Shown: positions 1-59,808 of the stretch, in pieces
Layout of the letters: each line of letters begins with the position of its first letter
How positions within the stretch are numbered: the first letter of the stretch is position 1
NCBI GenBank assembly: GCA_036004805.1
Contig: DASYRB010000022.1
Location: forward strand, 1-59,808
Reading direction: 5' to 3'
Source of the DNA: Candidatus Norongarragalinales archaeon
GTDB lineage: Archaea; Micrarchaeota; Micrarchaeia; Norongarragalinales; DASYRB01
Length of the DNA: 59,808 nucleotides
Notes under the pieces: generated by a model
What the model saw: only the letters and a program-made list of their open reading frames with translations
The model's database searches: none
What the model was told of the DNA's origin: nothing
Position numbers and translations under genes: made by a program

Positions 1-1
1 C

Positions 2-748
2 GTCCAAAAAACCGCGGACGATATTTTCTTGGACGCGATGGTCGAGAGCGCAGTGCAAAGCGTCAACAAAGCCACCGAACTCGGCTTGCCTGCAAACAAG
101 ATCATCGTTTCATGCAAAGTCAGCGACGTACAACACCTCGTACACTGCTACACCAACCTCGCCAAACGCATTCCAAACGCGCTGCACTTAGGACTCACGG
201 AAGCCGGTCTTGGAAGCAAGGGAATTGTTGCCGCAACACTCGGCATCGGAATCATGTTGAACCAGGGAGTTGGAGACACGATTCGCGTCAGCATCACGCC
301 CAAGCCAGGCGAGCCGCGAACCACTGAAGTCGTCGTCTGCCAACAAATACTGCAAACACTCGGCGTGCGCAGCTTCACACCACTCATAACGAGCTGTCCG
401 GGATGCGGCCGTACCACGAGCACTGTTTTCCAAGAGCTTGGCGTAGAAACTGAAAAGTTTCTCCGCGAACGCTCGACGGTTTGGAAAAACAAGGGCTACG
501 TCGGATTCGAATCAATGCGCGTTGCAGTCATGGGCTGCATCGTCAACGGACCAGGCGAAGCAAAGGACGCAAACATCGGAATCTCTCTGCCAGGCACGGG
601 AGAGCAACCGACCGCGCCAGTTTATGCTGATGGAAAGCCACTCGTCACGCTCAAGGGAGACGCGAAGACGCTCGCGCGAGAATTCCACAAACTCGTCGAC
701 GACTACGTCGAAAAACACTACGCGCCCAAAACGCCATCACCGAGCTGA
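2..748 (+). CDS. ispG: 4-hydroxy-3-methylbut-2-enyl diphosphate synthase IspG/GcpE, C-terminal part (5' end cut by window edge)
   Basis: The frame is open to the window start. Motifs SCPGCGRT and MGCIVNGPGE match the IspG Fe-S domain. Confidence 0.85.
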   Translation, partial: VQKTADDIFLDAMVESAVQSVNKATELGLPANKIIVSCKVSDVQHLVHCYTNLAKRIPNALHLGLTEAGLGSKGIVAATLGIGIMLNQGVGDTIRVSITPKPGEPRTTEVVVCQQILQTLGVRSFTPLITSCPGCGRTTSTVFQELGVETEKFLRERSTVWKNKGYVGFESMRVAVMGCIVNGPGEAKDANIGISLPGTGEQPTAPVYADGKPLVTLKGDAKTLAREFHKLVDDYVEKHYAPKTPSPS

Positions 749-758
749 AAATCTTTTC

Positions 759-1454
759 TTGCCAACGACCGCAGTCGCAATAATCGGCGCCGCCGGAGCC
801 TCGCGCCGAATGGGGCGAGACAAAAACCTCCTGCACGTCGCCGGGAAAACAGTGCTGGAACACACGGTCCGCGCGTTCGAAAACCATCCAGAAATACAAA
901 GCTACCTCGTTCTCGCTTCCAGAGAAAAAAGAACAGAATACGAAACACTGCTTTCAAAACTCAAGCTCAAAAAATTCTGGAAAGTAATCATCGGAGGAGA
1001 AGAAAGACAGGACTCGATGCGCAACGGTCTTGCACAAATCTCGAAAAACACCGACATCGTAGTATTCCACAACGCCGCCAACCCGCTCGTGACGCCACAA
1101 GAAATTTCTGAAGTAATCAAAGCCGCGAAACAACACGGCGCAGCCGCGGTCGGAGTGCCGGCACGAGACACACTGCGAAGAGTCGACGGCAAAGGATTCT
1201 CTCAAGGCGTCGTGCCGCGCGAGGGAGTTTGGCAAATGCAAACACCACAAGCAATCAAGTACGAACTAGCCGTCGAAGCATTCAACCACGCCTACGCGTC
1301 CAAGGAGCCGTTCAAAGCAACCGACGACGTAGCCCTCGTAGAAAACCTTCACAAACCAGTCGCGATCGTCAAAGCACACCCGCACAACTTCAAAGTCACG
1401 ATTCCCGAAGACATACCAATCGCCGAAGCCGCGCTGCGAGCAAGACAAAAATGA
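759..1454 (+). CDS. ispD: 2-C-methyl-D-erythritol 4-phosphate cytidylyltransferase IspD
   Basis: N-terminal AIIGAAGASRRMG..DKNLL nucleotide-binding motif. Start placed at TTG 759 just after the ispG stop; the track ORF begins earlier, inside ispG. The stop overlaps the ispF ATG. Confidence 0.8.
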   Translation: MPTTAVAIIGAAGASRRMGRDKNLLHVAGKTVLEHTVRAFENHPEIQSYLVLASREKRTEYETLLSKLKLKKFWKVIIGGEERQDSMRNGLAQISKNTDIVVFHNAANPLVTPQEISEVIKAAKQHGAAAVGVPARDTLRRVDGKGFSQGVVPREGVWQMQTPQAIKYELAVEAFNHAYASKEPFKATDDVALVENLHKPVAIVKAHPHNFKVTIPEDIPIAEAALRARQK

Positions 1455-1948
1455 ACTACAAAATCGGTATTGGCACAGACCAACACCAGTTCGACCACGC
1501 AAGCAACAAAGCATTCGTAATGGCTGGAGTCAAAATCCCCGACGCGAAAGCACTCAAGGCACACAGCGACGGCGACTTCGTGCTGCACGCGATCTTTAAC
1601 GCGATCAGCAGCGCGATCGGCGATCGATCAATCGGCTATTATTTTGATGACAAGGACGCGAAGAACGAAGGAATGAACAGCGCGATCGCGATTGCGTTCA
1701 TTCTGCAAAAAGCACGCGAAAAATCTTTGCGCGTCAACAACGTCGCCATATCCATTGAGTGCAAGACGCCGAAGATCGACCCGCACGTTAACGAGATGAA
1801 GAAGAACATCGCGATGCTGCTCGGCTGCAGCGAGCACGACGTAGGAATTACCGCCAGCACTGGAGAGGGACTGAGCGCGTATGGCAAGGGAGAGGGCGTT
1901 TTCGCGCAATGCGCAGTATCGTTGATTGGCGAAACAAAGCAGGTTTAA
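1451..1948 (+). CDS. ispF: 2-C-methyl-D-erythritol 2,4-cyclodiphosphate synthase IspF
   Basis: Motifs IGIGTDQHQF and HSDGDFVLHA. ATG 1451 forms an ATGA overlap with the ispD stop. Confidence 0.85.
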   Translation: MNYKIGIGTDQHQFDHASNKAFVMAGVKIPDAKALKAHSDGDFVLHAIFNAISSAIGDRSIGYYFDDKDAKNEGMNSAIAIAFILQKAREKSLRVNNVAISIECKTPKIDPHVNEMKKNIAMLLGCSEHDVGITASTGEGLSAYGKGEGVFAQCAVSLIGETKQV

Positions 1949-1989
1949 AGGTCTGTGAAAAGAGAAACAATTAGGAGGAGATTTTGCAC

Positions 1990-2850
1990 ATGGAAGTTAT
2001 TGTAGCTGAAACTCTAGGGTTCTGCTTCGGCGTCAAGATGAGCGTCGACAAGGCAGAAAAAGCCGTCAAAGACGGCAAGCCCAACGTGCAAATCCTCGGA
2101 CCCATCGTCCACAACCCACAACAAGTCAAAGCACTCGAAGACCAAGGCATCACCAAGATCGACGAGCTGACTCAGGCCAAGCCTGGAACCATTCTCATTC
2201 GCGCGCACGGCGTGCCGCCAGAAACAATGACCGCGGCCTACCAAGTGCCCAATGCTGAAGTCATTGACGCGACGTGCCCGCTAGTCAAGATCGAACAAAA
2301 CTACGCCAAAACACTATTCGACGAAGGCTACAAAGTCATCATCGTAGGCGAACACGGACACCCTGAAGCACTAGGCGTTTCTGGATTCACGGGACACAAA
2401 GCAATCATCATCGAGAACGAAAAGCAAGCCGAAGAACTACCATTCCAATCGAAGAAGGTAGGAGTCGTCATCCAAACCACTCTCGTGCCAGACAAGGTAG
2501 ACCGTATCATTGCGAAACTGTTTCACAAGACGCACGAAATGCGCATCTTCAACACCATCTGCGCGCCAACCAAAGAAAGACAACCAGCAGCGGTAAAGAC
2601 GGCGCACATTGTTGACGTCATGGTGATCGTGGGTGGAAAGAACTCCAGCAACACCAAACGACTCGCGGAAGTCTGCGAAGAAATCGTTCCGACGTATCAC
2701 GTCGAGTACCCTTCAGAAATCAAGACGGAATGGTTCACCGGCAAAAAGAAAGTCGGCGTCAGCGCCGGAGCCAGCACGCCTGACTTCGTGATACAAGAAA
2801 CGATCGAGTACTTGCAGAAACTGCAACCGCCCAACGCGTCGCCTGCCTAA
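1990..2850 (+). CDS. ispH: 4-hydroxy-3-methylbut-2-enyl diphosphate reductase IspH/LytB
   Basis: Motifs GFCFGVKMSV, IVHNPQQV and SAGASTPD. GGAGG at 1974-1978 lies upstream of ATG 1990. Confidence 0.85.
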   Translation: MEVIVAETLGFCFGVKMSVDKAEKAVKDGKPNVQILGPIVHNPQQVKALEDQGITKIDELTQAKPGTILIRAHGVPPETMTAAYQVPNAEVIDATCPLVKIEQNYAKTLFDEGYKVIIVGEHGHPEALGVSGFTGHKAIIIENEKQAEELPFQSKKVGVVIQTTLVPDKVDRIIAKLFHKTHEMRIFNTICAPTKERQPAAVKTAHIVDVMVIVGGKNSSNTKRLAEVCEEIVPTYHVEYPSEIKTEWFTGKKKVGVSAGASTPDFVIQETIEYLQKLQPPNASPA

Positions 2851-2860
2851 TTTTTGCCGG

Positions 2861-5005
2861 CTATGACGGTCCGCGTGTTATTGTGCAGCTCCAAGCACCA
2901 CTTACCAAGTTCTTTGTGTAAGTTACCGTTATCAAGTTTAGCGGCTGAGGCAACAAAACCAACGGAAATGGAGCACAGCTCTTTCCTTCGGCTTCGTCTC
3001 TTGCAATCATGAGCCTGCCTTGTGGCGCGAGCAAGAACAGGTTCGGTCCGCTCGAGGAATAGTCGAAACCATCTACGATTAAGGAATTAAAGCGAGTGTC
3101 TGCGGATGAAGATCCGGTTGCTGATAGCACAATGTTTCCATATTTTTGTTCGGCAAGTTGAATATTTGCGGGCGCGTTTGACGTGTTTGAACCATTTCCA
3201 GAAATGAATGTTTTACGAATTAAGACTGGAAATCCTTTGTCGGGAGAACCCGAGTTCGCAGTCAGGCTTGGCGCGCCGACAGTAGGTCTTATCACGAGGT
3301 CACCAACCAGTCCGCCTGGGCCAACTAGGTTTACAGTAGATGCTGGATTGATGGAAACCGTTGTCGGCACTCCACTCTTGTAGACGATCATCGAAATGGT
3401 TCCGGGTCCGTTGTTCGTAACGAAAATGTTGTCACCAACCGGCTGAACCGTCATTGTAGTTCCACCAGTGCTTGCTACGAGGCTATCAATAGTTATCCCC
3501 GCGAACGCCGTGCCGTAAGGCCCAGTCACGTTCGTAATGTTAATTGTTTGTGCGGTATAGAAAAGACTAGCCGGACTCGCGCAAGCAATAACTGTGCCTG
3601 TGCATGCTGTACCAACACTTGTAAAGAATGTTCCGGAAGTAGTTCCGCCTGCTAAACAAAAGGCGTCGGCGATTATGTTAGGGCAAATGATATCCCATGA
3701 CAACAAGACAGTTCCAGGCGTAGCGTCTGTCCGGAGTCCAACAAAAGAACTGAAAGACATCGTGTTGTTATACATCGTGTTGTTCGTCGAGTTCCCGAAG
3801 GAAATTCCAATAATGCCAGATGAGGAAGGATTCATATAGCCAAGATTGTATCGAATCAGGTTAAAGTTCGAATTTACCAAGTGAAAACCAGCTTCCGTCT
3901 GGAAGCCGAAACCTTTCGCGGTGTTCGTCAAAAGAGTGTTCGAATCTGCCAGGTTCAAAAGAAAACTATCCCTGTAAAACTGTGAAACATGGTTGTTTTC
4001 CATCCTGTTTCCGAATGAACGGCCGCCTGCCGGGTTCGTCACTATGATGCCGGAAACAACTTGGCTAAGGCGGTTGCTCGTAACGTTCGAATTATTAGTG
4101 CTTCCTAAAATTATTCCAGTAGTGTTCGTAAAGTTAACACTCGTGAAGTTGGTGATGTTGTTCCATTCAATGACGGCGCCATTCGCAGCGCCGACCAAGA
4201 TTCCCACGCTGTTCGACGCGGTGCCGTTGCTGACAGTGTTGTTCGCCACTAGGATTCCGTAACCAGTGAAAGGAGTTTGAAAAATGAATCCGCCTCCTGC
4301 AGCTATACCAAGCGCCCCTTCGACGGTGTTACTAGTAACATTGGAATTGTTTCCAACAATTACAATTCCAGCACCCGTTGTCACTGGCATATGTATTGCG
4401 TTATTAGCCGCTACGATTCCGTTCGCCGTATCGACACGTATTCCAACGCCGAATTGATTTGTCGTGGTCAACGTGTTGCCAGTGATGATGGAATTATGAG
4501 AAGCAGTGCTGAACGGCAACGGAATGAAAACGCCAGCTCCGAGCAGAGAGTTCAACGCGAAATTCGTGATAGCGTTTCCACTGACAGTTGTTGAGGGAGA
4601 GTTCACGAGACGCACGCCGACCGATCCAGTAGTTATAGTGTTTGAAGTGACCAAGCTGTTCGCAGCGTTGTTGACGTTAACTCCTTCCCTGAAGTTTGCA
4701 ATATTACAATTCTGCACGATGCCGTTCGGAGCGTTTATGTTTGCGCCAACACCGCCAAAAGCCTGATTGCCGGTCATTGTGAATCCTACACAATCGAGAG
4801 TGATTCCAGTGGCGGCAATGTTCATGCAGGTTCCGGTCGAAGTGACGCTCGTGGTGAGCTGGTAGGTCTCGCCTGGGGTCGAGAGAGTCTGGCAAGACGA
4901 AATGAATGTCAACGCACTAGCTGCTTGCGAAAAAGATATGGTCAAGAAACTAATCAGTAAAAGAGCACGCAAAGAGCCAGTCAAATTTCCCACCATCACG
5001 GACAC
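2861..5005 (-). CDS. secreted right-handed beta-helix (PbH1/NosD-like) repeat surface protein
   Basis: N-terminal hydrophobic signal. Many roughly 22-aa repeats of the N-x-I-x-N/G type (NCNIANFREGVNVNNAANSLVTSNTIT and similar). Very Asn/Thr/Gly-rich. Confidence 0.6.
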   Translation of the reverse strand: MSVMVGNLTGSLRALLLISFLTISFSQAASALTFISSCQTLSTPGETYQLTTSVTSTGTCMNIAATGITLDCVGFTMTGNQAFGGVGANINAPNGIVQNCNIANFREGVNVNNAANSLVTSNTITTGSVGVRLVNSPSTTVSGNAITNFALNSLLGAGVFIPLPFSTASHNSIITGNTLTTTNQFGVGIRVDTANGIVAANNAIHMPVTTGAGIVIVGNNSNVTSNTVEGALGIAAGGGFIFQTPFTGYGILVANNTVSNGTASNSVGILVGAANGAVIEWNNITNFTSVNFTNTTGIILGSTNNSNVTSNRLSQVVSGIIVTNPAGGRSFGNRMENNHVSQFYRDSFLLNLADSNTLLTNTAKGFGFQTEAGFHLVNSNFNLIRYNLGYMNPSSSGIIGISFGNSTNNTMYNNTMSFSSFVGLRTDATPGTVLLSWDIICPNIIADAFCLAGGTTSGTFFTSVGTACTGTVIACASPASLFYTAQTINITNVTGPYGTAFAGITIDSLVASTGGTTMTVQPVGDNIFVTNNGPGTISMIVYKSGVPTTVSINPASTVNLVGPGGLVGDLVIRPTVGAPSLTANSGSPDKGFPVLIRKTFISGNGSNTSNAPANIQLAEQKYGNIVLSATGSSSADTRFNSLIVDGFDYSSSGPNLFLLAPQGRLMIARDEAEGKSCAPFPLVLLPQPLNLITVTYTKNLVSGAWSCTITRGPS

Positions 5006-5086
5006 ACAAGAGACTTCCTTAAAAAACTAACTTCAGAAGGCTTAACCGCTCAATTTTAACTCCTACTTCCTCTAAACTTTTCTCGA

Positions 5087-6793
5087 ATGAGCATCAAGGA
5101 AACAGCTCTAAAGTTCGCGCTCAAGAACGCTCACGAGTATGGACAAGCCGAACCGAAAAGCGTGATTTCGAAATTGTTAGCGGAGGCGCCTGAAGCGAAG
5201 AAGGACATGCGCGCCAACCTCGAAATCGTGAAAGAAGTTTGTGCACACGTCAACGGCCTCTCGAAACCGCAGCTCGAGAAAGAAATGTCAAAGTTCACTT
5301 ACGTCGAAAAGGAAGGAAAGCACGGACACGAATGGACACTCGACGGCGCAATCAAAGGACACGTTATCACACGCTTCGCACCAGAACCATCAGCATTTCC
5401 GCACATCGGACACGCAAAAGCACTCTTTCTGGTAGAGAAGGTTTCACAAACATACGGACGCAAAGTCTCCATGCTGCGCTTCGACGACACGAACCCGGAA
5501 AACGAGGAACAAGAATTCGTAGAAGCCTTCACGCGTGACGCGAAATGGCTCGGCGTGGAATTTGAAGAAAAAGAACCACGCTTCGCCAGCGACCACGTGC
5601 TCGCCTACTACAAGTACGCAGACCAGCTCATCAAGCAAAACGACGCTTACTCATGCACCTGCGAACAGGAAGAAATCAGCGCCGACAGAGAAGCCATGCG
5701 CCCGTGCGTACACCGCAACAAAAGCACGAAGGAAGTTGCTGAAGATTTTGAGAGAATGAAGAAGGGCCTCGTGCGCGAAGGACTCATGACGCTGCGCTTG
5801 AAGGGCGACATGAAATCACTCAACACGACGCTGCGCGACCCCGTGATTTTCCGAGTGATCGACAAGCCACACTACCGACAAGGCGGCAAGTACAAAGCAT
5901 GGCCGGTCTACGACTTCGAAACGCCCATTGAAGATTCGCTGACGGGCGTCACGCACGTCCTGCGCTCCAAGGAATACGAGTTGCGTGACGAGCTCTACAA
6001 AATCCTGCTCAACAAATTGAAACTACGCGTGCCAGTAATCTACGACTTCTCGCGACTCGAAATCAAAGGAACTCTACTCAGCAAGCGACTGCTCAAACCA
6101 CTCATCGCTGAAAAACTAGTCTGGGGTTGGGACGACCCACGATTGCCCACAATTGCTGGCGTTCGACGCAGGGGAATTTTGCCGCAAGCATTGCGCGAAT
6201 TCGTACAGTCATTCGGACTTTCGAAAGTCGAGAGTGAACCAGGATGGGACAAGTTGTTATCATTCAATCGCAAACTACTCGAACCAGTTTCCGAGCACTA
6301 CTACGTCACGCCCTCGCCAAAGCGCCTCATCGTGAAGAACGCGAAACCCGAAAAGCTGAACCTGCCGAAATTGGCGAACGATCCCTCGAAAGGTCCTCGT
6401 GTGTTGAATCTTGAGAAAGAGTTTTTCATCGCGCAAACCGACTTCGACGCGCTGAAAGATGGCGAAGTGTTCCGACTGAAAGGGGCTTACAATGTCAAGA
6501 TTTCTAAAAAGTCGCACGACTTCATCGAGGGAGAAAACGTCGGCACCGACCTCATCAAGGGAAGAATCGTCCAATTCGTGCCAGCAAAAGACGCAGTCGA
6601 GTGCACAATCGTCAAACTCGGAGATTTAGTGAACGAAAAAGGCGAATTCAACGCAAACAGCCTGCAGGAAGAGAAAGCAGTTGCGGAATCTTCAGTGACC
6701 GGATTGAAGGAAGGACAAATCATACAAGCGGAGCGCGTGGGTTACTTGAAACTGGATAGTCACACGCGCAAGAGATTCATTTTGGCTTCCTAG
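5087..6793 (+). CDS. gltX: glutamyl-tRNA synthetase, archaeal/eukaryal type
   Basis: RFAPEPSAFPHIGHAKA (HIGH motif) and LLSKRL (KMSKS-like), 568 aa. Confidence 0.85.
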   Translation: MSIKETALKFALKNAHEYGQAEPKSVISKLLAEAPEAKKDMRANLEIVKEVCAHVNGLSKPQLEKEMSKFTYVEKEGKHGHEWTLDGAIKGHVITRFAPEPSAFPHIGHAKALFLVEKVSQTYGRKVSMLRFDDTNPENEEQEFVEAFTRDAKWLGVEFEEKEPRFASDHVLAYYKYADQLIKQNDAYSCTCEQEEISADREAMRPCVHRNKSTKEVAEDFERMKKGLVREGLMTLRLKGDMKSLNTTLRDPVIFRVIDKPHYRQGGKYKAWPVYDFETPIEDSLTGVTHVLRSKEYELRDELYKILLNKLKLRVPVIYDFSRLEIKGTLLSKRLLKPLIAEKLVWGWDDPRLPTIAGVRRRGILPQALREFVQSFGLSKVESEPGWDKLLSFNRKLLEPVSEHYYVTPSPKRLIVKNAKPEKLNLPKLANDPSKGPRVLNLEKEFFIAQTDFDALKDGEVFRLKGAYNVKISKKSHDFIEGENVGTDLIKGRIVQFVPAKDAVECTIVKLGDLVNEKGEFNANSLQEEKAVAESSVTGLKEGQIIQAERVGYLKLDSHTRKRFILAS

Positions 6794-6902
6794 GTCTTCG
6801 TAACCCTTTTTAACGACCTTCGGCCCATTAAGATTCGCTATTTTTCGAGAAGGAATTATTTTGTCTCGAATGAAGCCCATGAAATGAGGTGTACGAGAAA
6901 AA

Positions 6903-7346
6903 ATGGCCAAAAGTTACGTTAAGTTCGCCACTCCGGCGGACATCCAAAAAAAGGCGCTAGACGCGATAGCTGCTGCACAAGCAAACGGCACTGTACGCAA
7001 AGGCGTCAACGAAACAACCAAAGCAATCGAGAGAGGAGAAGCCAAGCTCGTCGTCATTGCTGAAGACGTCGATCCAGAAGAAATCGTAATGCACCTGCCA
7101 ATTCTATGCCAGGAGAAGCGAGTTCCTTACTGCTTTGTTGCAGACAAGGGAAGCCTCGGCAAAGCCGCAGGACTCACCGTACCCACGACCGCAATCGCCA
7201 TCACTAAGGCAGGAAGCGGCGAAGCGACCGTACGCGAAATCGCGAACGCGCTAGCGCCACACTTCGGCGGACACGTCGAACACAAACCAGCCGCAGCTCC
7301 TGCAAAGAAACCCGCACCAGCTCCCGCCGCAGCGAAAAAAGAGTAA
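6903..7346 (+). CDS. rpl7ae: ribosomal protein L7Ae with Ala/Pro/Lys-rich C-terminal tail
   Basis: [32 protein letters not shown] core, plus an extra tail [21 protein letters not shown]. Confidence 0.9.
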
Positions 7347-7362
7347 GAGTGATTTTTGAATA

Positions 7363-7692
7363 ATGGCTGGCTCGAAGAACGTAGGACGCGAAAAACAAGG
7401 ACAAGTCACTGAAAAGAAAGAATTCGCCCCCAAGGCCGAGACGCAAATGTCCGACCTAAAGGTCGAAGGCATTCCAGCAGAAATCCTCGGCATCGAAGGA
7501 CGCACGGGAGTTTTCGGCGAAGTCCAACAAGTCATGCTGAAAGTCCTCGGCGGAAGAGACCGCGGTCGCGTCATTAGGAGAAACTTCAAGGGACCGATCA
7601 GGAAACACGACATAGTACTCTTGATGGAAACCGAACGCGAAGCCAAGCCACTAAAGCAAAAGAAGAAAGCAAAAATCCTAGGAAAGAGATAA
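7363..7692 (+). CDS. rps28e: ribosomal protein S28e with N- and C-terminal extensions
   Basis: [50 protein letters not shown] core. An alternative start is ATG 7447. Confidence 0.8.
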
Positions 7693-7701
7693 AGAAAAAA
7701 A

Positions 7702-7875
7702 ATGGTTAATTGTTCATTCTGCGGCAAAGCCCTTCCTATGGGCACGGGATTCACGCTATTCAAAAGAGACGGCACCGCGCTGCACTTCGACAGGCGCAAG
7801 TGCCAAAAATCCCAACAAATGGGACGCGTGCCAACCAAACTCAAGTGGACCGCCAAATACGGCAAAAACGCGTAA
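7702..7875 (+). CDS. rpl24e: ribosomal protein L24e (57 aa, below the ORF-track cutoff)
   Basis: My translation is MVNCSFCGKALPMGTGFTLFKRDGTALHFDRRKCQKSQQMGRVPTKLKWTAKYGKNA, with the zinc-ribbon CxxC pattern typical of L24e. Confidence 0.8.
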   Translation: MVNCSFCGKALPMGTGFTLFKRDGTALHFDRRKCQKSQQMGRVPTKLKWTAKYGKNA

Positions 7876-7887
7876 GGTAATTCCTCT

Positions 7888-8715
7888 ATGGAGCTAGTCT
7901 TCATCGGGATCGGCGGCGGACGTGCAGTCACTGATACTCAAGCCTTCCCAACCGGCGGTTTTCGCATCAATTGCGCTAATTTTCGAATGCACTGCGAACC
8001 CGGACCCGGCGCGCTCGTCAAAAGCATACAATACGGACAAAAACCCTCCAAACTAGACGCCATTTTTGCAAGCCATGCGCACTTGGATCACGCGAACGAC
8101 TTGAACGCGATGATTGAAGCAATGACGTTCCAAAGCAAGTTCAAAGAAGGCGAAGAAAGCAAGAAAGGCGCGCTCTACTGCAGCAAATCCATCACTGACG
8201 GCGCGAAGAACATCGAGCCCGCGCTCGGCGGCTTTTTCAAAAAAATGCTCAAAACCGTCAAAACCCTCAAGCCAGGCGAACAAGTGAAAGTTGCTGACGG
8301 CGTCACGCTGAAAGCCACGAAAGCCATCCACGAAGACCCCGCAACGATCGGATTCATTCTCGACGACAGCGAAACGAGACTCGGCTACACGGGAGACACT
8401 CAACTTTTTCCAGGATTGTTTGAACAGTACGAAGAACTCGACGCGCTCATCGTGAACGTGCTCAAACCCGAAGATCAGAAGTATCCGTTCCACCTCGGCA
8501 TCGACGAGGCCGCGAACGTTTTGAGATCGATGGCGAACAAGCCCAAACAAGCATTCATCAATCACCTGGGCATGAGCTACTTGCGCACCGGGACGAACAC
8601 GCAGGCATCTCGTTTCCAAAAAATCTCCGGCATCAAAACCACCATCGCGCGAGAGTCGCAAGCGTTCCAAATCGGTCCCGAAACCAAGGACAAAGCAAAA
8701 CAAACCAGACTGTGA
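7888..8715 (+). CDS. metallo-beta-lactamase fold hydrolase
   Basis: SHAHLDHANDL (HxHxDH motif). Confidence 0.6.
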   Translation: MELVFIGIGGGRAVTDTQAFPTGGFRINCANFRMHCEPGPGALVKSIQYGQKPSKLDAIFASHAHLDHANDLNAMIEAMTFQSKFKEGEESKKGALYCSKSITDGAKNIEPALGGFFKKMLKTVKTLKPGEQVKVADGVTLKATKAIHEDPATIGFILDDSETRLGYTGDTQLFPGLFEQYEELDALIVNVLKPEDQKYPFHLGIDEAANVLRSMANKPKQAFINHLGMSYLRTGTNTQASRFQKISGIKTTIARESQAFQIGPETKDKAKQTRL

Positions 8716-8722
8716 ATTCTTC

Positions 8723-11125
8723 ATGAGCATCGCTGATTTCAAGACGCAAAAAATCGAAGAAAAATGGCAGAAGCACTGGGAAGACTCGAAAATTCACCAC
8801 TTCGACGAACACGAAACCAAAAAACCATGGTACGTAATCGACACGCCGCCACCATTCCCGACTGGAGAGTTCCACACGGGCAGCTCGCTCAACTGGTGCT
8901 ACATCGACTTCGTCGCCCGCTACAAACGCATGACCGGCTACAACGTGCTCTTTCCGCAAGGCTGGGACTGCCACGGCTTCCCTACTGAAGTGAAGGTGGA
9001 ACAAAAATTCGGACGCTTGCCGCGCGCGGAATTCAGAGAAAAATGCCTCGAGTTCACCAAACAAAACGTCGCGACGATCAAGCCGCAAATGAAACAACTA
9101 GGCTTCTCGATCGACTGGAGACACGAATACTGGACCATCGATCCATCTTACTACAAAAAAGTACAGCTCTCGCTCGTGCAAATGTTCAACGACGGACAAG
9201 TCTACCACGCACAACACCCAGTGCTGTGGAGCACGCAATGCGGCAGCGCCATCGCCAAAGCCGAAACCGAAGAAGTCCAACGCGAAAGCAAACTCAACTA
9301 CCTCAAATTCGACAGCGACGCCGGCGAACTACTCATCGCAACCACGAGACCAGAATATCTCCACGCGTGCGTCGCAATCCTGATCAATCCTGACGATGCG
9401 CGAGCAAAGCAACTCGCCGGTAAAACTGCCACCGTGCCACTCTTTGGCCAGAAGGTTCCCATCATCAAGGAACTCGACGTCGAGAAAGACTTCGGCACGG
9501 GCTTGGTGATGCTTTGCACGTTCGGAGACAAGAGCGACGTCGTGTGGGCCTACCGCCACGGTCTACCGATCAAGCGTGCGATGGACGAGCACGGCAAGCT
9601 GCTCGACGCCGGCGCTTACACTGGCGAACACTACACAAAGGCTCGCGAGAAAATGCTGGAAGAACTGAAAGCAAAAGGCAAGCTCGCCAAGCAAGAAATA
9701 ATTCAGCAGACGGTTCGTATTCACGACCGCTGCAAAAAACCCGTCGAATACCTAAACAGCGCGCAGTGGTTCATCAAAGTCAAAGAACACAAACAACTAA
9801 TCCTGGACACTGCGGCGGAAATGAAGTGGACGCCCGCGCACGCGCAACAAATGCTTGAGGATTGGACGAATGGGCTCGAGTGGGACTGGTGCATTTCGCG
9901 GCAAAGACACTTCGGCATACCACTGCCTTTCTGGATATGCAAGAACGGACACGCGTACGCGGCCAGCAAAGAAAAACTACCTGTGGACCCGACGAAAGAC
10001 AAGCCGCCACACGAAAACTGTCCCAAATGCCACGAAGAACTCAAAGGCGAAACCGCAGTTGCAGACGGATGGGTCGACAGCAGCATCACGCCCCTAATCA
10101 TTTCGGGCTGGCCGGACAACAAAAAATTCTTCGAAAAAGCCTACCCCAACGCGCTACGACCACAAGGCACGGACATCGTGCGAACATGGGCATTCTACAC
10201 CACGCTGCGATGCAAGCTGCTCACGGGCAAAGCGCCATTCAAAGAAGTACTTGTGAACGGCATGGTGCTCGGCGAAAAAGACAAAAAGAAAATGTCCAAG
10301 AGCCTTGGCAATTACGTCGAAGCGAAGGAAGTCATGACGAAGTACGGCGTCGATGCGTTGCGACAATGGGCCGCGCTCGCCGGACACACAGGAAAAGACG
10401 TCGTGTTCTACCTCAAAGACGTCGACTACGGCAAGAGCTTCGCGATCAAGATGTGGAACGCCGCCAAGTTCTGCGAACGCGCACTGCAAGACTACAAACC
10501 ACACGACAAGCCCACAGCGCTGCGCACGGTCGACAAATGGATACTCTCACGACTCAACAAAACCATCCAAACCACTGGCGACGCGATGGAGAAACAAGAC
10601 TTCTTCACCGCCATCACCACGATTCAAGACTTTTTCTGGCACGAGTTCTGCGACTACTACCTAGAAGACGTGAAGCACCGAGTCTACGGCGAAACCGTGG
10701 AAGCGAACAGCAAACAGGCCGCTCAATTCGCCCTGCACAAGGTAATGCGGACGACTTTGGGCTTGATGGCCCCGTTCGCGCCCTTCACGACGGAAGAGCT
10801 CTGGAGCGAGCTGTTCCAGAAAGAAGAGAAAGCCTCGAGCCTGCACCTGACTTCCTACCCGGCGGCTGAAAGAGCTTATATAAACGAGGACGGCGAAAAG
10901 ATTGCTAGGACACTGCACGAGATCGTCGCGCAGGCCCGAAAATTCAAAGCCTCGAAAGGACTGGCTTTGAACGAGACGCTATCTTCTGCCGAGCTCACCG
11001 TCCCACAAGACGCGGTGAGCGCGATGGACGAGATCGATGAAGAACTGCGCGCAGTAGCACGCATCTCTCAATACAGCGTCAAACCAACCAAAGACCAAAC
11101 ACCCACTGCAATATTCACAGCGTGA
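8723..11125 (+). CDS. valS: valyl-tRNA synthetase (class Ia aaRS)
   Basis: IDTPPPFPTGEFHTGS, GWDCHGFPTE, WCISRQRHFGIPLP and KKMSKSLGN, 800 aa. ValRS is preferred over IleRS or LeuRS on length and motifs. Confidence 0.7.
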   Translation: MSIADFKTQKIEEKWQKHWEDSKIHHFDEHETKKPWYVIDTPPPFPTGEFHTGSSLNWCYIDFVARYKRMTGYNVLFPQGWDCHGFPTEVKVEQKFGRLPRAEFREKCLEFTKQNVATIKPQMKQLGFSIDWRHEYWTIDPSYYKKVQLSLVQMFNDGQVYHAQHPVLWSTQCGSAIAKAETEEVQRESKLNYLKFDSDAGELLIATTRPEYLHACVAILINPDDARAKQLAGKTATVPLFGQKVPIIKELDVEKDFGTGLVMLCTFGDKSDVVWAYRHGLPIKRAMDEHGKLLDAGAYTGEHYTKAREKMLEELKAKGKLAKQEIIQQTVRIHDRCKKPVEYLNSAQWFIKVKEHKQLILDTAAEMKWTPAHAQQMLEDWTNGLEWDWCISRQRHFGIPLPFWICKNGHAYAASKEKLPVDPTKDKPPHENCPKCHEELKGETAVADGWVDSSITPLIISGWPDNKKFFEKAYPNALRPQGTDIVRTWAFYTTLRCKLLTGKAPFKEVLVNGMVLGEKDKKKMSKSLGNYVEAKEVMTKYGVDALRQWAALAGHTGKDVVFYLKDVDYGKSFAIKMWNAAKFCERALQDYKPHDKPTALRTVDKWILSRLNKTIQTTGDAMEKQDFFTAITTIQDFFWHEFCDYYLEDVKHRVYGETVEANSKQAAQFALHKVMRTTLGLMAPFAPFTTEELWSELFQKEEKASSLHLTSYPAAERAYINEDGEKIARTLHEIVAQARKFKASKGLALNETLSSAELTVPQDAVSAMDEIDEELRAVARISQYSVKPTKDQTPTAIFTA

Positions 11126-11129
11126 AAAA

Positions 11130-11585
11130 ATGGCGAGAATGCACAGCAAAAAACACGGACGCGCCTCCAGCCACAAGCCCACTCGCAAGATCGCGCCCAA
11201 CTGGATCAAGACATCCAAGGAAGAAGTTTACAAGCTCGTCGAAAAACTCGCCCGCGAAGGATCGGCCGAAGCCAAGATAGGACTCGTTCTACGCGACCAG
11301 TACGGAATACCATCAGTCAAGCTCATCACGAAAAAAACCGTCTCCGAAATACTCAAAGAGAAGGGAATCGCGCCGCAATACCCAAGCGACCTACTCGACC
11401 TCATCCGACGCGCCGCACGCATGCGCAAACACTTGGGCACGCACAAGCAAGACGACTCCAACATCTCGAAACTCAAGCACGTCGAAAGCAAAGTATTCAG
11501 ACTCTCTTCATACTACAAACGCGAAGGCAAACTGCCATCTACCTGGAGATACTCACCAGAAGCCGCAGCCCTCCTAGTCAAGTGA
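11130..11585 (+). CDS. rps15: ribosomal protein S15 (uS15, S13e type)
   Basis: MARMHSKKHGRASSHKP N-terminus, 151 aa. Confidence 0.85.
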   Translation: MARMHSKKHGRASSHKPTRKIAPNWIKTSKEEVYKLVEKLAREGSAEAKIGLVLRDQYGIPSVKLITKKTVSEILKEKGIAPQYPSDLLDLIRRAARMRKHLGTHKQDDSNISKLKHVESKVFRLSSYYKREGKLPSTWRYSPEAAALLVK

Positions 11586-11592
11586 TTTTGTC

Positions 11593-12234
11593 ATGGCACC
11601 ACCAAAGAAAGTAGTAGACACGTACAAGCTCAAAACCTGGTACAAGATCGTCGCACCCAAATTCTTGAACGAGGCAGAGGTAGGAGAAGTGCCGGCCAAC
11701 GAAGACATCGCACTCGTCAACCGAATCATCGAAGTACCACTCAAAGACATCACCCGCGACCTCTCACACATCCACACGACAGTCAAACTGCGTGTCAGTG
11801 AGATCAAGGGCAAGACCGCCTTCACGAAATACATCGGTCACGAAATCGCCCGCACCTCGATCCAACCACTCGTTCGCAAGAACCGAGACATGCTCGACAT
11901 CACAATTTCAGTCGTTAGCAAGGACGGCGTCGAGTACGTAATCAAAGCCTTTGCAATCACCGCAGTTCCAGGCAGCGGCAGACAAAAGGCCTCGATTCGA
12001 AACATGCTTAACGAAGAACTCCGAGCGAAAGCCGAAAGCACGAACTTCGGAGACTTCGTCAACCAAGTGCTGCGTGGACAATTCAGCGGCGAGCTGCGCG
12101 AAAAGTTGCATAAAGTTCTTCCGATAAAGATAGTTGACGTGCGCAAGACCGCCTTGAAGGAAGAGTTCGACACGCCAGAAAAACACGCCAACCTCGAAGA
12201 CGAACCAGTCGCCGCAACACAAGAAGCAGCTTAA
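11593..12234 (+). CDS. rps3ae: ribosomal protein S3Ae (eS1)
   Basis: KKVVDTYKLKTWYKIVAPKFL N-terminus, 213 aa. Confidence 0.85.
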   Translation: MAPPKKVVDTYKLKTWYKIVAPKFLNEAEVGEVPANEDIALVNRIIEVPLKDITRDLSHIHTTVKLRVSEIKGKTAFTKYIGHEIARTSIQPLVRKNRDMLDITISVVSKDGVEYVIKAFAITAVPGSGRQKASIRNMLNEELRAKAESTNFGDFVNQVLRGQFSGELREKLHKVLPIKIVDVRKTALKEEFDTPEKHANLEDEPVAATQEAA

Positions 12235-12275
12235 ACTGCACTCTTTTTCTTTACGCAAAACGCTCCTAGTGGATA

Positions 12276-12839
12276 ATGTCTAAATTTGAGCGATTCATGC
12301 GTGAAGGCAACCGCAAACTAGTCATCAAACACCTGGAGAAAATCAATAAGCCAGCCAAAATCGCGCTCGCCTTAGCGCATAACAACACAGCAGTAAAAGA
12401 AAAGGCGGCTTTGGTGCTATCTCGTTACGGAACTGAAGGCGCGCGACACCTAGCCGCATCATTGCACTCACACGAATTTGCAGATGTTTCCGCCGGGATA
12501 TTTGGCTTGTGGAAAATGCATCGCCGTGGGCAGGGCAAGCACGTGAATCCATACGTGAAAGAAATATCCGAGAGCATTTTGAAAATACCAGAAAATAACT
12601 TGAACTTCGGATTATATCCAGGAATACCTTATGGCGGGACAATCGGTACCGCGGCAGACCTGCTCAGAAGAATCAATGATCCAACCGCGATTCCTGCACT
12701 TCAAAAGATAAGAGAAATCCCAAAAGGTTACACTCCAAACGTAAGAGAGATGATTAACGACGCCATCCTCGAACTCCAAATGACCAAACTAGGAATTCCA
12801 AAGAAACTCATTGCGCCCGCGCGAGAGAAAAGAAAATGA
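12276..12839 (+). CDS. MSKLERF-family helical (HEAT-like) repeat protein, copy 1
   Basis: MSKFERFMREGNRKLVIKHLEKINKPAKIALA head shared with 5 other ORFs. The stop overlaps the next ATG. Confidence 0.6.
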   Translation: MSKFERFMREGNRKLVIKHLEKINKPAKIALALAHNNTAVKEKAALVLSRYGTEGARHLAASLHSHEFADVSAGIFGLWKMHRRGQGKHVNPYVKEISESILKIPENNLNFGLYPGIPYGGTIGTAADLLRRINDPTAIPALQKIREIPKGYTPNVREMINDAILELQMTKLGIPKKLIAPAREKRK

Positions 12840-13381
12840 GCAAACTAGAACGCTTCATGCACGAGGGTCACTATGCGAACGTGATCAAGCACCTGCGAAA
12901 AATGAAACAGCCGGCAAAGATTGCGTTAGCGTTCAGTCACGCAGATTACGGCGTGAACAAAGTCGCTTCAGAACGACTTGCACATTTGGGAGAACCGGGT
13001 GCAAGACAACTCGCTAACTCTTTGCGGTCAAACAACATGTTTGAAGTGGAATATGCAGTCAGTGGACTATCAAGAATGCCACTGAAGCACGTGAAACCAT
13101 TCGCGAAAAACATTGCAGACTCGGGGCTCTTTCTTCCAAAACCAATCAATTTGAGAATTAAGGAAAGAATTATCGAAAAATCTGCAAAGCTTTTGGAGAG
13201 AATTCGAGATCCTTCAGTACTGCCACAAGTCGAAGCGAAAATGCGCGAACTTGACCTTGCAAAATCCAGCCCGTTCGGAGCAAAATTTGCCCTCGAAGGC
13301 GCGCTCCTAGAACTAATGCGAGTAGCGCGGCAAACCATCAAGAAAACACCCATCGCGCCTCCGCGAGTCAAAAAGAAATGA
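12836..13381 (+). CDS. MSKLERF-family helical repeat protein, copy 2
   Basis: MSKLERFMHEGHYANVIKHLRKMKQPAKIALA. ATGA overlaps on both sides. Confidence 0.6.
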   Translation: MSKLERFMHEGHYANVIKHLRKMKQPAKIALAFSHADYGVNKVASERLAHLGEPGARQLANSLRSNNMFEVEYAVSGLSRMPLKHVKPFAKNIADSGLFLPKPINLRIKERIIEKSAKLLERIRDPSVLPQVEAKMRELDLAKSSPFGAKFALEGALLELMRVARQTIKKTPIAPPRVKKK

Positions 13382-13899
13382 GCAAACTAGAACGCTTCTT
13401 CAAACACGGCGAGCCGAAGATGGTCGAAGCACACATCGCCAAGATGAAGAATCCGGAAAAAGTTGCGCTCGCTCTTTTGAATTACAGAGATCAGTACGTT
13501 CCACGCAAAGCGGGAGAACGCTTGGCGCAACTGGGGCCGGCCGGTATCGAACAGTTGAAAAAATTTATTCAACATCCACAACCTCTTACACGAGAGGGCG
13601 CGCTTTGGGGATTTGGGCACATGGGCGAGGCCGCGGAGCCGCAAGTGAATCTAATCGTTCGCCATGGTTTGCGGTCCAATCGGAGGGAGACTACTCGCAT
13701 GATTGCTGCATTTATGCTTGGGATGATTTGCTCGCGAAAAGCACTTCCAGCTCTCAAGGCTGAATTGAAAAAAAGCGAAGAACTACCGGAATTTGCGAAA
13801 TCAAGTTACCTAGAAAACGATATGCGTGCCGCGATTAAAGCAATAGAAACCAGAACGCCCCTCAAAATTCAAGATTTCTATTCTAAATCCGGCGTTTGA
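13378..13899 (+). CDS. MSKLERF-family helical repeat protein, copy 3
   Basis: MSKLERFFKHGEPKMVEAHIAKMKNPEKVALA. Its first 21 nt are identical to copy 2. Confidence 0.6.
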   Translation: MSKLERFFKHGEPKMVEAHIAKMKNPEKVALALLNYRDQYVPRKAGERLAQLGPAGIEQLKKFIQHPQPLTREGALWGFGHMGEAAEPQVNLIVRHGLRSNRRETTRMIAAFMLGMICSRKALPALKAELKKSEELPEFAKSSYLENDMRAAIKAIETRTPLKIQDFYSKSGV

Positions 13900-14497
13900 A
13901 AACCAGGTTCGGTAGTTTTTTGCCGAATCGTTTGTAAGCTACTTCCATGTAACTGCTCGCGAGCAAGCGTGGCGTTTTGATTCCTAACTTTTTCGCCGTT
14001 TCGTAGATCGTTTTCTCGTTTGGCGCTTCGATCTCTACAAACCAGCCCATTTTCGGCAAGAAGTCGATCGTGATCATCGTTTTTCCTATTCTCCAGTCCT
14101 CACGTCGTTTTTCGTAAACCCAAACCGTCTTCAGGCCCAGATCTCGCAACGCAAATCCAAGTTCTTTGGCGTCATAGAATGCGAACTGTTGCTTTTGTCG
14201 CTGGTAATGCGTTGAAGTGTCGATAGAGATGTTGTGCTCGTCACGGCGAAAAGAACTCGCCACTTTGCGCTGCTTGATCGTCAAAACAGTTCCCGTCTTC
14301 TTGCCTCTGCGCCATCCACGCACGCGCAACAGCTTGCCCTGCTTCTCGAGACGCCAGTCGGGAAAATCGAACAACTCGTTACGCTCCCACTCTAACCCAT
14401 CAAATCGCGCATGCAAACGCTTCAAATGGTTCCTGACAATGTTCGCTTCCTTTGGTGAGAGCACGATTTTGGCTTCGATCTCGACGTTTTTCGGCAT
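13883..14497 (-). CDS. CYTH domain protein (CyaB/ThTPase family)
   Basis: N-terminal EIEAKIVL (ExExK motif) and C-terminal FVEIEAP. Confidence 0.65.
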   Translation of the reverse strand: MPKNVEIEAKIVLSPKEANIVRNHLKRLHARFDGLEWERNELFDFPDWRLEKQGKLLRVRGWRRGKKTGTVLTIKQRKVASSFRRDEHNISIDTSTHYQRQKQQFAFYDAKELGFALRDLGLKTVWVYEKRREDWRIGKTMITIDFLPKMGWFVEIEAPNEKTIYETAKKLGIKTPRLLASSYMEVAYKRFGKKLPNLVFKRRI

Positions 14498-14547
14498 GCT
14501 ACACGCTACCGAATTTCAAAATAATAACCGAACTGACGCGCTGTGAT

Positions 14548-15426
14548 CTATCTTTTCGTCAAGAGCTGCTTGAAAGTCGCGGCAACGTGCGGGCTCTGTA
14601 GCCAGAGTCCGACTTCGTCTTCGGGAGCGACTTCGTCGCCTGTGAGAAAGAGTAGTGCTTGGTCGTCAGCAAGAACGAGACGCGTCGGCAAAAGCTTGTC
14701 TGTAATAGAGGTCGCGATTTTCGAAACTTCAGGCGCGCGAGTTGGTGCTACGACGTGAATCTTAACGCCACGCGTTTTTGCGGCCTCGAGTTCTTTTTGG
14801 TGTGCTCTGATTTTTTTCAAAACGCCTTCTCCGGTGCTTGAGATGATGATGTGTTCGCGCGCGTCTTGAAGCATCGTGTTCATCTTGCTGTGAATAGAAT
14901 CCAAACCCTTGAGGGTCCATACGACTTCCTCGCCCAACTTCTTGTCGCTCGTGGTCGACTTCATTTTCGACTGCAAATTTTTCGTCAAGTCCTCGATCGT
15001 CTTCAATTCTTGCGCGAGCGAGTTTTCCTTCTGCTTTTTGAGCGTCTTAACCGCTTCCAAGAGAGGCAGTGCGGCGTATTCTACGGGTCTTCCTGGTTTG
15101 AGCGCGACGAATCCCTTTCCTTGCAGGCGGTCGAGGACGTCGTAAACACGCGGACGTGGCAGGGCAGCGGCTTCGCTGAGTTTGCCGGCGGTGCAGTTGC
15201 CAGAAACGCTGAGAGCATAATACGCCTTGGCCTCGTACTGGTTCAGTCCGAGCCTGCGCAGCACTCCCACCACTTCAGGATTGTTTGGCATGCGAATCGA
15301 TGAGCTAACTGGCACGCCGCTTTTAAGCTTACTTCTCACTTCCAAGTTTTCCATTAGGTAATCAGTCACGACTAACAGTGAATGCCGCGAAACGCGCGTT
15401 TTCCACACATTTTTTTCTTCCTTCAC
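14548..15426 (-). CDS. trmB: TrmB-family transcriptional regulator
   Basis: LGLNQYEAKAYYALSVSGNCTAGKLSEAAALPRPRVYDVLDRLQGKGFV wHTH. ATG 15291 is an alternative start. Confidence 0.75.
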   Translation of the reverse strand: MKEEKNVWKTRVSRHSLLVVTDYLMENLEVRSKLKSGVPVSSSIRMPNNPEVVGVLRRLGLNQYEAKAYYALSVSGNCTAGKLSEAAALPRPRVYDVLDRLQGKGFVALKPGRPVEYAALPLLEAVKTLKKQKENSLAQELKTIEDLTKNLQSKMKSTTSDKKLGEEVVWTLKGLDSIHSKMNTMLQDAREHIIISSTGEGVLKKIRAHQKELEAAKTRGVKIHVVAPTRAPEVSKIATSITDKLLPTRLVLADDQALLFLTGDEVAPEDEVGLWLQSPHVAATFKQLLTKR

Positions 15427-15445
15427 TCTTCTAGGCGGACAATTC

Positions 15446-15459
15446 TATTTAAATGTATA
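15446..15459 (-). promoter_or_regulatory. TATA-box-like element upstream of trmB
   Basis: The minus strand reads TATACATTTAAATA, 20-33 nt upstream of start 15426. Confidence 0.3.
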
Positions 15460-15487
15460 CACTGTGCCGTAGTGACAAACCGTAATG

Positions 15488-15496
15488 CTTAAAAGG
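15488..15496 (+). promoter_or_regulatory. TATA-box-like element upstream of the 15523 surface protein
   Basis: CTTAAAAGG centred about 31 nt upstream of GTG 15523. Confidence 0.3.
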
Positions 15497-15522
15497 TCGT
15501 AATTACAGGAAAGTAGTAACAA

Positions 15523-17085
15523 GTGGCAAACAAGCTTTTCGTAGTGTTTGGAATCGCGCTCATGGTCCTAGCGGCCAGTGCCTCGGCTCTCTCTTTGAGC
15601 CTCGCGGCTTCCAGCGCCACTATTACGCCCTCGACCGAGGGCAAGATCTTCATGACCATCAGCAATGATGGCAGCGAGAAGCTCGTCAGCCTCAGCGCCC
15701 GCGCGCCACACCTGCAAGTCTTCTTTGACGCTTCTGCGTTGAGATTGCAGGCTTTCGAAACCAAGGGCACTTACATCCGCTTTACCTCGATTCCGGGATT
15801 CAAGGGCGTCGAGGACATCGACGTTTTTGCAGAATGGAGCGAGAACGGACAAATCAAGCGCGCCACCAAGACCCTGCGCGTTTTTGTTGACGGTACTGGA
15901 AGCGTGAACAGCGGTCCAGCGCCAGTTCGCAACTACGTGCCCGGCACTTACAGCGGTCAAGATGGTTCTTATCAATTGCAGAGCTACGTCGAAAGCCAAG
16001 CTTTCTTCGACCCTGCGCAATACAGCGTCGACGTCAAGCTCGACAGCGACCAAGTCGGCGTAACGGCATTCCCCGGACAGCTTTCCAGGATGCGCGTCAT
16101 GCTCATCAACAAGGGAGCCGCGGGCAGTTTCGACCTCATGGCGATCAGCGGCGACGAGAACGCTGCAGTCACCGTCATCAACACTCCCGTTACGCTGTTG
16201 CGTGGCGAGGCCAAGACTGTCTTCGTCGACATCCAGCCCGCCAGCAGGATTCAAGCGGGACGCTACTGGTTCACTTTCGAAGTGCTCAGCCAGGGTTACG
16301 TCGTGAAGGAGCGCGAGATGTACTTCGACGTGCAAGACAAGTTCGACGCCGTCATCAAAATCAATTCTCCAATCACGGTCACGCAAAGCACCACGCCGGT
16401 CAAGATTCAAGCCACGATCCAGAACACTGGAACTGCGAAGGACACTTACGTGCTCAGCACGAAGAACGCTTTCGCAAGCGTGCCGCAACGCATTACTCTT
16501 AATGGCGGAGACCGCGCGACCTTCGACATCACCCTCGACACCTCGAAAATGACGCAAGGCGAAAACCTGCTCGAGATCCGTGCCGAGAGCGACAAGGTGC
16601 AAGGCGCAGGAACCGCCAAGATCATTCTCGAAAAAGCACAAACGCCAATCACGAGCATAGACATCGACCTCAAGAACACTTACGGACAGGACCTCGACAG
16701 CGTCACCGTCAGCATCGAAGGAATTCCGAGCACGTGGGAAGTCATCAAGCCCTTGCCTTTCGCGCTCAGAGCTGGCGAAACGAAGACAATCAGTGTTCAA
16801 ATCAAGCAAGCCACGAACGAGGAAGCCGCAAACCCGGTTCTCGTCGTGAAGAATGGAGCGACCGTGCTCGAACGCAGACCCTTGCCAGCAATCAAGGCCG
16901 CTGGCGGACTCACTGGATTGTTCACCGCAGGAGCCAACGTCAGCACTGCCGCTATTCTCATAATCGCCGCTCTCATAATCGCTGCATTCTACGCCAGACA
17001 GAAGGAGCAGCGCGCCAAGTCGCAGGACTTCGAAGCGAAAATGAAGAAGATCCGCGACGCGCTACAAAAAATCCGCGAAGCGTAA
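15523..17085 (+). CDS. secreted, C-terminally anchored surface protein (NEW3/CARDB-like Ig-fold repeats)
   Basis: Signal peptide. Repeats of the type IEGIPSTWEVIKPLPFALRAGETKTISVQI. C-terminal GGLTGLFTAG followed by a TM helix and a basic tail. Confidence 0.6.
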   Translation: MANKLFVVFGIALMVLAASASALSLSLAASSATITPSTEGKIFMTISNDGSEKLVSLSARAPHLQVFFDASALRLQAFETKGTYIRFTSIPGFKGVEDIDVFAEWSENGQIKRATKTLRVFVDGTGSVNSGPAPVRNYVPGTYSGQDGSYQLQSYVESQAFFDPAQYSVDVKLDSDQVGVTAFPGQLSRMRVMLINKGAAGSFDLMAISGDENAAVTVINTPVTLLRGEAKTVFVDIQPASRIQAGRYWFTFEVLSQGYVVKEREMYFDVQDKFDAVIKINSPITVTQSTTPVKIQATIQNTGTAKDTYVLSTKNAFASVPQRITLNGGDRATFDITLDTSKMTQGENLLEIRAESDKVQGAGTAKIILEKAQTPITSIDIDLKNTYGQDLDSVTVSIEGIPSTWEVIKPLPFALRAGETKTISVQIKQATNEEAANPVLVVKNGATVLERRPLPAIKAAGGLTGLFTAGANVSTAAILIIAALIIAAFYARQKEQRAKSQDFEAKMKKIRDALQKIREA

Positions 17086-17098
17086 AAAGCGCAAAAAC

Positions 17099-17968
17099 TC
17101 ATTCTAGCGCCAGGTGGCATCCCAGGATGCCAATGTTTTCTCCCAGCGACGTTCTCTCGATTTGCGGCACTGGAACGTAAGCGAATTTCGAAACTTCTTC
17201 ACGCGTCGGAATAACTTTGATGAACTGGTTCAGACCAATCGAACCCATTATGACGACTTTGTCCATGGGTAGCGCGTTCGCCATCGAACCAATACCCTGC
17301 GCATTATGCAGCCTTGCTCGTTCAACGAGCTCTTTCGCTTTCGCGTCACCTTTCTCCGCGAGCTGAAACAACTCTTCTGCTGTTGTGGGTTTTCCAAAAA
17401 CTTTAGTGGCGGCTCGTGACAAGCCATTGCCGGAACTGTAAGCTTCCCAACAGCCCAAGTGTCCGCAAGCTGCGGGTTCGCCGTTAGTTACTTGCACGTC
17501 GTGCCCAAATTCGCCAGCAAGGCCACCAACAACTTTACCATCAAGAACAATTCCCGCGCCTATTCCGGTGCTTAGTGTTAGGAGGTAGAAGTTTTTCGTG
17601 ATTTTTCCAGCACCAAGAATTCTCTCAGCTTCGATTGCGACGTTCAAATCATTATCGACGCGCACGACGGTCTTGAAAACTTCTGTCAACTCGTGAACCG
17701 CGGGCCAGTGTTGTTTCCAGCCAAGCGGTGCCGCGCCAAGCAACACGCCGTCCTTTACGGGTCCGGGCACGCAGACGCTCACGCCTTCGGGCTTTTTGCC
17801 CGCGCGCAGCTCGTTGCTCATTTTCTTTATCTGTGCAACAAGGGCTTTGGTGCTCGAGCTGTCTGTGGGTTGCTTGATGCTCTTCAAAATTCGCGGCGCG
17901 TGCATACCGTCTTCGACTAGCGCACCAATGATCTTCGTACCGCCAATGTCGTAGCACTCGCTAAGCAT
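17099..17968 (-). CDS. ROK-family sugar kinase (glucokinase-like)
   Basis: YDIGGTKIIGALV ATP-binding motif and the CGHLGCWEAYSSGNGL ROK signature. Confidence 0.8.
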   Translation of the reverse strand: MLSECYDIGGTKIIGALVEDGMHAPRILKSIKQPTDSSSTKALVAQIKKMSNELRAGKKPEGVSVCVPGPVKDGVLLGAAPLGWKQHWPAVHELTEVFKTVVRVDNDLNVAIEAERILGAGKITKNFYLLTLSTGIGAGIVLDGKVVGGLAGEFGHDVQVTNGEPAACGHLGCWEAYSSGNGLSRAATKVFGKPTTAEELFQLAEKGDAKAKELVERARLHNAQGIGSMANALPMDKVVIMGSIGLNQFIKVIPTREEVSKFAYVPVPQIERTSLGENIGILGCHLALE

Positions 17969-18011
17969 AGAAACAGATTGGGGCTGGGGGGAGTTTTAAG
18001 TGGTGCTGGCG

Positions 18012-18122
18012 CTAGCGCTTCGCGAGAAATTCTAGAGCTTCTTTATTCTCGCGAATGATTTTCTTCAGGAGTCTTCGGAACTCCTCTTTCGGTACGTATT
18101 CTACTTTTTGTTCGTTAGTCAT
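18012..18122 (-). CDS. 36-aa ORF directly downstream of doc (possible partner or antitoxin)
   Basis: My translation is MTNEQKVEYVPKEEFRRLLKKIIRENKEALEFLAKR. It starts 17 nt after the doc stop. No homology support is available by eye. Confidence 0.25.
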   Translation of the reverse strand: MTNEQKVEYVPKEEFRRLLKKIIRENKEALEFLAKR

Positions 18123-18139
18123 TCGCATTCTACATCATC

Positions 18140-18517
18140 TCAACTATCTGTTTTAATCCTTTCTTTTATCCATCGCGCGATCTTGTTTAACGATACGTTA
18201 CCTTTTGCCACTTCCAAAATGAACTCTGGAATTTCTAACGGGCTCTTTGTGTGTAATGATTTTACATTTATTCCCAAGAACGCGATCAGTACCGCCATTG
18301 CGGTTCTTTTGTTACCATCGCCAAAAACGTGACCCTTGTTTGCGATCGTGTCAACTAGAAAAGCGGCTTTCAAGATGACTGCTTCATCAAATGGCTTGTC
18401 GTTATACCTGTACTGAACAGTCGACACAAGATAATCAAGCGTAGCTGGATGGACTACTGCGTGAGGCTGGCCTTCAAGCTTAACCAGCGATTGATTGACC
18501 TCAACAATTTCTTCCAA
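18140..18517 (-). CDS. doc: Doc (death-on-curing) / Fic-family toxin
   Basis: HVFGDGNKRTAMAV Fic/Doc motif. TTG start; the in-frame upstream codons IRYLR also resemble Doc N-termini but offer no ATG, GTG or TTG. Confidence 0.8.
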   Translation of the reverse strand: MEEIVEVNQSLVKLEGQPHAVVHPATLDYLVSTVQYRYNDKPFDEAVILKAAFLVDTIANKGHVFGDGNKRTAMAVLIAFLGINVKSLHTKSPLEIPEFILEVAKGNVSLNKIARWIKERIKTDS

Positions 18518-18591
18518 TCTTAGATAACGTATTTCTCTTTCACTGCTTATCCCTGACTACTTCCTTGGGGGTTGTAGGTGCGGAATTTTTT

Positions 18592-19092
18592 CTACCAGTC
18601 GTAAAGGCTCGCAATGCCTTTCGATAACGCGATTTGGAGGACTTGCATTTCTTCCTCGCTGACCGTGACGCTTACGCTTTTGACGCTCTTGTCCTGCGCC
18701 TGAGTTGAGATGCGGAAGCCGTAGCCGTACTGGCTCTTGCTCGCTTCGAGAGTGGTGTTCGCAACTTCGCTAGCGATCGCGTAGCCTCCTTTCGAGGGCG
18801 CGTGGAATAGTTTGACTTGAGGAATCTTGCCGTTCGCGAGCGCGATGATTTTGCCCATTTCGAACTCGCTGACCTTGAGAGTGATCTTTTCGCTCCAGTC
18901 GAATGAGCGCTCCGTGCCCGCTTTTTGTTTGGCGAACTCGAAGAAAGCGCTTTCCTTGGCTTTGTTGAAGTCGACCTGCATCGCGGCACCCGTTCCTTGG
19001 GCGTTGGCGCGGTAGATCGCGAAGCGTTTCTTGAATTCTTTGGGAGCTGAGTCGGTCGTCGCGGGTTGTATGGGTAATTGCGTAATTGACAT
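18592..19092 (-). CDS. Whirly-like ssDNA/RNA-binding fold protein (hypothetical)
   Basis: FDWSEKITLKVSEFEMGKIIAL..KLFHAP and the C-terminal VSEEEMQVLQIALSKGIASLYDW parallel plant Whirly YDWSRKQVFSLSVTEIGSIISL..EFFHDP and ..LLGW. Confidence 0.45.
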   Translation of the reverse strand: MSITQLPIQPATTDSAPKEFKKRFAIYRANAQGTGAAMQVDFNKAKESAFFEFAKQKAGTERSFDWSEKITLKVSEFEMGKIIALANGKIPQVKLFHAPSKGGYAIASEVANTTLEASKSQYGYGFRISTQAQDKSVKSVSVTVSEEEMQVLQIALSKGIASLYDW

Positions 19093-19198
19093 AGTGGAAA
19101 GGACTTTTTGGCGGCTTTTAAGCTTGAGCGACCCCGTTCGCCGGTGTGGTGCTGACGAGCGTTTTTATAGCGGAAGTCTTTTGAATTGTTTTGTAAAA

Positions 19199-19456
19199 AT
19201 GGCTCGCAGTGAAATGCCCTCTTGGGTTCCTTTGCTCATCGCGCTCTTGCTCGGCATCGCGATGGGTTACGCTGTCGCTTTGTACACCGTGCCCTCAGTT
19301 GCCGGTGGCGACTTTTTGTCAAGAGGCATAGCGAAACAGCCGAGCGCGCAAACCGAAGCGACGAAGATCTGCGACTGCGGTGGAACACAATACGCTTGCT
19401 CTTCATCCGTATCTTGCACTTCTTGCTGCGAAGGTGGTACCGGCGCTCCACTCTAA
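19199..19456 (+). CDS. small membrane-anchored 6-Cys protein (85 aa)
   Basis: N-terminal TM WVPLLIALLLGIAMGYAVALY. C-terminal CDCGGTQYACSSSVSCTSCC. TATA-like TTTTTATAG about 30 nt upstream. Confidence 0.5.
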   Translation: MARSEMPSWVPLLIALLLGIAMGYAVALYTVPSVAGGDFLSRGIAKQPSAQTEATKICDCGGTQYACSSSVSCTSCCEGGTGAPL

Positions 19457-19462
19457 TAAAGT

Positions 19463-20632
19463 TTAGGAGTTTCCGGAAAGTTCTATCGTTCTCTCAAGCA
19501 CCTGCTGAAAGTGCAGCGTGTTTGTCGCGAAAGCGGCTGCTGGAGGGTGTCCGCCTCCTGAAAGGATTGCATGCGGGAATTCTTTTTTGAGTTTGGCGAT
19601 TATTCTGCTCGCGTCAAAGCCCAGTTTGAGCGCTTTTTCGGTCGCGCGGAAGGACGCGCGTCCATCGTTGCCGTAACCGATGGCCACTGCCGGCGCGCCT
19701 TCGCTTTGCGAGAGGTAGAACGCGGTGAGGAAGTGTCCGCGCGGGGGCCACTTCTTCTTGATCAGCACCTTGTCGAGATTCAACACGTGCAGTTCCACGC
19801 CATTAGGCAGTTGTTGTACTTTGTCGAACGGTTTGGCTTTTTCGACCGCGCGCTTGAGGCCGATAGTAGCCGTGTCATGCAAGCGTTTGATTTTGGCTTC
19901 GTCCTTGAAGTCTTTCCAATAATACTCGAGCGGAGTGTCGTCGTTCGTTGAGAAAGTCAGGAAGTCGAGTGCGAGCCAGCCCGGCGCGTCATGACCCATC
20001 AACGCTTTCAGTATTTCTTTTTCGGGAGGCTTTTTGCCGCCGTAAGCGAACCGCGAAACGTCAGCGTAGAGTGACGTTTTCAGTAATCGTTCGTCGTCTT
20101 TGTCGGGTTTTTTGAACTCTTCCAAAAACAAGAACGTCAAAAGCCCGGTCGTGTAGTGTGAAGCGCCGGCGTCTTGCACGAACTCGAATGGATCAACAAG
20201 CGCGTCACAAGCGCCAGCAACGAGCTTTGCGTCGCAGGGGTGGTGGTCGAACACTATGATTTGGATGCCGCTTTCTCGCGCCTCGTTCATTCCCTGCAAG
20301 CTCTCACTGTTTCCCGCAAAATCCGTACAAATCACGACCGTCTTTCTTCCAAGATCGTGGGCCAATGCCGCGTCCTTGATTGCTAGTTCATGACTGTACG
20401 TGGAGGTGTTGGCCTGTAGGCCGCGTACGAGCTTGAGTTTTTGTGGAATTTTCTCGTGCTCGACAAAGTGTTGCAGCGCGCGTTGGACCAGCATGCCGGA
20501 AGACGCGCCGTCGGCGTCGTTATTGAAACGAACCACGCAAGGCGTGCCTTTCCGCAATGCGTCCTTGGTCAGTTCGGCGGCTTGCTTGGCTTTTTTGCGC
20601 AACTGACGGACGGTATCGTCGCTGGGAATCAT
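19463..20632 (-). CDS. DHH/DHHA1-family phosphoesterase (RecJ/NrnA-like)
   Basis: NNDADGASSG, VFDHHP (DHH motif) and GGGHPPAAAF (DHHA1 GGGH motif). Confidence 0.75.
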   Translation of the reverse strand: MIPSDDTVRQLRKKAKQAAELTKDALRKGTPCVVRFNNDADGASSGMLVQRALQHFVEHEKIPQKLKLVRGLQANTSTYSHELAIKDAALAHDLGRKTVVICTDFAGNSESLQGMNEARESGIQIIVFDHHPCDAKLVAGACDALVDPFEFVQDAGASHYTTGLLTFLFLEEFKKPDKDDERLLKTSLYADVSRFAYGGKKPPEKEILKALMGHDAPGWLALDFLTFSTNDDTPLEYYWKDFKDEAKIKRLHDTATIGLKRAVEKAKPFDKVQQLPNGVELHVLNLDKVLIKKKWPPRGHFLTAFYLSQSEGAPAVAIGYGNDGRASFRATEKALKLGFDASRIIAKLKKEFPHAILSGGGHPPAAAFATNTLHFQQVLERTIELSGNS

Positions 20633-20671
20633 GGAAGAATTATAAGAGAGCCCCGCGCTCCTTTTAACGAC

Positions 20672-21121
20672 ATGGAAGACGCCGAAGAAATCACCGAGTA
20701 CACGCCCGAGCCCGAGAAAGAACTAGAACTCACGCCCGAACAAAGAGCCGCGGTAGAGAAAATCACTAACGCGCTCGTACACATGGGCTCGCAATCACTC
20801 ACGCCGACGTTCAAGCCGCCAGCGGATCTTGAGGAAAAGCATCGCGACGCGCACGGAAGATTGTCTTTCAGCGCGAGCGAAAACACGAGCGTTTACAGCG
20901 TCAAACTGCCGAACGACTTCTTTCCGGAAAACACGCCAATCGCGCACACCCGCGCGCAACTAGGACTGTTTTTTGCGAGCAAGTACGGAATCGACGAAAC
21001 GCTAGTTTTCCAGCAATCTAGTTTGCCGTACATGGAAAAGATCGATGGTGAAAAGTTTCTCGCGTTCCACGTCAGCAAAGAAGTACACGCAAAACTAGTC
21101 GACTCGCTGAACAAAAAATAG
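20672..21121 (+). CDS. hypothetical acidic protein
   Basis: ATG 20672 lies within the longer track ORF 20441-21121. No recognisable motif. Confidence 0.4.
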   Translation: MEDAEEITEYTPEPEKELELTPEQRAAVEKITNALVHMGSQSLTPTFKPPADLEEKHRDAHGRLSFSASENTSVYSVKLPNDFFPENTPIAHTRAQLGLFFASKYGIDETLVFQQSSLPYMEKIDGEKFLAFHVSKEVHAKLVDSLNKK

Positions 21122-21153
21122 GTTTTTAAGGACTCTGGGTTTTTGATTTGCCA

Positions 21154-21435
21154 ATGGAGCTTCATCTTAAAGCGAGCCGAAACGCGATGATAGTGTTCGC
21201 GATTTTGCTTATTGTATTCTCTGTCGGTTTCTACCTGCAAGGACAGCTGGATGGGTCGCACCAAACTCGCGGAGTCCTGACTGCGCAAAGCTTGTCCACG
21301 TCTGATGTATTGGCTAGAGGCGGGTCTAAACCATGTGGCACTTGTGGTGACACTTGCCTTTTTGGTTACGGTAACTATTGTGGCCAGGGCGGCTCTTGCG
21401 TAAGTTGCGGCGGCTTGTTCGGCGGCGGCGCTTAG
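21154..21435 (+). CDS. small membrane-anchored 6-Cys protein (93 aa), same architecture as 19199-19456
   Basis: TM AMIVFAILLIVFSVGFY. C-terminal CGTCGDTCLFGYGNYCGQGGSCVSCGG. Confidence 0.5.
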   Translation: MELHLKASRNAMIVFAILLIVFSVGFYLQGQLDGSHQTRGVLTAQSLSTSDVLARGGSKPCGTCGDTCLFGYGNYCGQGGSCVSCGGLFGGGA

Positions 21436-21453
21436 TAAAAAACTCGTTTTTTT

Positions 21454-22368
21454 CTATATCGCGACTTTCAAGTTCAGCGCTTTCTTGAGCTCTCTGTAAC
21501 GATTGCGAATCGTAACTTCAGTAACGCCCGCGATGTCTGCGACTTCTTTCTGCGTTCTGCGCTCGCCAGTCATGACTGATGCTATGTAGACCGCGGCCGC
21601 GGCGACTCCCATCGGTCCTCTTCCAGAGATGAGTCCTTTTTGGAGGGCTTGATCGAGAATCTCGACTGCCTTGGCTTGCGTGTCTCCACTCAGCTTGAGC
21701 GAGGTGATGAAGCGCGCGATGTAGAAGCGAGGATTGGTGAGCGGCACTTTGAGCTCGAGTTCTTGCGTGATGAGTCTGTAAGTGCGTCCGATTTCTTTCT
21801 TCGGAATTTCGCTGACTGCAGCGATTTCGTCGAGAGTGCGCGGAATTCCGTACTGTCTGCAGATCGCGTAGAGGACGGCGCTGACTACGCTTTCGATCTG
21901 TCTTCCGCGAATCAATCCGCGTTCGGCACACTTTCTGTAGAGGAGTGCTGCGCTTTCGCGAATGCTGTCCTGCAAGCCAAGGTGTGAAGCGACGCGGTTG
22001 AGTTCAGTAAGTGCAATGGCAAGGTTTCTTTCAAGCGAGTTTGAAATAGAGGCGCGTTTGTGCCACTTGCGCATCCTGTAAAGCTGTGCTTGCTGCGAAG
22101 GAGCGATTTTTCCGCCGCGAGTGTCGCGGTTGTACTGGTCAATTTCCGTAACGAGTCCTTTGTTCGGAGACATGTACTTGAGGGGCGCTCCCGTGCGTGC
22201 TCTGCTGGCGCGTTGTTCTGCGTCGAAAGCTCTCCATTCTGGACCTTCTTGAACGAGCGATTCTTCGACGACGAGTCCGCACTTGCCGCAGACGATTTCT
22301 CCACGTTCCGGGTCTTTGCGCAGCTCTTTGCTTCCGCACTCCGGACACTTGATCGCGTTAGTCTGCAT
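21454..22368 (-). CDS. tfb: transcription initiation factor TFB (TFIIB)
   Basis: CPECGSKELRKDPERGEIVCGKCGLVV zinc ribbon, two cyclin folds, 304 aa. Confidence 0.9.
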   Translation of the reverse strand: MQTNAIKCPECGSKELRKDPERGEIVCGKCGLVVEESLVQEGPEWRAFDAEQRASRARTGAPLKYMSPNKGLVTEIDQYNRDTRGGKIAPSQQAQLYRMRKWHKRASISNSLERNLAIALTELNRVASHLGLQDSIRESAALLYRKCAERGLIRGRQIESVVSAVLYAICRQYGIPRTLDEIAAVSEIPKKEIGRTYRLITQELELKVPLTNPRFYIARFITSLKLSGDTQAKAVEILDQALQKGLISGRGPMGVAAAAVYIASVMTGERRTQKEVADIAGVTEVTIRNRYRELKKALNLKVAI

Positions 22369-22377
22369 TTTTGAGAA

Positions 22378-22620
22378 TCACTTTTTGTTCGCGGTGGGAG
22401 CTGTCTCGAGCCATTTTCCTACAAACTCGCCCTCGATTCCCTGCGCCGGCAGCGCGAGAAAGAAAGGCGAATCCACACGACCGATAGTATCGAAAGCGAA
22501 CGCGGAAAGCTTGCCGTTCTTGTCGTAAAGCTTCACGCGCCTGTCCACAACCACTCCGTCTTCATCCGCACGCAAGAGAAAGTTGCCGCGAGCTGTCCGC
22601 TTAACGACCAGTAATTTCAT
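22378..22620 (-). CDS. gar1: H/ACA RNP protein Gar1
   Basis: MKLLVVKRTARGNFLLRADEDG..FDTIGRVDSPFFLALP. The position directly downstream of tfb is a common archaeal linkage. Start moved to ATG 22620. Confidence 0.7.
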   Translation of the reverse strand: MKLLVVKRTARGNFLLRADEDGVVVDRRVKLYDKNGKLSAFAFDTIGRVDSPFFLALPAQGIEGEFVGKWLETAPTANKK

Positions 22621-22755
22621 GAGTTTCACGACGCAAAAATGGGAAAAAGCCTTCCACAAGCTTTATAAAATAATGCCCGAGGTTGTATAAAAACCTATAG
22701 GAGAATCAGTAATTTGACTTGGTCTTTTCGTATAGTTCGTAGCCAAGTGCGTTGA

Positions 22756-23163
22756 TTAGTTTTTTCTTCCAATTGTCAAACCTTTCAAGAGGTCTCGTTT
22801 TGATTTATGTTTTTCTGATTTTTCTTTTGAACTGTCTGATACTTCAACATCCCAAAAGTCTTTGGCATAACGTAGGAGTACTAGTCCGATTAGTGCAAGA
22901 TAGACCGGGTTGTAAATATTTCCGGATATCAGGTTGGCTAGTTCGGGAAAGTTCAAAGAAGCAAGTACGTAGAAGTAGAAAAGTGAAACCGGCACAAGAA
23001 TACCGACGAAGAAAGTTGTAATCATGTCTCCAATTGGGAATGATTTTTTCCCATGACTCCTCATAATCCAGATTAAAGCGACAAAAACTAGACCAAAAAT
23101 TGCTGAGATAAAATCCAGAGAAATCATTGGATTACTCTCACTATTGGTTTGAAAAAAATCCAT
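22756..23163 (-). CDS. hypothetical integral membrane protein
   Basis: Three or four hydrophobic helices. No motif. Confidence 0.45.
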   Translation of the reverse strand: MDFFQTNSESNPMISLDFISAIFGLVFVALIWIMRSHGKKSFPIGDMITTFFVGILVPVSLFYFYVLASLNFPELANLISGNIYNPVYLALIGLVLLRYAKDFWDVEVSDSSKEKSEKHKSKRDLLKGLTIGRKN

Positions 23164-23288
23164 CCAATTATTCCGCCGAAAAGCGCGAAGAAACCTACGC
23201 TCTGTGGATTGAATTGAGTTCCAATCACTGCGCCTAGTATAGCTCCGAACATTATCCCCGCAATATCGTAGTCAATACTTCGTGCCAT
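23124..23288 (-). CDS. 54-aa glycine-zipper membrane peptide (below the track cutoff)
   Basis: My translation is MARSIDYDIAGIMFGAILGAVIGTQFNPQSVGFFALFGGIIGWIFFKPIVRVIQ. It overlaps the start of the next membrane ORF. Confidence 0.3.
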   Translation of the reverse strand: MARSIDYDIAGIMFGAILGAVIGTQFNPQSVGFFALFGGIIGWIFFKPIVRVIQ

Positions 23289-23292
23289 TGGC

Positions 23293-23697
23293 TTAGCCTT
23301 TTTGCAATAGGATGGCGTTGACGGTTCCGTCCTGCGCCGGTCTTGAGGTGACGCGTGCTTTGCCGGCTTCCGTTTCGATGATTGCGCCTTTGGTGATTAT
23401 GTTTTCTCTTGGGTAGAGGCGGTTGGCTGGGTTTTCCGTGACGTTGGTGATCTTGACGCGTTTGACCTTGCCGCCTGACATTGCCAAGTTTACGAATAGT
23501 ATGATTTTGCTTTTGATTTTCATTCCGCCGCCCTTCGAGCGTTTGGTTTCGTGCTTCTCTTCCTTCGCCTTTACATCGAATGTGGGTCGGGCGAAGAAGC
23601 CGCCGAAGTGTGCTTTGCGCTTGTCGCTGCTCGCGGTGTGTTTGCCGCCGCTGCCTGAGCGCTTGGTCTTGGTTGCGGGCTTGTGATACTGAACCAT
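23293..23697 (-). CDS. rps8e: ribosomal protein S8e
   Basis: KRSGSGGKH..RVKITNVTENPANRLYPRENIITKGAIIETEAGKARVTSRPAQDG. Confidence 0.85.
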   Translation of the reverse strand: MVQYHKPATKTKRSGSGGKHTASSDKRKAHFGGFFARPTFDVKAKEEKHETKRSKGGGMKIKSKIILFVNLAMSGGKVKRVKITNVTENPANRLYPRENIITKGAIIETEAGKARVTSRPAQDGTVNAILLQKG

Positions 23698-23730
23698 AAA
23701 AACTCTGTTCCTCTAGATTTTGTTCGAAAG

Positions 23731-24189
23731 ATGAATGTTTATTTTGTCGAGACGGAGCGCAACGTCACTGAAGTGGTTGCGGTTCTCAAAAAGCAACGCG
23801 TCGAGCCCTTCATCGTCTTGCGACCCGAATTGGCTTGCTTCGACGCTCTCTTAGATTACTCGTTGTTTTTGGCTTATAAGGCTTTTCAGCTCGGAAAACA
23901 ACGCGCACGCGACCTCTCAATACAATGGCTCCTGTATCTGGCAGCGACGCAGCACGTGGACAAAGCGCTGCAATTCACAACCCCGAACGGCAGGGTTTTT
24001 GCGATCGCGAGCGACAAGAAAATTGATGCTAAAACGCTGAAACAAATCGGGAAAGAGAAAGCGTTCACGTGTCCCGCGCATGCGAAAAAGGAAATCGCGA
24101 AGCATTACGGCGTGACGGGTAAAGCGTTGGAGCGTTATGCGCCTGAAGAACTGATTCGCGAAAAAATAGCGATCGCGTCGATGGCTTAG
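23731..24189 (+). CDS. cgi121: KEOPS subunit Cgi121-like protein
   Basis: About 150 aa. The pattern LDYSLFLAYKAFQLGKQRARDLSIQWLLYLAATQHVDKAL matches Cgi121. Confidence 0.5.
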   Translation: MNVYFVETERNVTEVVAVLKKQRVEPFIVLRPELACFDALLDYSLFLAYKAFQLGKQRARDLSIQWLLYLAATQHVDKALQFTTPNGRVFAIASDKKIDAKTLKQIGKEKAFTCPAHAKKEIAKHYGVTGKALERYAPEELIREKIAIASMA

Positions 24190-24902
24190 AGATAGTCGCC
24201 CAGGTCGATCTGCGTCGTCTTCAAACGCTTTATCGTTTCCCACCGGTGCCGCAGGTATTTTTGCAGGCCTGGGTCTTTGTGGTGTTCCTTGAGGAACTTG
24301 ATGGTGCGCTCGTCGTGACTGTAGCCCGTGCCGAAGTCGTAATGCACCTCGCGCTTGATTTCTTCGATGCGCGTATCGCGAGTAACCTTGGCTAGAATTG
24401 AGGCGGCGCCGACGCTGAGGTATTTCACGTCCGCCTTGTTTTCGCACGTGTAATCCTGGTGGTGGTCATAGTATTTGCGCAGGCGTCTCTCGAACTTTCC
24501 GGGAACCGCGTCGGGAGAGTCGATATAGACTTTCTTGAAGTGGCGCGCGCCGCACAAGCGCGTTAGGGCTTCGGCCATCATTTGCGCCTCGAGCTCGTTC
24601 AGTGAAACGCGTTTTTCCATTGCCGTGGTTATTTCGGCCGCGCTGCGTTCGACGATCACGTGTTCTTCTTTGACGAGTATTTTGTAGAGTTTTTCCCTCG
24701 TGGCTTCGGGCAGTAGTTTGCTGTCTTTCACGCCCATTTTCTTGAGTTCTGGCTCGCGTGACTCTTCGATCGCAAAAGCTGCAGCTACGAGCGGACCGAT
24801 GACGGGGCCTCTTGGCAACCAAGAAACAATTGCTTCTCAGTTTCTGCCAGCCTCGTCAACGCCCGCGATGAGGGTTGAAGAGTCAGTATCTCGCCTTTCC
24901 AA
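24186..24902 (-). CDS. rnhB: ribonuclease HII, interrupted by a 33-nt element (exon 1 24844-24902, exon 2 24186-24810)
   Basis: The downstream ORF starts at RGPVIGPLV and contains DSKLL and SVGAASILAKVTRD. Eleven codons upstream, in the same frame, the sequence reads LIAGVDEAGR-N-TGA. Removing 24811-24843 gives GVDEAGRGPVIGPLV. The TTG 24902 start is tentative; TTG 24917 is also possible. Confidence 0.75.
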
Positions 24903-25888
24903 TCTTTTACCTGCCAAACATTGTTGTTTTTGCTAGCAAGTCCAAGTTTATCAAGCTCCGCAAGACGATTGGAAATGGATTTCCGTCCAACATGGAGGAT
25001 TTTAGCGATGTTAGCGACGTTTCTTTCAGAACCAATTAGGTGTAGAATTTGTCTTTTTCGGGCGGAAATTATTACTAAATCCTTTTTCGAGGTCCAGTAA
25101 TCGACGCTGCCTACTCTGAAATTGTTTATTTTGCCTTCTCTCTTTAATTGAATTAGAACGTCTTGCAGTCTTGCTTGCGAGCGCAAGAAATGTTTTGCTA
25201 ATTCATTGCTAGTTTTCGGCTTTTCAAGCATGATGAGCATCCTTTCTCGGATATACTGTTTGGGATAATGTGTTTGTTTGAAAGAATTGTAAGCTTTCCA
25301 AAACCGCGTTTTCTTTTCCGGATGTAAATCGGCAAGATTCAGTCTTGCCCAGGTATCCCAATTTTCTTTGCCAGTGATGACATATGCGCGTTCTCGTTTT
25401 GAGAAGTGGAATCGGATTTTGTAATGATTTAGAATCTGATCTATCAATTCTAGTTGGTGTTTTTGTGCTATTCTAATGGCACGACTGCCGTGCGACCCGG
25501 TCTTGATGTTGCCTTCTCCGGCGAAGAATCCTCGTAAAATTGCGGGGTAGTTTTCTTTATCGGTCTGAATCTGTTTTGAGATGGCTCTCCATTTTTCGCA
25601 AAGTTCGACTGAAGCCACTCTCCACATGAAATAGGGCTTGTTGGCCCTCGAATCCGTATAGTATTTTACATTAGCTCCTAATATTTTCACTTCAGGACGT
25701 TCTGGGTTTGGGCAGTAGACGTAGATCCTTTTCCTTAGATTAGAGTTCTTGAACAGATCGGAAAGAATTTTGTCAAAGAATTCTATGAGTTCGAAAGAAT
25801 TATTGGTAAAAGTAATTTCACGATGAGTTTTGTCATCTCCTTCCGCGAGCCACAAGCCAATGCATTCGGAAATTTCTTTCTGACTCAT
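24785..25888 (-). CDS. free-standing double-motif LAGLIDADG endonuclease-like protein with two C-terminal winged-helix domains
   Basis: LAGLIDADG motifs IGLWLAEGD and LRGFFAGEGN. wHTH-like SNELAKHFLRSQARLQDVLIQLKREGKI and VANIAKILHVGRKSISNRLAELDKLGL. The 3' end overlaps rnhB exon 1 in another frame. Confidence 0.65.
   Translation of the reverse strand: MSQKEISECIGLWLAEGDDKTHREITFTNNSFELIEFFDKILSDLFKNSNLRKRIYVYCPNPERPEVKILGANVKYYTDSRANKPYFMWRVASVELCEKWRAISKQIQTDKENYPAILRGFFAGEGNIKTGSHGSRAIRIAQKHQLELIDQILNHYKIRFHFSKRERAYVITGKENWDTWARLNLADLHPEKKTRFWKAYNSFKQTHYPKQYIRERMLIMLEKPKTSNELAKHFLRSQARLQDVLIQLKREGKINNFRVGSVDYWTSKKDLVIISARKRQILHLIGSERNVANIAKILHVGRKSISNRLAELDKLGLASKNNNVWQVKDWKGEILTLQPSSRALTRLAETEKQLFLGCQEAPSSVRS
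24811..24843 (-). other. candidate bulge-helix-bulge (BHB) intron in rnhB mRNA
   Basis: Outer helix GACGAGGC/GCCCCGTC. Central helix UGGC/GCCA (4 bp). Bulges AGA (5' strand) and AGAG (3' strand). An 11-bp inner helix is closed by an AAUU loop. The element contains the in-frame UGA. Confidence 0.6.
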
Positions 25889-26005
25889 CTCGTGCGTGAG
25901 ATATTTTACCAGTTAAAACCTAACTGAACCCGTGCTCGCCGGTGGCTCAATTTTGTATAAAAAGAAGGAGTGGGGCCAGGGGGATTCGAACCCCCACAAG
26001 CACGT

Positions 26006-26130
26006 GTCTTCGAGCGTTTGTCAACGAACCGCAGATGCGGTTCTCAGAGCTCCAAAGATCCAATCATCGCCCTCCCGAAAGAGGACTCGCTTTTGTTTCC
26101 TAAGCATCTCCTTTGAGGAGAGTTGCTTTA
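26006..26130 (-). other. tRNA-Trp intron
   Basis: This is the sequence between the two halves of the anticodon stem-loop. It contains hairpins AAGCA-AC-UCUCC/GGAGA-UGCUU, CCUC/GAGG and GAACCGC/GCGGUUC. Confidence 0.8.
26044..26069 (-). ncRNA. box C/D-like guide module inside the tRNA-Trp intron
   Basis: CGAUGAU (C-like box, 26063-26069), a 15-nt spacer ending UUGGAGCU, then CUGA (D box, 26044-26047). The spacer pairs with GCUCCAG of the anticodon loop. The fifth nucleotide upstream of box D pairs with C34. Confidence 0.6.
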
Positions 26131-26248
26131 CTGGAGCGTGCTGTCATGCCTGGCTAGACCATAGCCCCTCAAAAATCCGGCTCCCGAAAAGATTGAGTCG
26201 TTTGCTTTCTTTTATGCCTGCCTCTCGAAACCAAGCCCACCGAAACCC

Positions 26249-26258
26249 TATATAAATA
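26249..26258 (+). promoter_or_regulatory. TATA-box-like element for the 26283 surface-protein operon
   Basis: TATATAAATA centred about 30 nt upstream of ATG 26283. Confidence 0.4.
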
Positions 26259-26282
26259 TGTAACTGCACAGTAGTAACAACA

Positions 26283-28946
26283 ATGGTGGGTGGATTTTTG
26301 CGAGCAGGACTCTTGATGGGTATCGCTGCCCTTTTGCTAACCAGCGCGCTGCCAACGCAAGTTTTCGCGCAGGACGTCGTCATTGACGCCTACTTCGATT
26401 TCTATTATCCTTACTACTATGGTTCTTACTACACGGGCTCGACGTACTACTGGGGCTACTACCCCGCGTACTACAGTTACGTTTGGCCGACGTACTACAC
26501 GCTCTATTGGGACCAGCCTTACTACAACAACGCCTACTATTACTCGTATTATCCGTACTTTTCTTACTACAATTACTACCCGTCGCAACAGCAAACGCAA
26601 TACTTCTACAACACCAACTTCAACCCGGTCTGCGGCGACAACGTCTGCAGTCCAGGCGAAGACAACTACATCTGTGCACAAGACTGCCGCCAGCTTCTAA
26701 CGTGCAGTGACGGCACGCCTTACGGACAATGCAGCCCACAACAGCCCAAGATCTGCAACAATGGCGTACTCGTTGACGCTGCACAAACCTGCGGATGCGG
26801 CGCGGGACAAATCGCGCAAGGCAGCCAGTGCTACCAAGCCAATCCTTCATGCATCGTTTCCGTCAACCCGAGCACCGTGCGCGCGGGACAAAACGCCGAC
26901 GTCACCGTGCAATACCAGCAACGCAGCGGCAACGGAATGCCGACCGCGCGCGTTGACTGCGGCAACGGACAAGTCGCGTACGCGCAATGCAACGGCAACT
27001 CGCAAACGGGCACGTGCGGCATTGTTTGCAACTTTGATTCTCAACCATACACGCCACGCTACCAGCAAGTCAACGCACAAATCGACGGAAGACTCTGCAG
27101 CGATGCGAGCGTGCGCGTAATCGACGCCGTACCAACCACGGGAAGCGTGCTTGCCCGCATCACTGACTGTGATTCTCATGTTCCAATCGGTGGCGCACTA
27201 TTCCGCGCAATCAGCGCTTCCAGAAACGTTAGCGTGAACGCGTTGAGCGTTTACAGCGACCAGATGGGAATCGCACAACTGCCCGGACTGCCTCCAGCGG
27301 TTTACGACTTCGAGGTCTCTGCAAACGGATACTTGAACAACCGCGTCTCGCAGCAAGCCTATGCCGGAGTCGCCAACCCCGTCGCTGTCTGCTTGACGAA
27401 GAAAACTTGCGACGTCACAGTCAGCCTTGTCGGCAGCAATGGCAACAGGTTCGACGTGCTCGTCGAAAACAAGCTCACGACCAACGCGATCGGAATCGTC
27501 ACAACCACGACCAACACGACCACCAACGCCACGATCAACACGACTACGAACGTCACCACGAACACGACCGTGATCGTGCCTCGCGTTATCCAACTTTCAT
27601 ACAGCGGCTCGTTCCCGGTCAGCGGACCTTCAAGCGTCTCGCTCGCTGCGCAACAGTCGCAAATCGTTCCAATCACTGTAAACGTTCCTAACGACTATGC
27701 AGGACAAGCGATCGCGCTCGTAACCGCACAAGGAAACTCTTGCACGTCGCAAGTGCAGTTGCAAGCTGATGCTTCGAAAGGAATCACGCTCGACTCTCGC
27801 AACACCAGCCGCAACACGCTTCCAGGAAAGAAGGAATGCTTTGACGTGCTCGTGCGCAACAAAGGAGCAGACCGCGGCACCGTGACGCTCTCGAGCTACG
27901 GACCGTTCACCGCACAATTCGACGCCTCGCAGTTCCAATTGTCGCCTTACGAAGCGCGCCAAGTGCAGTACTGCGTACTCGTGAATGACGGCGCGAGCGG
28001 CTACGCGCAACAGCAAGTCAGCGCGACCAGCCCGATGGGCAGCGCGAACGCGAGCTTCACGCTTTACACGCCGCAACAGAACGACTTCAGAATCACTAAC
28101 TACAACGCCAGCATTTGCCAACCGATCAACCTCGACCAAGTCGCTTGGACGCAGGAAGTAAAACTGCAGAACAACGCGTTCGACAGCGCCTTCGACGTTG
28201 AATTGCAAAAACCCGACGAGCTCAAGGCACAAATTTCGCCGAGCAAGCTCAACGCTTTCAGCAAAGGCACCACGCGCAGCGTGTACATCAATTTTGATAA
28301 CAGCGCAACGCCACTCGCCGGCAACTACTACGTCGACCTCGTCTTGAAGAAAGACGGAGTCACTGCGTGGATGGGCGAGTTGTGCTTCAGTGCAAGCGCG
28401 ATCGACAGCGCCACTCTGCAGTTCTCGCAACCCGCGATACAACTGCAGCGTGGTACGAGCAAGCTCGCTTTCGCGATGCTGCGCAACACCGGAAACTACA
28501 AACGCACCTTCGCCATTTCCACGAACACCACGTTCCAGAGCATCAGCGTCACGCCGACCACGATCACTCTCGCGGCCGGAGCTGAAACGCCAGTCGAGAT
28601 CTACATCAATGCGGTGAGGGGAAGCCCGCTCGGCACCTCCACGATTCCGTTCAACGTGCAAGCAGTGAGCGGCACGGGACAACGCACGAACGCCGCAAGC
28701 GCGAACCTCGTGGTCGACGTCACTCCCGAACCAGCGCTACAGAACGGCACGCTCGCACAAGTCGGCGCGCTCGGCGGAACGAACTTTGGCGGATTGAGCG
28801 GATTCTTCACGCTCGGCGGAAGCGAAGGCGCGCTATTGCTGCTCATAATCTTCCTCGCGATCGCAGGCGGCTATCTGTACTATCAAGCGAACCAGAACCA
28901 GAAACAACTCGAAGCACAAGCTCCCTCGACAAGCGCTGCAGAATGA
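26283..28946 (+). CDS. large secreted, C-terminally anchored surface protein with Tyr-rich and Cys-rich N-terminal modules
   Basis: Signal peptide. About 75 aa with roughly half Tyr. Cys-rich module CGDNVCSPGEDNYICAQDC. Thr/Asn sequon tract. Ig-like repeats. C-terminal GGLSGFFTLG plus a TM helix. Confidence 0.6.
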   Translation: MVGGFLRAGLLMGIAALLLTSALPTQVFAQDVVIDAYFDFYYPYYYGSYYTGSTYYWGYYPAYYSYVWPTYYTLYWDQPYYNNAYYYSYYPYFSYYNYYPSQQQTQYFYNTNFNPVCGDNVCSPGEDNYICAQDCRQLLTCSDGTPYGQCSPQQPKICNNGVLVDAAQTCGCGAGQIAQGSQCYQANPSCIVSVNPSTVRAGQNADVTVQYQQRSGNGMPTARVDCGNGQVAYAQCNGNSQTGTCGIVCNFDSQPYTPRYQQVNAQIDGRLCSDASVRVIDAVPTTGSVLARITDCDSHVPIGGALFRAISASRNVSVNALSVYSDQMGIAQLPGLPPAVYDFEVSANGYLNNRVSQQAYAGVANPVAVCLTKKTCDVTVSLVGSNGNRFDVLVENKLTTNAIGIVTTTTNTTTNATINTTTNVTTNTTVIVPRVIQLSYSGSFPVSGPSSVSLAAQQSQIVPITVNVPNDYAGQAIALVTAQGNSCTSQVQLQADASKGITLDSRNTSRNTLPGKKECFDVLVRNKGADRGTVTLSSYGPFTAQFDASQFQLSPYEARQVQYCVLVNDGASGYAQQQVSATSPMGSANASFTLYTPQQNDFRITNYNASICQPINLDQVAWTQEVKLQNNAFDSAFDVELQKPDELKAQISPSKLNAFSKGTTRSVYINFDNSATPLAGNYYVDLVLKKDGVTAWMGELCFSASAIDSATLQFSQPAIQLQRGTSKLAFAMLRNTGNYKRTFAISTNTTFQSISVTPTTITLAAGAETPVEIYINAVRGSPLGTSTIPFNVQAVSGTGQRTNAASANLVVDVTPEPALQNGTLAQVGALGGTNFGGLSGFFTLGGSEGALLLLIIFLAIAGGYLYYQANQNQKQLEAQAPSTSAAE

Positions 28947-29932
28947 AGCCAGAAATGGTAAGAGTCAATTTCAATTACAAAGCCCTAGCCGCCAGTGCAG
29001 CGCTATTCGCGATACTTTTCGCGAGCTTGACGCACGCACTCGTTCTCAACGCGCCCTCCGGCAACCCGTCCGCATGCCCGGGACAAACCAGCGACCTACA
29101 ATTCTTACTCATCAACGACGGTAACGAGTACGAAGTCATCGACACCAGCGCAATAAACAACGCATGGAGCACGTCGTCACTCACGCCCTCGTTCCTCAAG
29201 CTCGCGCCAGGCGCCAGCGCCCTGCTCAACCTCGCGATCACGCCCTCATTCGAAACCATCCCCGGAAAATACGCGGCACGAGTCGTTGCGCAGGGCAGAG
29301 CCACGTCGACTGTTTCGCGAGACGTTGACTTCGACGTCAAGGACTGCAGCACGGTGCAGATGCAGATCTACGGACCCGCACAGCTCTACGCCTGCCAAAA
29401 CACGCGATACATGGTCTCGATACGCAACGACAACTCCCAAAGCGTGATCGGCATGCTAGAAACCGACCTCAATCCGGCCATTCAGCAGATCGGAGAACAG
29501 CCATTCGTCGTGCTGCCGAAAAGCACCAAAAACGTGTCGCTATACCTGGACATTCCTTGCAACATCAAGCCACAAAAAATCATCTTCAACATACAAGCGA
29601 AAAACAAGGACAACGGCAGAATCCAAGGACAAACCGCCGCTCTCCTCGAAGCACTGCAACCACCCGTAGCTAGCGGTTCACCTGCGCCGAACGCAACGAA
29701 AACCACTCAAGCCAGCGGACTCACCGGATTTTTCACTGCAGGCACCACGCCACTCGCGCTGCTCATCGGCATCATTGCTCTCGTCGCGATCATGTTCTGG
29801 GTTTCTCGCAGAGTAAAAGTCGACATCGCCCGCAAGAAAAAAGAAGAAGAACAAAAAACCTCAAGGGCGCTCAAGCTCAAGGTGTATAAAGGAGACCTGC
29901 CAGCAACCAAGCTGAAAGTGAAAAAGCAATAA
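28943..29932 (+). CDS. secreted, C-terminally anchored surface protein
   Basis: Signal or anchor helix. C-terminal SGLTGFFTAG plus a TM helix and a Lys-rich tail. ATGA overlap with the upstream gene. Confidence 0.55.
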   Translation: MKPEMVRVNFNYKALAASAALFAILFASLTHALVLNAPSGNPSACPGQTSDLQFLLINDGNEYEVIDTSAINNAWSTSSLTPSFLKLAPGASALLNLAITPSFETIPGKYAARVVAQGRATSTVSRDVDFDVKDCSTVQMQIYGPAQLYACQNTRYMVSIRNDNSQSVIGMLETDLNPAIQQIGEQPFVVLPKSTKNVSLYLDIPCNIKPQKIIFNIQAKNKDNGRIQGQTAALLEALQPPVASGSPAPNATKTTQASGLTGFFTAGTTPLALLIGIIALVAIMFWVSRRVKVDIARKKKEEEQKTSRALKLKVYKGDLPATKLKVKKQ

Positions 29933-30516
29933 TGGTCGACCCCGCACTCTTGATCGCCGGAGCCGCCGTGCTCGCCTTCGACGCCTACGCTTACTACAAA
30001 TACAAAGAAAGCAAAGAAGCCCTCCAAAAAACCGCGACCACTCAACAAAACACGCAGCAAGACGCAAAACAACTCTACCCACAAGGCGCCTCGCTCTACG
30101 AACAACTCTCACCCTCCGGATATCTCTTCACTAGCGACGAAGGTTTTTCGAAAAACACCGACGTCCACGAAGCACTGCAAGACCTAAGCGCCGAACTCGG
30201 CTCTCTCAGAACACAGGTGCAAGTGCTCGGCACGCCTTCAGACTTCAACACCGTGAAAGGACTCGAACACGAACTGCGAGACCTCAGCACGCATAAAGAA
30301 AGACACAACGAAGACATCGAGCTCTTGAAAGCCGCGTTGGAAGACATCAGAGACCAAGTGGAAGAGCTGCGCACACGCAACCGCAGAAAGCTCACCAAGA
30401 ACGAGCTCGAACAACGCGAAAAAGAACTACAAAAACTCTATATGCAACGCAAAATCGACGAAGAAACCTTCCGCACGCTCAACGCCGAACTCACGAGACA
30501 AAAACTCGACTTCTAA
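29932..30516 (+). CDS. N-terminally anchored coiled-coil protein
   Basis: TM LLIAGAAVLAFDAYAYY followed by heptad-rich ELRDLSTHKERHNEDIELLKAALEDIRDQVEELR. TAATG overlap with the upstream gene. Confidence 0.5.
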   Translation: MVDPALLIAGAAVLAFDAYAYYKYKESKEALQKTATTQQNTQQDAKQLYPQGASLYEQLSPSGYLFTSDEGFSKNTDVHEALQDLSAELGSLRTQVQVLGTPSDFNTVKGLEHELRDLSTHKERHNEDIELLKAALEDIRDQVEELRTRNRRKLTKNELEQREKELQKLYMQRKIDEETFRTLNAELTRQKLDF

Positions 30517-30517
30517 C

Positions 30518-30543
30518 AAAGGACCCCCCAGCGACGGTCCTTT
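30518..30543 (+). terminator. hairpin after the surface-protein operon
   Basis: AAAGGACC-10 nt-GGTCCTTT, a perfect 8-bp stem immediately after the stop at 30516. Confidence 0.3.
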
Positions 30544-30604
30544 GAAACCTACGGCAACCTTTTGAAACTTTAATAGGCACAGCGAACGCTCTCTGTTCGC
30601 AGCA

Positions 30605-31168
30605 ATGAGTAAGCTAGAACGATTCTTGACGACTGGAAATGCTGAGAACGTCAAAAAACACTTACAGAAAATGCGAAAGCCACTAGTGATCGCGCAGAGC
30701 TTTCAACATCGACGCGGCGACGTGCATGATGCCGCGATCGAAAGACTGCGCTTCCTAGGCAAACAAGGAATTCCAGGACTCGACAAAGCACTCGAATGCT
30801 CTTTCTTCAGAACCAGACAAGACGCAGGATATCTGTTGCTCCAAGCTGGCGAGCTGACGCGCGAAAGGGCTGAAAAACTGGTCCGCAAGGCGGCAGAACA
30901 AGATATCCGCGCTGCCACGATGCCTGGATATTTGCCCCCAAAAAATCCCGCAAACTACATGGTTGAAATAATGAAGTCAAGCGTCGCGCCACAATACCGC
31001 ATCCTCGCCGCAGCAGTTATCGCAAAACTCGACGCGACGCACTTGCTGGAAGACGTTCGCAGGGAATGGTTTGAAGAACAAAACCGACGCGGCGACAAAC
31101 AAACCGCAAAACAAATCTGGAAGTACTACCAAGAACTCAAACGCAAAGCAAGAGAACAAAGCAAATGA
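30605..31168 (+). CDS. MSKLERF-family helical repeat protein, copy 4
   Basis: MSKLERFLTTGNAENVKKHLQKMRKPLVIAQS. Confidence 0.6.
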   Translation: MSKLERFLTTGNAENVKKHLQKMRKPLVIAQSFQHRRGDVHDAAIERLRFLGKQGIPGLDKALECSFFRTRQDAGYLLLQAGELTRERAEKLVRKAAEQDIRAATMPGYLPPKNPANYMVEIMKSSVAPQYRILAAAVIAKLDATHLLEDVRREWFEEQNRRGDKQTAKQIWKYYQELKRKAREQSK

Positions 31169-31445
31169 GCAAGCTAGAAAAATTCTTCGCAAAAGGCCAT
31201 CCGCAAGTCGTCGTGGATCACTTGAAAAACGTCAAGAACTGGAAAACTGCAGTTCTAGCGTTCAAGCATCGAAACGTTTTCGTCCGCTCAGAAGCGCAAG
31301 CGCGCTCTGGCGCATCGCCGACCCTGCATCAATTACAGTACTAGAAAAAGCACGCGAGCGAGAAAACGACGAGTACCCGGCGATCGTCCGCTGGAAAATT
31401 GATTACGCTCTAAGAAAAATTCGAGAAGCCCGACCGCGCGCATAA
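31167..31445 (+). pseudogene. decayed MSKLERF-family copy (internal deletion plus frameshift)
   Basis: MSKLEKFFAKGHPQVVVDHLKNVKNWKTAVLAFKH runs into a stop after 59 codons. The family C-terminus LWRIADPASITVLEKARERE continues in another frame to 31445. Confidence 0.6.
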
Positions 31446-31475
31446 AAACCAACTCTTGCCTAAAGTTTTTCTAAA

Positions 31476-31979
31476 ATGCAGCAATTCAAAGAGCGCGAGC
31501 TTACTGAAGAAGAAAAGCGCGAGATCCATAAAATAAAAGAAAACGACTCTCCCGCGTTCTTAGGCCGAAAACTGGAAAGCGGGTGGTACGCCGTCAGAAC
31601 CGCCGCCGCACAAAAGCTCGCCAAAATGAAAAGCGTCGGACCCGCAGTAGAACGCCTCGGTCACAAAAACCCCGACGTGCGACAAAGCGCTATCAACGCC
31701 TTGCACATGATGAAAAAAGGCTCCAGGCAAGTCCTGCGCTATCTTTCGCCCAAAACGCCGAGTTACATCCGCCAAGACGCCACCACGGCACTACTCTTAC
31801 TGCGAGACCCCACGATGTACAAAAGAATGCGAAAAGCGATGCGCAAAGAAAAAGACCCCATCATAAAGGGAAGACTTGCGCTCACACTTTACGTAATAGA
31901 ACAACACAGACCTCCCGCATGGAGAAAAGAACATCTTAGAGAAATTCAAAACGCAAGAGAGAAAAAGAAAAATGGCTAA
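31476..31979 (+). CDS. HEAT-repeat protein
   Basis: NPDVRQSAINALHMM and WYAVRTAAAQKLAKM HEAT-like repeats. It lacks the MSKLERF head. Confidence 0.55.
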   Translation: MQQFKERELTEEEKREIHKIKENDSPAFLGRKLESGWYAVRTAAAQKLAKMKSVGPAVERLGHKNPDVRQSAINALHMMKKGSRQVLRYLSPKTPSYIRQDATTALLLLRDPTMYKRMRKAMRKEKDPIIKGRLALTLYVIEQHRPPAWRKEHLREIQNAREKKKNG

Positions 31980-32559
31980 CGAAAAAACATTCGTCATGAT
32001 CAAGCCCGACGGCGTACAACGCGCAATAATCGGAGACATTGTTTCGCGATTCGAACGCGCCGGACTGCGACTCATCGCGATGAAAATGACCAAGCCCTCG
32101 AAAGAACTAGTCGCCAAACACTATCCAGACACGGCGGAATGGTATGGCATAGTCGGCGGAAACACTGTCAAAGGATACAAGGAGCAAGGAATTGACGTCA
32201 AGAAACAATTCGGAACCGAAGACCCGGTCGAGATCGGCAAAAAAGTAAAGGTCTGGCTCTGTGACTTCATCTGCAGCGGTCCAGTCGTCGCAATGGTTTG
32301 GGAAGGCAACCAAGCCATCGCGCAAGTACGCAAAATCGTCGGCGCAACCGTACCCACGAACGCCACTCCCGGAACCATCCGCGGCGATTACACCGTCGAC
32401 AGCGCCGACTTGGCCAACCACCACGGCAGACCGATAAAGAACATCATCCACGCCAGCGGGAATCCTCAAGAAGCGGACAACGAGATTGGTTTGTGGTTCA
32501 AGAAAGAAGAGCTCTACGCGTGGAAGCGCAGCGACGAAAACACGATGTTCGGCAAGTGA
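31972..32559 (+). CDS. ndk: nucleoside diphosphate kinase with a roughly 45-aa insertion
   Basis: KTFVMIKPDGVQRAIIGDIVSRFERAGL, SGPVVAMVWEG and NIIHASG. 195 aa versus about 150 typical. Confidence 0.85.
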   Translation: MANEKTFVMIKPDGVQRAIIGDIVSRFERAGLRLIAMKMTKPSKELVAKHYPDTAEWYGIVGGNTVKGYKEQGIDVKKQFGTEDPVEIGKKVKVWLCDFICSGPVVAMVWEGNQAIAQVRKIVGATVPTNATPGTIRGDYTVDSADLANHHGRPIKNIIHASGNPQEADNEIGLWFKKEELYAWKRSDENTMFGK

Positions 32560-32619
32560 AAACGCGCTTCTTAACTACCTCTTTCTACAAAAAACAATTC
32601 AAGACAAAACCTTGAGCCC

Positions 32620-34389
32620 ATGCTCCGACAACCAATCATCACCATCCTCGGTCACGTCGACCACGGCAAAACAACGCTAGCAGACGCCATCAGAAACACC
32701 AAGGTTCAGGAACGTGAAGCGGGCGGAATCACGCAACACATCGGCGCGAGCGAAATTCCGACGGAAGTAGTGCGCGCGATCGCGAAAGACCTGATTGAGA
32801 AGTCGAAGCTCGAACTCACTGTTCCCGGCTTGTTGATGATCGACACGCCAGGACACGAAGCCTTTGCGAATCTTCGCAAACGTGGCGGCAGCATCGCAGA
32901 CTTGGCGATTCTTGTTATCGACATCAACCAAGGCATCCAAAACCAGACCATCGAAGCGATCGAGATTCTCAAGAGCTACAAGACGCCATTCATCGTCGCC
33001 GCGACCAAGATCGACGCGATCACGGGCTGGAGAGCGAACGAAGGCGACTCTTTCACTGATTCTTTTAATAAACAAAGACCCGACGTGCAGGCACGACTCG
33101 ACGAGCTGCTCTACAAACTGGTAGGACAGCTGTTCGAGTACGGATTCAACACCGAACGCTTCGACCGTGTAACGGACTTCACGAAACAAATACTCATAAT
33201 TCCAGTCAGCGGCCGGACGCGCGAAGGACTGCAAGAACTACTCATGTATGCCGCGGGTTTGTCGCAGCGATTCCTCGGCAAGCGTTTGGAACTTCACGAA
33301 GACACTCCCGCGCGGGGAAACATTCTCGAAGTGCGCGAAGAGAAAGGACTCGGCAAGACACTCGACGTCATTCTTTACGACGGCGTGCTGCATTCGGGCG
33401 ACACGATCGTTTTCGCCACCATTGACGGACCGGTAGCGAGCAAAGTCAAAGCGCTACTCAAACCGAAGCCTCTTGATGAGATGCGTGACCCGCGAGAAAA
33501 ATTCAAGCCCGTCGAAAGCGTCGGTGCAGCCGCAGGAGTCAAGATTTCTTGCCCGGACGCTGAAAAGGCGCTCGCGGGAAGCGAAGTGCTCGTCGCGCGA
33601 AACGAAGAAGAAATCGAACGCGCAAAAACCGAAGCCGCGAAACAGATTCACGAGGTAGTTTTCGAAAGCGAAAAAACAGGAGTCATAATCAAGGCCGACG
33701 CGCTCGGCACGCTCGAAGCAATCACCAAACTATTCCAGATAGAAAAAATTCCCGTCAAGCGCGCCGGCATCGGAAGAGTGAGCCGCAAGGAAATCGTGGA
33801 AGCCGAGAACGTGCACCAAAAAGACCCGTTCGCGGGAGTTTTGTTCGCGTTCAACGTACCCATCGAGGACGACGCGCGCGCAGAAGCGGAAAAGAACGGA
33901 ATCAAGATCTTCGAAGAGAAAGTCATCTACAACCTCATCCAAGGCTACCAAGCCTGGAAGGAAGAAGCGAAACAGCGCGAAAAGAAAGAAGCATTCGCAA
34001 GATTGACGCTGCCCGCGAAAGTGCGCGTGCTTGACGGCATGGTTTTCCGTGCGAGCGGACCATTCATCGCCGGAGTTGAGGTTCTCGAGGGCGTGATTCG
34101 TCGCGGTTATGAGTTGATGAGTGAGGAAGGCAAGCTCGTGGGCACGATCAGCGCCATACAGGTAGAGAAGAAGGGCGTGGAAGAAGCGAGGAAGGGACAG
34201 CAGGTCGCGATGTCCATGCCCGAACCAGTGCTCGGAAGGCAGGTTTTCGAAAAACAAGTACTCATTACGAACGTGCCGAAAGAAGACGCGAAAACGCTCG
34301 AGTCGAAATACGCGAAATCGCTATCGACGGAAGAGCTCGCATTGCTGAAGGAAATCAAGAAAATCAAGGGCTACACGCTGTTCGGATAG
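32620..34389 (+). CDS. infB: translation initiation factor aIF5B (IF-2)
   Basis: PIITILGHVDHGKTTLAD and DTPGHEAF GTPase motifs, 589 aa. Confidence 0.9.
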   Translation: MLRQPIITILGHVDHGKTTLADAIRNTKVQEREAGGITQHIGASEIPTEVVRAIAKDLIEKSKLELTVPGLLMIDTPGHEAFANLRKRGGSIADLAILVIDINQGIQNQTIEAIEILKSYKTPFIVAATKIDAITGWRANEGDSFTDSFNKQRPDVQARLDELLYKLVGQLFEYGFNTERFDRVTDFTKQILIIPVSGRTREGLQELLMYAAGLSQRFLGKRLELHEDTPARGNILEVREEKGLGKTLDVILYDGVLHSGDTIVFATIDGPVASKVKALLKPKPLDEMRDPREKFKPVESVGAAAGVKISCPDAEKALAGSEVLVARNEEEIERAKTEAAKQIHEVVFESEKTGVIIKADALGTLEAITKLFQIEKIPVKRAGIGRVSRKEIVEAENVHQKDPFAGVLFAFNVPIEDDARAEAEKNGIKIFEEKVIYNLIQGYQAWKEEAKQREKKEAFARLTLPAKVRVLDGMVFRASGPFIAGVEVLEGVIRRGYELMSEEGKLVGTISAIQVEKKGVEEARKGQQVAMSMPEPVLGRQVFEKQVLITNVPKEDAKTLESKYAKSLSTEELALLKEIKKIKGYTLFG

Positions 34390-34445
34390 GGCTTAAATAC
34401 CTCGAGCGACCCGATAGTTTTACAACTTTTTTACGAGAAGGAAGA

Positions 34446-34874
34446 TTGATTTTGAAACTAGTAGTTAACGACCCAAAGGCAGGAAAATCCTACCAAAAAG
34501 AAGTCGAAAAAGCCAAGGAAGGCATGCTCCTCGGACGCAAGATCGGAGAAGCGGTAGAGGGCAGCGTCATCGGCCTCGAAGGCTACAACCTCAAGGTCAC
34601 TGGCGGCACTGACAAGGACGGCTTCCCCATGCGACCCGAAATCCCCGGACAGCGACGCGTTATCACTTACATGACGAAAGGCAAGGGCGTACGCGCATCT
34701 TACAAGGGCGTGCGCTTGCGCAAGCGGGTCGCGGGCAACACCGTCGCGGCCAACACGATGCAAGTCAACAGCGTAGTCACACAGCACGGCTCCAAACCAT
34801 TGAGCGAATACGGCTTTGTCTCAACGCCGAAAGAAGCGAAGGAAGAAGGCGCGAAGAAAGGCAAAAAGAAATAA
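34446..34874 (+). CDS. rps6e: ribosomal protein S6e
   Basis: KLVVNDPKAGKSYQKEV..LKVTGGTDKDGFPMR. Confidence 0.85.
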   Translation: MILKLVVNDPKAGKSYQKEVEKAKEGMLLGRKIGEAVEGSVIGLEGYNLKVTGGTDKDGFPMRPEIPGQRRVITYMTKGKGVRASYKGVRLRKRVAGNTVAANTMQVNSVVTQHGSKPLSEYGFVSTPKEAKEEGAKKGKKK

Positions 34875-34908
34875 AGCCTACGAATTGACGAACCGTTCTT
34901 TTTTCTAA

Positions 34909-35448
34909 ATGGTACAGCTGCTCTACAAGGGAGTCGTCATCAACGCCAAGCAAGGCGACCTCGTTCTCGAAGACTCGAAAGCAATAGTCAATCCAGCCAA
35001 CAGCAACGGCCAAATGTCGACGGGCGTCGGTCTCGCGATCAAGAACGCCGCGGGCGAACAAGTCGAAAAGGACGCGATGGCCACAGCGCCACTTCCCATA
35101 GGAAGAGCGATTGGCACGCCGTCAGGCAAAAAGCTCAAAGCGCGTTTAGTGATTCATTCGCCCACGCTGGGGCGTCCTGGTGAAAAGTCGAGCGCGCAGA
35201 ACATCGACAAAGCCGTCACCGCAGCCCTGCGCACCGCCACCCAGCTCGGCGTAAGCTCGATATCGTTTCCAGCAATGGGTGCAGGAGCCGGTAAGGTTCC
35301 TTTGGAAGAAGCCGCGCGAGTAATGGTGCAAAGTATTCGTTTCTATCTCGACAAGAACCCGACGAGCACCGTGAAAGAAATCCGTCTAGTAGCGTTGGAT
35401 GAGTCGGTGTTGAAAGCGTTCGACGAAGCGTTGCTGCAACTGCGTTAG
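34909..35448 (+). CDS. macro domain (ADP-ribose binding/hydrolase) protein
   Basis: IVNPANSNGQMSTGVGLAIKNAAG and SISFPAMGAGAG. Confidence 0.75.
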   Translation: MVQLLYKGVVINAKQGDLVLEDSKAIVNPANSNGQMSTGVGLAIKNAAGEQVEKDAMATAPLPIGRAIGTPSGKKLKARLVIHSPTLGRPGEKSSAQNIDKAVTAALRTATQLGVSSISFPAMGAGAGKVPLEEAARVMVQSIRFYLDKNPTSTVKEIRLVALDESVLKAFDEALLQLR

Positions 35449-35456
35449 AAAATGCA

Positions 35457-35738
35457 TTAGGAGACGTCGAGGTGCGTTTCGTACATGAACGCGGCGTCCT
35501 TGTGCTTCTTTTTCTTCAGCGTTTCAGTGACGTGCTTGACGATTTCTTTCGACGAGACGCGTTTTTTCTTTCTCGCCCAAGCATGAACCACCTTGGCGAC
35601 AGAGTGCGCCACGCTCTCGCAGCCTCGTTCTTTCATGCCGCTGTTTTGACAAGCGGCGTAGACGCTGCCGTAGACTTTTTTGCGGTCGAACCTTTCCTCA
35701 CGACCGCGTCTTTTGACGACTGCCTGCATCAAAACCAT
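35457..35738 (-). CDS. ATP-cone domain protein
   Basis: VVKRRGREERFDRKKVYGSVYAA pattern. Start moved to ATG 35738 to avoid overlap with ccdA. Confidence 0.55.
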   Translation of the reverse strand: MVLMQAVVKRRGREERFDRKKVYGSVYAACQNSGMKERGCESVAHSVAKVVHAWARKKKRVSSKEIVKHVTETLKKKKHKDAAFMYETHLDVS

Positions 35739-35748
35739 TTCTAATTTT

Positions 35749-36459
35749 TCACCCGATGTTCCACGTTCCATTAGCGATAAGCATCAAAACCCAACTCAAC
35801 GCGATAAGCATCAAGCCAATGCCGAGGCGCAGGTATGGACGCGTTTCCTGTTTCCAGCGCTTGATGTCCACAATGTTCTGACCGAAATACGCGAGCAACA
35901 ATATGATCACGAGTGGGAGTACGTAGAACACGTTGTAAATGAGCAGCAGGAGGAACGCGGTGAAGTCGAAGTTCTGCGACAACAAGTTCGTAATAGCCAG
36001 ATAGGCGCCGCCCGTGCATGGCAGCTCGACGGCCGCGACGAAAGCGCCCAGGAACAACAGTCCCGGCACCGTTACGGTCTTCGCCATTTTGTGAATCTTC
36101 TTGGCTTGTTCGGGAGGAATCGCGAGCGAAACGCCTTGTCCATACCAGAAAAAGTCCTTGACCTCGATCACTCCCGCAGTGAGTACGATGAAAGCCACGC
36201 CTATGGAGATGTATTCGGCCACCGCGATCGGAATCAAGCTGAAGCCGTACGTCAGGCCCAGGCCCGCAAGCAGGTACGTGAGGTAGATGCCTGCGATGTA
36301 GATGAAACCGATGCGCAGCAGGTCGCTCTTGCGCTTCATCGCGGTGACTGTAGAAATGAGCAAAACCATTACGCCGATCGCGCAAGGGTTGACGCTGTCA
36401 ATCATTGCCGCTCCTATGAGCGTGGTGAGGAACGGCGCTGTGAATCCTATTGCAGACAT
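35749..36459 (-). CDS. ccdA: CcdA/DsbD-family thiol-disulfide transporter membrane protein
   Basis: DSVNPCAIGV and ELPCTGGAYL motifs, 6 TM helices. Confidence 0.75.
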   Translation of the reverse strand: MSAIGFTAPFLTTLIGAAMIDSVNPCAIGVMVLLISTVTAMKRKSDLLRIGFIYIAGIYLTYLLAGLGLTYGFSLIPIAVAEYISIGVAFIVLTAGVIEVKDFFWYGQGVSLAIPPEQAKKIHKMAKTVTVPGLLFLGAFVAAVELPCTGGAYLAITNLLSQNFDFTAFLLLLIYNVFYVLPLVIILLLAYFGQNIVDIKRWKQETRPYLRLGIGLMLIALSWVLMLIANGTWNIG

Positions 36460-36463
36460 TTGC

Positions 36464-37204
36464 TTATGGTGCCTCTTTCAAACTCGTATTGACCAAGCTC
36501 GCGGGCTTGTCGGTGAAAACTATTTTGATGCGGTCTCCCGGCGGAACGTGCGAGTCAGGGAAGAAAACGTGGTCCGGAGCGTCGGGTGTGAGTGCGCCGT
36601 TGATGAAGACCATGAGTGTTCCTGGTCGTCCGTTAGGGCATTGGTCGCCGTTCGTGAAAGACTTCAAGCCGCTAGCGGTCGGAAACACGAGCGTGTCTTC
36701 CGTGAGCTGTCCACCGATTTCCGTGAAGTATTGTCCGAGGTCGGCGTCTTGTTTATGGATCAGCACGCCCTCGACGTGAATCCTGTCGTCCTGGTGGCTG
36801 TGGAAGAGTGGCGAGCCTACCTTGTTTATCCAGAAGTCTTTCGGAGGAACGAGTTCGAGTCTTTCTCCGCAAGCCCAAACCTCGTAGTCCGCATGCCAGT
36901 GCACCGGGCCGCCGCTCTCGCTCTTCAAGTTCAACAACATGCTGAAACCAGCGAGGTAAACGGAAGAAAAAACCGCGGGCACCGCGATGAGCAGGAACAA
37001 GAGCTTCTTGTCATCGCCGCTTAACGCGTCGCGCTTCCATAACGCGAAAAACAACGCGAGAGCTATCAGAAAAACCGCGCCTTGAATTATCGACGTGGGC
37101 GCGGGAAGGCCTAGAAATTCTTCAGGCGGGATGGTAGTGCCGCCGGCGCCGTGCGCGCTCGCAAGCAACGACAGCGAGAGCAAAGCCAGCAGGAATATCT
37201 TCAT
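36464..37204 (-). CDS. secreted or membrane-anchored hypothetical protein co-transcribed with ccdA
   Basis: Signal peptide plus a second TM helix. His-rich PVHWHADYEVWACGE and HSHQDDRIHVEG. Confidence 0.45.
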   Translation of the reverse strand: MKIFLLALLSLSLLASAHGAGGTTIPPEEFLGLPAPTSIIQGAVFLIALALFFALWKRDALSGDDKKLLFLLIAVPAVFSSVYLAGFSMLLNLKSESGGPVHWHADYEVWACGERLELVPPKDFWINKVGSPLFHSHQDDRIHVEGVLIHKQDADLGQYFTEIGGQLTEDTLVFPTASGLKSFTNGDQCPNGRPGTLMVFINGALTPDAPDHVFFPDSHVPPGDRIKIVFTDKPASLVNTSLKEAP

Positions 37205-37390
37205 TTTTCGAGGGTTTCCCTAAAGAAAACATTTTTTTTTCGGAGTTGGTACTAAGAAGTTTTGTGCTTTTTTTCAGCAGTACTCGCAGGTCATCGGTTT
37301 TTTCGACTTGCCCGACTTCTTTGCGGGAGCTTTTTTCGCTTTTGCTTTGGCCATAAGGAGTGGGAAAGAAGCAGAGGTTTATAGAGGTTT

Positions 37391-37873
37391 TCAGCGTGCT
37401 CTCGCAGCGACCTGTTGCGTCTCACGCGTCGCGCTCAGCACGTCCCTCGCGTTGTTCTCGGGAACCACTTTCTCAAAAACAGCTTTGACTTTGCCGTCGG
37501 TGCTGATGACGTAAGTGTTGCGCATCACGCCCTGCACTTTCTTGCCGTAAAGATTTTTTTCGCCCCAAGCGCCGTAAAGCTTGTGCACCTTCGCATCGGG
37601 ATCGCTCAAGAGTGGAAAGTTGAGGTTGTACTTGGCAATGAATCGCTTGTGGCTCGCCGCATCATCTCTCGAAATGCCGAGCAAGACTGCCTTGTGACTG
37701 ATGCTTCGCAAAGAATCACGGAAGTTGCACGCTTGCACCGTGCATCCGGGCGTGTCGTCTTTCGGATAGAAATAAAGAACGACTGTTTTGCCGCGCATTT
37801 CGGACAGAGTGTAAGTCCTGCCGTCGCTGGCTTTCAGCGTAAAGTCCGGCGCCTTGTCTCCAACCTTAACCAT
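37391..37873 (-). CDS. bcp: peroxiredoxin Bcp (AhpC/TSA family)
   Basis: [19 protein letters not shown]. Confidence 0.85.
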
Positions 37874-37909
37874 TTTCCCAATTCCCCCGATATCTACAAA
37901 AATATTTTT

Positions 37910-38539
37910 TTAGTGGTGCGTCATTTGTCGCGCTTCAACCATTCTCAATGCCTTGACTTTCTGGTTGATGTAGTCCCAGTTGATGCTGGGCATGAACGAG
38001 TCGATATACTTCTTGCGCGCAGTGCCGTAATCCATGAAGTAAGCGTGCTCGTAAACGTCCAGGATCAACAGCGTGCTGCAGTCCCAAACGCCCTCGCTGT
38101 GCATGTCGCAAAGATAGTTGTGCAGGCGCATGTCGTCCCAGTTTAACGCGAGAACGACCCAGCCGCGCGCAGCGAGTCCCATCGCGCGGAACTCCGCCTC
38201 CCACTTTTCATAAGAGCCGAAGTCTTGCTTGATCAAATCAAGAATGGGTCCGGATGGCGCTTGCTGGTGTCCAGTAAGGTTCTCAAAATATCCTTCGTGC
38301 AAATAGATGGCGTTGGTCGCAAAAACCTCTTCCTTCTTCAGAGAGCGGAGGTCGCTGTAAGTGCCGTTCGCAGTAGAGAGGTCTACTTTCTCGAGCTTGT
38401 CCTCGATCTCGGAGAGCTTTTTGATGTAGCCCGTGTAGAGGACGTCGTGGTGTTCGGATAACTGTTTTTCGGAAAGTCCGTTGAGGGATTTGTATTTTAG
38501 TGGCTTGACTGGACGTTCGATCTTCACGAAAAAACCCAC
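37910..38539 (-). CDS. sod: Fe/Mn superoxide dismutase
   Basis: HHDVLYTGYI and DVYEHAYFMDYG. Confidence 0.85.
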   Translation of the reverse strand: MGFFVKIERPVKPLKYKSLNGLSEKQLSEHHDVLYTGYIKKLSEIEDKLEKVDLSTANGTYSDLRSLKKEEVFATNAIYLHEGYFENLTGHQQAPSGPILDLIKQDFGSYEKWEAEFRAMGLAARGWVVLALNWDDMRLHNYLCDMHSEGVWDCSTLLILDVYEHAYFMDYGTARKKYIDSFMPSINWDYINQKVKALRMVEARQMTHH

Positions 38540-38582
38540 CTCGAAAAAGTTCTGTTAGGCAATAGAACGCGTTTCGGATTAA

Positions 38583-39365
38583 TTAACCGAATCCTTCGTG
38601 CTTCACGTGAGTCGTTGGCACGCCGAGTCCCTTGAGGAACTTGCTCATGTCCAACGCGAACTCCGTACCGCCGCAAATAAAGAAAAACTTGCCCTCGAAA
38701 CTGCCCAAGTGTTCGTGCAGGAACGGCGCGTCAATCCTTCCACGACAGCCGCCCCATTCTTCCTCGGGAGGACAGCGCGTGAGCGTCGATACCATTTTGA
38801 AGTGCGGATTGCGCTTTTCGAGGTCGACGAGCTCGTGGTGGTAGATGATGTCGCCCTTCGTTTTGTTGGTGTATAGCAGCGTGATCTTGTTCTCGAGCTT
38901 GTGATCGGTCGCGAAACGAATCATGCTCATCATCGGCGTCACACCCACTCCAGCCGCTACGAACACGCACTGCGCGTGCTTTTCCGGGTCAAAAACGAAC
39001 AAACCGAAAGGACCGTTCAGGCCGACCTTGTCGCCCTCTTTCATCTTGAACGCTTTCGGAGTAAAGCCGCCGCCCGGCTTGAGCTTGATAGTGAAATCAA
39101 GATGATCGGGTGTGGTGGGCGAACTGGAAATGCTGTAGGGCCTTCCCTCGTCCCAAGCGCCGTCCGGGCGCGTGCTGAACAAGCTGTACCATTGTCCCGG
39201 CTTGAACTTGAACTCGCGGCCGTCCTCGGCACGCACACTGACCGTGATAGTGTCGTGCGTCTCGTGCTTTACGCGCGTGACGCGTCCGGCGAAAACTGTG
39301 GGCGGAATGGGTGGAGCCAAAGGGTAAAAACGGACCTCTAAATATGTGAAATAAGCTAGTAACAA
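38583..39365 (-). CDS. FNR-family FAD/NAD(P)-binding oxidoreductase
   Basis: RPYSISS (RxYS FAD motif) and AAGVGVTPMMSM (NAD(P) motif). Confidence 0.7.
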   Translation of the reverse strand: MLLAYFTYLEVRFYPLAPPIPPTVFAGRVTRVKHETHDTITVSVRAEDGREFKFKPGQWYSLFSTRPDGAWDEGRPYSISSSPTTPDHLDFTIKLKPGGGFTPKAFKMKEGDKVGLNGPFGLFVFDPEKHAQCVFVAAGVGVTPMMSMIRFATDHKLENKITLLYTNKTKGDIIYHHELVDLEKRNPHFKMVSTLTRCPPEEEWGGCRGRIDAPFLHEHLGSFEGKFFFICGGTEFALDMSKFLKGLGVPTTHVKHEGFG

Positions 39366-39437
39366 TTTGTTTGTTGATTGTCGAATTTAAGGTCTTTTGC
39401 GAGCCGTTTTAATACGACAATTCTCAATGTTTATACT

Positions 39438-40013
39438 ATGAATTCAAACCTCAACGCTCCAACCGTCACTCGCCAAAACACCATCGGCGAAGTCGTCGCA
39501 AAGTATCCAGCACTCGTAGACACACTGGAAGACTTCGGCCTTCACTGCGTAGGCTGCAGCGTCTCCCCATTCGAAACCCTAGAAAGCGGCGCAAAAGGAC
39601 ACGGCATGAAAGACGCACAGATCGACGCAATGATCGACGCGGTCAACAAGTTCATCGCCAAACACAAAGACACCGCCAAAACCGGAAAGCTCGTCGAAAT
39701 CACTGAAAACGCTGCTTCACACTTGAAACGATTAATGGAGAAGGAAGGCAAGCCGAACAGCGGCCTTCGATTGCAACTCGTTCCCGGTGGATGCGCCGGC
39801 TTTTCGTACCAAATGGAGTTCGAAGAAAGCCCCACCGCAAATGATGAAGTGATCGAGACTCAAGGAATAAAGATTTTCTTCGAAAAGGACTCTGCAACCC
39901 ACATCCAAGGCACCGTGATCGACTACCGTGACTCGCTGCGCGGCGCTGGCTTCGTGATGAACAACCCGAACGCGAAATCATCTTGTGGTTGCGGACACTC
40001 TTCAGGATTCTAA
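39438..40013 (+). CDS. fusion of a DUF1858-like redox-disulfide domain and an IscA/HesB A-type Fe-S carrier
   Basis: N-terminal TIGEVVAKYPALVDTLEDFGLHCVGCSVSPFETLE. C-terminal LVPGGCAGFSY and SCGCGHSSGF. Confidence 0.7.
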   Translation: MNSNLNAPTVTRQNTIGEVVAKYPALVDTLEDFGLHCVGCSVSPFETLESGAKGHGMKDAQIDAMIDAVNKFIAKHKDTAKTGKLVEITENAASHLKRLMEKEGKPNSGLRLQLVPGGCAGFSYQMEFEESPTANDEVIETQGIKIFFEKDSATHIQGTVIDYRDSLRGAGFVMNNPNAKSSCGCGHSSGF

Positions 40014-40039
40014 AAACCTCAAAGGAATTTGTACTAAAA

Positions 40040-40297
40040 ATGGCTTTCAGAATAGAACACGACAGGCCCAACTGCATCGGCTGCGCCGCATGCGCCTCAA
40101 TCAATCCAGATTTTTGGAAAATGAGTGACGAAGACGGCAAGAGCGACGTCGTAGGATCAACACTCGAACCTGTTACTGGATGGGAAAAGATGGACATCGA
40201 AGAAAAAGACTATACGCTCAACAAGCAAGCAGCCGACGCGTGCCCCGTCAACGTCATTCACTTAGTGAAGAAGGATACGGGCGAACGCATCATCTAA
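40040..40297 (+). CDS. small ferredoxin
   Basis: CIGCAACASINP ... ACPVNVI cluster ligands, 85 aa. Confidence 0.65.
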   Translation: MAFRIEHDRPNCIGCAACASINPDFWKMSDEDGKSDVVGSTLEPVTGWEKMDIEEKDYTLNKQAADACPVNVIHLVKKDTGERII

Positions 40298-40327
40298 CTT
40301 TTTAACTCCACGAACGCCTCTTTTTTC

Positions 40328-40633
40328 GTGAAAAGCGAACAACACCCAGCTGAGAAGCTCTTCCGAAAACTGGACGATCTCGGAGTTACCAGACGCTTCC
40401 CACACGGCACGAAAGAAAACATCACAACACTACTACTAGTCGCGCCCTGGCACACCGCCGTGCAGGCTAAAGAGGAAATCAAAAAACACTTCTCCGAAAC
40501 GAAACACCCATTCACAATACGCGACTACGAAGTCGGCGGCATCAGAGCCTCCAAAGGCATCGAGATCCGAACCGGAAAAGAGCTAGCCAGCCACCTCAAA
40601 CTACTCGCTTCAAAACTCGCGCCCTACCACTAA
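40328..40633 (+). CDS. hypothetical protein
   Basis: ORF only. No motif. Confidence 0.35.
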   Translation: MKSEQHPAEKLFRKLDDLGVTRRFPHGTKENITTLLLVAPWHTAVQAKEEIKKHFSETKHPFTIRDYEVGGIRASKGIEIRTGKELASHLKLLASKLAPYH

Positions 40634-40634
40634 A

Positions 40635-41207
40635 ATGAAAGAACGCAAACGCCTCGAAAAAGCGCTCTTCCAAGTCTACACCGGCGACGGCAAAGGCAAA
40701 ACAACGGCGGCAATGGGTCTCGCGCTTCGAGCAGCGGGACACGATCTACGCGTTCTAATAATTCAGTTCCTAAAGGGCGGCGGTTTCACTGGAGAGTTTC
40801 TCGCTTTCAAAAAGTTCAGTAACGTAGAGTACCACCAGTTCGGGCCGTCTGCTGATTATGCTGAAAAAGTAAAGGAGAATGAGCGCAAGGTCGGTTCCGA
40901 GTTTTTCACACGCGAAAACAAAAAACTCGTAAACCAAGGTCTCGAAATGGCCGAGAAAGCAGTCAAGAGCGGAGACTACGACCTAGTTATTTTAGACGAG
41001 TTGAACGTCGCCGTCAATTTCGGAGATGCAGATCTGAAACGCGTTCTTGCGCTGATTGATTCGCGCAACCCGCAAACAGAGCTCGTGATTACGGGACGTG
41101 GCGCACCGCTGCCGATTCAAGAAAAAGCGGACCTCGTGACGGAAATGAAATTGATCAAACACCCATTCCAGAAAGGCATCCTGGCGAGATGGGGAATAGA
41201 GTACTGA
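40635..41207 (+). CDS. cobO: cob(I)alamin/corrinoid adenosyltransferase (CobA/CobO/BtuR family)
   Basis: VYTGDGKGKTTAAMGLALRAAGHDLRVLIIQFLKG and ILDELN. Confidence 0.75.
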   Translation: MKERKRLEKALFQVYTGDGKGKTTAAMGLALRAAGHDLRVLIIQFLKGGGFTGEFLAFKKFSNVEYHQFGPSADYAEKVKENERKVGSEFFTRENKKLVNQGLEMAEKAVKSGDYDLVILDELNVAVNFGDADLKRVLALIDSRNPQTELVITGRGAPLPIQEKADLVTEMKLIKHPFQKGILARWGIEY

Positions 41208-41677
41208 AAAAAATCATGGCTTACGAGTTTGGAAGAAGACCACGCGCAGGGCCAACCTCGCCACTGCGACGCTGGTCCGTATTCGAGGGAGAACTCAAAA
41301 AAATAACTGAAAGAATCGGCTTCATACCAGTAACAAGCGACTTCAAAGCACTAGACCGCGGCGACCTCATCAGCGCGTCTCATCATCATGGCGGGCTACG
41401 GATCGCGTTGCAAAAATTTGCAGATCAACATCCAGAGATCGAAAAGAAAATCTTCCCAAGATTCGCAACACCAATACTTCCAGAACGACTGGGCAAAATC
41501 GGTCCAGAACGCTACCAGCTAATCAAAAGACTAGCAATCCTGCACGCCTACAACGCCGAAGACATCGCCTGGCGAATCGGAGTCAGCAAAGAAGAAGTAC
41601 AAAAATACCTAGAAATCGTCAAAGAAGCCGAACAAGTACGCGCTTCACGACTCAAAAAATTCGGCAGAACACAATGA
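41189..41677 (+). CDS. hypothetical basic protein with a W-x2-F-E..HGG module
   Basis: RRWSVFEGELKKITERIGFIP..HHHGGLRIALQKF. ATG 41217 is an alternative start. Confidence 0.4.
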   Translation: MGNRVLKKIMAYEFGRRPRAGPTSPLRRWSVFEGELKKITERIGFIPVTSDFKALDRGDLISASHHHGGLRIALQKFADQHPEIEKKIFPRFATPILPERLGKIGPERYQLIKRLAILHAYNAEDIAWRIGVSKEEVQKYLEIVKEAEQVRASRLKKFGRTQ

Positions 41678-41964
41678 GCGAAATAAGAATCACCCACATA
41701 AGACGTGCGCCATCCGCAAGCCCGCCAAGACAATACAGACCACAAAGATTCGTGAACTACGGTGACGTATGGGCACGTTTCAGAACATGGAGAAACTTTG
41801 AAACAGAATTCAAAAGAGCATTCGGCAACACCTGGCCATCAAGAAAACAACTCAAAGGACACCAGAAAGGCGGACAATTCCAAAACGCGATAATGTTCCA
41901 CGGCGGAGCACAACGCGTAAGACAAAACCTAGGAATGATCAAAAAATCAAGACGAATAATCTAA
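41674..41964 (+). CDS. hypothetical basic protein with the same W-x2-F-E..HGG module
   Basis: RTWRNFETEFKRAFGNTWP..MFHGGAQRVRQNL. ATGA overlap with the upstream gene. Confidence 0.4.
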   Translation: MSEIRITHIRRAPSASPPRQYRPQRFVNYGDVWARFRTWRNFETEFKRAFGNTWPSRKQLKGHQKGGQFQNAIMFHGGAQRVRQNLGMIKKSRRII

Positions 41965-42329
41965 CGCGGACGCTCCACGCGCTCGAGTTCTTGTTCAAAT
42001 TCTTTCTGACTAATTTTTCCCGCCTCGTGTTTCCACTTCACGAAAGCAGCCATTCCGCCCGCAACGTTCTCACAATTCGCGAATCCGGCGGCGTGAAGAA
42101 TGCCACAAGCCGCTTGCGAGCGGTTGCCGTGCGCGCAAATAGTCACGACGCGCTTCGTTTTTGGCACTTCGTCGATCACTTTCGCGATCTGCATCAACGG
42201 CACGTGTCGGGCTTGAGGAATGTGCAAACTATTCCACTCGATAGGCATGCGCACGTCAATCAACACCAGGTCTTCTCTCGCGTCGAGTGCGTGTTGCAGT
42301 TCTGCAGGCGAGATGTTCTTGATGGACAT
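41961..42329 (-). CDS. rhodanese-domain sulfurtransferase
   Basis: LIDVRMPIEWNSLHIPQARHVP and the active-site loop CAHGNRS. Start moved to ATG 42329. Confidence 0.75.
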   Translation of the reverse strand: MSIKNISPAELQHALDAREDLVLIDVRMPIEWNSLHIPQARHVPLMQIAKVIDEVPKTKRVVTICAHGNRSQAACGILHAAGFANCENVAGGMAAFVKWKHEAGKISQKEFEQELERVERPR

Positions 42330-42352
42330 TTGTAGAATCGTGTTTTTTGTGG

Positions 42353-42979
42353 TTATAACTGTTCGAGCCAAGACAGCTCTTCCTCGATCGTCGTTTCGAT
42401 GCCGTGTCCCGGCAGAACCATGGTTTCTGGAGGTAGTTTCGAGAGCATCGTGAGCGAGTTCATCATCGCGTCATAATCGCCGCCGGCAAAATCGGTGCGT
42501 CCCATGCCTTGGTGGAACAACACGTCGCCGGAGAACAACATTTTCGCGCTCTCCTCGAACAAACAAATGCTACCTGGAGTGTGTCCTGGACGGTGAAGAA
42601 TTTTGAACTTCGCGCGGCCGAGCTGCAGGAAAGACTTGCCATTTACTAGCTCGTCAGGAAATAACGGCGCGACTTGCAGTTCTGCAAGTTCCCAAGGGTG
42701 TCGAAGCGCCTCGGCGTCGAGCTCGCCGACAACCACGCTCGCTCCCGCTTGTTGAAGAATCGATGCGTCGGCGAAGTGGTCAGGATGCGCGTGAGTAATG
42801 ATTACCTTTTTGATGCGCAAACCATTGTTTTGCGCGACACTCATCATTTCCTCGGCCGTTTCTTGAGGCGAGTCGATCACGATCGCGCTGCTGGATTCCT
42901 TGTCTGCCAATAGGTAGCCGTTGGTTTCGAACGGTCCGCCGATGAAGACCTGAAGGTCGAAGTCCTTGAAATGCATCAT
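42353..42979 (-). CDS. metallo-beta-lactamase fold hydrolase (glyoxalase II-like)
   Basis: ITHAHPDHFADA and PGHTPGS. Confidence 0.75.
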   Translation of the reverse strand: MMHFKDFDLQVFIGGPFETNGYLLADKESSSAIVIDSPQETAEEMMSVAQNNGLRIKKVIITHAHPDHFADASILQQAGASVVVGELDAEALRHPWELAELQVAPLFPDELVNGKSFLQLGRAKFKILHRPGHTPGSICLFEESAKMLFSGDVLFHQGMGRTDFAGGDYDAMMNSLTMLSKLPPETMVLPGHGIETTIEEELSWLEQL

Positions 42980-43005
42980 AAAAACAATGGTCAGCCGTCT
43001 TTATA

Positions 43006-43605
43006 GTGGAAATGAAGCTCGCCATCGCCATCATGCTCGCCATCGCCGTCATTCTCGTCGGCTGTGCGCAACAAGCAACCTATGTGCCGCACCAGAACGT
43101 TATGGTAAAGAATTATTCAATCGCGCTCAAGGAAGCCGCGCGTTTGGTGAATGTTTTGGATTCGCGCAACTTGACGCTGCAGGACGTTTCTCTTCTAGGC
43201 GAGAATTTGGATGAAAACTTGCCAGTGATTGATGATTTTCGCGCGTTGCAATACTTCATCGCGCACAACGAGACGAAGCACGTGGGTCACGAAATCCTCG
43301 GCATTCATTATTTCTTGCTGAATGGAAAACTGTTGTTTTGCCCCAGCGACGAGGCGAACCACATCGCGATCTATCTCAAGTACGGAGACAATGAACGCGC
43401 GCAAGAGAAAGAGTCAGAATTCATTACTGCGTATCCGCAGTGGTTCGATAACGCTAACAAAACACGCGCCAAAGTAACCACTGCTTACAAAGACCTGGAT
43501 GCGCTTGATGATGACGTTTCAGAACTAGAGCTCGCTATGATTACTGAAAACTATACGGAAGCGAGGACGGTCGCGCAATGGATTGCCGACCGCGGCTATT
43601 GCTAG
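43006..43605 (+). CDS. putative lipoprotein, hypothetical
   Basis: Signal with the lipobox-like LVGCAQ. Confidence 0.4.
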   Translation: MEMKLAIAIMLAIAVILVGCAQQATYVPHQNVMVKNYSIALKEAARLVNVLDSRNLTLQDVSLLGENLDENLPVIDDFRALQYFIAHNETKHVGHEILGIHYFLLNGKLLFCPSDEANHIAIYLKYGDNERAQEKESEFITAYPQWFDNANKTRAKVTTAYKDLDALDDDVSELELAMITENYTEARTVAQWIADRGYC

Positions 43606-43610
43606 ACGTT

Positions 43611-44930
43611 CTAGAATCCGGCTTGCTTGATCTCGGCGATTTGCGTGGTGCTGGCGCCGAGTTCTTGCAAGAAGCTGTCGCCACTGATTTCCTTGCGCCC
43701 GCCGGTGTATGGCAACATGCTTTCGAAGCGCTTGCGGAACTTTTCATCCTTTGCGGCTTTGCCCATCACGTTGTCGATGAGGAACGGAAACTTCTTGCCT
43801 AGAATTTGCAGCTTGTAAGCAGTAGCGACTTCTTCGCCGAGGATGCTCCAGAGTTCTTGGTCGTATTTTTGCAAGAACTTTTCGCTCGCATCATTCGCCT
43901 TCAACGCTTCCAACGCCACTTTGGCGCCGATGCGTCCGGAAATCATCGCGTTGCCCACTCCTTCTCCCGAGAGAGGATCGATGAGTGACGCGGCGTCGCC
44001 GAGGAAAATGATGCCGTTCGCATAGTTCTTGCGGTGGTACGACGCGACGGGCAGGCTCCAGCCTTTGACGTCTTCGAGCGCGGTGGCGTTCTTGAAGCGT
44101 TCCTTGAAGAGTGGATTGTTGGCGATTTCTTTGAGTTGCGCGTCGCGCAGGTTGATGTTGAGCTTGTTCTTGTCTTCCGTGATCATGCCGAGTCCGACGT
44201 TGACTTCGCCGTTGCCCATTGGAAAGATCCAGAAGTAGCCAGGAATCAAGTGCTTGACCAAGTGAATTTCGATTCTGTCCGTGCAGCCCGTGACTCCTTT
44301 CCAGTATTGTCGCGTGGCGACGATGAAGTGGTCCGGCGGGTTCGTGTTGAAACCGAACTTTTGCGAGAGCGTCGAGTTGGCGCCGTCGCAAGCGAGCACG
44401 ATCTTTGCGTGTAGTGCTTCTTCTTGTCCTTGCTCGTTCTTGCCCTTGACGCCCTTAACGACGCCGTTCTCAATGAGCGGTTCCGTGACTGTGAATAGTT
44501 TGAATGTCGTGGCTTTCTCGGCGTTCGCGTGCAGATAGTTGTCGAAGACTTGTCTGCGGTGCGTGTATCCCGGCGCGGGGTTGCTTCTGTCCGTAACGTC
44601 CACGCTTACCATGGTGCCGTTCGGTGACGAAAGAGTGATGCCGTAGATCTTTTGTCCCGGCAGTTCTGTGTAGCCTTCGTAAATGCCTAGTTCCTTGAGG
44701 ATGGCCGCAGCTTTTCTGCCTTGGGCGTCTCCGCAGATCTTGTCGCGCGGAAACTTGGCCTTGTCGAGTAAGAGAACGTTTTGCTTGCCGAGGGCTTTCG
44801 CGAGGTACATCGAGGCGATGCTGCCCGAGGGTCCGCTGCCGACCACGATTGCTTCCCAGACTTTTTGCGAATCCATTCCTGTCAATAACACCTGCTGCGA
44901 ACTAATGGTTGATGGAAAATAGAACGACAA
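43611..44930 (-). CDS. geranylgeranyl reductase family flavoprotein
   Basis: AIVVGSGPSGSIASMYLA FAD motif and FLGDAASLIDPLSGEG. ATG 44876 is an alternative start. Confidence 0.75.
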   Translation of the reverse strand: MSFYFPSTISSQQVLLTGMDSQKVWEAIVVGSGPSGSIASMYLAKALGKQNVLLLDKAKFPRDKICGDAQGRKAAAILKELGIYEGYTELPGQKIYGITLSSPNGTMVSVDVTDRSNPAPGYTHRRQVFDNYLHANAEKATTFKLFTVTEPLIENGVVKGVKGKNEQGQEEALHAKIVLACDGANSTLSQKFGFNTNPPDHFIVATRQYWKGVTGCTDRIEIHLVKHLIPGYFWIFPMGNGEVNVGLGMITEDKNKLNINLRDAQLKEIANNPLFKERFKNATALEDVKGWSLPVASYHRKNYANGIIFLGDAASLIDPLSGEGVGNAMISGRIGAKVALEALKANDASEKFLQKYDQELWSILGEEVATAYKLQILGKKFPFLIDNVMGKAAKDEKFRKRFESMLPYTGGRKEISGDSFLQELGASTTQIAEIKQAGF

Positions 44931-45104
44931 AATTTATGGGCTGACTCCATTTAAATAGCTCGCACGAGTGCAAGAAAACAGGTGAGAATCCCATGGGTTT
45001 TGACTATACAAGCGGCGAAGGACCTGTAACCGCGTACGTCGTCTGCGGAGAATAAGACCCACCAACTTCTCTCAACTTCAATTTTCCATGGTGGTTTTGA
45101 TTCA

Positions 45105-45413
45105 ATGGCTGACTTTCAAAAAGCTTGCAGCGCGACCGACGTCAAAATGGGCGGTTTGAAGAAGGTCACGGTTGGCGGCAAGCCCATCGTTTTGGCGAAC
45201 GTTGGCGGCAAGATCTACGCGCTCGGTGACACGTGCACGCACCTGAGCTGCAGCTTGAGCGAAGGCTCCCTCGAAGGCAAAGTCTTGAGGTGCCATTGTC
45301 ACGGCTCGCAATTCGACGCAACAAGCGGCGCGGTAATCAGGGGTCCCGCTAAGCAGCCTGAAACTAGTTTCGACGTCAAGATCGAGGGCGGCAACGTCTT
45401 AGTGAAAGTCTAG
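45105..45413 (+). CDS. Rieske [2Fe-2S] domain protein
   Basis: CTHLSC...CHCHGSQF. Confidence 0.8.
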   Translation: MADFQKACSATDVKMGGLKKVTVGGKPIVLANVGGKIYALGDTCTHLSCSLSEGSLEGKVLRCHCHGSQFDATSGAVIRGPAKQPETSFDVKIEGGNVLVKV

Positions 45414-45414
45414 A

Positions 45415-46659
45415 GTGATGGCGAAGCTCAAGCGCGTCGTGGGTCTGGTTGATGCTATCGGAATGGGTTTGGGCGCGATGGTCGGCGGCGGCATCTACGT
45501 CCTTTCAGGCATTGGCGCTGGTCTTGCCGGCCCTGCAGTAATTCTTTCGTTCTTGATTGCTGGCGTTTTCGCGTTGTTCACTGCGTTGAGCGTGACGCAG
45601 CTTGCTCGCGCGATTCCTTTGAGTGGCGCGAGTTATGAGTACGCGCACGAACGCGTTGGACCCCTTGCGGGTTTTTTGACTGGAATTGTTTTCACTTCCA
45701 GCAAGGCTCTTGAGGCGGCGACTGTCGCGCTAGCGCTCGGCGCGTATCTAGCCATTTTGGTTCCTTCAATCCCTGCGGTCGCTACCGCGTTGCTTGTAGT
45801 AGGAATTTTTACTTTCTTGAATTACCGCGGCATCAAGACTTCGGTCGCGGCGACGAACTCGATGGTGCTCGTCAAAATGGGCGCGTTGCTTTTGCTAGTC
45901 CTTTTTGGTTTGAGTGCCTTGAAGACCGGAAACTTTTCGCCTTTCGCGCCGGGCGGTTTTGGCGGAATAATGCAGGCAGCGGCGCTGGTGTTTTTCGCGT
46001 TCACCGGATTCGCAAGAGTCGCGACACTTGGCGAAGAAATTGAGAAGCCACGGGAGAACATTCCGAAAGCATCATTCGTCTCACTCGCGATAGCAACACT
46101 CACTTACCTAGTTGTTTCCGCAGTAGCGATCGGAATTGTTGGCGCGTTTGCATTATCGCAGAGCAGCGCTCCTCTCGCGTTCGCAGCTTCGATGCTTAAT
46201 GTTCCAGGACTTGCAGTTGCACTGGTTGTTGGTGGAGTGGTAGCGACTGCGAGTGTTTGTCTTGGAGATTTGCTTGCCGTTTCGCGCGTGTTGTTCGCAA
46301 TGGGCCGCAACAAAGACTTGCCGCAAAAGCTTGGAGAAGTGCACCGCGGTTATGGCAGTCCTCACGTCGCGGTGATAATTGCGGGAGTTGTTGCTGGTGC
46401 GTTGGTCTTGACGCAGAGTCTCGCGGGTCTAGCGTTGTTCACGAGCTTGACCATCTTGCTGTATTACGCGTTCACGAATTATCTTGCGGCCGCGAAGTTG
46501 AAGAAAGGCGAGCGACAGTTTTCGCCAATGTTTTCGATCGCCGGCGCTGCGGGCTGCTTGCTGTTGTCAGTGTTTATTCCGTTACAGTTCTGGCTTTACA
46601 CGATCGTGATTGCGGCGGCTGGCTTGGCGTACTATTTTTTCGCGGTTAGAAAGAAGTAG
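45415..46659 (+). CDS. APC-superfamily amino acid/polyamine permease
   Basis: About 12 TM helices. N-terminal GMGLGAMVGGGIYVLSG. Confidence 0.7.
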   Translation: MMAKLKRVVGLVDAIGMGLGAMVGGGIYVLSGIGAGLAGPAVILSFLIAGVFALFTALSVTQLARAIPLSGASYEYAHERVGPLAGFLTGIVFTSSKALEAATVALALGAYLAILVPSIPAVATALLVVGIFTFLNYRGIKTSVAATNSMVLVKMGALLLLVLFGLSALKTGNFSPFAPGGFGGIMQAAALVFFAFTGFARVATLGEEIEKPRENIPKASFVSLAIATLTYLVVSAVAIGIVGAFALSQSSAPLAFAASMLNVPGLAVALVVGGVVATASVCLGDLLAVSRVLFAMGRNKDLPQKLGEVHRGYGSPHVAVIIAGVVAGALVLTQSLAGLALFTSLTILLYYAFTNYLAAAKLKKGERQFSPMFSIAGAAGCLLLSVFIPLQFWLYTIVIAAAGLAYYFFAVRKK

Positions 46660-46681
46660 AGAACAAAAAGAAAGAGAAAAA

Positions 46682-46753
46682 GTTGTCAGGCCGCCCATCT
46701 GTCCTCATCCCAGCGGTTTAGGCTGGTTGGTACTCATACGGCTCATCATCCGC
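46682..46753 (-). ncRNA. candidate box C/D sRNA
   Basis: On the minus strand: AUGAUGA (46743-46749), about 12 nt, a CCAGC/GCUGG hairpin, GGAUGA (C'-like), 15 nt, then CUGA (46686-46689). It lies in a convergent intergenic gap. No clear D' box or terminal stem. Confidence 0.35.
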
Positions 46754-46777
46754 GAAAAATAGGGTCGACGGTGTTTT

Positions 46778-47218
46778 TTATTCGAGCTTGCCGGTCAGCC
46801 TGCCGCCGCTCGTGTGGGCAATGCTGCTGGCGGTGTCCGTGTAGGAGATCGTCATATTGATGTTGGTCGAACAGTCGCCAACGCTGCCTGCTGGAAGAGG
46901 GTTCGTGCACGTCAGCGTGGTGCTTTTCGCCCCGCTCGAAAGCGCGAACGGCGTGACGACGCAAGAAGTTCCCTTGATACCGACGCCCGTGACGTTGATT
47001 ATGGACGCGCCGGCTTGGTTTTGCAATTGGTAATCGACGTCGCCGTTGGCGCGCAACGCGAACTCAGAAACAGCTACTCCTGTGAAACCAACAGCGCCCT
47101 TCGTGCAAGGCGTGAAGACGCCGAAGAACCACAACACGCCCGCAATGATCACGATGGCTAGGATGGCCCAGCCGTAAGTGGTCAAGTATTCGAGCGCGCT
47201 CTGTCCTCTCATCTTCAT
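46778..47218 (-). CDS. archaeal type IV pilin-like protein (class III signal peptide), copy 1
   Basis: MKMRGQSALEYLTTYGWAILAIVIIAGVLWFF. Confidence 0.75.
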   Translation of the reverse strand: MKMRGQSALEYLTTYGWAILAIVIIAGVLWFFGVFTPCTKGAVGFTGVAVSEFALRANGDVDYQLQNQAGASIINVTGVGIKGTSCVVTPFALSSGAKSTTLTCTNPLPAGSVGDCSTNINMTISYTDTASSIAHTSGGRLTGKLE

Positions 47219-47243
47219 GGTTGCAATTTAGCATTCGCTGGTT

Positions 47244-47256
47244 GAATTTAAAAACC
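47244..47256 (-). promoter_or_regulatory. TATA-box-like element for pilin copy 1
   Basis: The minus strand reads GGTTTTTAAATTC, centred about 32 nt upstream of ATG 47218. Confidence 0.35.
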
Positions 47257-47349
47257 ATCGGTCACGCGGGGCGGGTTGCAGTGGGGCTTGGTTCGTTGTT
47301 GAAAAGAAAAGTTGGGGGGAGATAGTGGGGCTTTGCTTTTCCGGTTTTT

Positions 47350-47793
47350 TTATTCGAGCTTGCCGGTGAGTCTTCCGCCGCTGCTGTGCGTGATTCCGCT
47401 AACGGTGTCCGTGTAAGAGACGGTCATGTTGATGTTCGTCGCGCAGTCTCCTACTGATCCGGTCGGTATCGCGCTGGCGCACGTCAGGGTCGAGGACTTT
47501 CCGCCGCTGGACAACGTGAATGGCGTCACGCTGCAAGCAGTGCCGCGAATTCCCACGCCGGTGACGTTGATTATTCCGCTTCCGGCCTGGTTTTGCAACT
47601 GGTAGTCCACGCTGCCGGTCGCTCTCAAGGCGAACTCGCTTACCGCGACGCCCGTGAATCCGACCGCGCCCTTCGTGCAAGGCGTGAAGACGCCGAAGAA
47701 CCAAAGCACTCCGGCAATGATGACTATAGCTAGTATAGCCCAGCCGTACGTGACTAGGTATTCAAGCGCACTTTGTGCTCTCATGATTGACAA
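47350..47793 (-). CDS. archaeal type IV pilin-like protein, copy 2
   Basis: MSIMRAQSALEYLVTYGWAILAIVIIAGVLWFF. About 40 aa are identical to copy 1. The likely start is ATG 47784. Confidence 0.75.
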   Translation of the reverse strand: MSIMRAQSALEYLVTYGWAILAIVIIAGVLWFFGVFTPCTKGAVGFTGVAVSEFALRATGSVDYQLQNQAGSGIINVTGVGIRGTACSVTPFTLSSGGKSSTLTCASAIPTGSVGDCATNINMTVSYTDTVSGITHSSGGRLTGKLE

Positions 47794-47856
47794 AACAACG
47801 CGGGACGGCTTTTAAACCCTGTGGACAAAAAAACCCCCCTCGCGATTGCTTCTTCT

Positions 47857-48897
47857 CTAAATGCCCGCGCCGCCAGTGAGCCCCGCGAACGCGCCCCTCA
47901 CCAAGCCCAGCGTGACGAAGAAAATAGCCACCGCGATTCCAGCAAATAACGGCGCAGTCGTAACACCCAAGAGCGCTTTGCCGTTGCGAATCGCGGAAAT
48001 TATCAACGCGCTCACCGCAGCCGTCAACGCGACCGACGCGAGCGCAAAGTTCTGCAGCAACGACGCAGAAACCTGGTTGCCGCCGCTGCTCCTCTTGAAG
48101 CCGGAAACCGGCACGCCCACGCCCGCGCCACCAACTCCCGAACTCGAAAGGTCCGGACCGCCCTGCGTCCGCTTCGAGATCGCCTCGTTCACTTCCGCGT
48201 AAAAAACTGAAATGCCGAACAATATCGGCGCAATGATGACCGCGCTGAAAACAATGAAAATCGCGTACGTCGTAGTGCTGGCCACGATCTCTTTCTTCAA
48301 CATTCTTTCCACCTGCACGTCGCGCGCGGTCGCGTCAAGCAACGGCGCCATCTGTCCTCCCAGACGAATGCCCTCGACAACGAGCTTCACCGCCCTGCCG
48401 ACCACTGGCGAGCGCACTCTATCAACCATGGCGAGTAGTGCTTCGCGCACCGGTTTTCCGCCCAGCGTGTCGGCACTGACTTTCTTGATCTCGTCACTCA
48501 ACGGCCCGAACTCGGGACGCGCGCTCGTCCAGATCGCGTTCTCGAGCGTCATGCCCGCGCGAATATTACTCGCTATCAATTGCAGCGCGTCGGCGAGATA
48601 GTCCTCGATCTTTCTCGCGCGCTGTTCCGCACGCGTAAGCAAGTATCCCTCAGTAATCGCGATGACCAACAACGCGGCCACGAGTCCTGCGGTCAAGAGC
48701 CAAGCGAACTCCAGCGAAGGCAGCAACGCTCTGACGGCGAAGATCGTGACGAGTCCGAGTATGAATGACAACAACACGCTGGCGCCGATGAAGCTCTTCG
48801 GCGTGATGTCTTCGATGCCGCCCTGCTTCATTATTTTCGTGACGTGCGCGACGTAAGACGAAGGCATGAAGCTTGCGAAAACGGCGAAGAAGGGCAT
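47857..48897 (-). CDS. pilus platform membrane protein, T2SSF/TadC/FlaJ-like (C-terminal half equivalent)
   Basis: Polytopic. Cytoplasmic helical domain LADALQLIASNIRAGMTLENAI, typical of T2SS F domains. Confidence 0.65.
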   Translation of the reverse strand: MPFFAVFASFMPSSYVAHVTKIMKQGGIEDITPKSFIGASVLLSFILGLVTIFAVRALLPSLEFAWLLTAGLVAALLVIAITEGYLLTRAEQRARKIEDYLADALQLIASNIRAGMTLENAIWTSARPEFGPLSDEIKKVSADTLGGKPVREALLAMVDRVRSPVVGRAVKLVVEGIRLGGQMAPLLDATARDVQVERMLKKEIVASTTTYAIFIVFSAVIIAPILFGISVFYAEVNEAISKRTQGGPDLSSSGVGGAGVGVPVSGFKRSSGGNQVSASLLQNFALASVALTAAVSALIISAIRNGKALLGVTTAPLFAGIAVAIFFVTLGLVRGAFAGLTGGAGI

Positions 48898-48899
48898 TG

Positions 48900-49787
48900 C
48901 TAGACCGCCGGCCTCCTGCTAGATATGAAGTTGAGAAAGAACAACTGGAAAATCACGAGGCCCGCAAGAATCGCGCCCAGCACTATAGGCGGCAACGGCA
49001 CGTCAAGAAAAGACAAGAGAATGATGAGCATCGTGATGCCCATGCTGGGCATGATGACCGCAGTAAGCATGTAAATCATCGCGAACGGCCCCAGTTCTTG
49101 ACCGTACGCGCGAATCGCGTTGATGCGGTTCGCCGCGAGCTCGTCCAACAAGTTCTCGAGCGCGGTCGCGACGTCGGTGCCGATCTTCAACGCGTTACTG
49201 ATCTGCCACAAAACTTTCCTTAGCTCGGGAGAAGCGGCTTGACTGCTCGCTTCCGCGATCGCGTCGAGATCGCTCACGCCGCCATGAATGCGCTTCACGA
49301 CGTTACGGAACTCTTCGCTCACCGCGCCGTAATCGTCACTGATGCTCACCATTGCTTGGAACAACGCGACGCCACTGCGCAACTCGATCACGAGCTGCCG
49401 CACTGCAGGGATGAGGTCTTTTTCGATCTCCCGCGCTCTACGACGCGCGACTATTTGCGGATAAGCCATCGCGGTAGCGAAAGTAGCCATGAAACCGACG
49501 GCTGGCAGCGTCGCGATGAGCACGTCCAGATTGACGCGCGCGAGAATACTCACTATCGAAAGCAAGAGCGCGAGCACTGCCGCGATGGTGACCGAGTTGA
49601 TGAACGCTGCGGCGGAATAAGTGCGCGAATCGATGGGCGTGTGGCTCTGGCGCAGTGAATCCTTGAGTCCGGGCGCGAAGGCGTTGACGCGTGAACCGAG
49701 CCAGCTGGCGCGTTTCGCCATGCGCAACAACACCTGCGGTGGCAGTATCGCGAACGGTATAACGACGTTCGTCACTTGAGTAGGCAT
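48900..49787 (-). CDS. pilus platform membrane protein, T2SSF/TadB/FlaJ-like (N-terminal half equivalent)
   Basis: LIPAVRQLVIELRSGVALFQAMVSIS T2SS F-like helical domain plus TM helices. Confidence 0.65.
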   Translation of the reverse strand: MPTQVTNVVIPFAILPPQVLLRMAKRASWLGSRVNAFAPGLKDSLRQSHTPIDSRTYSAAAFINSVTIAAVLALLLSIVSILARVNLDVLIATLPAVGFMATFATAMAYPQIVARRRAREIEKDLIPAVRQLVIELRSGVALFQAMVSISDDYGAVSEEFRNVVKRIHGGVSDLDAIAEASSQAASPELRKVLWQISNALKIGTDVATALENLLDELAANRINAIRAYGQELGPFAMIYMLTAVIMPSMGITMLIILLSFLDVPLPPIVLGAILAGLVIFQLFFLNFISSRRPAV

Positions 49788-49802
49788 TTTGTATTAGCCT
49801 CT

Positions 49803-51308
49803 TTAGCGTCCCAAGAGCTCGTCCGCTTTCTTGTTTTTCAGGGACATCGCGACGACGTCTTCCGGATCGCGATAGTAAGACGCGACGATTTTTCCGACGT
49901 CGTTAACGTTCGTGACTTGTTGTTTCTGCATCCATTCCAGCACGGCCTGCTTGTCGTTCAGGTCCTTGATTATTTCCTTGTTCGTGAATCCCGTGTGAAG
50001 GTTGAGTTCCGAAAACAGCCTCACGCTCTCGCCAACTTTTTCCGTGATGTCGCTGCGCGGATTGTATTGGTACAAAGAATTGAGCGGCACGCGTCCTCCC
50101 TCGCTCTCGGAAAACTCGCTCACCTCGAACAATCTCCTCAAGCCCGTGCGTCGCTGTCTATACATCACGAGCACCAGGTGCACGGCGCTTATTTCGGGCT
50201 CGGGCAGGTCGATGGGAGGATTCGTCAATCGCGACTTGACCTGCTGCGCCGTATCGGCGTGCACGGTGCTGTAGACGCTGTGTCCGGTGTGCATCGCTTC
50301 GAAAAGTACTTCCGCTTCGCGCGCCCTGCGAATTTCTCCAAGCACGATGCGGTCCGGCCTCATGCGCAAGCTGTTCACCATGAGGTCAAGCATGGATACT
50401 TCGCCCTTGCCTTCAGGATTCGCTTCCCTCGTCACGAGTGGCGTCCAGTGCAAAAAGTCCGGCAACACCAGCTCGCGCGTGTCTTCGATGCTGATCACGC
50501 GCTGGTTCGTCGGCGTGAAGGCAAGAATGCTGTTGAGGAAGCTCGTTTTTCCGCTCGCAGTGCCGCCACCCACGAGCACGTTCAGCTCGTACTGCACTGC
50601 TTGCCAAATCAGCGCAGCGACCTCGGGAGAAAGCGAGCGCACTTGCGGATCAATAAAGTTAACAATCGTCCAGGGAGTCTCGCGGAATTTTCTTATCGTG
50701 ATGCCGTTGCCTTTGAATGAAATGGGGAAGAGCGTGGCGTTGACGCGGTTGCCGCTCAACAGTCGCGCGTCCATGAGTGGCGTGAGGTTCGTGATCTGCT
50801 TGCCGACCTTGCGTCCGATCGTGCTCGCGTAGTTGTGAATCTGGTCTTCGGAAGGAATGCGGACGTTAGTCTTGAGCCAGCCGAACTTCTTGTGATACAC
50901 GTAAACGGGTCCGCTTGCGCCGTTCACCACGACTTCCTCGAGGTTCGCGTCTGCGAGCAATAGCTCGATTTCGCCGAGTCCGAGCATGTCTTGCGCGAGT
51001 CTTCCGACGAGTATTTTTTCGTAATTCTCGCTGAGCCCGGGCAGTTCGCGTTTGATGATTTGTTTCGCTTTGTCTACGAGTTTGCTGCGGACGTTCTCGG
51101 CTTCGCGCGGCTCGAGGATTTCCGAGAGTCTTATGTCGACGTCTTCGATGATTTTTTCTTTCAATAAGTCGAGCACGGAGCTGGTTGGTTTTTCGAGCTC
51201 GACGTGGCGCAGCTCGTAAGTGTTGATGTATTCGCCGTCCTTCTGCGCGATCTCGACGTCAGCGGGCACCTCGTCGCTCTCTACCTCGTACTGGGCTAGG
51301 ATCTTCAT
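49803..51308 (-). CDS. type IV pilus/archaellum-type assembly ATPase (FlaI/PilB/TadA family)
   Basis: Walker A GGTASGKTSFLNSIL, VISIEDTRELVL and MRPDRIVLGEIR. Confidence 0.85.
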   Translation of the reverse strand: MKILAQYEVESDEVPADVEIAQKDGEYINTYELRHVELEKPTSSVLDLLKEKIIEDVDIRLSEILEPREAENVRSKLVDKAKQIIKRELPGLSENYEKILVGRLAQDMLGLGEIELLLADANLEEVVVNGASGPVYVYHKKFGWLKTNVRIPSEDQIHNYASTIGRKVGKQITNLTPLMDARLLSGNRVNATLFPISFKGNGITIRKFRETPWTIVNFIDPQVRSLSPEVAALIWQAVQYELNVLVGGGTASGKTSFLNSILAFTPTNQRVISIEDTRELVLPDFLHWTPLVTREANPEGKGEVSMLDLMVNSLRMRPDRIVLGEIRRAREAEVLFEAMHTGHSVYSTVHADTAQQVKSRLTNPPIDLPEPEISAVHLVLVMYRQRRTGLRRLFEVSEFSESEGGRVPLNSLYQYNPRSDITEKVGESVRLFSELNLHTGFTNKEIIKDLNDKQAVLEWMQKQQVTNVNDVGKIVASYYRDPEDVVAMSLKNKKADELLGR

Positions 51309-51931
51309 TTCTTGTCTTGTTTCCTCGAGGTGGTTTTGCGGGAGAAGAAGCCGTTGAGGTGTTGGAATATCGATGGCTGCGTGTTGTTTTGTGGCTTGAC
51401 GTGGTCGAGCGAGTCCCTTACTCGCTGTATTCTCGAGACGAATGCGGATTCTTTGTCTTCGAGTTTTTTGCGTTCGGCTTTGAATTGGCGCATTTGTTGT
51501 TCGATGAAGAACAACTCGTGCTTGAACACTTGGAACTGTTCCTGTGTCATGTCGCCTTCGCGCAGTTTTTCGAGATTGCGTTCCGCGTGCTTCAGCTTCA
51601 TCGTTATTTCGTCCTCGGTGAAACGCAGCACGTCGATGCCGCCAAGAATGTCGCGCTCGATGCTTTTCGCTCGCTCCATGAGGTCTTGTTTCGCTTCGCG
51701 TGGCGAGCGCGTCTTGCTGGCTTTCTGCGGCTGTCGCACTTTCGAAATGACGGGTCCGGTGATTCCGAACTGTAGAGTGACGAGTCCCGACTGTTCCATG
51801 AGTGCGGCCATGCGTTCCACTTGCGACGGTAGAAGGCCGAGGGCTTTGCCGGCGCGCGTCGTGCTCACGCTTCCTTCTTTTTCCACTAGCTCCATTAGCT
51901 TGTCGATGACGGTCTCGAGTTTTTCGCTCAT
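51305..51931 (-). CDS. wHTH plus coiled-coil protein of the pilus operon
   Basis: N-terminal VSTTRAGKALGLLPSQVERMAALMEQSGLV. ATGA overlap with the ATPase gene. Confidence 0.4.
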   Translation of the reverse strand: MSEKLETVIDKLMELVEKEGSVSTTRAGKALGLLPSQVERMAALMEQSGLVTLQFGITGPVISKVRQPQKASKTRSPREAKQDLMERAKSIERDILGGIDVLRFTEDEITMKLKHAERNLEKLREGDMTQEQFQVFKHELFFIEQQMRQFKAERKKLEDKESAFVSRIQRVRDSLDHVKPQNNTQPSIFQHLNGFFSRKTTSRKQDKK

Positions 51932-51972
51932 TATGCGAGGTCAGTAACTCTCTCGCGGTTTTTAATAGTCCT

Positions 51973-52923
51973 TCAAGAGGGCGGTACGAAGTCGCGCCTG
52001 CTCGCGTTCTGGAACAAGTCGAGCATGTCGAGCTTCATCAAGAAATTAGTGGTCACTGACTGGTTGAACGTCATTTTCGTTCCGGCATCCATGTCTGCGG
52101 TGCAGTCCGACTCTTCATCGTCGTCACCGCCGCCTCCGGGCTGTTTTTGCCTTATCGTCACGATGTCGCGCGCCTGTCCAGTGTTGTCGCCGAGAATGAT
52201 CTTTATCCAGCAAGGGCTGCCCTTGATCTCGATTTTCGACTTCTTGTCGTAAGGAAACTGCGTATAGCTGCAGATCGGGCCCGGGCAAGAGTAAACGGAA
52301 TTGTTGCCGTCTCTAACGTAAAGCGTGAAGTTGATGCAGGTAGAGCCGGGGCACTGGTTCTTCATCGCGTCAGGCGACCAGTCGTAATCATTCTGATGCG
52401 CCAAGTCGGGCGGATAGTCGAACGTAAAGTTCGTCAGGTTGTAACTCAAGTCGAGCTGCGTCAAAGCCGTACAGTTCGCGGCTGGGCAAGAAATGATCAA
52501 CGAGCGCTTGCCCCAATCGGTCCACGTGTAATTGAAACCCACCGACTGTATCAATATTTTCGAGATGACGTCTTCGAGATTGATCGGCCTGTCCGCCGCG
52601 TCGAGCCAAGAAACGTTCAGCTCTCGCGCCGTGCGGTTGCCGACAAAACGCGAATAAGCCTTCAGGAAGTCCTGCACGTCAATCACTGCCGGCAAGTGGT
52701 CCTGAATCTCGAGCGTATTATTGTACTGCAGAAGCGTCACGTTCGCAAAACGCTGCACGTCTTCCGCGACGTCCCACCAAGCATAATTCAACTTGCGACC
52801 CGTAGCGAGTCGTTCCAACGCGTCCTCGCGAGACATTGAAGAAGCCGCGACCGCCCACCAGCTCAACAAGATGCTGAACAACAGCAAAGCCGCAAGAGTG
52901 AAAAAAACGCCTCTGCGCTTCAT
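51973..52923 (-). CDS. large pilin-like protein (class III signal peptide)
   Basis: MKRRGVFFTLAALLLFSILL. ATG 52923 forms an ATGA overlap with the upstream stop. Confidence 0.55.
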   Translation of the reverse strand: MKRRGVFFTLAALLLFSILLSWWAVAASSMSREDALERLATGRKLNYAWWDVAEDVQRFANVTLLQYNNTLEIQDHLPAVIDVQDFLKAYSRFVGNRTARELNVSWLDAADRPINLEDVISKILIQSVGFNYTWTDWGKRSLIISCPAANCTALTQLDLSYNLTNFTFDYPPDLAHQNDYDWSPDAMKNQCPGSTCINFTLYVRDGNNSVYSCPGPICSYTQFPYDKKSKIEIKGSPCWIKIILGDNTGQARDIVTIRQKQPGGGGDDDEESDCTADMDAGTKMTFNQSVTTNFLMKLDMLDLFQNASRRDFVPPS

Positions 52924-53357
52924 GGACGCCAAACCTCCAAGTCAATCACGCCAAAACGATTACCGCCCGGATCAGCAAAAAAACGACGCGCCCTCGCCTT
53001 CGAGCCCGTGCCACCAACGTTCGCGCGCGTCGAGTTGCCCGCCGTGAACACGAGCGAGTGCGTCTGGCTGTTCTTGCTCCAGCTATAGACCGAAAGCGAA
53101 AAATTGCCAGCAGTGCCGTTCGGCAGCGTCGCGAAAAGGAACGCGGAAAAAGTCGAGTTCGCAGCGCTCGCGTTAGCGACAAGCAAGCCACGCAGCAATC
53201 CCTCCTGATCCGCCACGTTCAACTCGCCCTCAGCAACGCCACGCAGCGCCAACGAGTTATCGACCGGCAGCTGCACTTGCGAAATCACGGCCAGCGCCGC
53301 GGTCGCCACCAGCACCGAAACCAGCGCGTCAGTAGTGAAAACAAAACCACGACTCAT
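52920..53357 (-). CDS. minor pilin-like protein
   Basis: MSRGFVFTTDALVSVLVATAALAVI. ATGA overlap at 53354-53357. Confidence 0.55.
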   Translation of the reverse strand: MSRGFVFTTDALVSVLVATAALAVISQVQLPVDNSLALRGVAEGELNVADQEGLLRGLLVANASAANSTFSAFLFATLPNGTAGNFSLSVYSWSKNSQTHSLVFTAGNSTRANVGGTGSKARARRFFADPGGNRFGVIDLEVWRP

Positions 53358-53839
53358 TTCCAAACCTCCACCAACATGCTCGTCCTATTGTTTTTGTACA
53401 AAACCAGCTCTCTCCAAACCGCGCGTACCGAAGCATTGCCAGCCGCGGAAGGGCCGAGCGAAGCGTTCGTGCCATTGCCAGCGACCGCCATGGTGCCGTT
53501 GAGATAACGCATCTCGAAATGAAGATTGAAATCCCTCGCGCCCAACAAACGCGCCACCGACTCGTTCGACGTGTTCAACAAACGCAACAACAACGACTCC
53601 TGAACCACTCGCGGAGGACCCGCAATGCCTAACTGTTGAACGTTGGACGCGCTCCAATTCAAAGGCGCGCCATCCTGCGACAACAACAAGAAAGAAGCCC
53701 GCTGCGCCGCCAGGAAAGCCTTGTCGAAATCACTCGAAGACCTCGCGCCCTCTAACGCGCTCTGAAAACTCGCAACAACCACCAGAAAAACAATGCCCGC
53801 CGCCAACACGTCCAACGAAGCGACCTGACCCCTGCTCAT
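53354..53839 (-). CDS. minor pilin-like protein
   Basis: MSRGQVASLDVLAAGIVFLVVVASF. ATGA overlap at 53836-53839. Confidence 0.55.
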   Translation of the reverse strand: MSRGQVASLDVLAAGIVFLVVVASFQSALEGARSSSDFDKAFLAAQRASFLLLSQDGAPLNWSASNVQQLGIAGPPRVVQESLLLRLLNTSNESVARLLGARDFNLHFEMRYLNGTMAVAGNGTNASLGPSAAGNASVRAVWRELVLYKNNRTSMLVEVWK

Positions 53840-54252
53840 GCTCTCCTCACCACCACGGTACGGTTCTGATTCAACACCTCATAACGAAAACCGGGAGAAA
53901 GCGCAAAAGTCACGTTCGCGCCCGAACCATTCACCACGCGCGGAGCGGTATAAACAGCCAACGCGTCACCACCCGTCCAGTTCACCTTCACGCTGCCATT
54001 AATCACGAACAACGAATAATTACCGACCGAGGAAAGCGTAGCTGGCAGCGTAAAAACACTCCTCGCGCCCTCACAACAAGAACCCGCACTAATCGCCTCA
54101 GCAACAACCCCGGCCAACGCTCCCGCCTGCGCGCCGCCATTCTCGTTACCCAAGCCCGCCTGCAAGTTGTTCGCATAAACAATCAATCCGGAAAAGAAAA
54201 TAATCATCACTCCCCAAACCGCGACGAACTCGTAACTCAACTGCCCACGCAT
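53836..54252 (-). CDS. minor pilin-like protein
   Basis: MRGQLSYEFVAVWGVMIIFFSGLIVY. Confidence 0.55.
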   Translation of the reverse strand: MRGQLSYEFVAVWGVMIIFFSGLIVYANNLQAGLGNENGGAQAGALAGVVAEAISAGSCCEGARSVFTLPATLSSVGNYSLFVINGSVKVNWTGGDALAVYTAPRVVNGSGANVTFALSPGFRYEVLNQNRTVVVRRA

Positions 54253-54258
54253 CTCAAA

Positions 54259-54687
54259 TCACGTCTGCGCAACCGTAACCGCGCCCGAACTGTTCATCGA
54301 AAAATTGAAAGAATGCGCACCAGGCGTCAAAGGCATCACTCCCGAAACGTTCACCTTGCTCGTCGCGTAAACCTCAGTGTTACCCGTCGGCAAGGACAAG
54401 CCCATCGCGAACTCTCTACCCTGAATGTGAGTAGCGCTCGAGTTCACGATAAAATCAGGAAAGAACACGCGCAACGACGTCACGCTGCCCTCGCCCGCGA
54501 CCGCCACGGAATCCGCAGCGGAAGCCATCTGCGTCAACGCTACGAGCGCCTGTTGCGAAGCCGCCTGCGACTGCATCTGCTGCAACGCGAAAAACAACAC
54601 GGGCGCAAGCACGACCAACACTAGCACGAGCACGCCCGCGTACTCCAAACCCACCTGACCCCTCGACTTCAAATTCAACACTTCCAC
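54259..54687 (-). CDS. minor pilin-like protein
   Basis: KSRGQVGLEYAGVLVLVLVVLAPVLFF. The start codon is uncertain (GTG 54687 or an internal TTG). Confidence 0.55.
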   Translation of the reverse strand: MEVLNLKSRGQVGLEYAGVLVLVLVVLAPVLFFALQQMQSQAASQQALVALTQMASAADSVAVAGEGSVTSLRVFFPDFIVNSSATHIQGREFAMGLSLPTGNTEVYATSKVNVSGVMPLTPGAHSFNFSMNSSGAVTVAQT

Positions 54688-54753
54688 GAGCTACACGAAC
54701 TCTTTCCATGCTTTTAAGACCATCAACAAACCAAACTTATTTCACAACAAAAA

Positions 54754-55917
54754 ATGGCGTCCAAGCTAGAACTCGACAACGGCACGTTCTTCGTGCGCGA
54801 CATCGTCGACATCCAAGCACTCGACAGAGGATTCTTCGGCAATTTTCCGCAAGCCAAAAAAGTCCTCATGCGGCTCGCGCCGGAAGAAGCGCTCTACCTC
54901 ATCGACGTACGCAACGCTACCTGCGAGACCAAAAACAAGACGCTCTCGTTCAACCAAGTCGCGCAAGGATTCGCCCGCGCCAAGAAATTCCTCGCTCGCT
55001 ATTTCTGCTACAAAGACTGGCGCGACCGCGGACTCATCGCACGCTCCATCACGGAAGCGAGTGGCAATTACGGCGCCAGCCCACTCGTGAAATATCCATC
55101 ACACGCCTACGAAGCGCCGCGCGTCAAAGCACACGCGTTATGGTTCACGGACGACCTGTTCAGCGTGATCGACGACGAACAACAAGGACGCGCATTGTAC
55201 GACGAAGAGTGGTTCGGACAATACGGCACTTACAAAGCCAAAAAGCACGGCAGGTTCACGAAACTCGACGCGTACGAAACCATCTTCCTCGCCAAACACG
55301 GCGGCATGAAAACAAGCACGCCCATCGCTGCCATCGAGAAGGAAGCGCGAAAGCGACGCAAAGACTTCACGTCGCTCTACGCGGTCTACGAAGACTGGCG
55401 AATGCGCGGCTACGTGCCAAAAACCGGATTCAAGTTCGGCACGCACTTCCGCCTGTATTTCCCAGGCGCGAAACCCGGAGGAGAAACTGACGACTGGGCA
55501 CACAGCAAACACGTGATTCACGTCTTTCCACGCGAAGAAAGGCTGCTCATTAGTGAGTGGGCGCGTGCGATTCGTGTTGCGCACAGCGTAAAGAAAACAT
55601 TCATCCTCGCAATTCCGGGACAAAAGAAAGCGAGCGACAAGGCCGAACTAGACTTCCTGTTATTCCACCGCGAAGGCGACCGCGCAGAAAACCCGAAGAA
55701 CGATAAGCCGAAGTTCGCAATGCTCGCCCTCAGTGAAGAGGAAGAGATTGGCGGTGCAGAACTCGCGGCCGCGATCGAACAAGCACAATCACTCGGCCTA
55801 GACCTGATCCTGAGCATTTGTGACAGGGAAACCAGCGTTACGCACTACCGCGTCAAGCGCATCGAGCTGCCGGGCGCTGTTTTCAAGTATTACGAGATCG
55901 AATGGATTCAGCCCTAG
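54754..55917 (+). CDS. endA: tRNA-splicing endonuclease, long three-unit form
   Basis: One complete catalytic unit (YEDWRMRGYVPKTGFKFGTHFRLYFPG, HSKHVIHV, AHSVKKTFILAI) is preceded by a degenerate unit (YKDWRDRGLIARS). An extra C-terminal unit follows (LILSICDRETSVTHYRVKRI). 387 aa. Confidence 0.8.
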   Translation: MASKLELDNGTFFVRDIVDIQALDRGFFGNFPQAKKVLMRLAPEEALYLIDVRNATCETKNKTLSFNQVAQGFARAKKFLARYFCYKDWRDRGLIARSITEASGNYGASPLVKYPSHAYEAPRVKAHALWFTDDLFSVIDDEQQGRALYDEEWFGQYGTYKAKKHGRFTKLDAYETIFLAKHGGMKTSTPIAAIEKEARKRRKDFTSLYAVYEDWRMRGYVPKTGFKFGTHFRLYFPGAKPGGETDDWAHSKHVIHVFPREERLLISEWARAIRVAHSVKKTFILAIPGQKKASDKAELDFLLFHREGDRAENPKNDKPKFAMLALSEEEEIGGAELAAAIEQAQSLGLDLILSICDRETSVTHYRVKRIELPGAVFKYYEIEWIQP

Positions 55918-56557
55918 CGCTTTTTCTTTCAAGTTTTCGCCGCAAGCTCTTCACCATGTGCTCGTCGAAATGATTTGTAAACGCGACGAGGTGTTCGGGC
56001 ACTCCCAGCATCCATTTTCTGCCCTCGGGGCTCTTGTCGATCACGAAATGATTCTTCAACGCCGGCTCTAGAATTTTTACGTGAACGTCACTCATCACTG
56101 TTACAGGCAAGTCTTGGTTGATCATTTTCTTCGCCATCAGCATTCCGTTAAAACGACTCCAAGCGTGAACGTGACCGTAAGCTTTCTTCACCGCCGCTTC
56201 GTAGAGCTCGCTCAAGGGAGCCGGCAGATGCATGCTTTGCACTTCCTGCAAGCCCCTCAAAGCACCAGTGGCGCGCTCGACCGCCACGCTACGCTTTTCA
56301 GAATCAAGCGGCACTACCTCCAGTCCTTTCGCGTGAGCGTTCAACGCAAGCGCCTTCACCAAGTCAAGACCCACGGTCGCGTCCTTGTTCGAAACCAGCC
56401 GTTCGAACTCGCTGCGAGACACTGCAAAACCTATACGCGTACCCTTGGGCAGAGAAGACAACAAACCAGAAACGCGCCTGAACTCGCGCATCGTCTCTTC
56501 AGGAGACAACGCAAAAACACCCACCAAACGCGGCTTCTCAACACTCATCAATTTCAA
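55883..56557 (-). CDS. hypothetical protein
   Basis: ORF only. It is convergent with endA and overlaps it by 35 nt. Confidence 0.4.
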   Translation of the reverse strand: MKLMSVEKPRLVGVFALSPEETMREFRRVSGLLSSLPKGTRIGFAVSRSEFERLVSNKDATVGLDLVKALALNAHAKGLEVVPLDSEKRSVAVERATGALRGLQEVQSMHLPAPLSELYEAAVKKAYGHVHAWSRFNGMLMAKKMINQDLPVTVMSDVHVKILEPALKNHFVIDKSPEGRKWMLGVPEHLVAFTNHFDEHMVKSLRRKLERKSARAESIRSRNT

Positions 56558-56720
56558 CTCTAGCCCAGAGGATTAAAAGACCCCCTCGCCCCAAAGAATT
56601 ACAACAATGTCTTGCAGCTCGCGCAACGGACCACGCCGATAACTTTTCTACTTCTTAACTAGTTGCAAGACTCCCTTTCGAAAAAATTCATGAAAAACCA
56701 GCTTGTGGTGAATCCATCCA

Positions 56721-57659
56721 ATGAAAAATATTAAACAAATCAAAATCGGCCACGACACCTCCTGCAATGCGTTAGTCGAACAATTCGCAGGCACGGGAGT
56801 CCTTGGCGGCGGCAAACTCGCTCACGCAGTAGAAATCATGCACGAGATCCTCGAACCCAAGAACGAGTATTACAAAATACTCTCCTGGGAAGGACCACTC
56901 GTCGCCGCAGGTTTTCGTGAAGTGTTTACGGACGCGATACGCGAAGGACACGTCGACATGATCATCACTAATGGCGCCAGCGCCGTACACGACGTCATCG
57001 AATCACTCGGCCTGCAACACATCCAAGGAGACTTCCACCCAGCAGGCGGCGATGAAGAACTCCACAGGCAAGGATTCGGCAGAATGGGCAACGCGCTCGT
57101 CCCGATCAAGGCGTTCGCGAGTTTCGAAGACTTCTGCCAAGCCGCGTTCAAAGAAATCTTTGCGAAACGCGACTCCATCACAATACGCGAACTCTTCTGG
57201 GAGCTCGGCGCGCGCGTGAAAGACGAAAAATCTATTTTGCATCAAGCGTTCCGCAAAAAAATCCCGATCTACTCGCCAGGCTTTCACGACTCGATGCTGG
57301 GATTGCAGCTCGCTTTCTTCAAACAAGACAACCCGCGAATCACCGTCGACGCGATTGGCGACATGATCCCGATGAAGGCAGACATCAACGCTGCGAAACG
57401 CGTAGGCGCGATAATCATTGGTGGCGGAATTCCCAAACACTACACACTCGCCAGTACGGTGCTTCGCAATGGCATCGATGCGGCAGTAAACTTTACTAGC
57501 TCGCCGGAATGGGATGGCACCGTGAGCAGTGCTTCTCTCGAGGAAGGCAAGAGTTGGGGTAAAGCGAAGGAAAACGCGAAACTCGCAACCGTCCGAGGCG
57601 ATCCCTTCGTTTCGTTCGCGCTAGCATGGGCCGCGGTCCTCGAGCGCCTCAAGAAATGA
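56721..57659 (+). CDS. dys: deoxyhypusine synthase
   Basis: IITNGASAVHD and IIIGGGIPKHY motifs, 312 aa. Confidence 0.8.
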   Translation: MKNIKQIKIGHDTSCNALVEQFAGTGVLGGGKLAHAVEIMHEILEPKNEYYKILSWEGPLVAAGFREVFTDAIREGHVDMIITNGASAVHDVIESLGLQHIQGDFHPAGGDEELHRQGFGRMGNALVPIKAFASFEDFCQAAFKEIFAKRDSITIRELFWELGARVKDEKSILHQAFRKKIPIYSPGFHDSMLGLQLAFFKQDNPRITVDAIGDMIPMKADINAAKRVGAIIIGGGIPKHYTLASTVLRNGIDAAVNFTSSPEWDGTVSSASLEEGKSWGKAKENAKLATVRGDPFVSFALAWAAVLERLKK

Positions 57660-58606
57660 TTCCAGTAATCGCCACCTACGTTTTGTCGCTCCTTTCAGGA
57701 GCAGGGGCGAAGCTCACTGACGCGATAGTCGATGAAGGCATCAAGATCAAGAAAGATAAGCTCGTCGGCATCGCTTACGGTCTCCTCGGAGCGATAGTCG
57801 CGCTGCAAGGCGAACCGTTCGCCACCGTATCGATCGCAGTCGCGGTTTCCCTCTTGCTGATTGGAAAGATCGATGCGCCGGCACACCAGCTCGCGGTCGC
57901 TGCGATGTTTACGCTTCTCGCGATCGCTGGTTTTCCACAGGTCAATGTCGCAATATTCGCTTTACTGATTGCCGCTAGCGTTTTCGACGAGCTCGCAAAC
58001 GATTATTCAGATAGAAATAAGGAAAAACTGCCAAAACTCTTGCGCACTTTTCTCGAGTGGCGCTTGACTCTTGAAATCACAGCATTCGCAGCGTCTCTCT
58101 ACACTGGCGTTTGGGAATACTTCTTCACCATCCTCTCGTTCGACCTCGGATACCACGCAGTCTCCCTCTGGGCGAAGAAGCAAACCGTGCAGGAAATCGA
58201 AGGACAACACCTCGTCCTGGACTTGTTCAACGCGTCTCACACGAAGCTCGACGACGAGAAAACCGTGCGAAGGTTTCTCGCAGAACTTCCAGACGCGTTG
58301 AAAATGCAGAAAATCTCGAAAGTCATCGTGCAGCACTTCAAGAGCGACAAAGACTATGGAGTGAGCGGATTCGTCCTTATTGCGGAAAGCCACATCAGCG
58401 TCCACACTTTTCCATCGCGCAGACTTGCACAGATTGACATTTTCAGCTGCAAGCCATTCAACACTCGCAAAGTCGAACAACTCGCAATGAACGCGTTCAG
58501 AGCGAAAAACAAACGCGTGCGCGTGCTGTCGCGTGGAACGGAGTGGCCTCACGACGTGGAAAACGCGAAAAAGTTAGCGTTGAAGCAGCGCGCTTCGATT
58601 GGTTAA
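57656..58606 (+). CDS. speH: membrane domain fused to (or overlapping) pyruvoyl-dependent S-adenosylmethionine decarboxylase proenzyme
   Basis: The C-terminal 130 aa contain GVSGFVLIAESHISVHTFP..DIFSCKPF (ES|H self-cleavage site). The N-terminal 175 aa form 5-6 TM helices. One continuous ORF. An internal GTG at 58187 could start a stand-alone enzyme. Confidence 0.65.
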   Translation: MIPVIATYVLSLLSGAGAKLTDAIVDEGIKIKKDKLVGIAYGLLGAIVALQGEPFATVSIAVAVSLLLIGKIDAPAHQLAVAAMFTLLAIAGFPQVNVAIFALLIAASVFDELANDYSDRNKEKLPKLLRTFLEWRLTLEITAFAASLYTGVWEYFFTILSFDLGYHAVSLWAKKQTVQEIEGQHLVLDLFNASHTKLDDEKTVRRFLAELPDALKMQKISKVIVQHFKSDKDYGVSGFVLIAESHISVHTFPSRRLAQIDIFSCKPFNTRKVEQLAMNAFRAKNKRVRVLSRGTEWPHDVENAKKLALKQRASIG

Positions 58607-59175
58607 TGCGCGTGTTCTCCACGTTTGAGTTTGACTTTATTCAAAAAGTCTATAGCGCTGCGCATCATCCCTCTAGTCATCATCGACGGTACTTCTCCAT
58701 ACCCCGGCGACTCGATATCGCGCTGTCTTTCTTTCTTCAATGCTTGTTCGAGATTTGCAATCGCTCGCGGGTCCTTCATTACTAGCAGTGCAAGCGCGGA
58801 TCGTTCACGAACTTTCCAGCTTGAATGGTTCAAGCCGAGCGAAACAGTAACCATTTCCTCTACGCTTGGCGAGACGCCCGTTCGGCCCAGTAAACGTCCT
58901 AAATTGTCTAGGGTGAGTTCTTGCAAATGGCGCTCGCTGTAGTTTTCAGCGTCCTTGCGGTATAGTCCGTATTGAATTATCAGAGGAACGTGCTTTCTAA
59001 TAATCTCAGGGCTAAGTCGGTCCGATCTCGCGAAGAGTTCAAGCGCTTCTATTCGAATCTCTGGGTACGGATGTTTGATTGCGAGAATGATTTTCTCCGG
59101 GTCCTTCATTTTTTGAAGATGCGAACGCAGCACGTTGTGATCTGCAGAGCGCATGAATCGCTCGAGCTTGCTCAT
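58603..59175 (-). CDS. MSKLERF-family helical repeat protein, copy 6
   Basis: MSKLERFMRSADHNVLRSHLQKMKDPEKIILAIKHPYPEIRIEALELF. Confidence 0.6.
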   Translation of the reverse strand: MSKLERFMRSADHNVLRSHLQKMKDPEKIILAIKHPYPEIRIEALELFARSDRLSPEIIRKHVPLIIQYGLYRKDAENYSERHLQELTLDNLGRLLGRTGVSPSVEEMVTVSLGLNHSSWKVRERSALALLVMKDPRAIANLEQALKKERQRDIESPGYGEVPSMMTRGMMRSAIDFLNKVKLKRGEHAH

Positions 59176-59219
59176 CAGAATAGGGAATAAGAGCTACCTC
59201 CACAAAAACCCTTCCAATA

Positions 59220-59808
59220 ATGACTCATTGGGCAGACCAGCTGGCTGAAGAGATTATCGTGCGTTCGATGAAGGAAAAGCGAGCGCGAGCCACGATACGC
59301 TGCGGACAAACGCCCAGCGGCGGCAAACACATCGGCAACCTCAACGACGTCATCCGTGCATACTTCCCGTACAAAGCTGTGCTGGAGAAGGGTTACAAGG
59401 CGCGATTCGTGCACACCACGGACGACCGCGACCCTTTCGGCAAAGAAATCCCCCTGAAACTGATGGATCTGGATGGCGTTTGGCATCCTCGCGAAGAATT
59501 CCCCGACTTCGCGAAATACAGCGGCATGCCACTCATACGCGTGCCGGATCCGTTCGGCTGCTGTTCTTCATGGGCAGAACACTTCACCGAAATCTGGATG
59601 CGCGGCTTGCAAGACCTCGGACTCTTTCCAGAGCTCTACAGCAACGACCAGCTCTACCGCGATGGAAAATTCGACCCATACATCGAGCTCGTTTTCAAGA
59701 ACATCGAGAAAGTCGGCAAAATATCGGCACAATTCCAAGCAACCAAGACCGAAGCACACATCCCGTTCGACGCGATCTGTCCCAACTGCGGACGCTTGAC
59801 GAACATTC
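59220..59808 (+). CDS. lysK: class I lysyl-tRNA synthetase, N-terminal part (3' end cut by window edge)
   Basis: My translation is MTHWADQLAEEIIVRS..CGQTPSGGKHIGNLNDVIRAY..FVHTTDDRDPF. The frame is open to the window end, so it is absent from the ORF track. Confidence 0.75.
   Translation, partial: MTHWADQLAEEIIVRSMKEKRARATIRCGQTPSGGKHIGNLNDVIRAYFPYKAVLEKGYKARFVHTTDDRDPFGKEIPLKLMDLDGVWHPREEFPDFAKYSGMPLIRVPDPFGCCSSWAEHFTEIWMRGLQDLGLFPELYSNDQLYRDGKFDPYIELVFKNIEKVGKISAQFQATKTEAHIPFDAICPNCGRLTNI

Follow-up and report, generated by a model that had tools for sequence, protein, structure and literature searches.

The RNase HII gene (rnhB) of a tiny archaeon is interrupted, in the middle of its catalytic motif, by a 33-nt hairpin shaped like the introns that archaeal tRNA-splicing enzymes remove. 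The insert is best explained as an archaeal bulge-helix-bulge (BHB) intron in the rnhB pre-mRNA, an interpretation that we hold with high confidence although splicing has not been shown at the RNA level. At least 69 distinct rnhB genes carry a 25-43-nt insert at the same codon, and this therefore appears to be a second, previously unreported family of protein-gene introns in archaea. The only archaeal protein-coding gene recognized in the literature as carrying a BHB intron in its coding region is cbf5 of Crenarchaeota, which papers from 2018 to 2025 still say or cite, and no prior report of the rnhB intron was found. The stretch of DNA analysed here, referred to as the window, comprises positions 1 to 59,808 of contig DASYRB010000022.1 (assembly GCA_036004805.1, Candidatus Norongarragalinales archaeon).

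On the minus strand, the rnhB frame reads TLIAGVDEAGR-N-stop and continues, in the same frame and 11 codons later, with PRGPVIG. The only mechanical open reading frame (ORF) for the body of the gene is 24186-24818 (TTG, 210 aa), which starts at LPRGPVIGPLV. Deletion of the 33 nt (AAACTGAGAAGCAATTGTTTCTTGGTTGCCAAG) gives MERRDTDSSTLIAGVDEAGRGPVIGPLV, thereby restoring the motif DEAGRGPVIGPLV. The spliced product hits the Pfam RNase_HII family (PF01351) over the whole model, including the N-terminal DEAGRG metal-binding motif (E 7.8e-45, model 1-198 of 199), and across the junction the restored IAGVDEAGRGPVIGPLV aligns without a gap to the crystallized RNase HII of P. horikoshii (PDB 1uax, E 3.7e-38). 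Unspliced RNA would yield only a 21-residue peptide, or a protein lacking the catalytic Asp and Glu. However, exon 1 of the window gene has only TTG starts, with no ATG or GTG in frame, and lies entirely inside the 3' tail of the upstream ORF, so that its translation is not assured.

The insert and its flanking exons fold as helix, 4-bp helix and helix, separated by a 3-nt 5' bulge and a 4-nt 3' bulge (Table 1). The fold was reproduced with an MFE of -30.8 kcal/mol (z = -3.39), with 1 of 200 shuffles folding as well. The MFE register is shifted by one base from the register proposed in the first-pass annotation, but its extra pairs are not conserved in the family and the comparative data support the latter. 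Because AGA is repeated at both junctions, four cut registers give the same product, and the exact cleavage sites are inferred from the BHB rule (a cut after the second bulge base) rather than from the product. Furthermore, the structure alone is not beyond chance, as a compact BHB-like hairpin of this quality turns up about 0.6 times per shuffled 60-kb window. A scan of the window with a generic BHB descriptor gave 81 loose hits and is not specific, while the only other compact hit (8031-8070, minus strand) lies antisense inside a genuine metallo-β-lactamase-fold ORF and was rejected as chance. What is beyond chance is the coincidence of the hairpin with exact restoration of the motif and frame, together with the comparative evidence.

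Table 1. Positions of the rnhB exons, the predicted intron and its structural elements, and of the associated splicing features in the window
Feature	Position	Strand	Description
rnhB exon 1	24844-24902	-	TTG start at 24902-24900 (alternative TTG at 24917-24915); encodes M-ERRDTDSSTLIAGVDEAG plus the first two bases (AG) of the Arg codon
Intron	24811-24843	-	33 nt (AAACUGAGAAGCAAUUGUUUCUUGGUUGCCAAG); in-frame TGA at 24839-24837
rnhB exon 2	24186-24810	-	Third base of the Arg codon (A, 24810), then GPVIGPLV... to the stop codon
Outer helix, 5' strand	24850-24857	-	GACGAGGC (codons Asp-Glu-Al(a)); pairs with 24801-24808 (GACGAGGC/GCCCCGTC), 7 pairs plus an A.C mismatch
Central 4-bp helix, 5' strand	24846-24849	-	UGGC (third base of the Ala codon plus the Gly codon); pairs with GCCA at 24813-24816
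5' bulge	24843-24845	-	AGA; predicted cleavage between 24844 and 24843 (AG|A); AG is the end of exon 1 in 52 of 53 carriers
Inner helix	24817-24842	-	11 bp; AACUGAGAAGC (24842-24832) pairs with GUUUCUUGGUU (24827-24817), closed by loop AAUU (24831-24828)
Central 4-bp helix, 3' strand	24813-24816	-	GCCA (intron)
3' bulge	24809-24812	-	AGA plus G (4 nt); predicted cleavage between 24811 and 24810 (AG|A); G24809 unpaired
Outer helix, 3' strand	24801-24808	-	GCCCCGUC (from codons Gly-Pro-Val)
EndA	54754-55917	+	ε2-type (three-unit) RNA-splicing endonuclease, the presumed cleaving enzyme
tRNA-Trp(CCA)	25970-26168	-	125-nt intron at 37/38

Although the window comes from a metagenome-assembled genome, an assembly or sequencing artefact is very unlikely. 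The JGI metagenome contig Ga0376048_0000295 and the Logan contig SRR11742962_119 (run SRR11742962) were made with different pipelines, and both are 100% identical to the window's own contig over 1851 nt, insert included. In addition, dozens of unrelated assemblies show the same architecture.

Same-site inserts with different sequences and lengths are found in many archaeal phyla. In Micrarchaeota relatives, the inserts are 39, 31 and 32 nt long with exons in different frames, and a pattern scan found 42 further loci. In total, there are 53 distinct carriers of 25-43 nt, and 16 additional Asgard loci conform to the same model. A locus search with the window protein alone found no relatives, and an alignment query was needed. 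The carriers come from Micrarchaeota, other DPANN groups, Asgard archaea, Hadarchaeota, Bathyarchaeia, Nitrososphaerales and Methanosarcinales-labelled MAGs. However, most of them were found with a pattern that fixed the exon sequences and many are related Asgard genomes, so the counts are not independent events. No cultured carrier was found among the Thaumarchaeota/Bathyarchaeia relatives or in the complete scan for the Asgard 30-nt form. The first-pass annotation, which proposed a candidate mRNA intron whose removal is needed for rnhB expression, is supported by every test that could be run, but it did not recognize that the intron is not a peculiarity of one genome and instead occupies a widespread, conserved site.

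Every one of the 53 tabulated inserts, and all 16 later Asgard ones, would stop or frameshift translation, with a stop lying within the insert in 50 of the 53. The insert might be regarded as a lesion, either a small insertion or a remnant of a mobile element, with rnhB being a pseudogene or being translated as a truncated protein from the internal TTG. In line with this, gene callers see only an N-terminally truncated ORF, exon 1 has no ATG, and DPANN genomes are reduced and often lose repair genes. Nevertheless, this explanation is very unlikely, as the same interruption is kept across phyla with an open exon 2, an intact exon 1 and preserved catalytic residues. In 51 of 53 other intron-carrying genes, exon 1 has an in-frame start a median of 7 codons before the Asp. 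Random lesions would not recur at one phosphodiester or be compensated, and a protein starting at RGPV would lack the catalytic Asp and Glu of DEAGRG. An intein was also rejected, since the insert has stops and lengths that are not multiples of three, as was a group I or II intron, for which the insert is far too short, and TGA recoding, as other members carry TAA or TAG or shift the frame.

The structure is further supported by strong covariation in the two helices that are not constrained by coding. Across 43 sequences, 87% of cells pair, against 30-47% when the 3' partners are slid, and the covariation score is 0.541 against 0.207 for shuffles, with 0 of 500 reaching it. The central helix is 94% paired with 5 pair types at each variable position: pair 9-31 shows UA, GC, AU, CG and GU, whereas pair 12-28 shows UG, CG, GC, UA and AU. 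The inner-helix ends are 90% paired, and all six tested inner-helix pairs show changes on both sides across lineages. The outer helix, with its constant A.C mismatch, is 81% paired across the family. Interestingly, exon wobble bases are biased toward pairing only in intron carriers, with exon-2 wobble bases pairing with exon 1 in 81-91% of carriers against 52-66% of 137 intron-less genes, and at least 7 of 8 outer positions pairing in 57% against 7% (p = 1.5e-12). The third base of the 3' bulge is A or G in all 53 carriers, as needed for AG+R = Arg, and the predicted junction gives this Arg codon and an open RNase HII frame in 53 of 53 carriers, which is a test of consistency and not of cleavage. 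The extra G of the 3' bulge is the invariant first base of the Gly codon, and this bulge (NNR plus G) is 4 nt in every member instead of the 3 nt of the strict canonical hBHBh' form. The motif is therefore a slightly relaxed BHB, of the kind accepted by broad-specificity EndA types (PMC5829648).

These data also bear on translational bypass as in phage T4 gene 60, in which the ribosome would take off at the AGA codon, skip the hairpin, land on the second AGA and resume at GGC without any RNA processing. The window does contain the formal ingredients of such a bypass, as the take-off and landing codons are both AGA, a stop codon follows closely and the gap forms a hairpin. However, the take-off and landing triplets match in only 8 of 53 carriers, with most 3' sites reading AAA, ATA or TAA. 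Bypass does not predict covariation between exon-1 wobble bases and the 3' end of the insert, nor selection on exon-2 wobble bases for pairing with exon 1, while the geometry is that of an EndA substrate and the enzyme is encoded in the window. Bypass is accordingly considered very improbable.

The insert is precisely absent in close syntenic relatives, with the syntenic orthologue L289 lacking it exactly at the predicted junction. Furthermore, one intron-less gene (P0006) nests at 83-89% identity within an intron-carrying clade. The intron of the window is 79% identical to the 37-nt intron of the Micrarchaeota locus L081, while exon 2 is only 60% identical. A search of metagenome contigs for the window-type intron pattern returned only this already known L081-type intron and one chance match.

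The window also encodes a candidate for the enzyme responsible for cleavage. As proposed in the first-pass annotation, the product of 54754-55917 is an EndA, which matches Pfam tRNA_int_endo (E 5.6e-29) and tRNA_int_endo_N and aligns over residues 14-387 to the ARMAN-2 ε2 EndA (PDB 4fz2, E 5.6e-124), a type described as having broad specificity. The annotated tRNA-Trp intron was likewise confirmed and represents a second EndA substrate in the window, serving as an internal control that the splicing pathway is in use. This tRNA was found only with the intron option of ARAGORN, whereas the default ARAGORN run and Rfam, at both gathering and E<=1 thresholds, found no RNA gene in the window.

In the proposed mechanism, the codons of exon 1 and exon 2 pair to form the outer helix, the last four intron bases before the 3' bulge complete the central helix, and the rest of the intron forms the inner hairpin. 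The ε2-type endonuclease would then cut two bases into each bulge, after which an RNA ligase of the RtcB type would join the exons, so that AG + A makes the Arg codon and the mRNA encodes DEAGRG. Cleavage at those exact phosphodiesters, ligation and the identity of the enzymes acting in vivo are inferred. No RtcB-type ligase was found among the ten large ORFs of the window that were scanned, the exact spliced junction gave no hits in the metagenome contig collection, and no spliced, full-length member was found in the 90% clusters of ten truncated proteins.

It is also conceivable that EndA cleaves the motif mainly for control rather than for simple maturation, with inefficient or conditional ligation gating RNase HII output, or that the excised small, probably circular, RNA has a function of its own. 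The position in the catalytic motif renders unspliced RNA fully non-functional, the intron is more conserved than the neighboring exon between the window and L081, most inserts carry a stop, and splicing of HAC1/XBP1 in eukaryotes shows that endonuclease-ligase splicing can be regulatory. However, nothing in the sequence shows conditionality, and about 85-90% of the archaeal rnhB genes sampled do without the intron, so it is not needed for rnhB function. The higher conservation of the intron can be explained by structural constraint alone on 33 nt, and this alternative is considered unlikely.

The closest known systems include the BHB intron in the cbf5 (pseudouridine synthase) pre-mRNA of Crenarchaeota (Watanabe 2002; Yoshinari 2006; Yokobori 2009, PMC2738675). 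Both are short introns in a protein-coding gene bounded by a BHB motif that is often relaxed, carry a stop or a frameshift, are patchy among related species with gain and loss, are mis-annotated as frameshifted or truncated genes and occur in organisms with broad-specificity EndA. In rnhB, however, the intron sits inside the catalytic motif, whose codons build the outer helix, and its distribution spans DPANN, Asgard, Hadarchaeota, Bathyarchaeia, Nitrososphaerales and others rather than two crenarchaeal orders. Splicing has been shown experimentally for cbf5, but not for rnhB. Archaeal tRNA introns (hBHBh' and relaxed forms) that are cut by EndA and joined by RtcB, including the tRNA-Trp intron of the window, share the motif geometry, a comparable size range and presumably the enzymes, but the rnhB substrate is an mRNA with no tRNA body, has a 4-nt 3' bulge in all members and has exons under protein-coding constraint, so that the outer helix is maintained through synonymous sites. 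The BHB element of Haloferax volcanii HVO_1309 is likewise an mRNA substrate of the splicing endonuclease outside tRNA and rRNA, but lies in the 5' untranslated leader and does not interrupt a reading frame (Schwarz et al. 2020, PMC7714728). In the IRE1-dependent splicing of HAC1/XBP1 mRNA, with ligation by Trl1 or RtcB, a protein endonuclease and an RNA ligase also remove a short structured intron and change the reading frame without a spliceosome. The endonuclease and its recognition motif (paired 7-nt loops) are unrelated to EndA and BHB, and the eukaryotic event is stress-regulated, while no regulation is shown here.

A second family, at a fixed site in a housekeeping repair enzyme and spread over DPANN, Asgard, TACK and euryarchaeal lineages, would show that protein-enzyme mRNA splicing is neither a crenarchaeal curiosity nor a one-gene exception, and its dozens of variants form a natural data set on how EndA types recognize non-tRNA substrates and how such introns are gained and lost. 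More speculatively, and rather unlikely on present evidence, the rnhB intron may be an ancient or horizontally mobile BHB element that persists at this one site because the catalytic-motif codons themselves supply the recognition helix, the same logic by which inteins and homing introns lodge in conserved active sites. In carriers, this would make RNase HII synthesis depend on the tRNA-splicing machinery, giving a built-in and possibly regulated link between RNA-processing capacity and ribonucleotide-excision repair, and its abundance in Asgard archaea would make endonuclease-ligase mRNA splicing a common trait of the lineage closest to eukaryotes.

Finally, about one in ten of the archaeal rnhB genes sampled is currently called as an N-terminally truncated protein lacking its catalytic residues, for example MEM0475196.1 and MFH0973231.1, which misleads metabolic and repair-capacity inferences for MAGs.

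On the minus strand, the rnhB frame reads T L I A G V D E A G R N followed by a TGA stop, and eleven codons further on, in the same frame, it continues as P R G P V I G. The only mechanical ORF for the gene body starts with TTG and begins at LPRGPVIGPLV, whereas removal of the 33-nt insert gives a protein of 227 residues that matches Pfam RNase_HII from model position 1 to 198 of 199 (E 7.8e-45). Furthermore, this product aligns without a gap across the junction to the crystallised Pyrococcus horikoshii enzyme (query IAGVDEAGRGPVIGPLV against VAGVDEAGRGPVIGPLV; 1uax, E 3.7e-38). The first-pass annotation, which described a 33-nt element with an in-frame stop that splits the catalytic DEAGRG motif of RNase HII, is therefore exact, although AGA occurs at both edges, so that four cut registers give the same product, and exon 1 has only TTG starts. 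The JGI contig Ga0376048_0000295 and a Logan assembly of run SRR11742962 are both 100% identical to the window over 1851 nt, including the insert, and an artefact is very unlikely.

Coordinates of the rnhB element and of other features in the window and in related loci
Feature	Sequence	Position	Strand	Size
Mechanical ORF for the rnhB gene body	window	24186-24818	-	210 aa
Insert (predicted intron) in rnhB	window	24811-24843	-	33 nt
Alternative TTG starts of rnhB exon 1	window	24902 or 24917	-	
LAGLIDADG_3 and HTH domain ORF	window	24785-25888	-	367 aa
tRNA-Trp(CCA) with intron	window	25970-26168	-	125 nt (intron)
ε2-type EndA	window	54754-55917		
Second compact BHB-like hairpin	window	8031-8070		
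rnhB hairpin insert (Aenigmatarchaeota)	L228	about 1140-1200		
rnhB hairpin insert (Aenigmatarchaeota)	L238	about 1140-1200		
rnhB intron, apparently shifted by one base	L261	about 1150-1200		

The 71-nt stretch containing the insert folds at -30.8 kcal/mol (z = -3.39) into an outer helix, GACGAGGC/GCCCCGUC, with 7 pairs and one A.C mismatch, a 4-bp helix, UGGC/GCCA, a 3-nt 5' bulge, AGA, an 11-bp inner helix closed by AAUU, and a 4-nt 3' bulge, AGAG. The MFE register is shifted by one base with respect to that proposed in the first-pass annotation, but the comparative data described below support the latter. However, the fold alone is only suggestive, as a custom descriptor for compact BHB-like hairpins finds the rnhB element and one other hit in the window, against a mean of 0.6 per shuffled window. 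This other hit lies antisense within a real metallo-β-lactamase-fold ORF and is chance.

The closest homologues are Micrarchaeota. Thirteen of the 119 homologues listed, plus the window's own truncated call, are gene calls that lack DEAGRG and begin at or just before GPVIGP or at a downstream Met. In public records intron-carrying rnhB genes (e.g. MEM0475196.1 on locus L001, and MFH0973231.1) are deposited as N-terminally truncated 'ribonuclease HII' proteins, or with spurious N-termini, and lack the catalytic DEAGRG. Their DNA shows an insert after the same AG of the Arg codon, which measures 39 nt in L001 (Norongarragalinales), 31 nt in L002/L003 (Micrarchaeota) and 32 nt in L004/L005 (Micrarchaeota); in the last two, exon 1 and exon 2 lie in different frames. 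A pattern scan of one genome per species was then carried out for GACGARGCNGGNAG, an 18-48-nt gap, then GGNYSNGTNNTNGG, and 42 of these are true rnhB genes with a 25-43-nt insert at this site. They are labelled Hadarchaeota, Promethearchaeota, Hodarchaeota, Odinarchaeota, Nitrososphaerales, Bathyarchaeia, Woesearchaeota, Diapherotrites, Nanohalarchaeota, Methanosarcinales, Micrarchaeota or simply uncultured archaeon. Two loci, L015/L224 (labelled Hodarchaeaceae) and L021/L219 (labelled Hadarchaeota), have very similar rnhB N-termini (GPVFGPMVLCGAMF) and similar introns despite being labelled as different phyla, which could reflect mis-binning or gene transfer. In addition, a complete scan for the common 30-nt Asgard form found 35 genomes, all Asgard-lineage MAGs or unnamed archaeal MAGs, of which the 16 new ones fit the structural model.

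Protein-based retrieval, which is independent of the search pattern, showed that in two samples of 80 loci each, 4 and 8 loci carry the intron at the same site, including variants with GAT or DESG codons, while about 85-90% of the sampled genes are intron-less. In one carrier, L261, the intron appears shifted by one base (GGC A|A ... AA|G A GGT), with a central helix CUGG/CCAG, and the result is still AGA = Arg. Interestingly, rnhB of two Aenigmatarchaeota loci, L228 and L238, carries a different short hairpin insert (23 and 20 nt) between the Glu and Ala codons (DE|AGRG), 6 nt upstream of the common site, with a GACG/CGUC 4-bp helix flanked by AAA and AAG. This may be a second intron position in the same motif.

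To test the structure, all carriers were put into one fixed model, in which the last seven bases before exon 2 were taken as the central-helix strand plus a 3-nt bulge, with no per-sequence fitting. On 43 sequences, 87% of cells pair, against 30-47% when the 3' partners are slid by 1-3 columns, and the covariation score is 0.541, against 0.207 in shuffles (0 of 500 reach it). The central helix is 94% paired, and its two variable pairs show UA/GC/AU/CG/GU and UG/CG/GC/UA/AU; synonymous third positions of the Ala and Gly codons thus covary with intron bases. Furthermore, all six pairs at the ends of the inner helix show changes on both sides. These helices were not constrained by the search pattern.

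Among 53 distinct carriers, insert lengths fall into residue classes 28/13/12 modulo 3, 50 inserts contain an in-frame stop, and all 53 give a stop or a frameshift. Exon 1 ends in AG in 52 of them, and the third base of the 3' bulge is A (49) or G (4), which is what AG+R = Arg needs if cuts fall two bases into each bulge. Exon-2 wobble bases that face G residues of exon 1 are C or U in 91%, 87% and 81% of carriers, compared to 58%, 66% and 52% of 137 intron-less genes (Fisher p = 1e-5, 6e-3 and 2e-4), and at least 7 of 8 outer positions pair in 57% of carriers against 7% of intron-less genes (p = 1.5e-12). Many carriers are, however, related, so these are not independent events. Intron-less genes often use CGN for the Arg. 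A translational bypass of the gene-60 type would fit the window itself (AGA...AGA), but it does not fit the 45 of 53 carriers without matching triplets, nor the covariation pattern. Exon 1 is intact, with 51 of 53 carriers having an in-frame start a median of 7 codons before the Asp, against 6 in intron-less genes, and the Gly at -2 is invariant. The alternative that the interrupted gene is a pseudogene is incompatible with the conservation of both exons and of the structure across phyla.

Natural controls are provided by genes that lack the insert. The intron-less gene P0006 has a contiguous DEAGRG in a genomic contig and is 83-89% identical to six intron-carrying genes. Locus L289 is syntenic with the intron-carrying L002, flanked by the same GHMP-kinase and S3Ae genes, and is 76% identical at the nucleotide level, yet it lacks the insert exactly at the predicted junction, has CGC for Arg and has lost the exon-exon complementarity. 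The intron sequence is more conserved than the flanking coding sequence between distant Micrarchaeota, as the window's intron is 79% identical to that of L081 while exon 2 is only 60% identical, and the corresponding values with L090 are 73% against 57%. The comparison with L081 points to shared ancestry and structural constraint. A regulatory role for splicing is possible but unsupported.

Full-text searches, which did not extend to subscription-only literature, gave no paper that combines RNase HII, BHB and intron, and papers from 2009 to 2025 name cbf5 as the only protein-coding case, plus a 5'-UTR element in Haloferax. Although direct RNA evidence is missing, we regard the rnhB insert as a BHB-type pre-mRNA intron, a kind of element already known from cbf5, in a second gene family with a much wider distribution.

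The EndA encoded in the window matches the ε2-type EndA of ARMAN-2 (4fz2) at E 5.6e-124 over almost its full length, and this type is reported to accept relaxed motifs. No RtcB was seen among the ten large ORFs of the window that were scanned. The window also encodes an intron-containing tRNA-Trp(CCA), which default ARAGORN and Rfam both missed. Its intron contains box C/D-like elements (GCGATGATT ... CTGA) and a guide, TGGAGCT, complementary to the anticodon loop AGCTCCA, so that the fifth base upstream of CTGA faces C34, which is the arrangement known for the Cm34 guide in euryarchaeal tRNA-Trp introns. Between tRNA-Trp and rnhB lies an ORF with a LAGLIDADG_3 domain and HTH domains, the last ~118 nt of which overlap rnhB exon 1 and the intron in another frame. 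This ORF is not associated with the intron in other lineages, where the upstream genes differ. Removing the 33 nt is in-frame for this ORF too, so splicing of a co-transcript would delete 11 residues of its tail.
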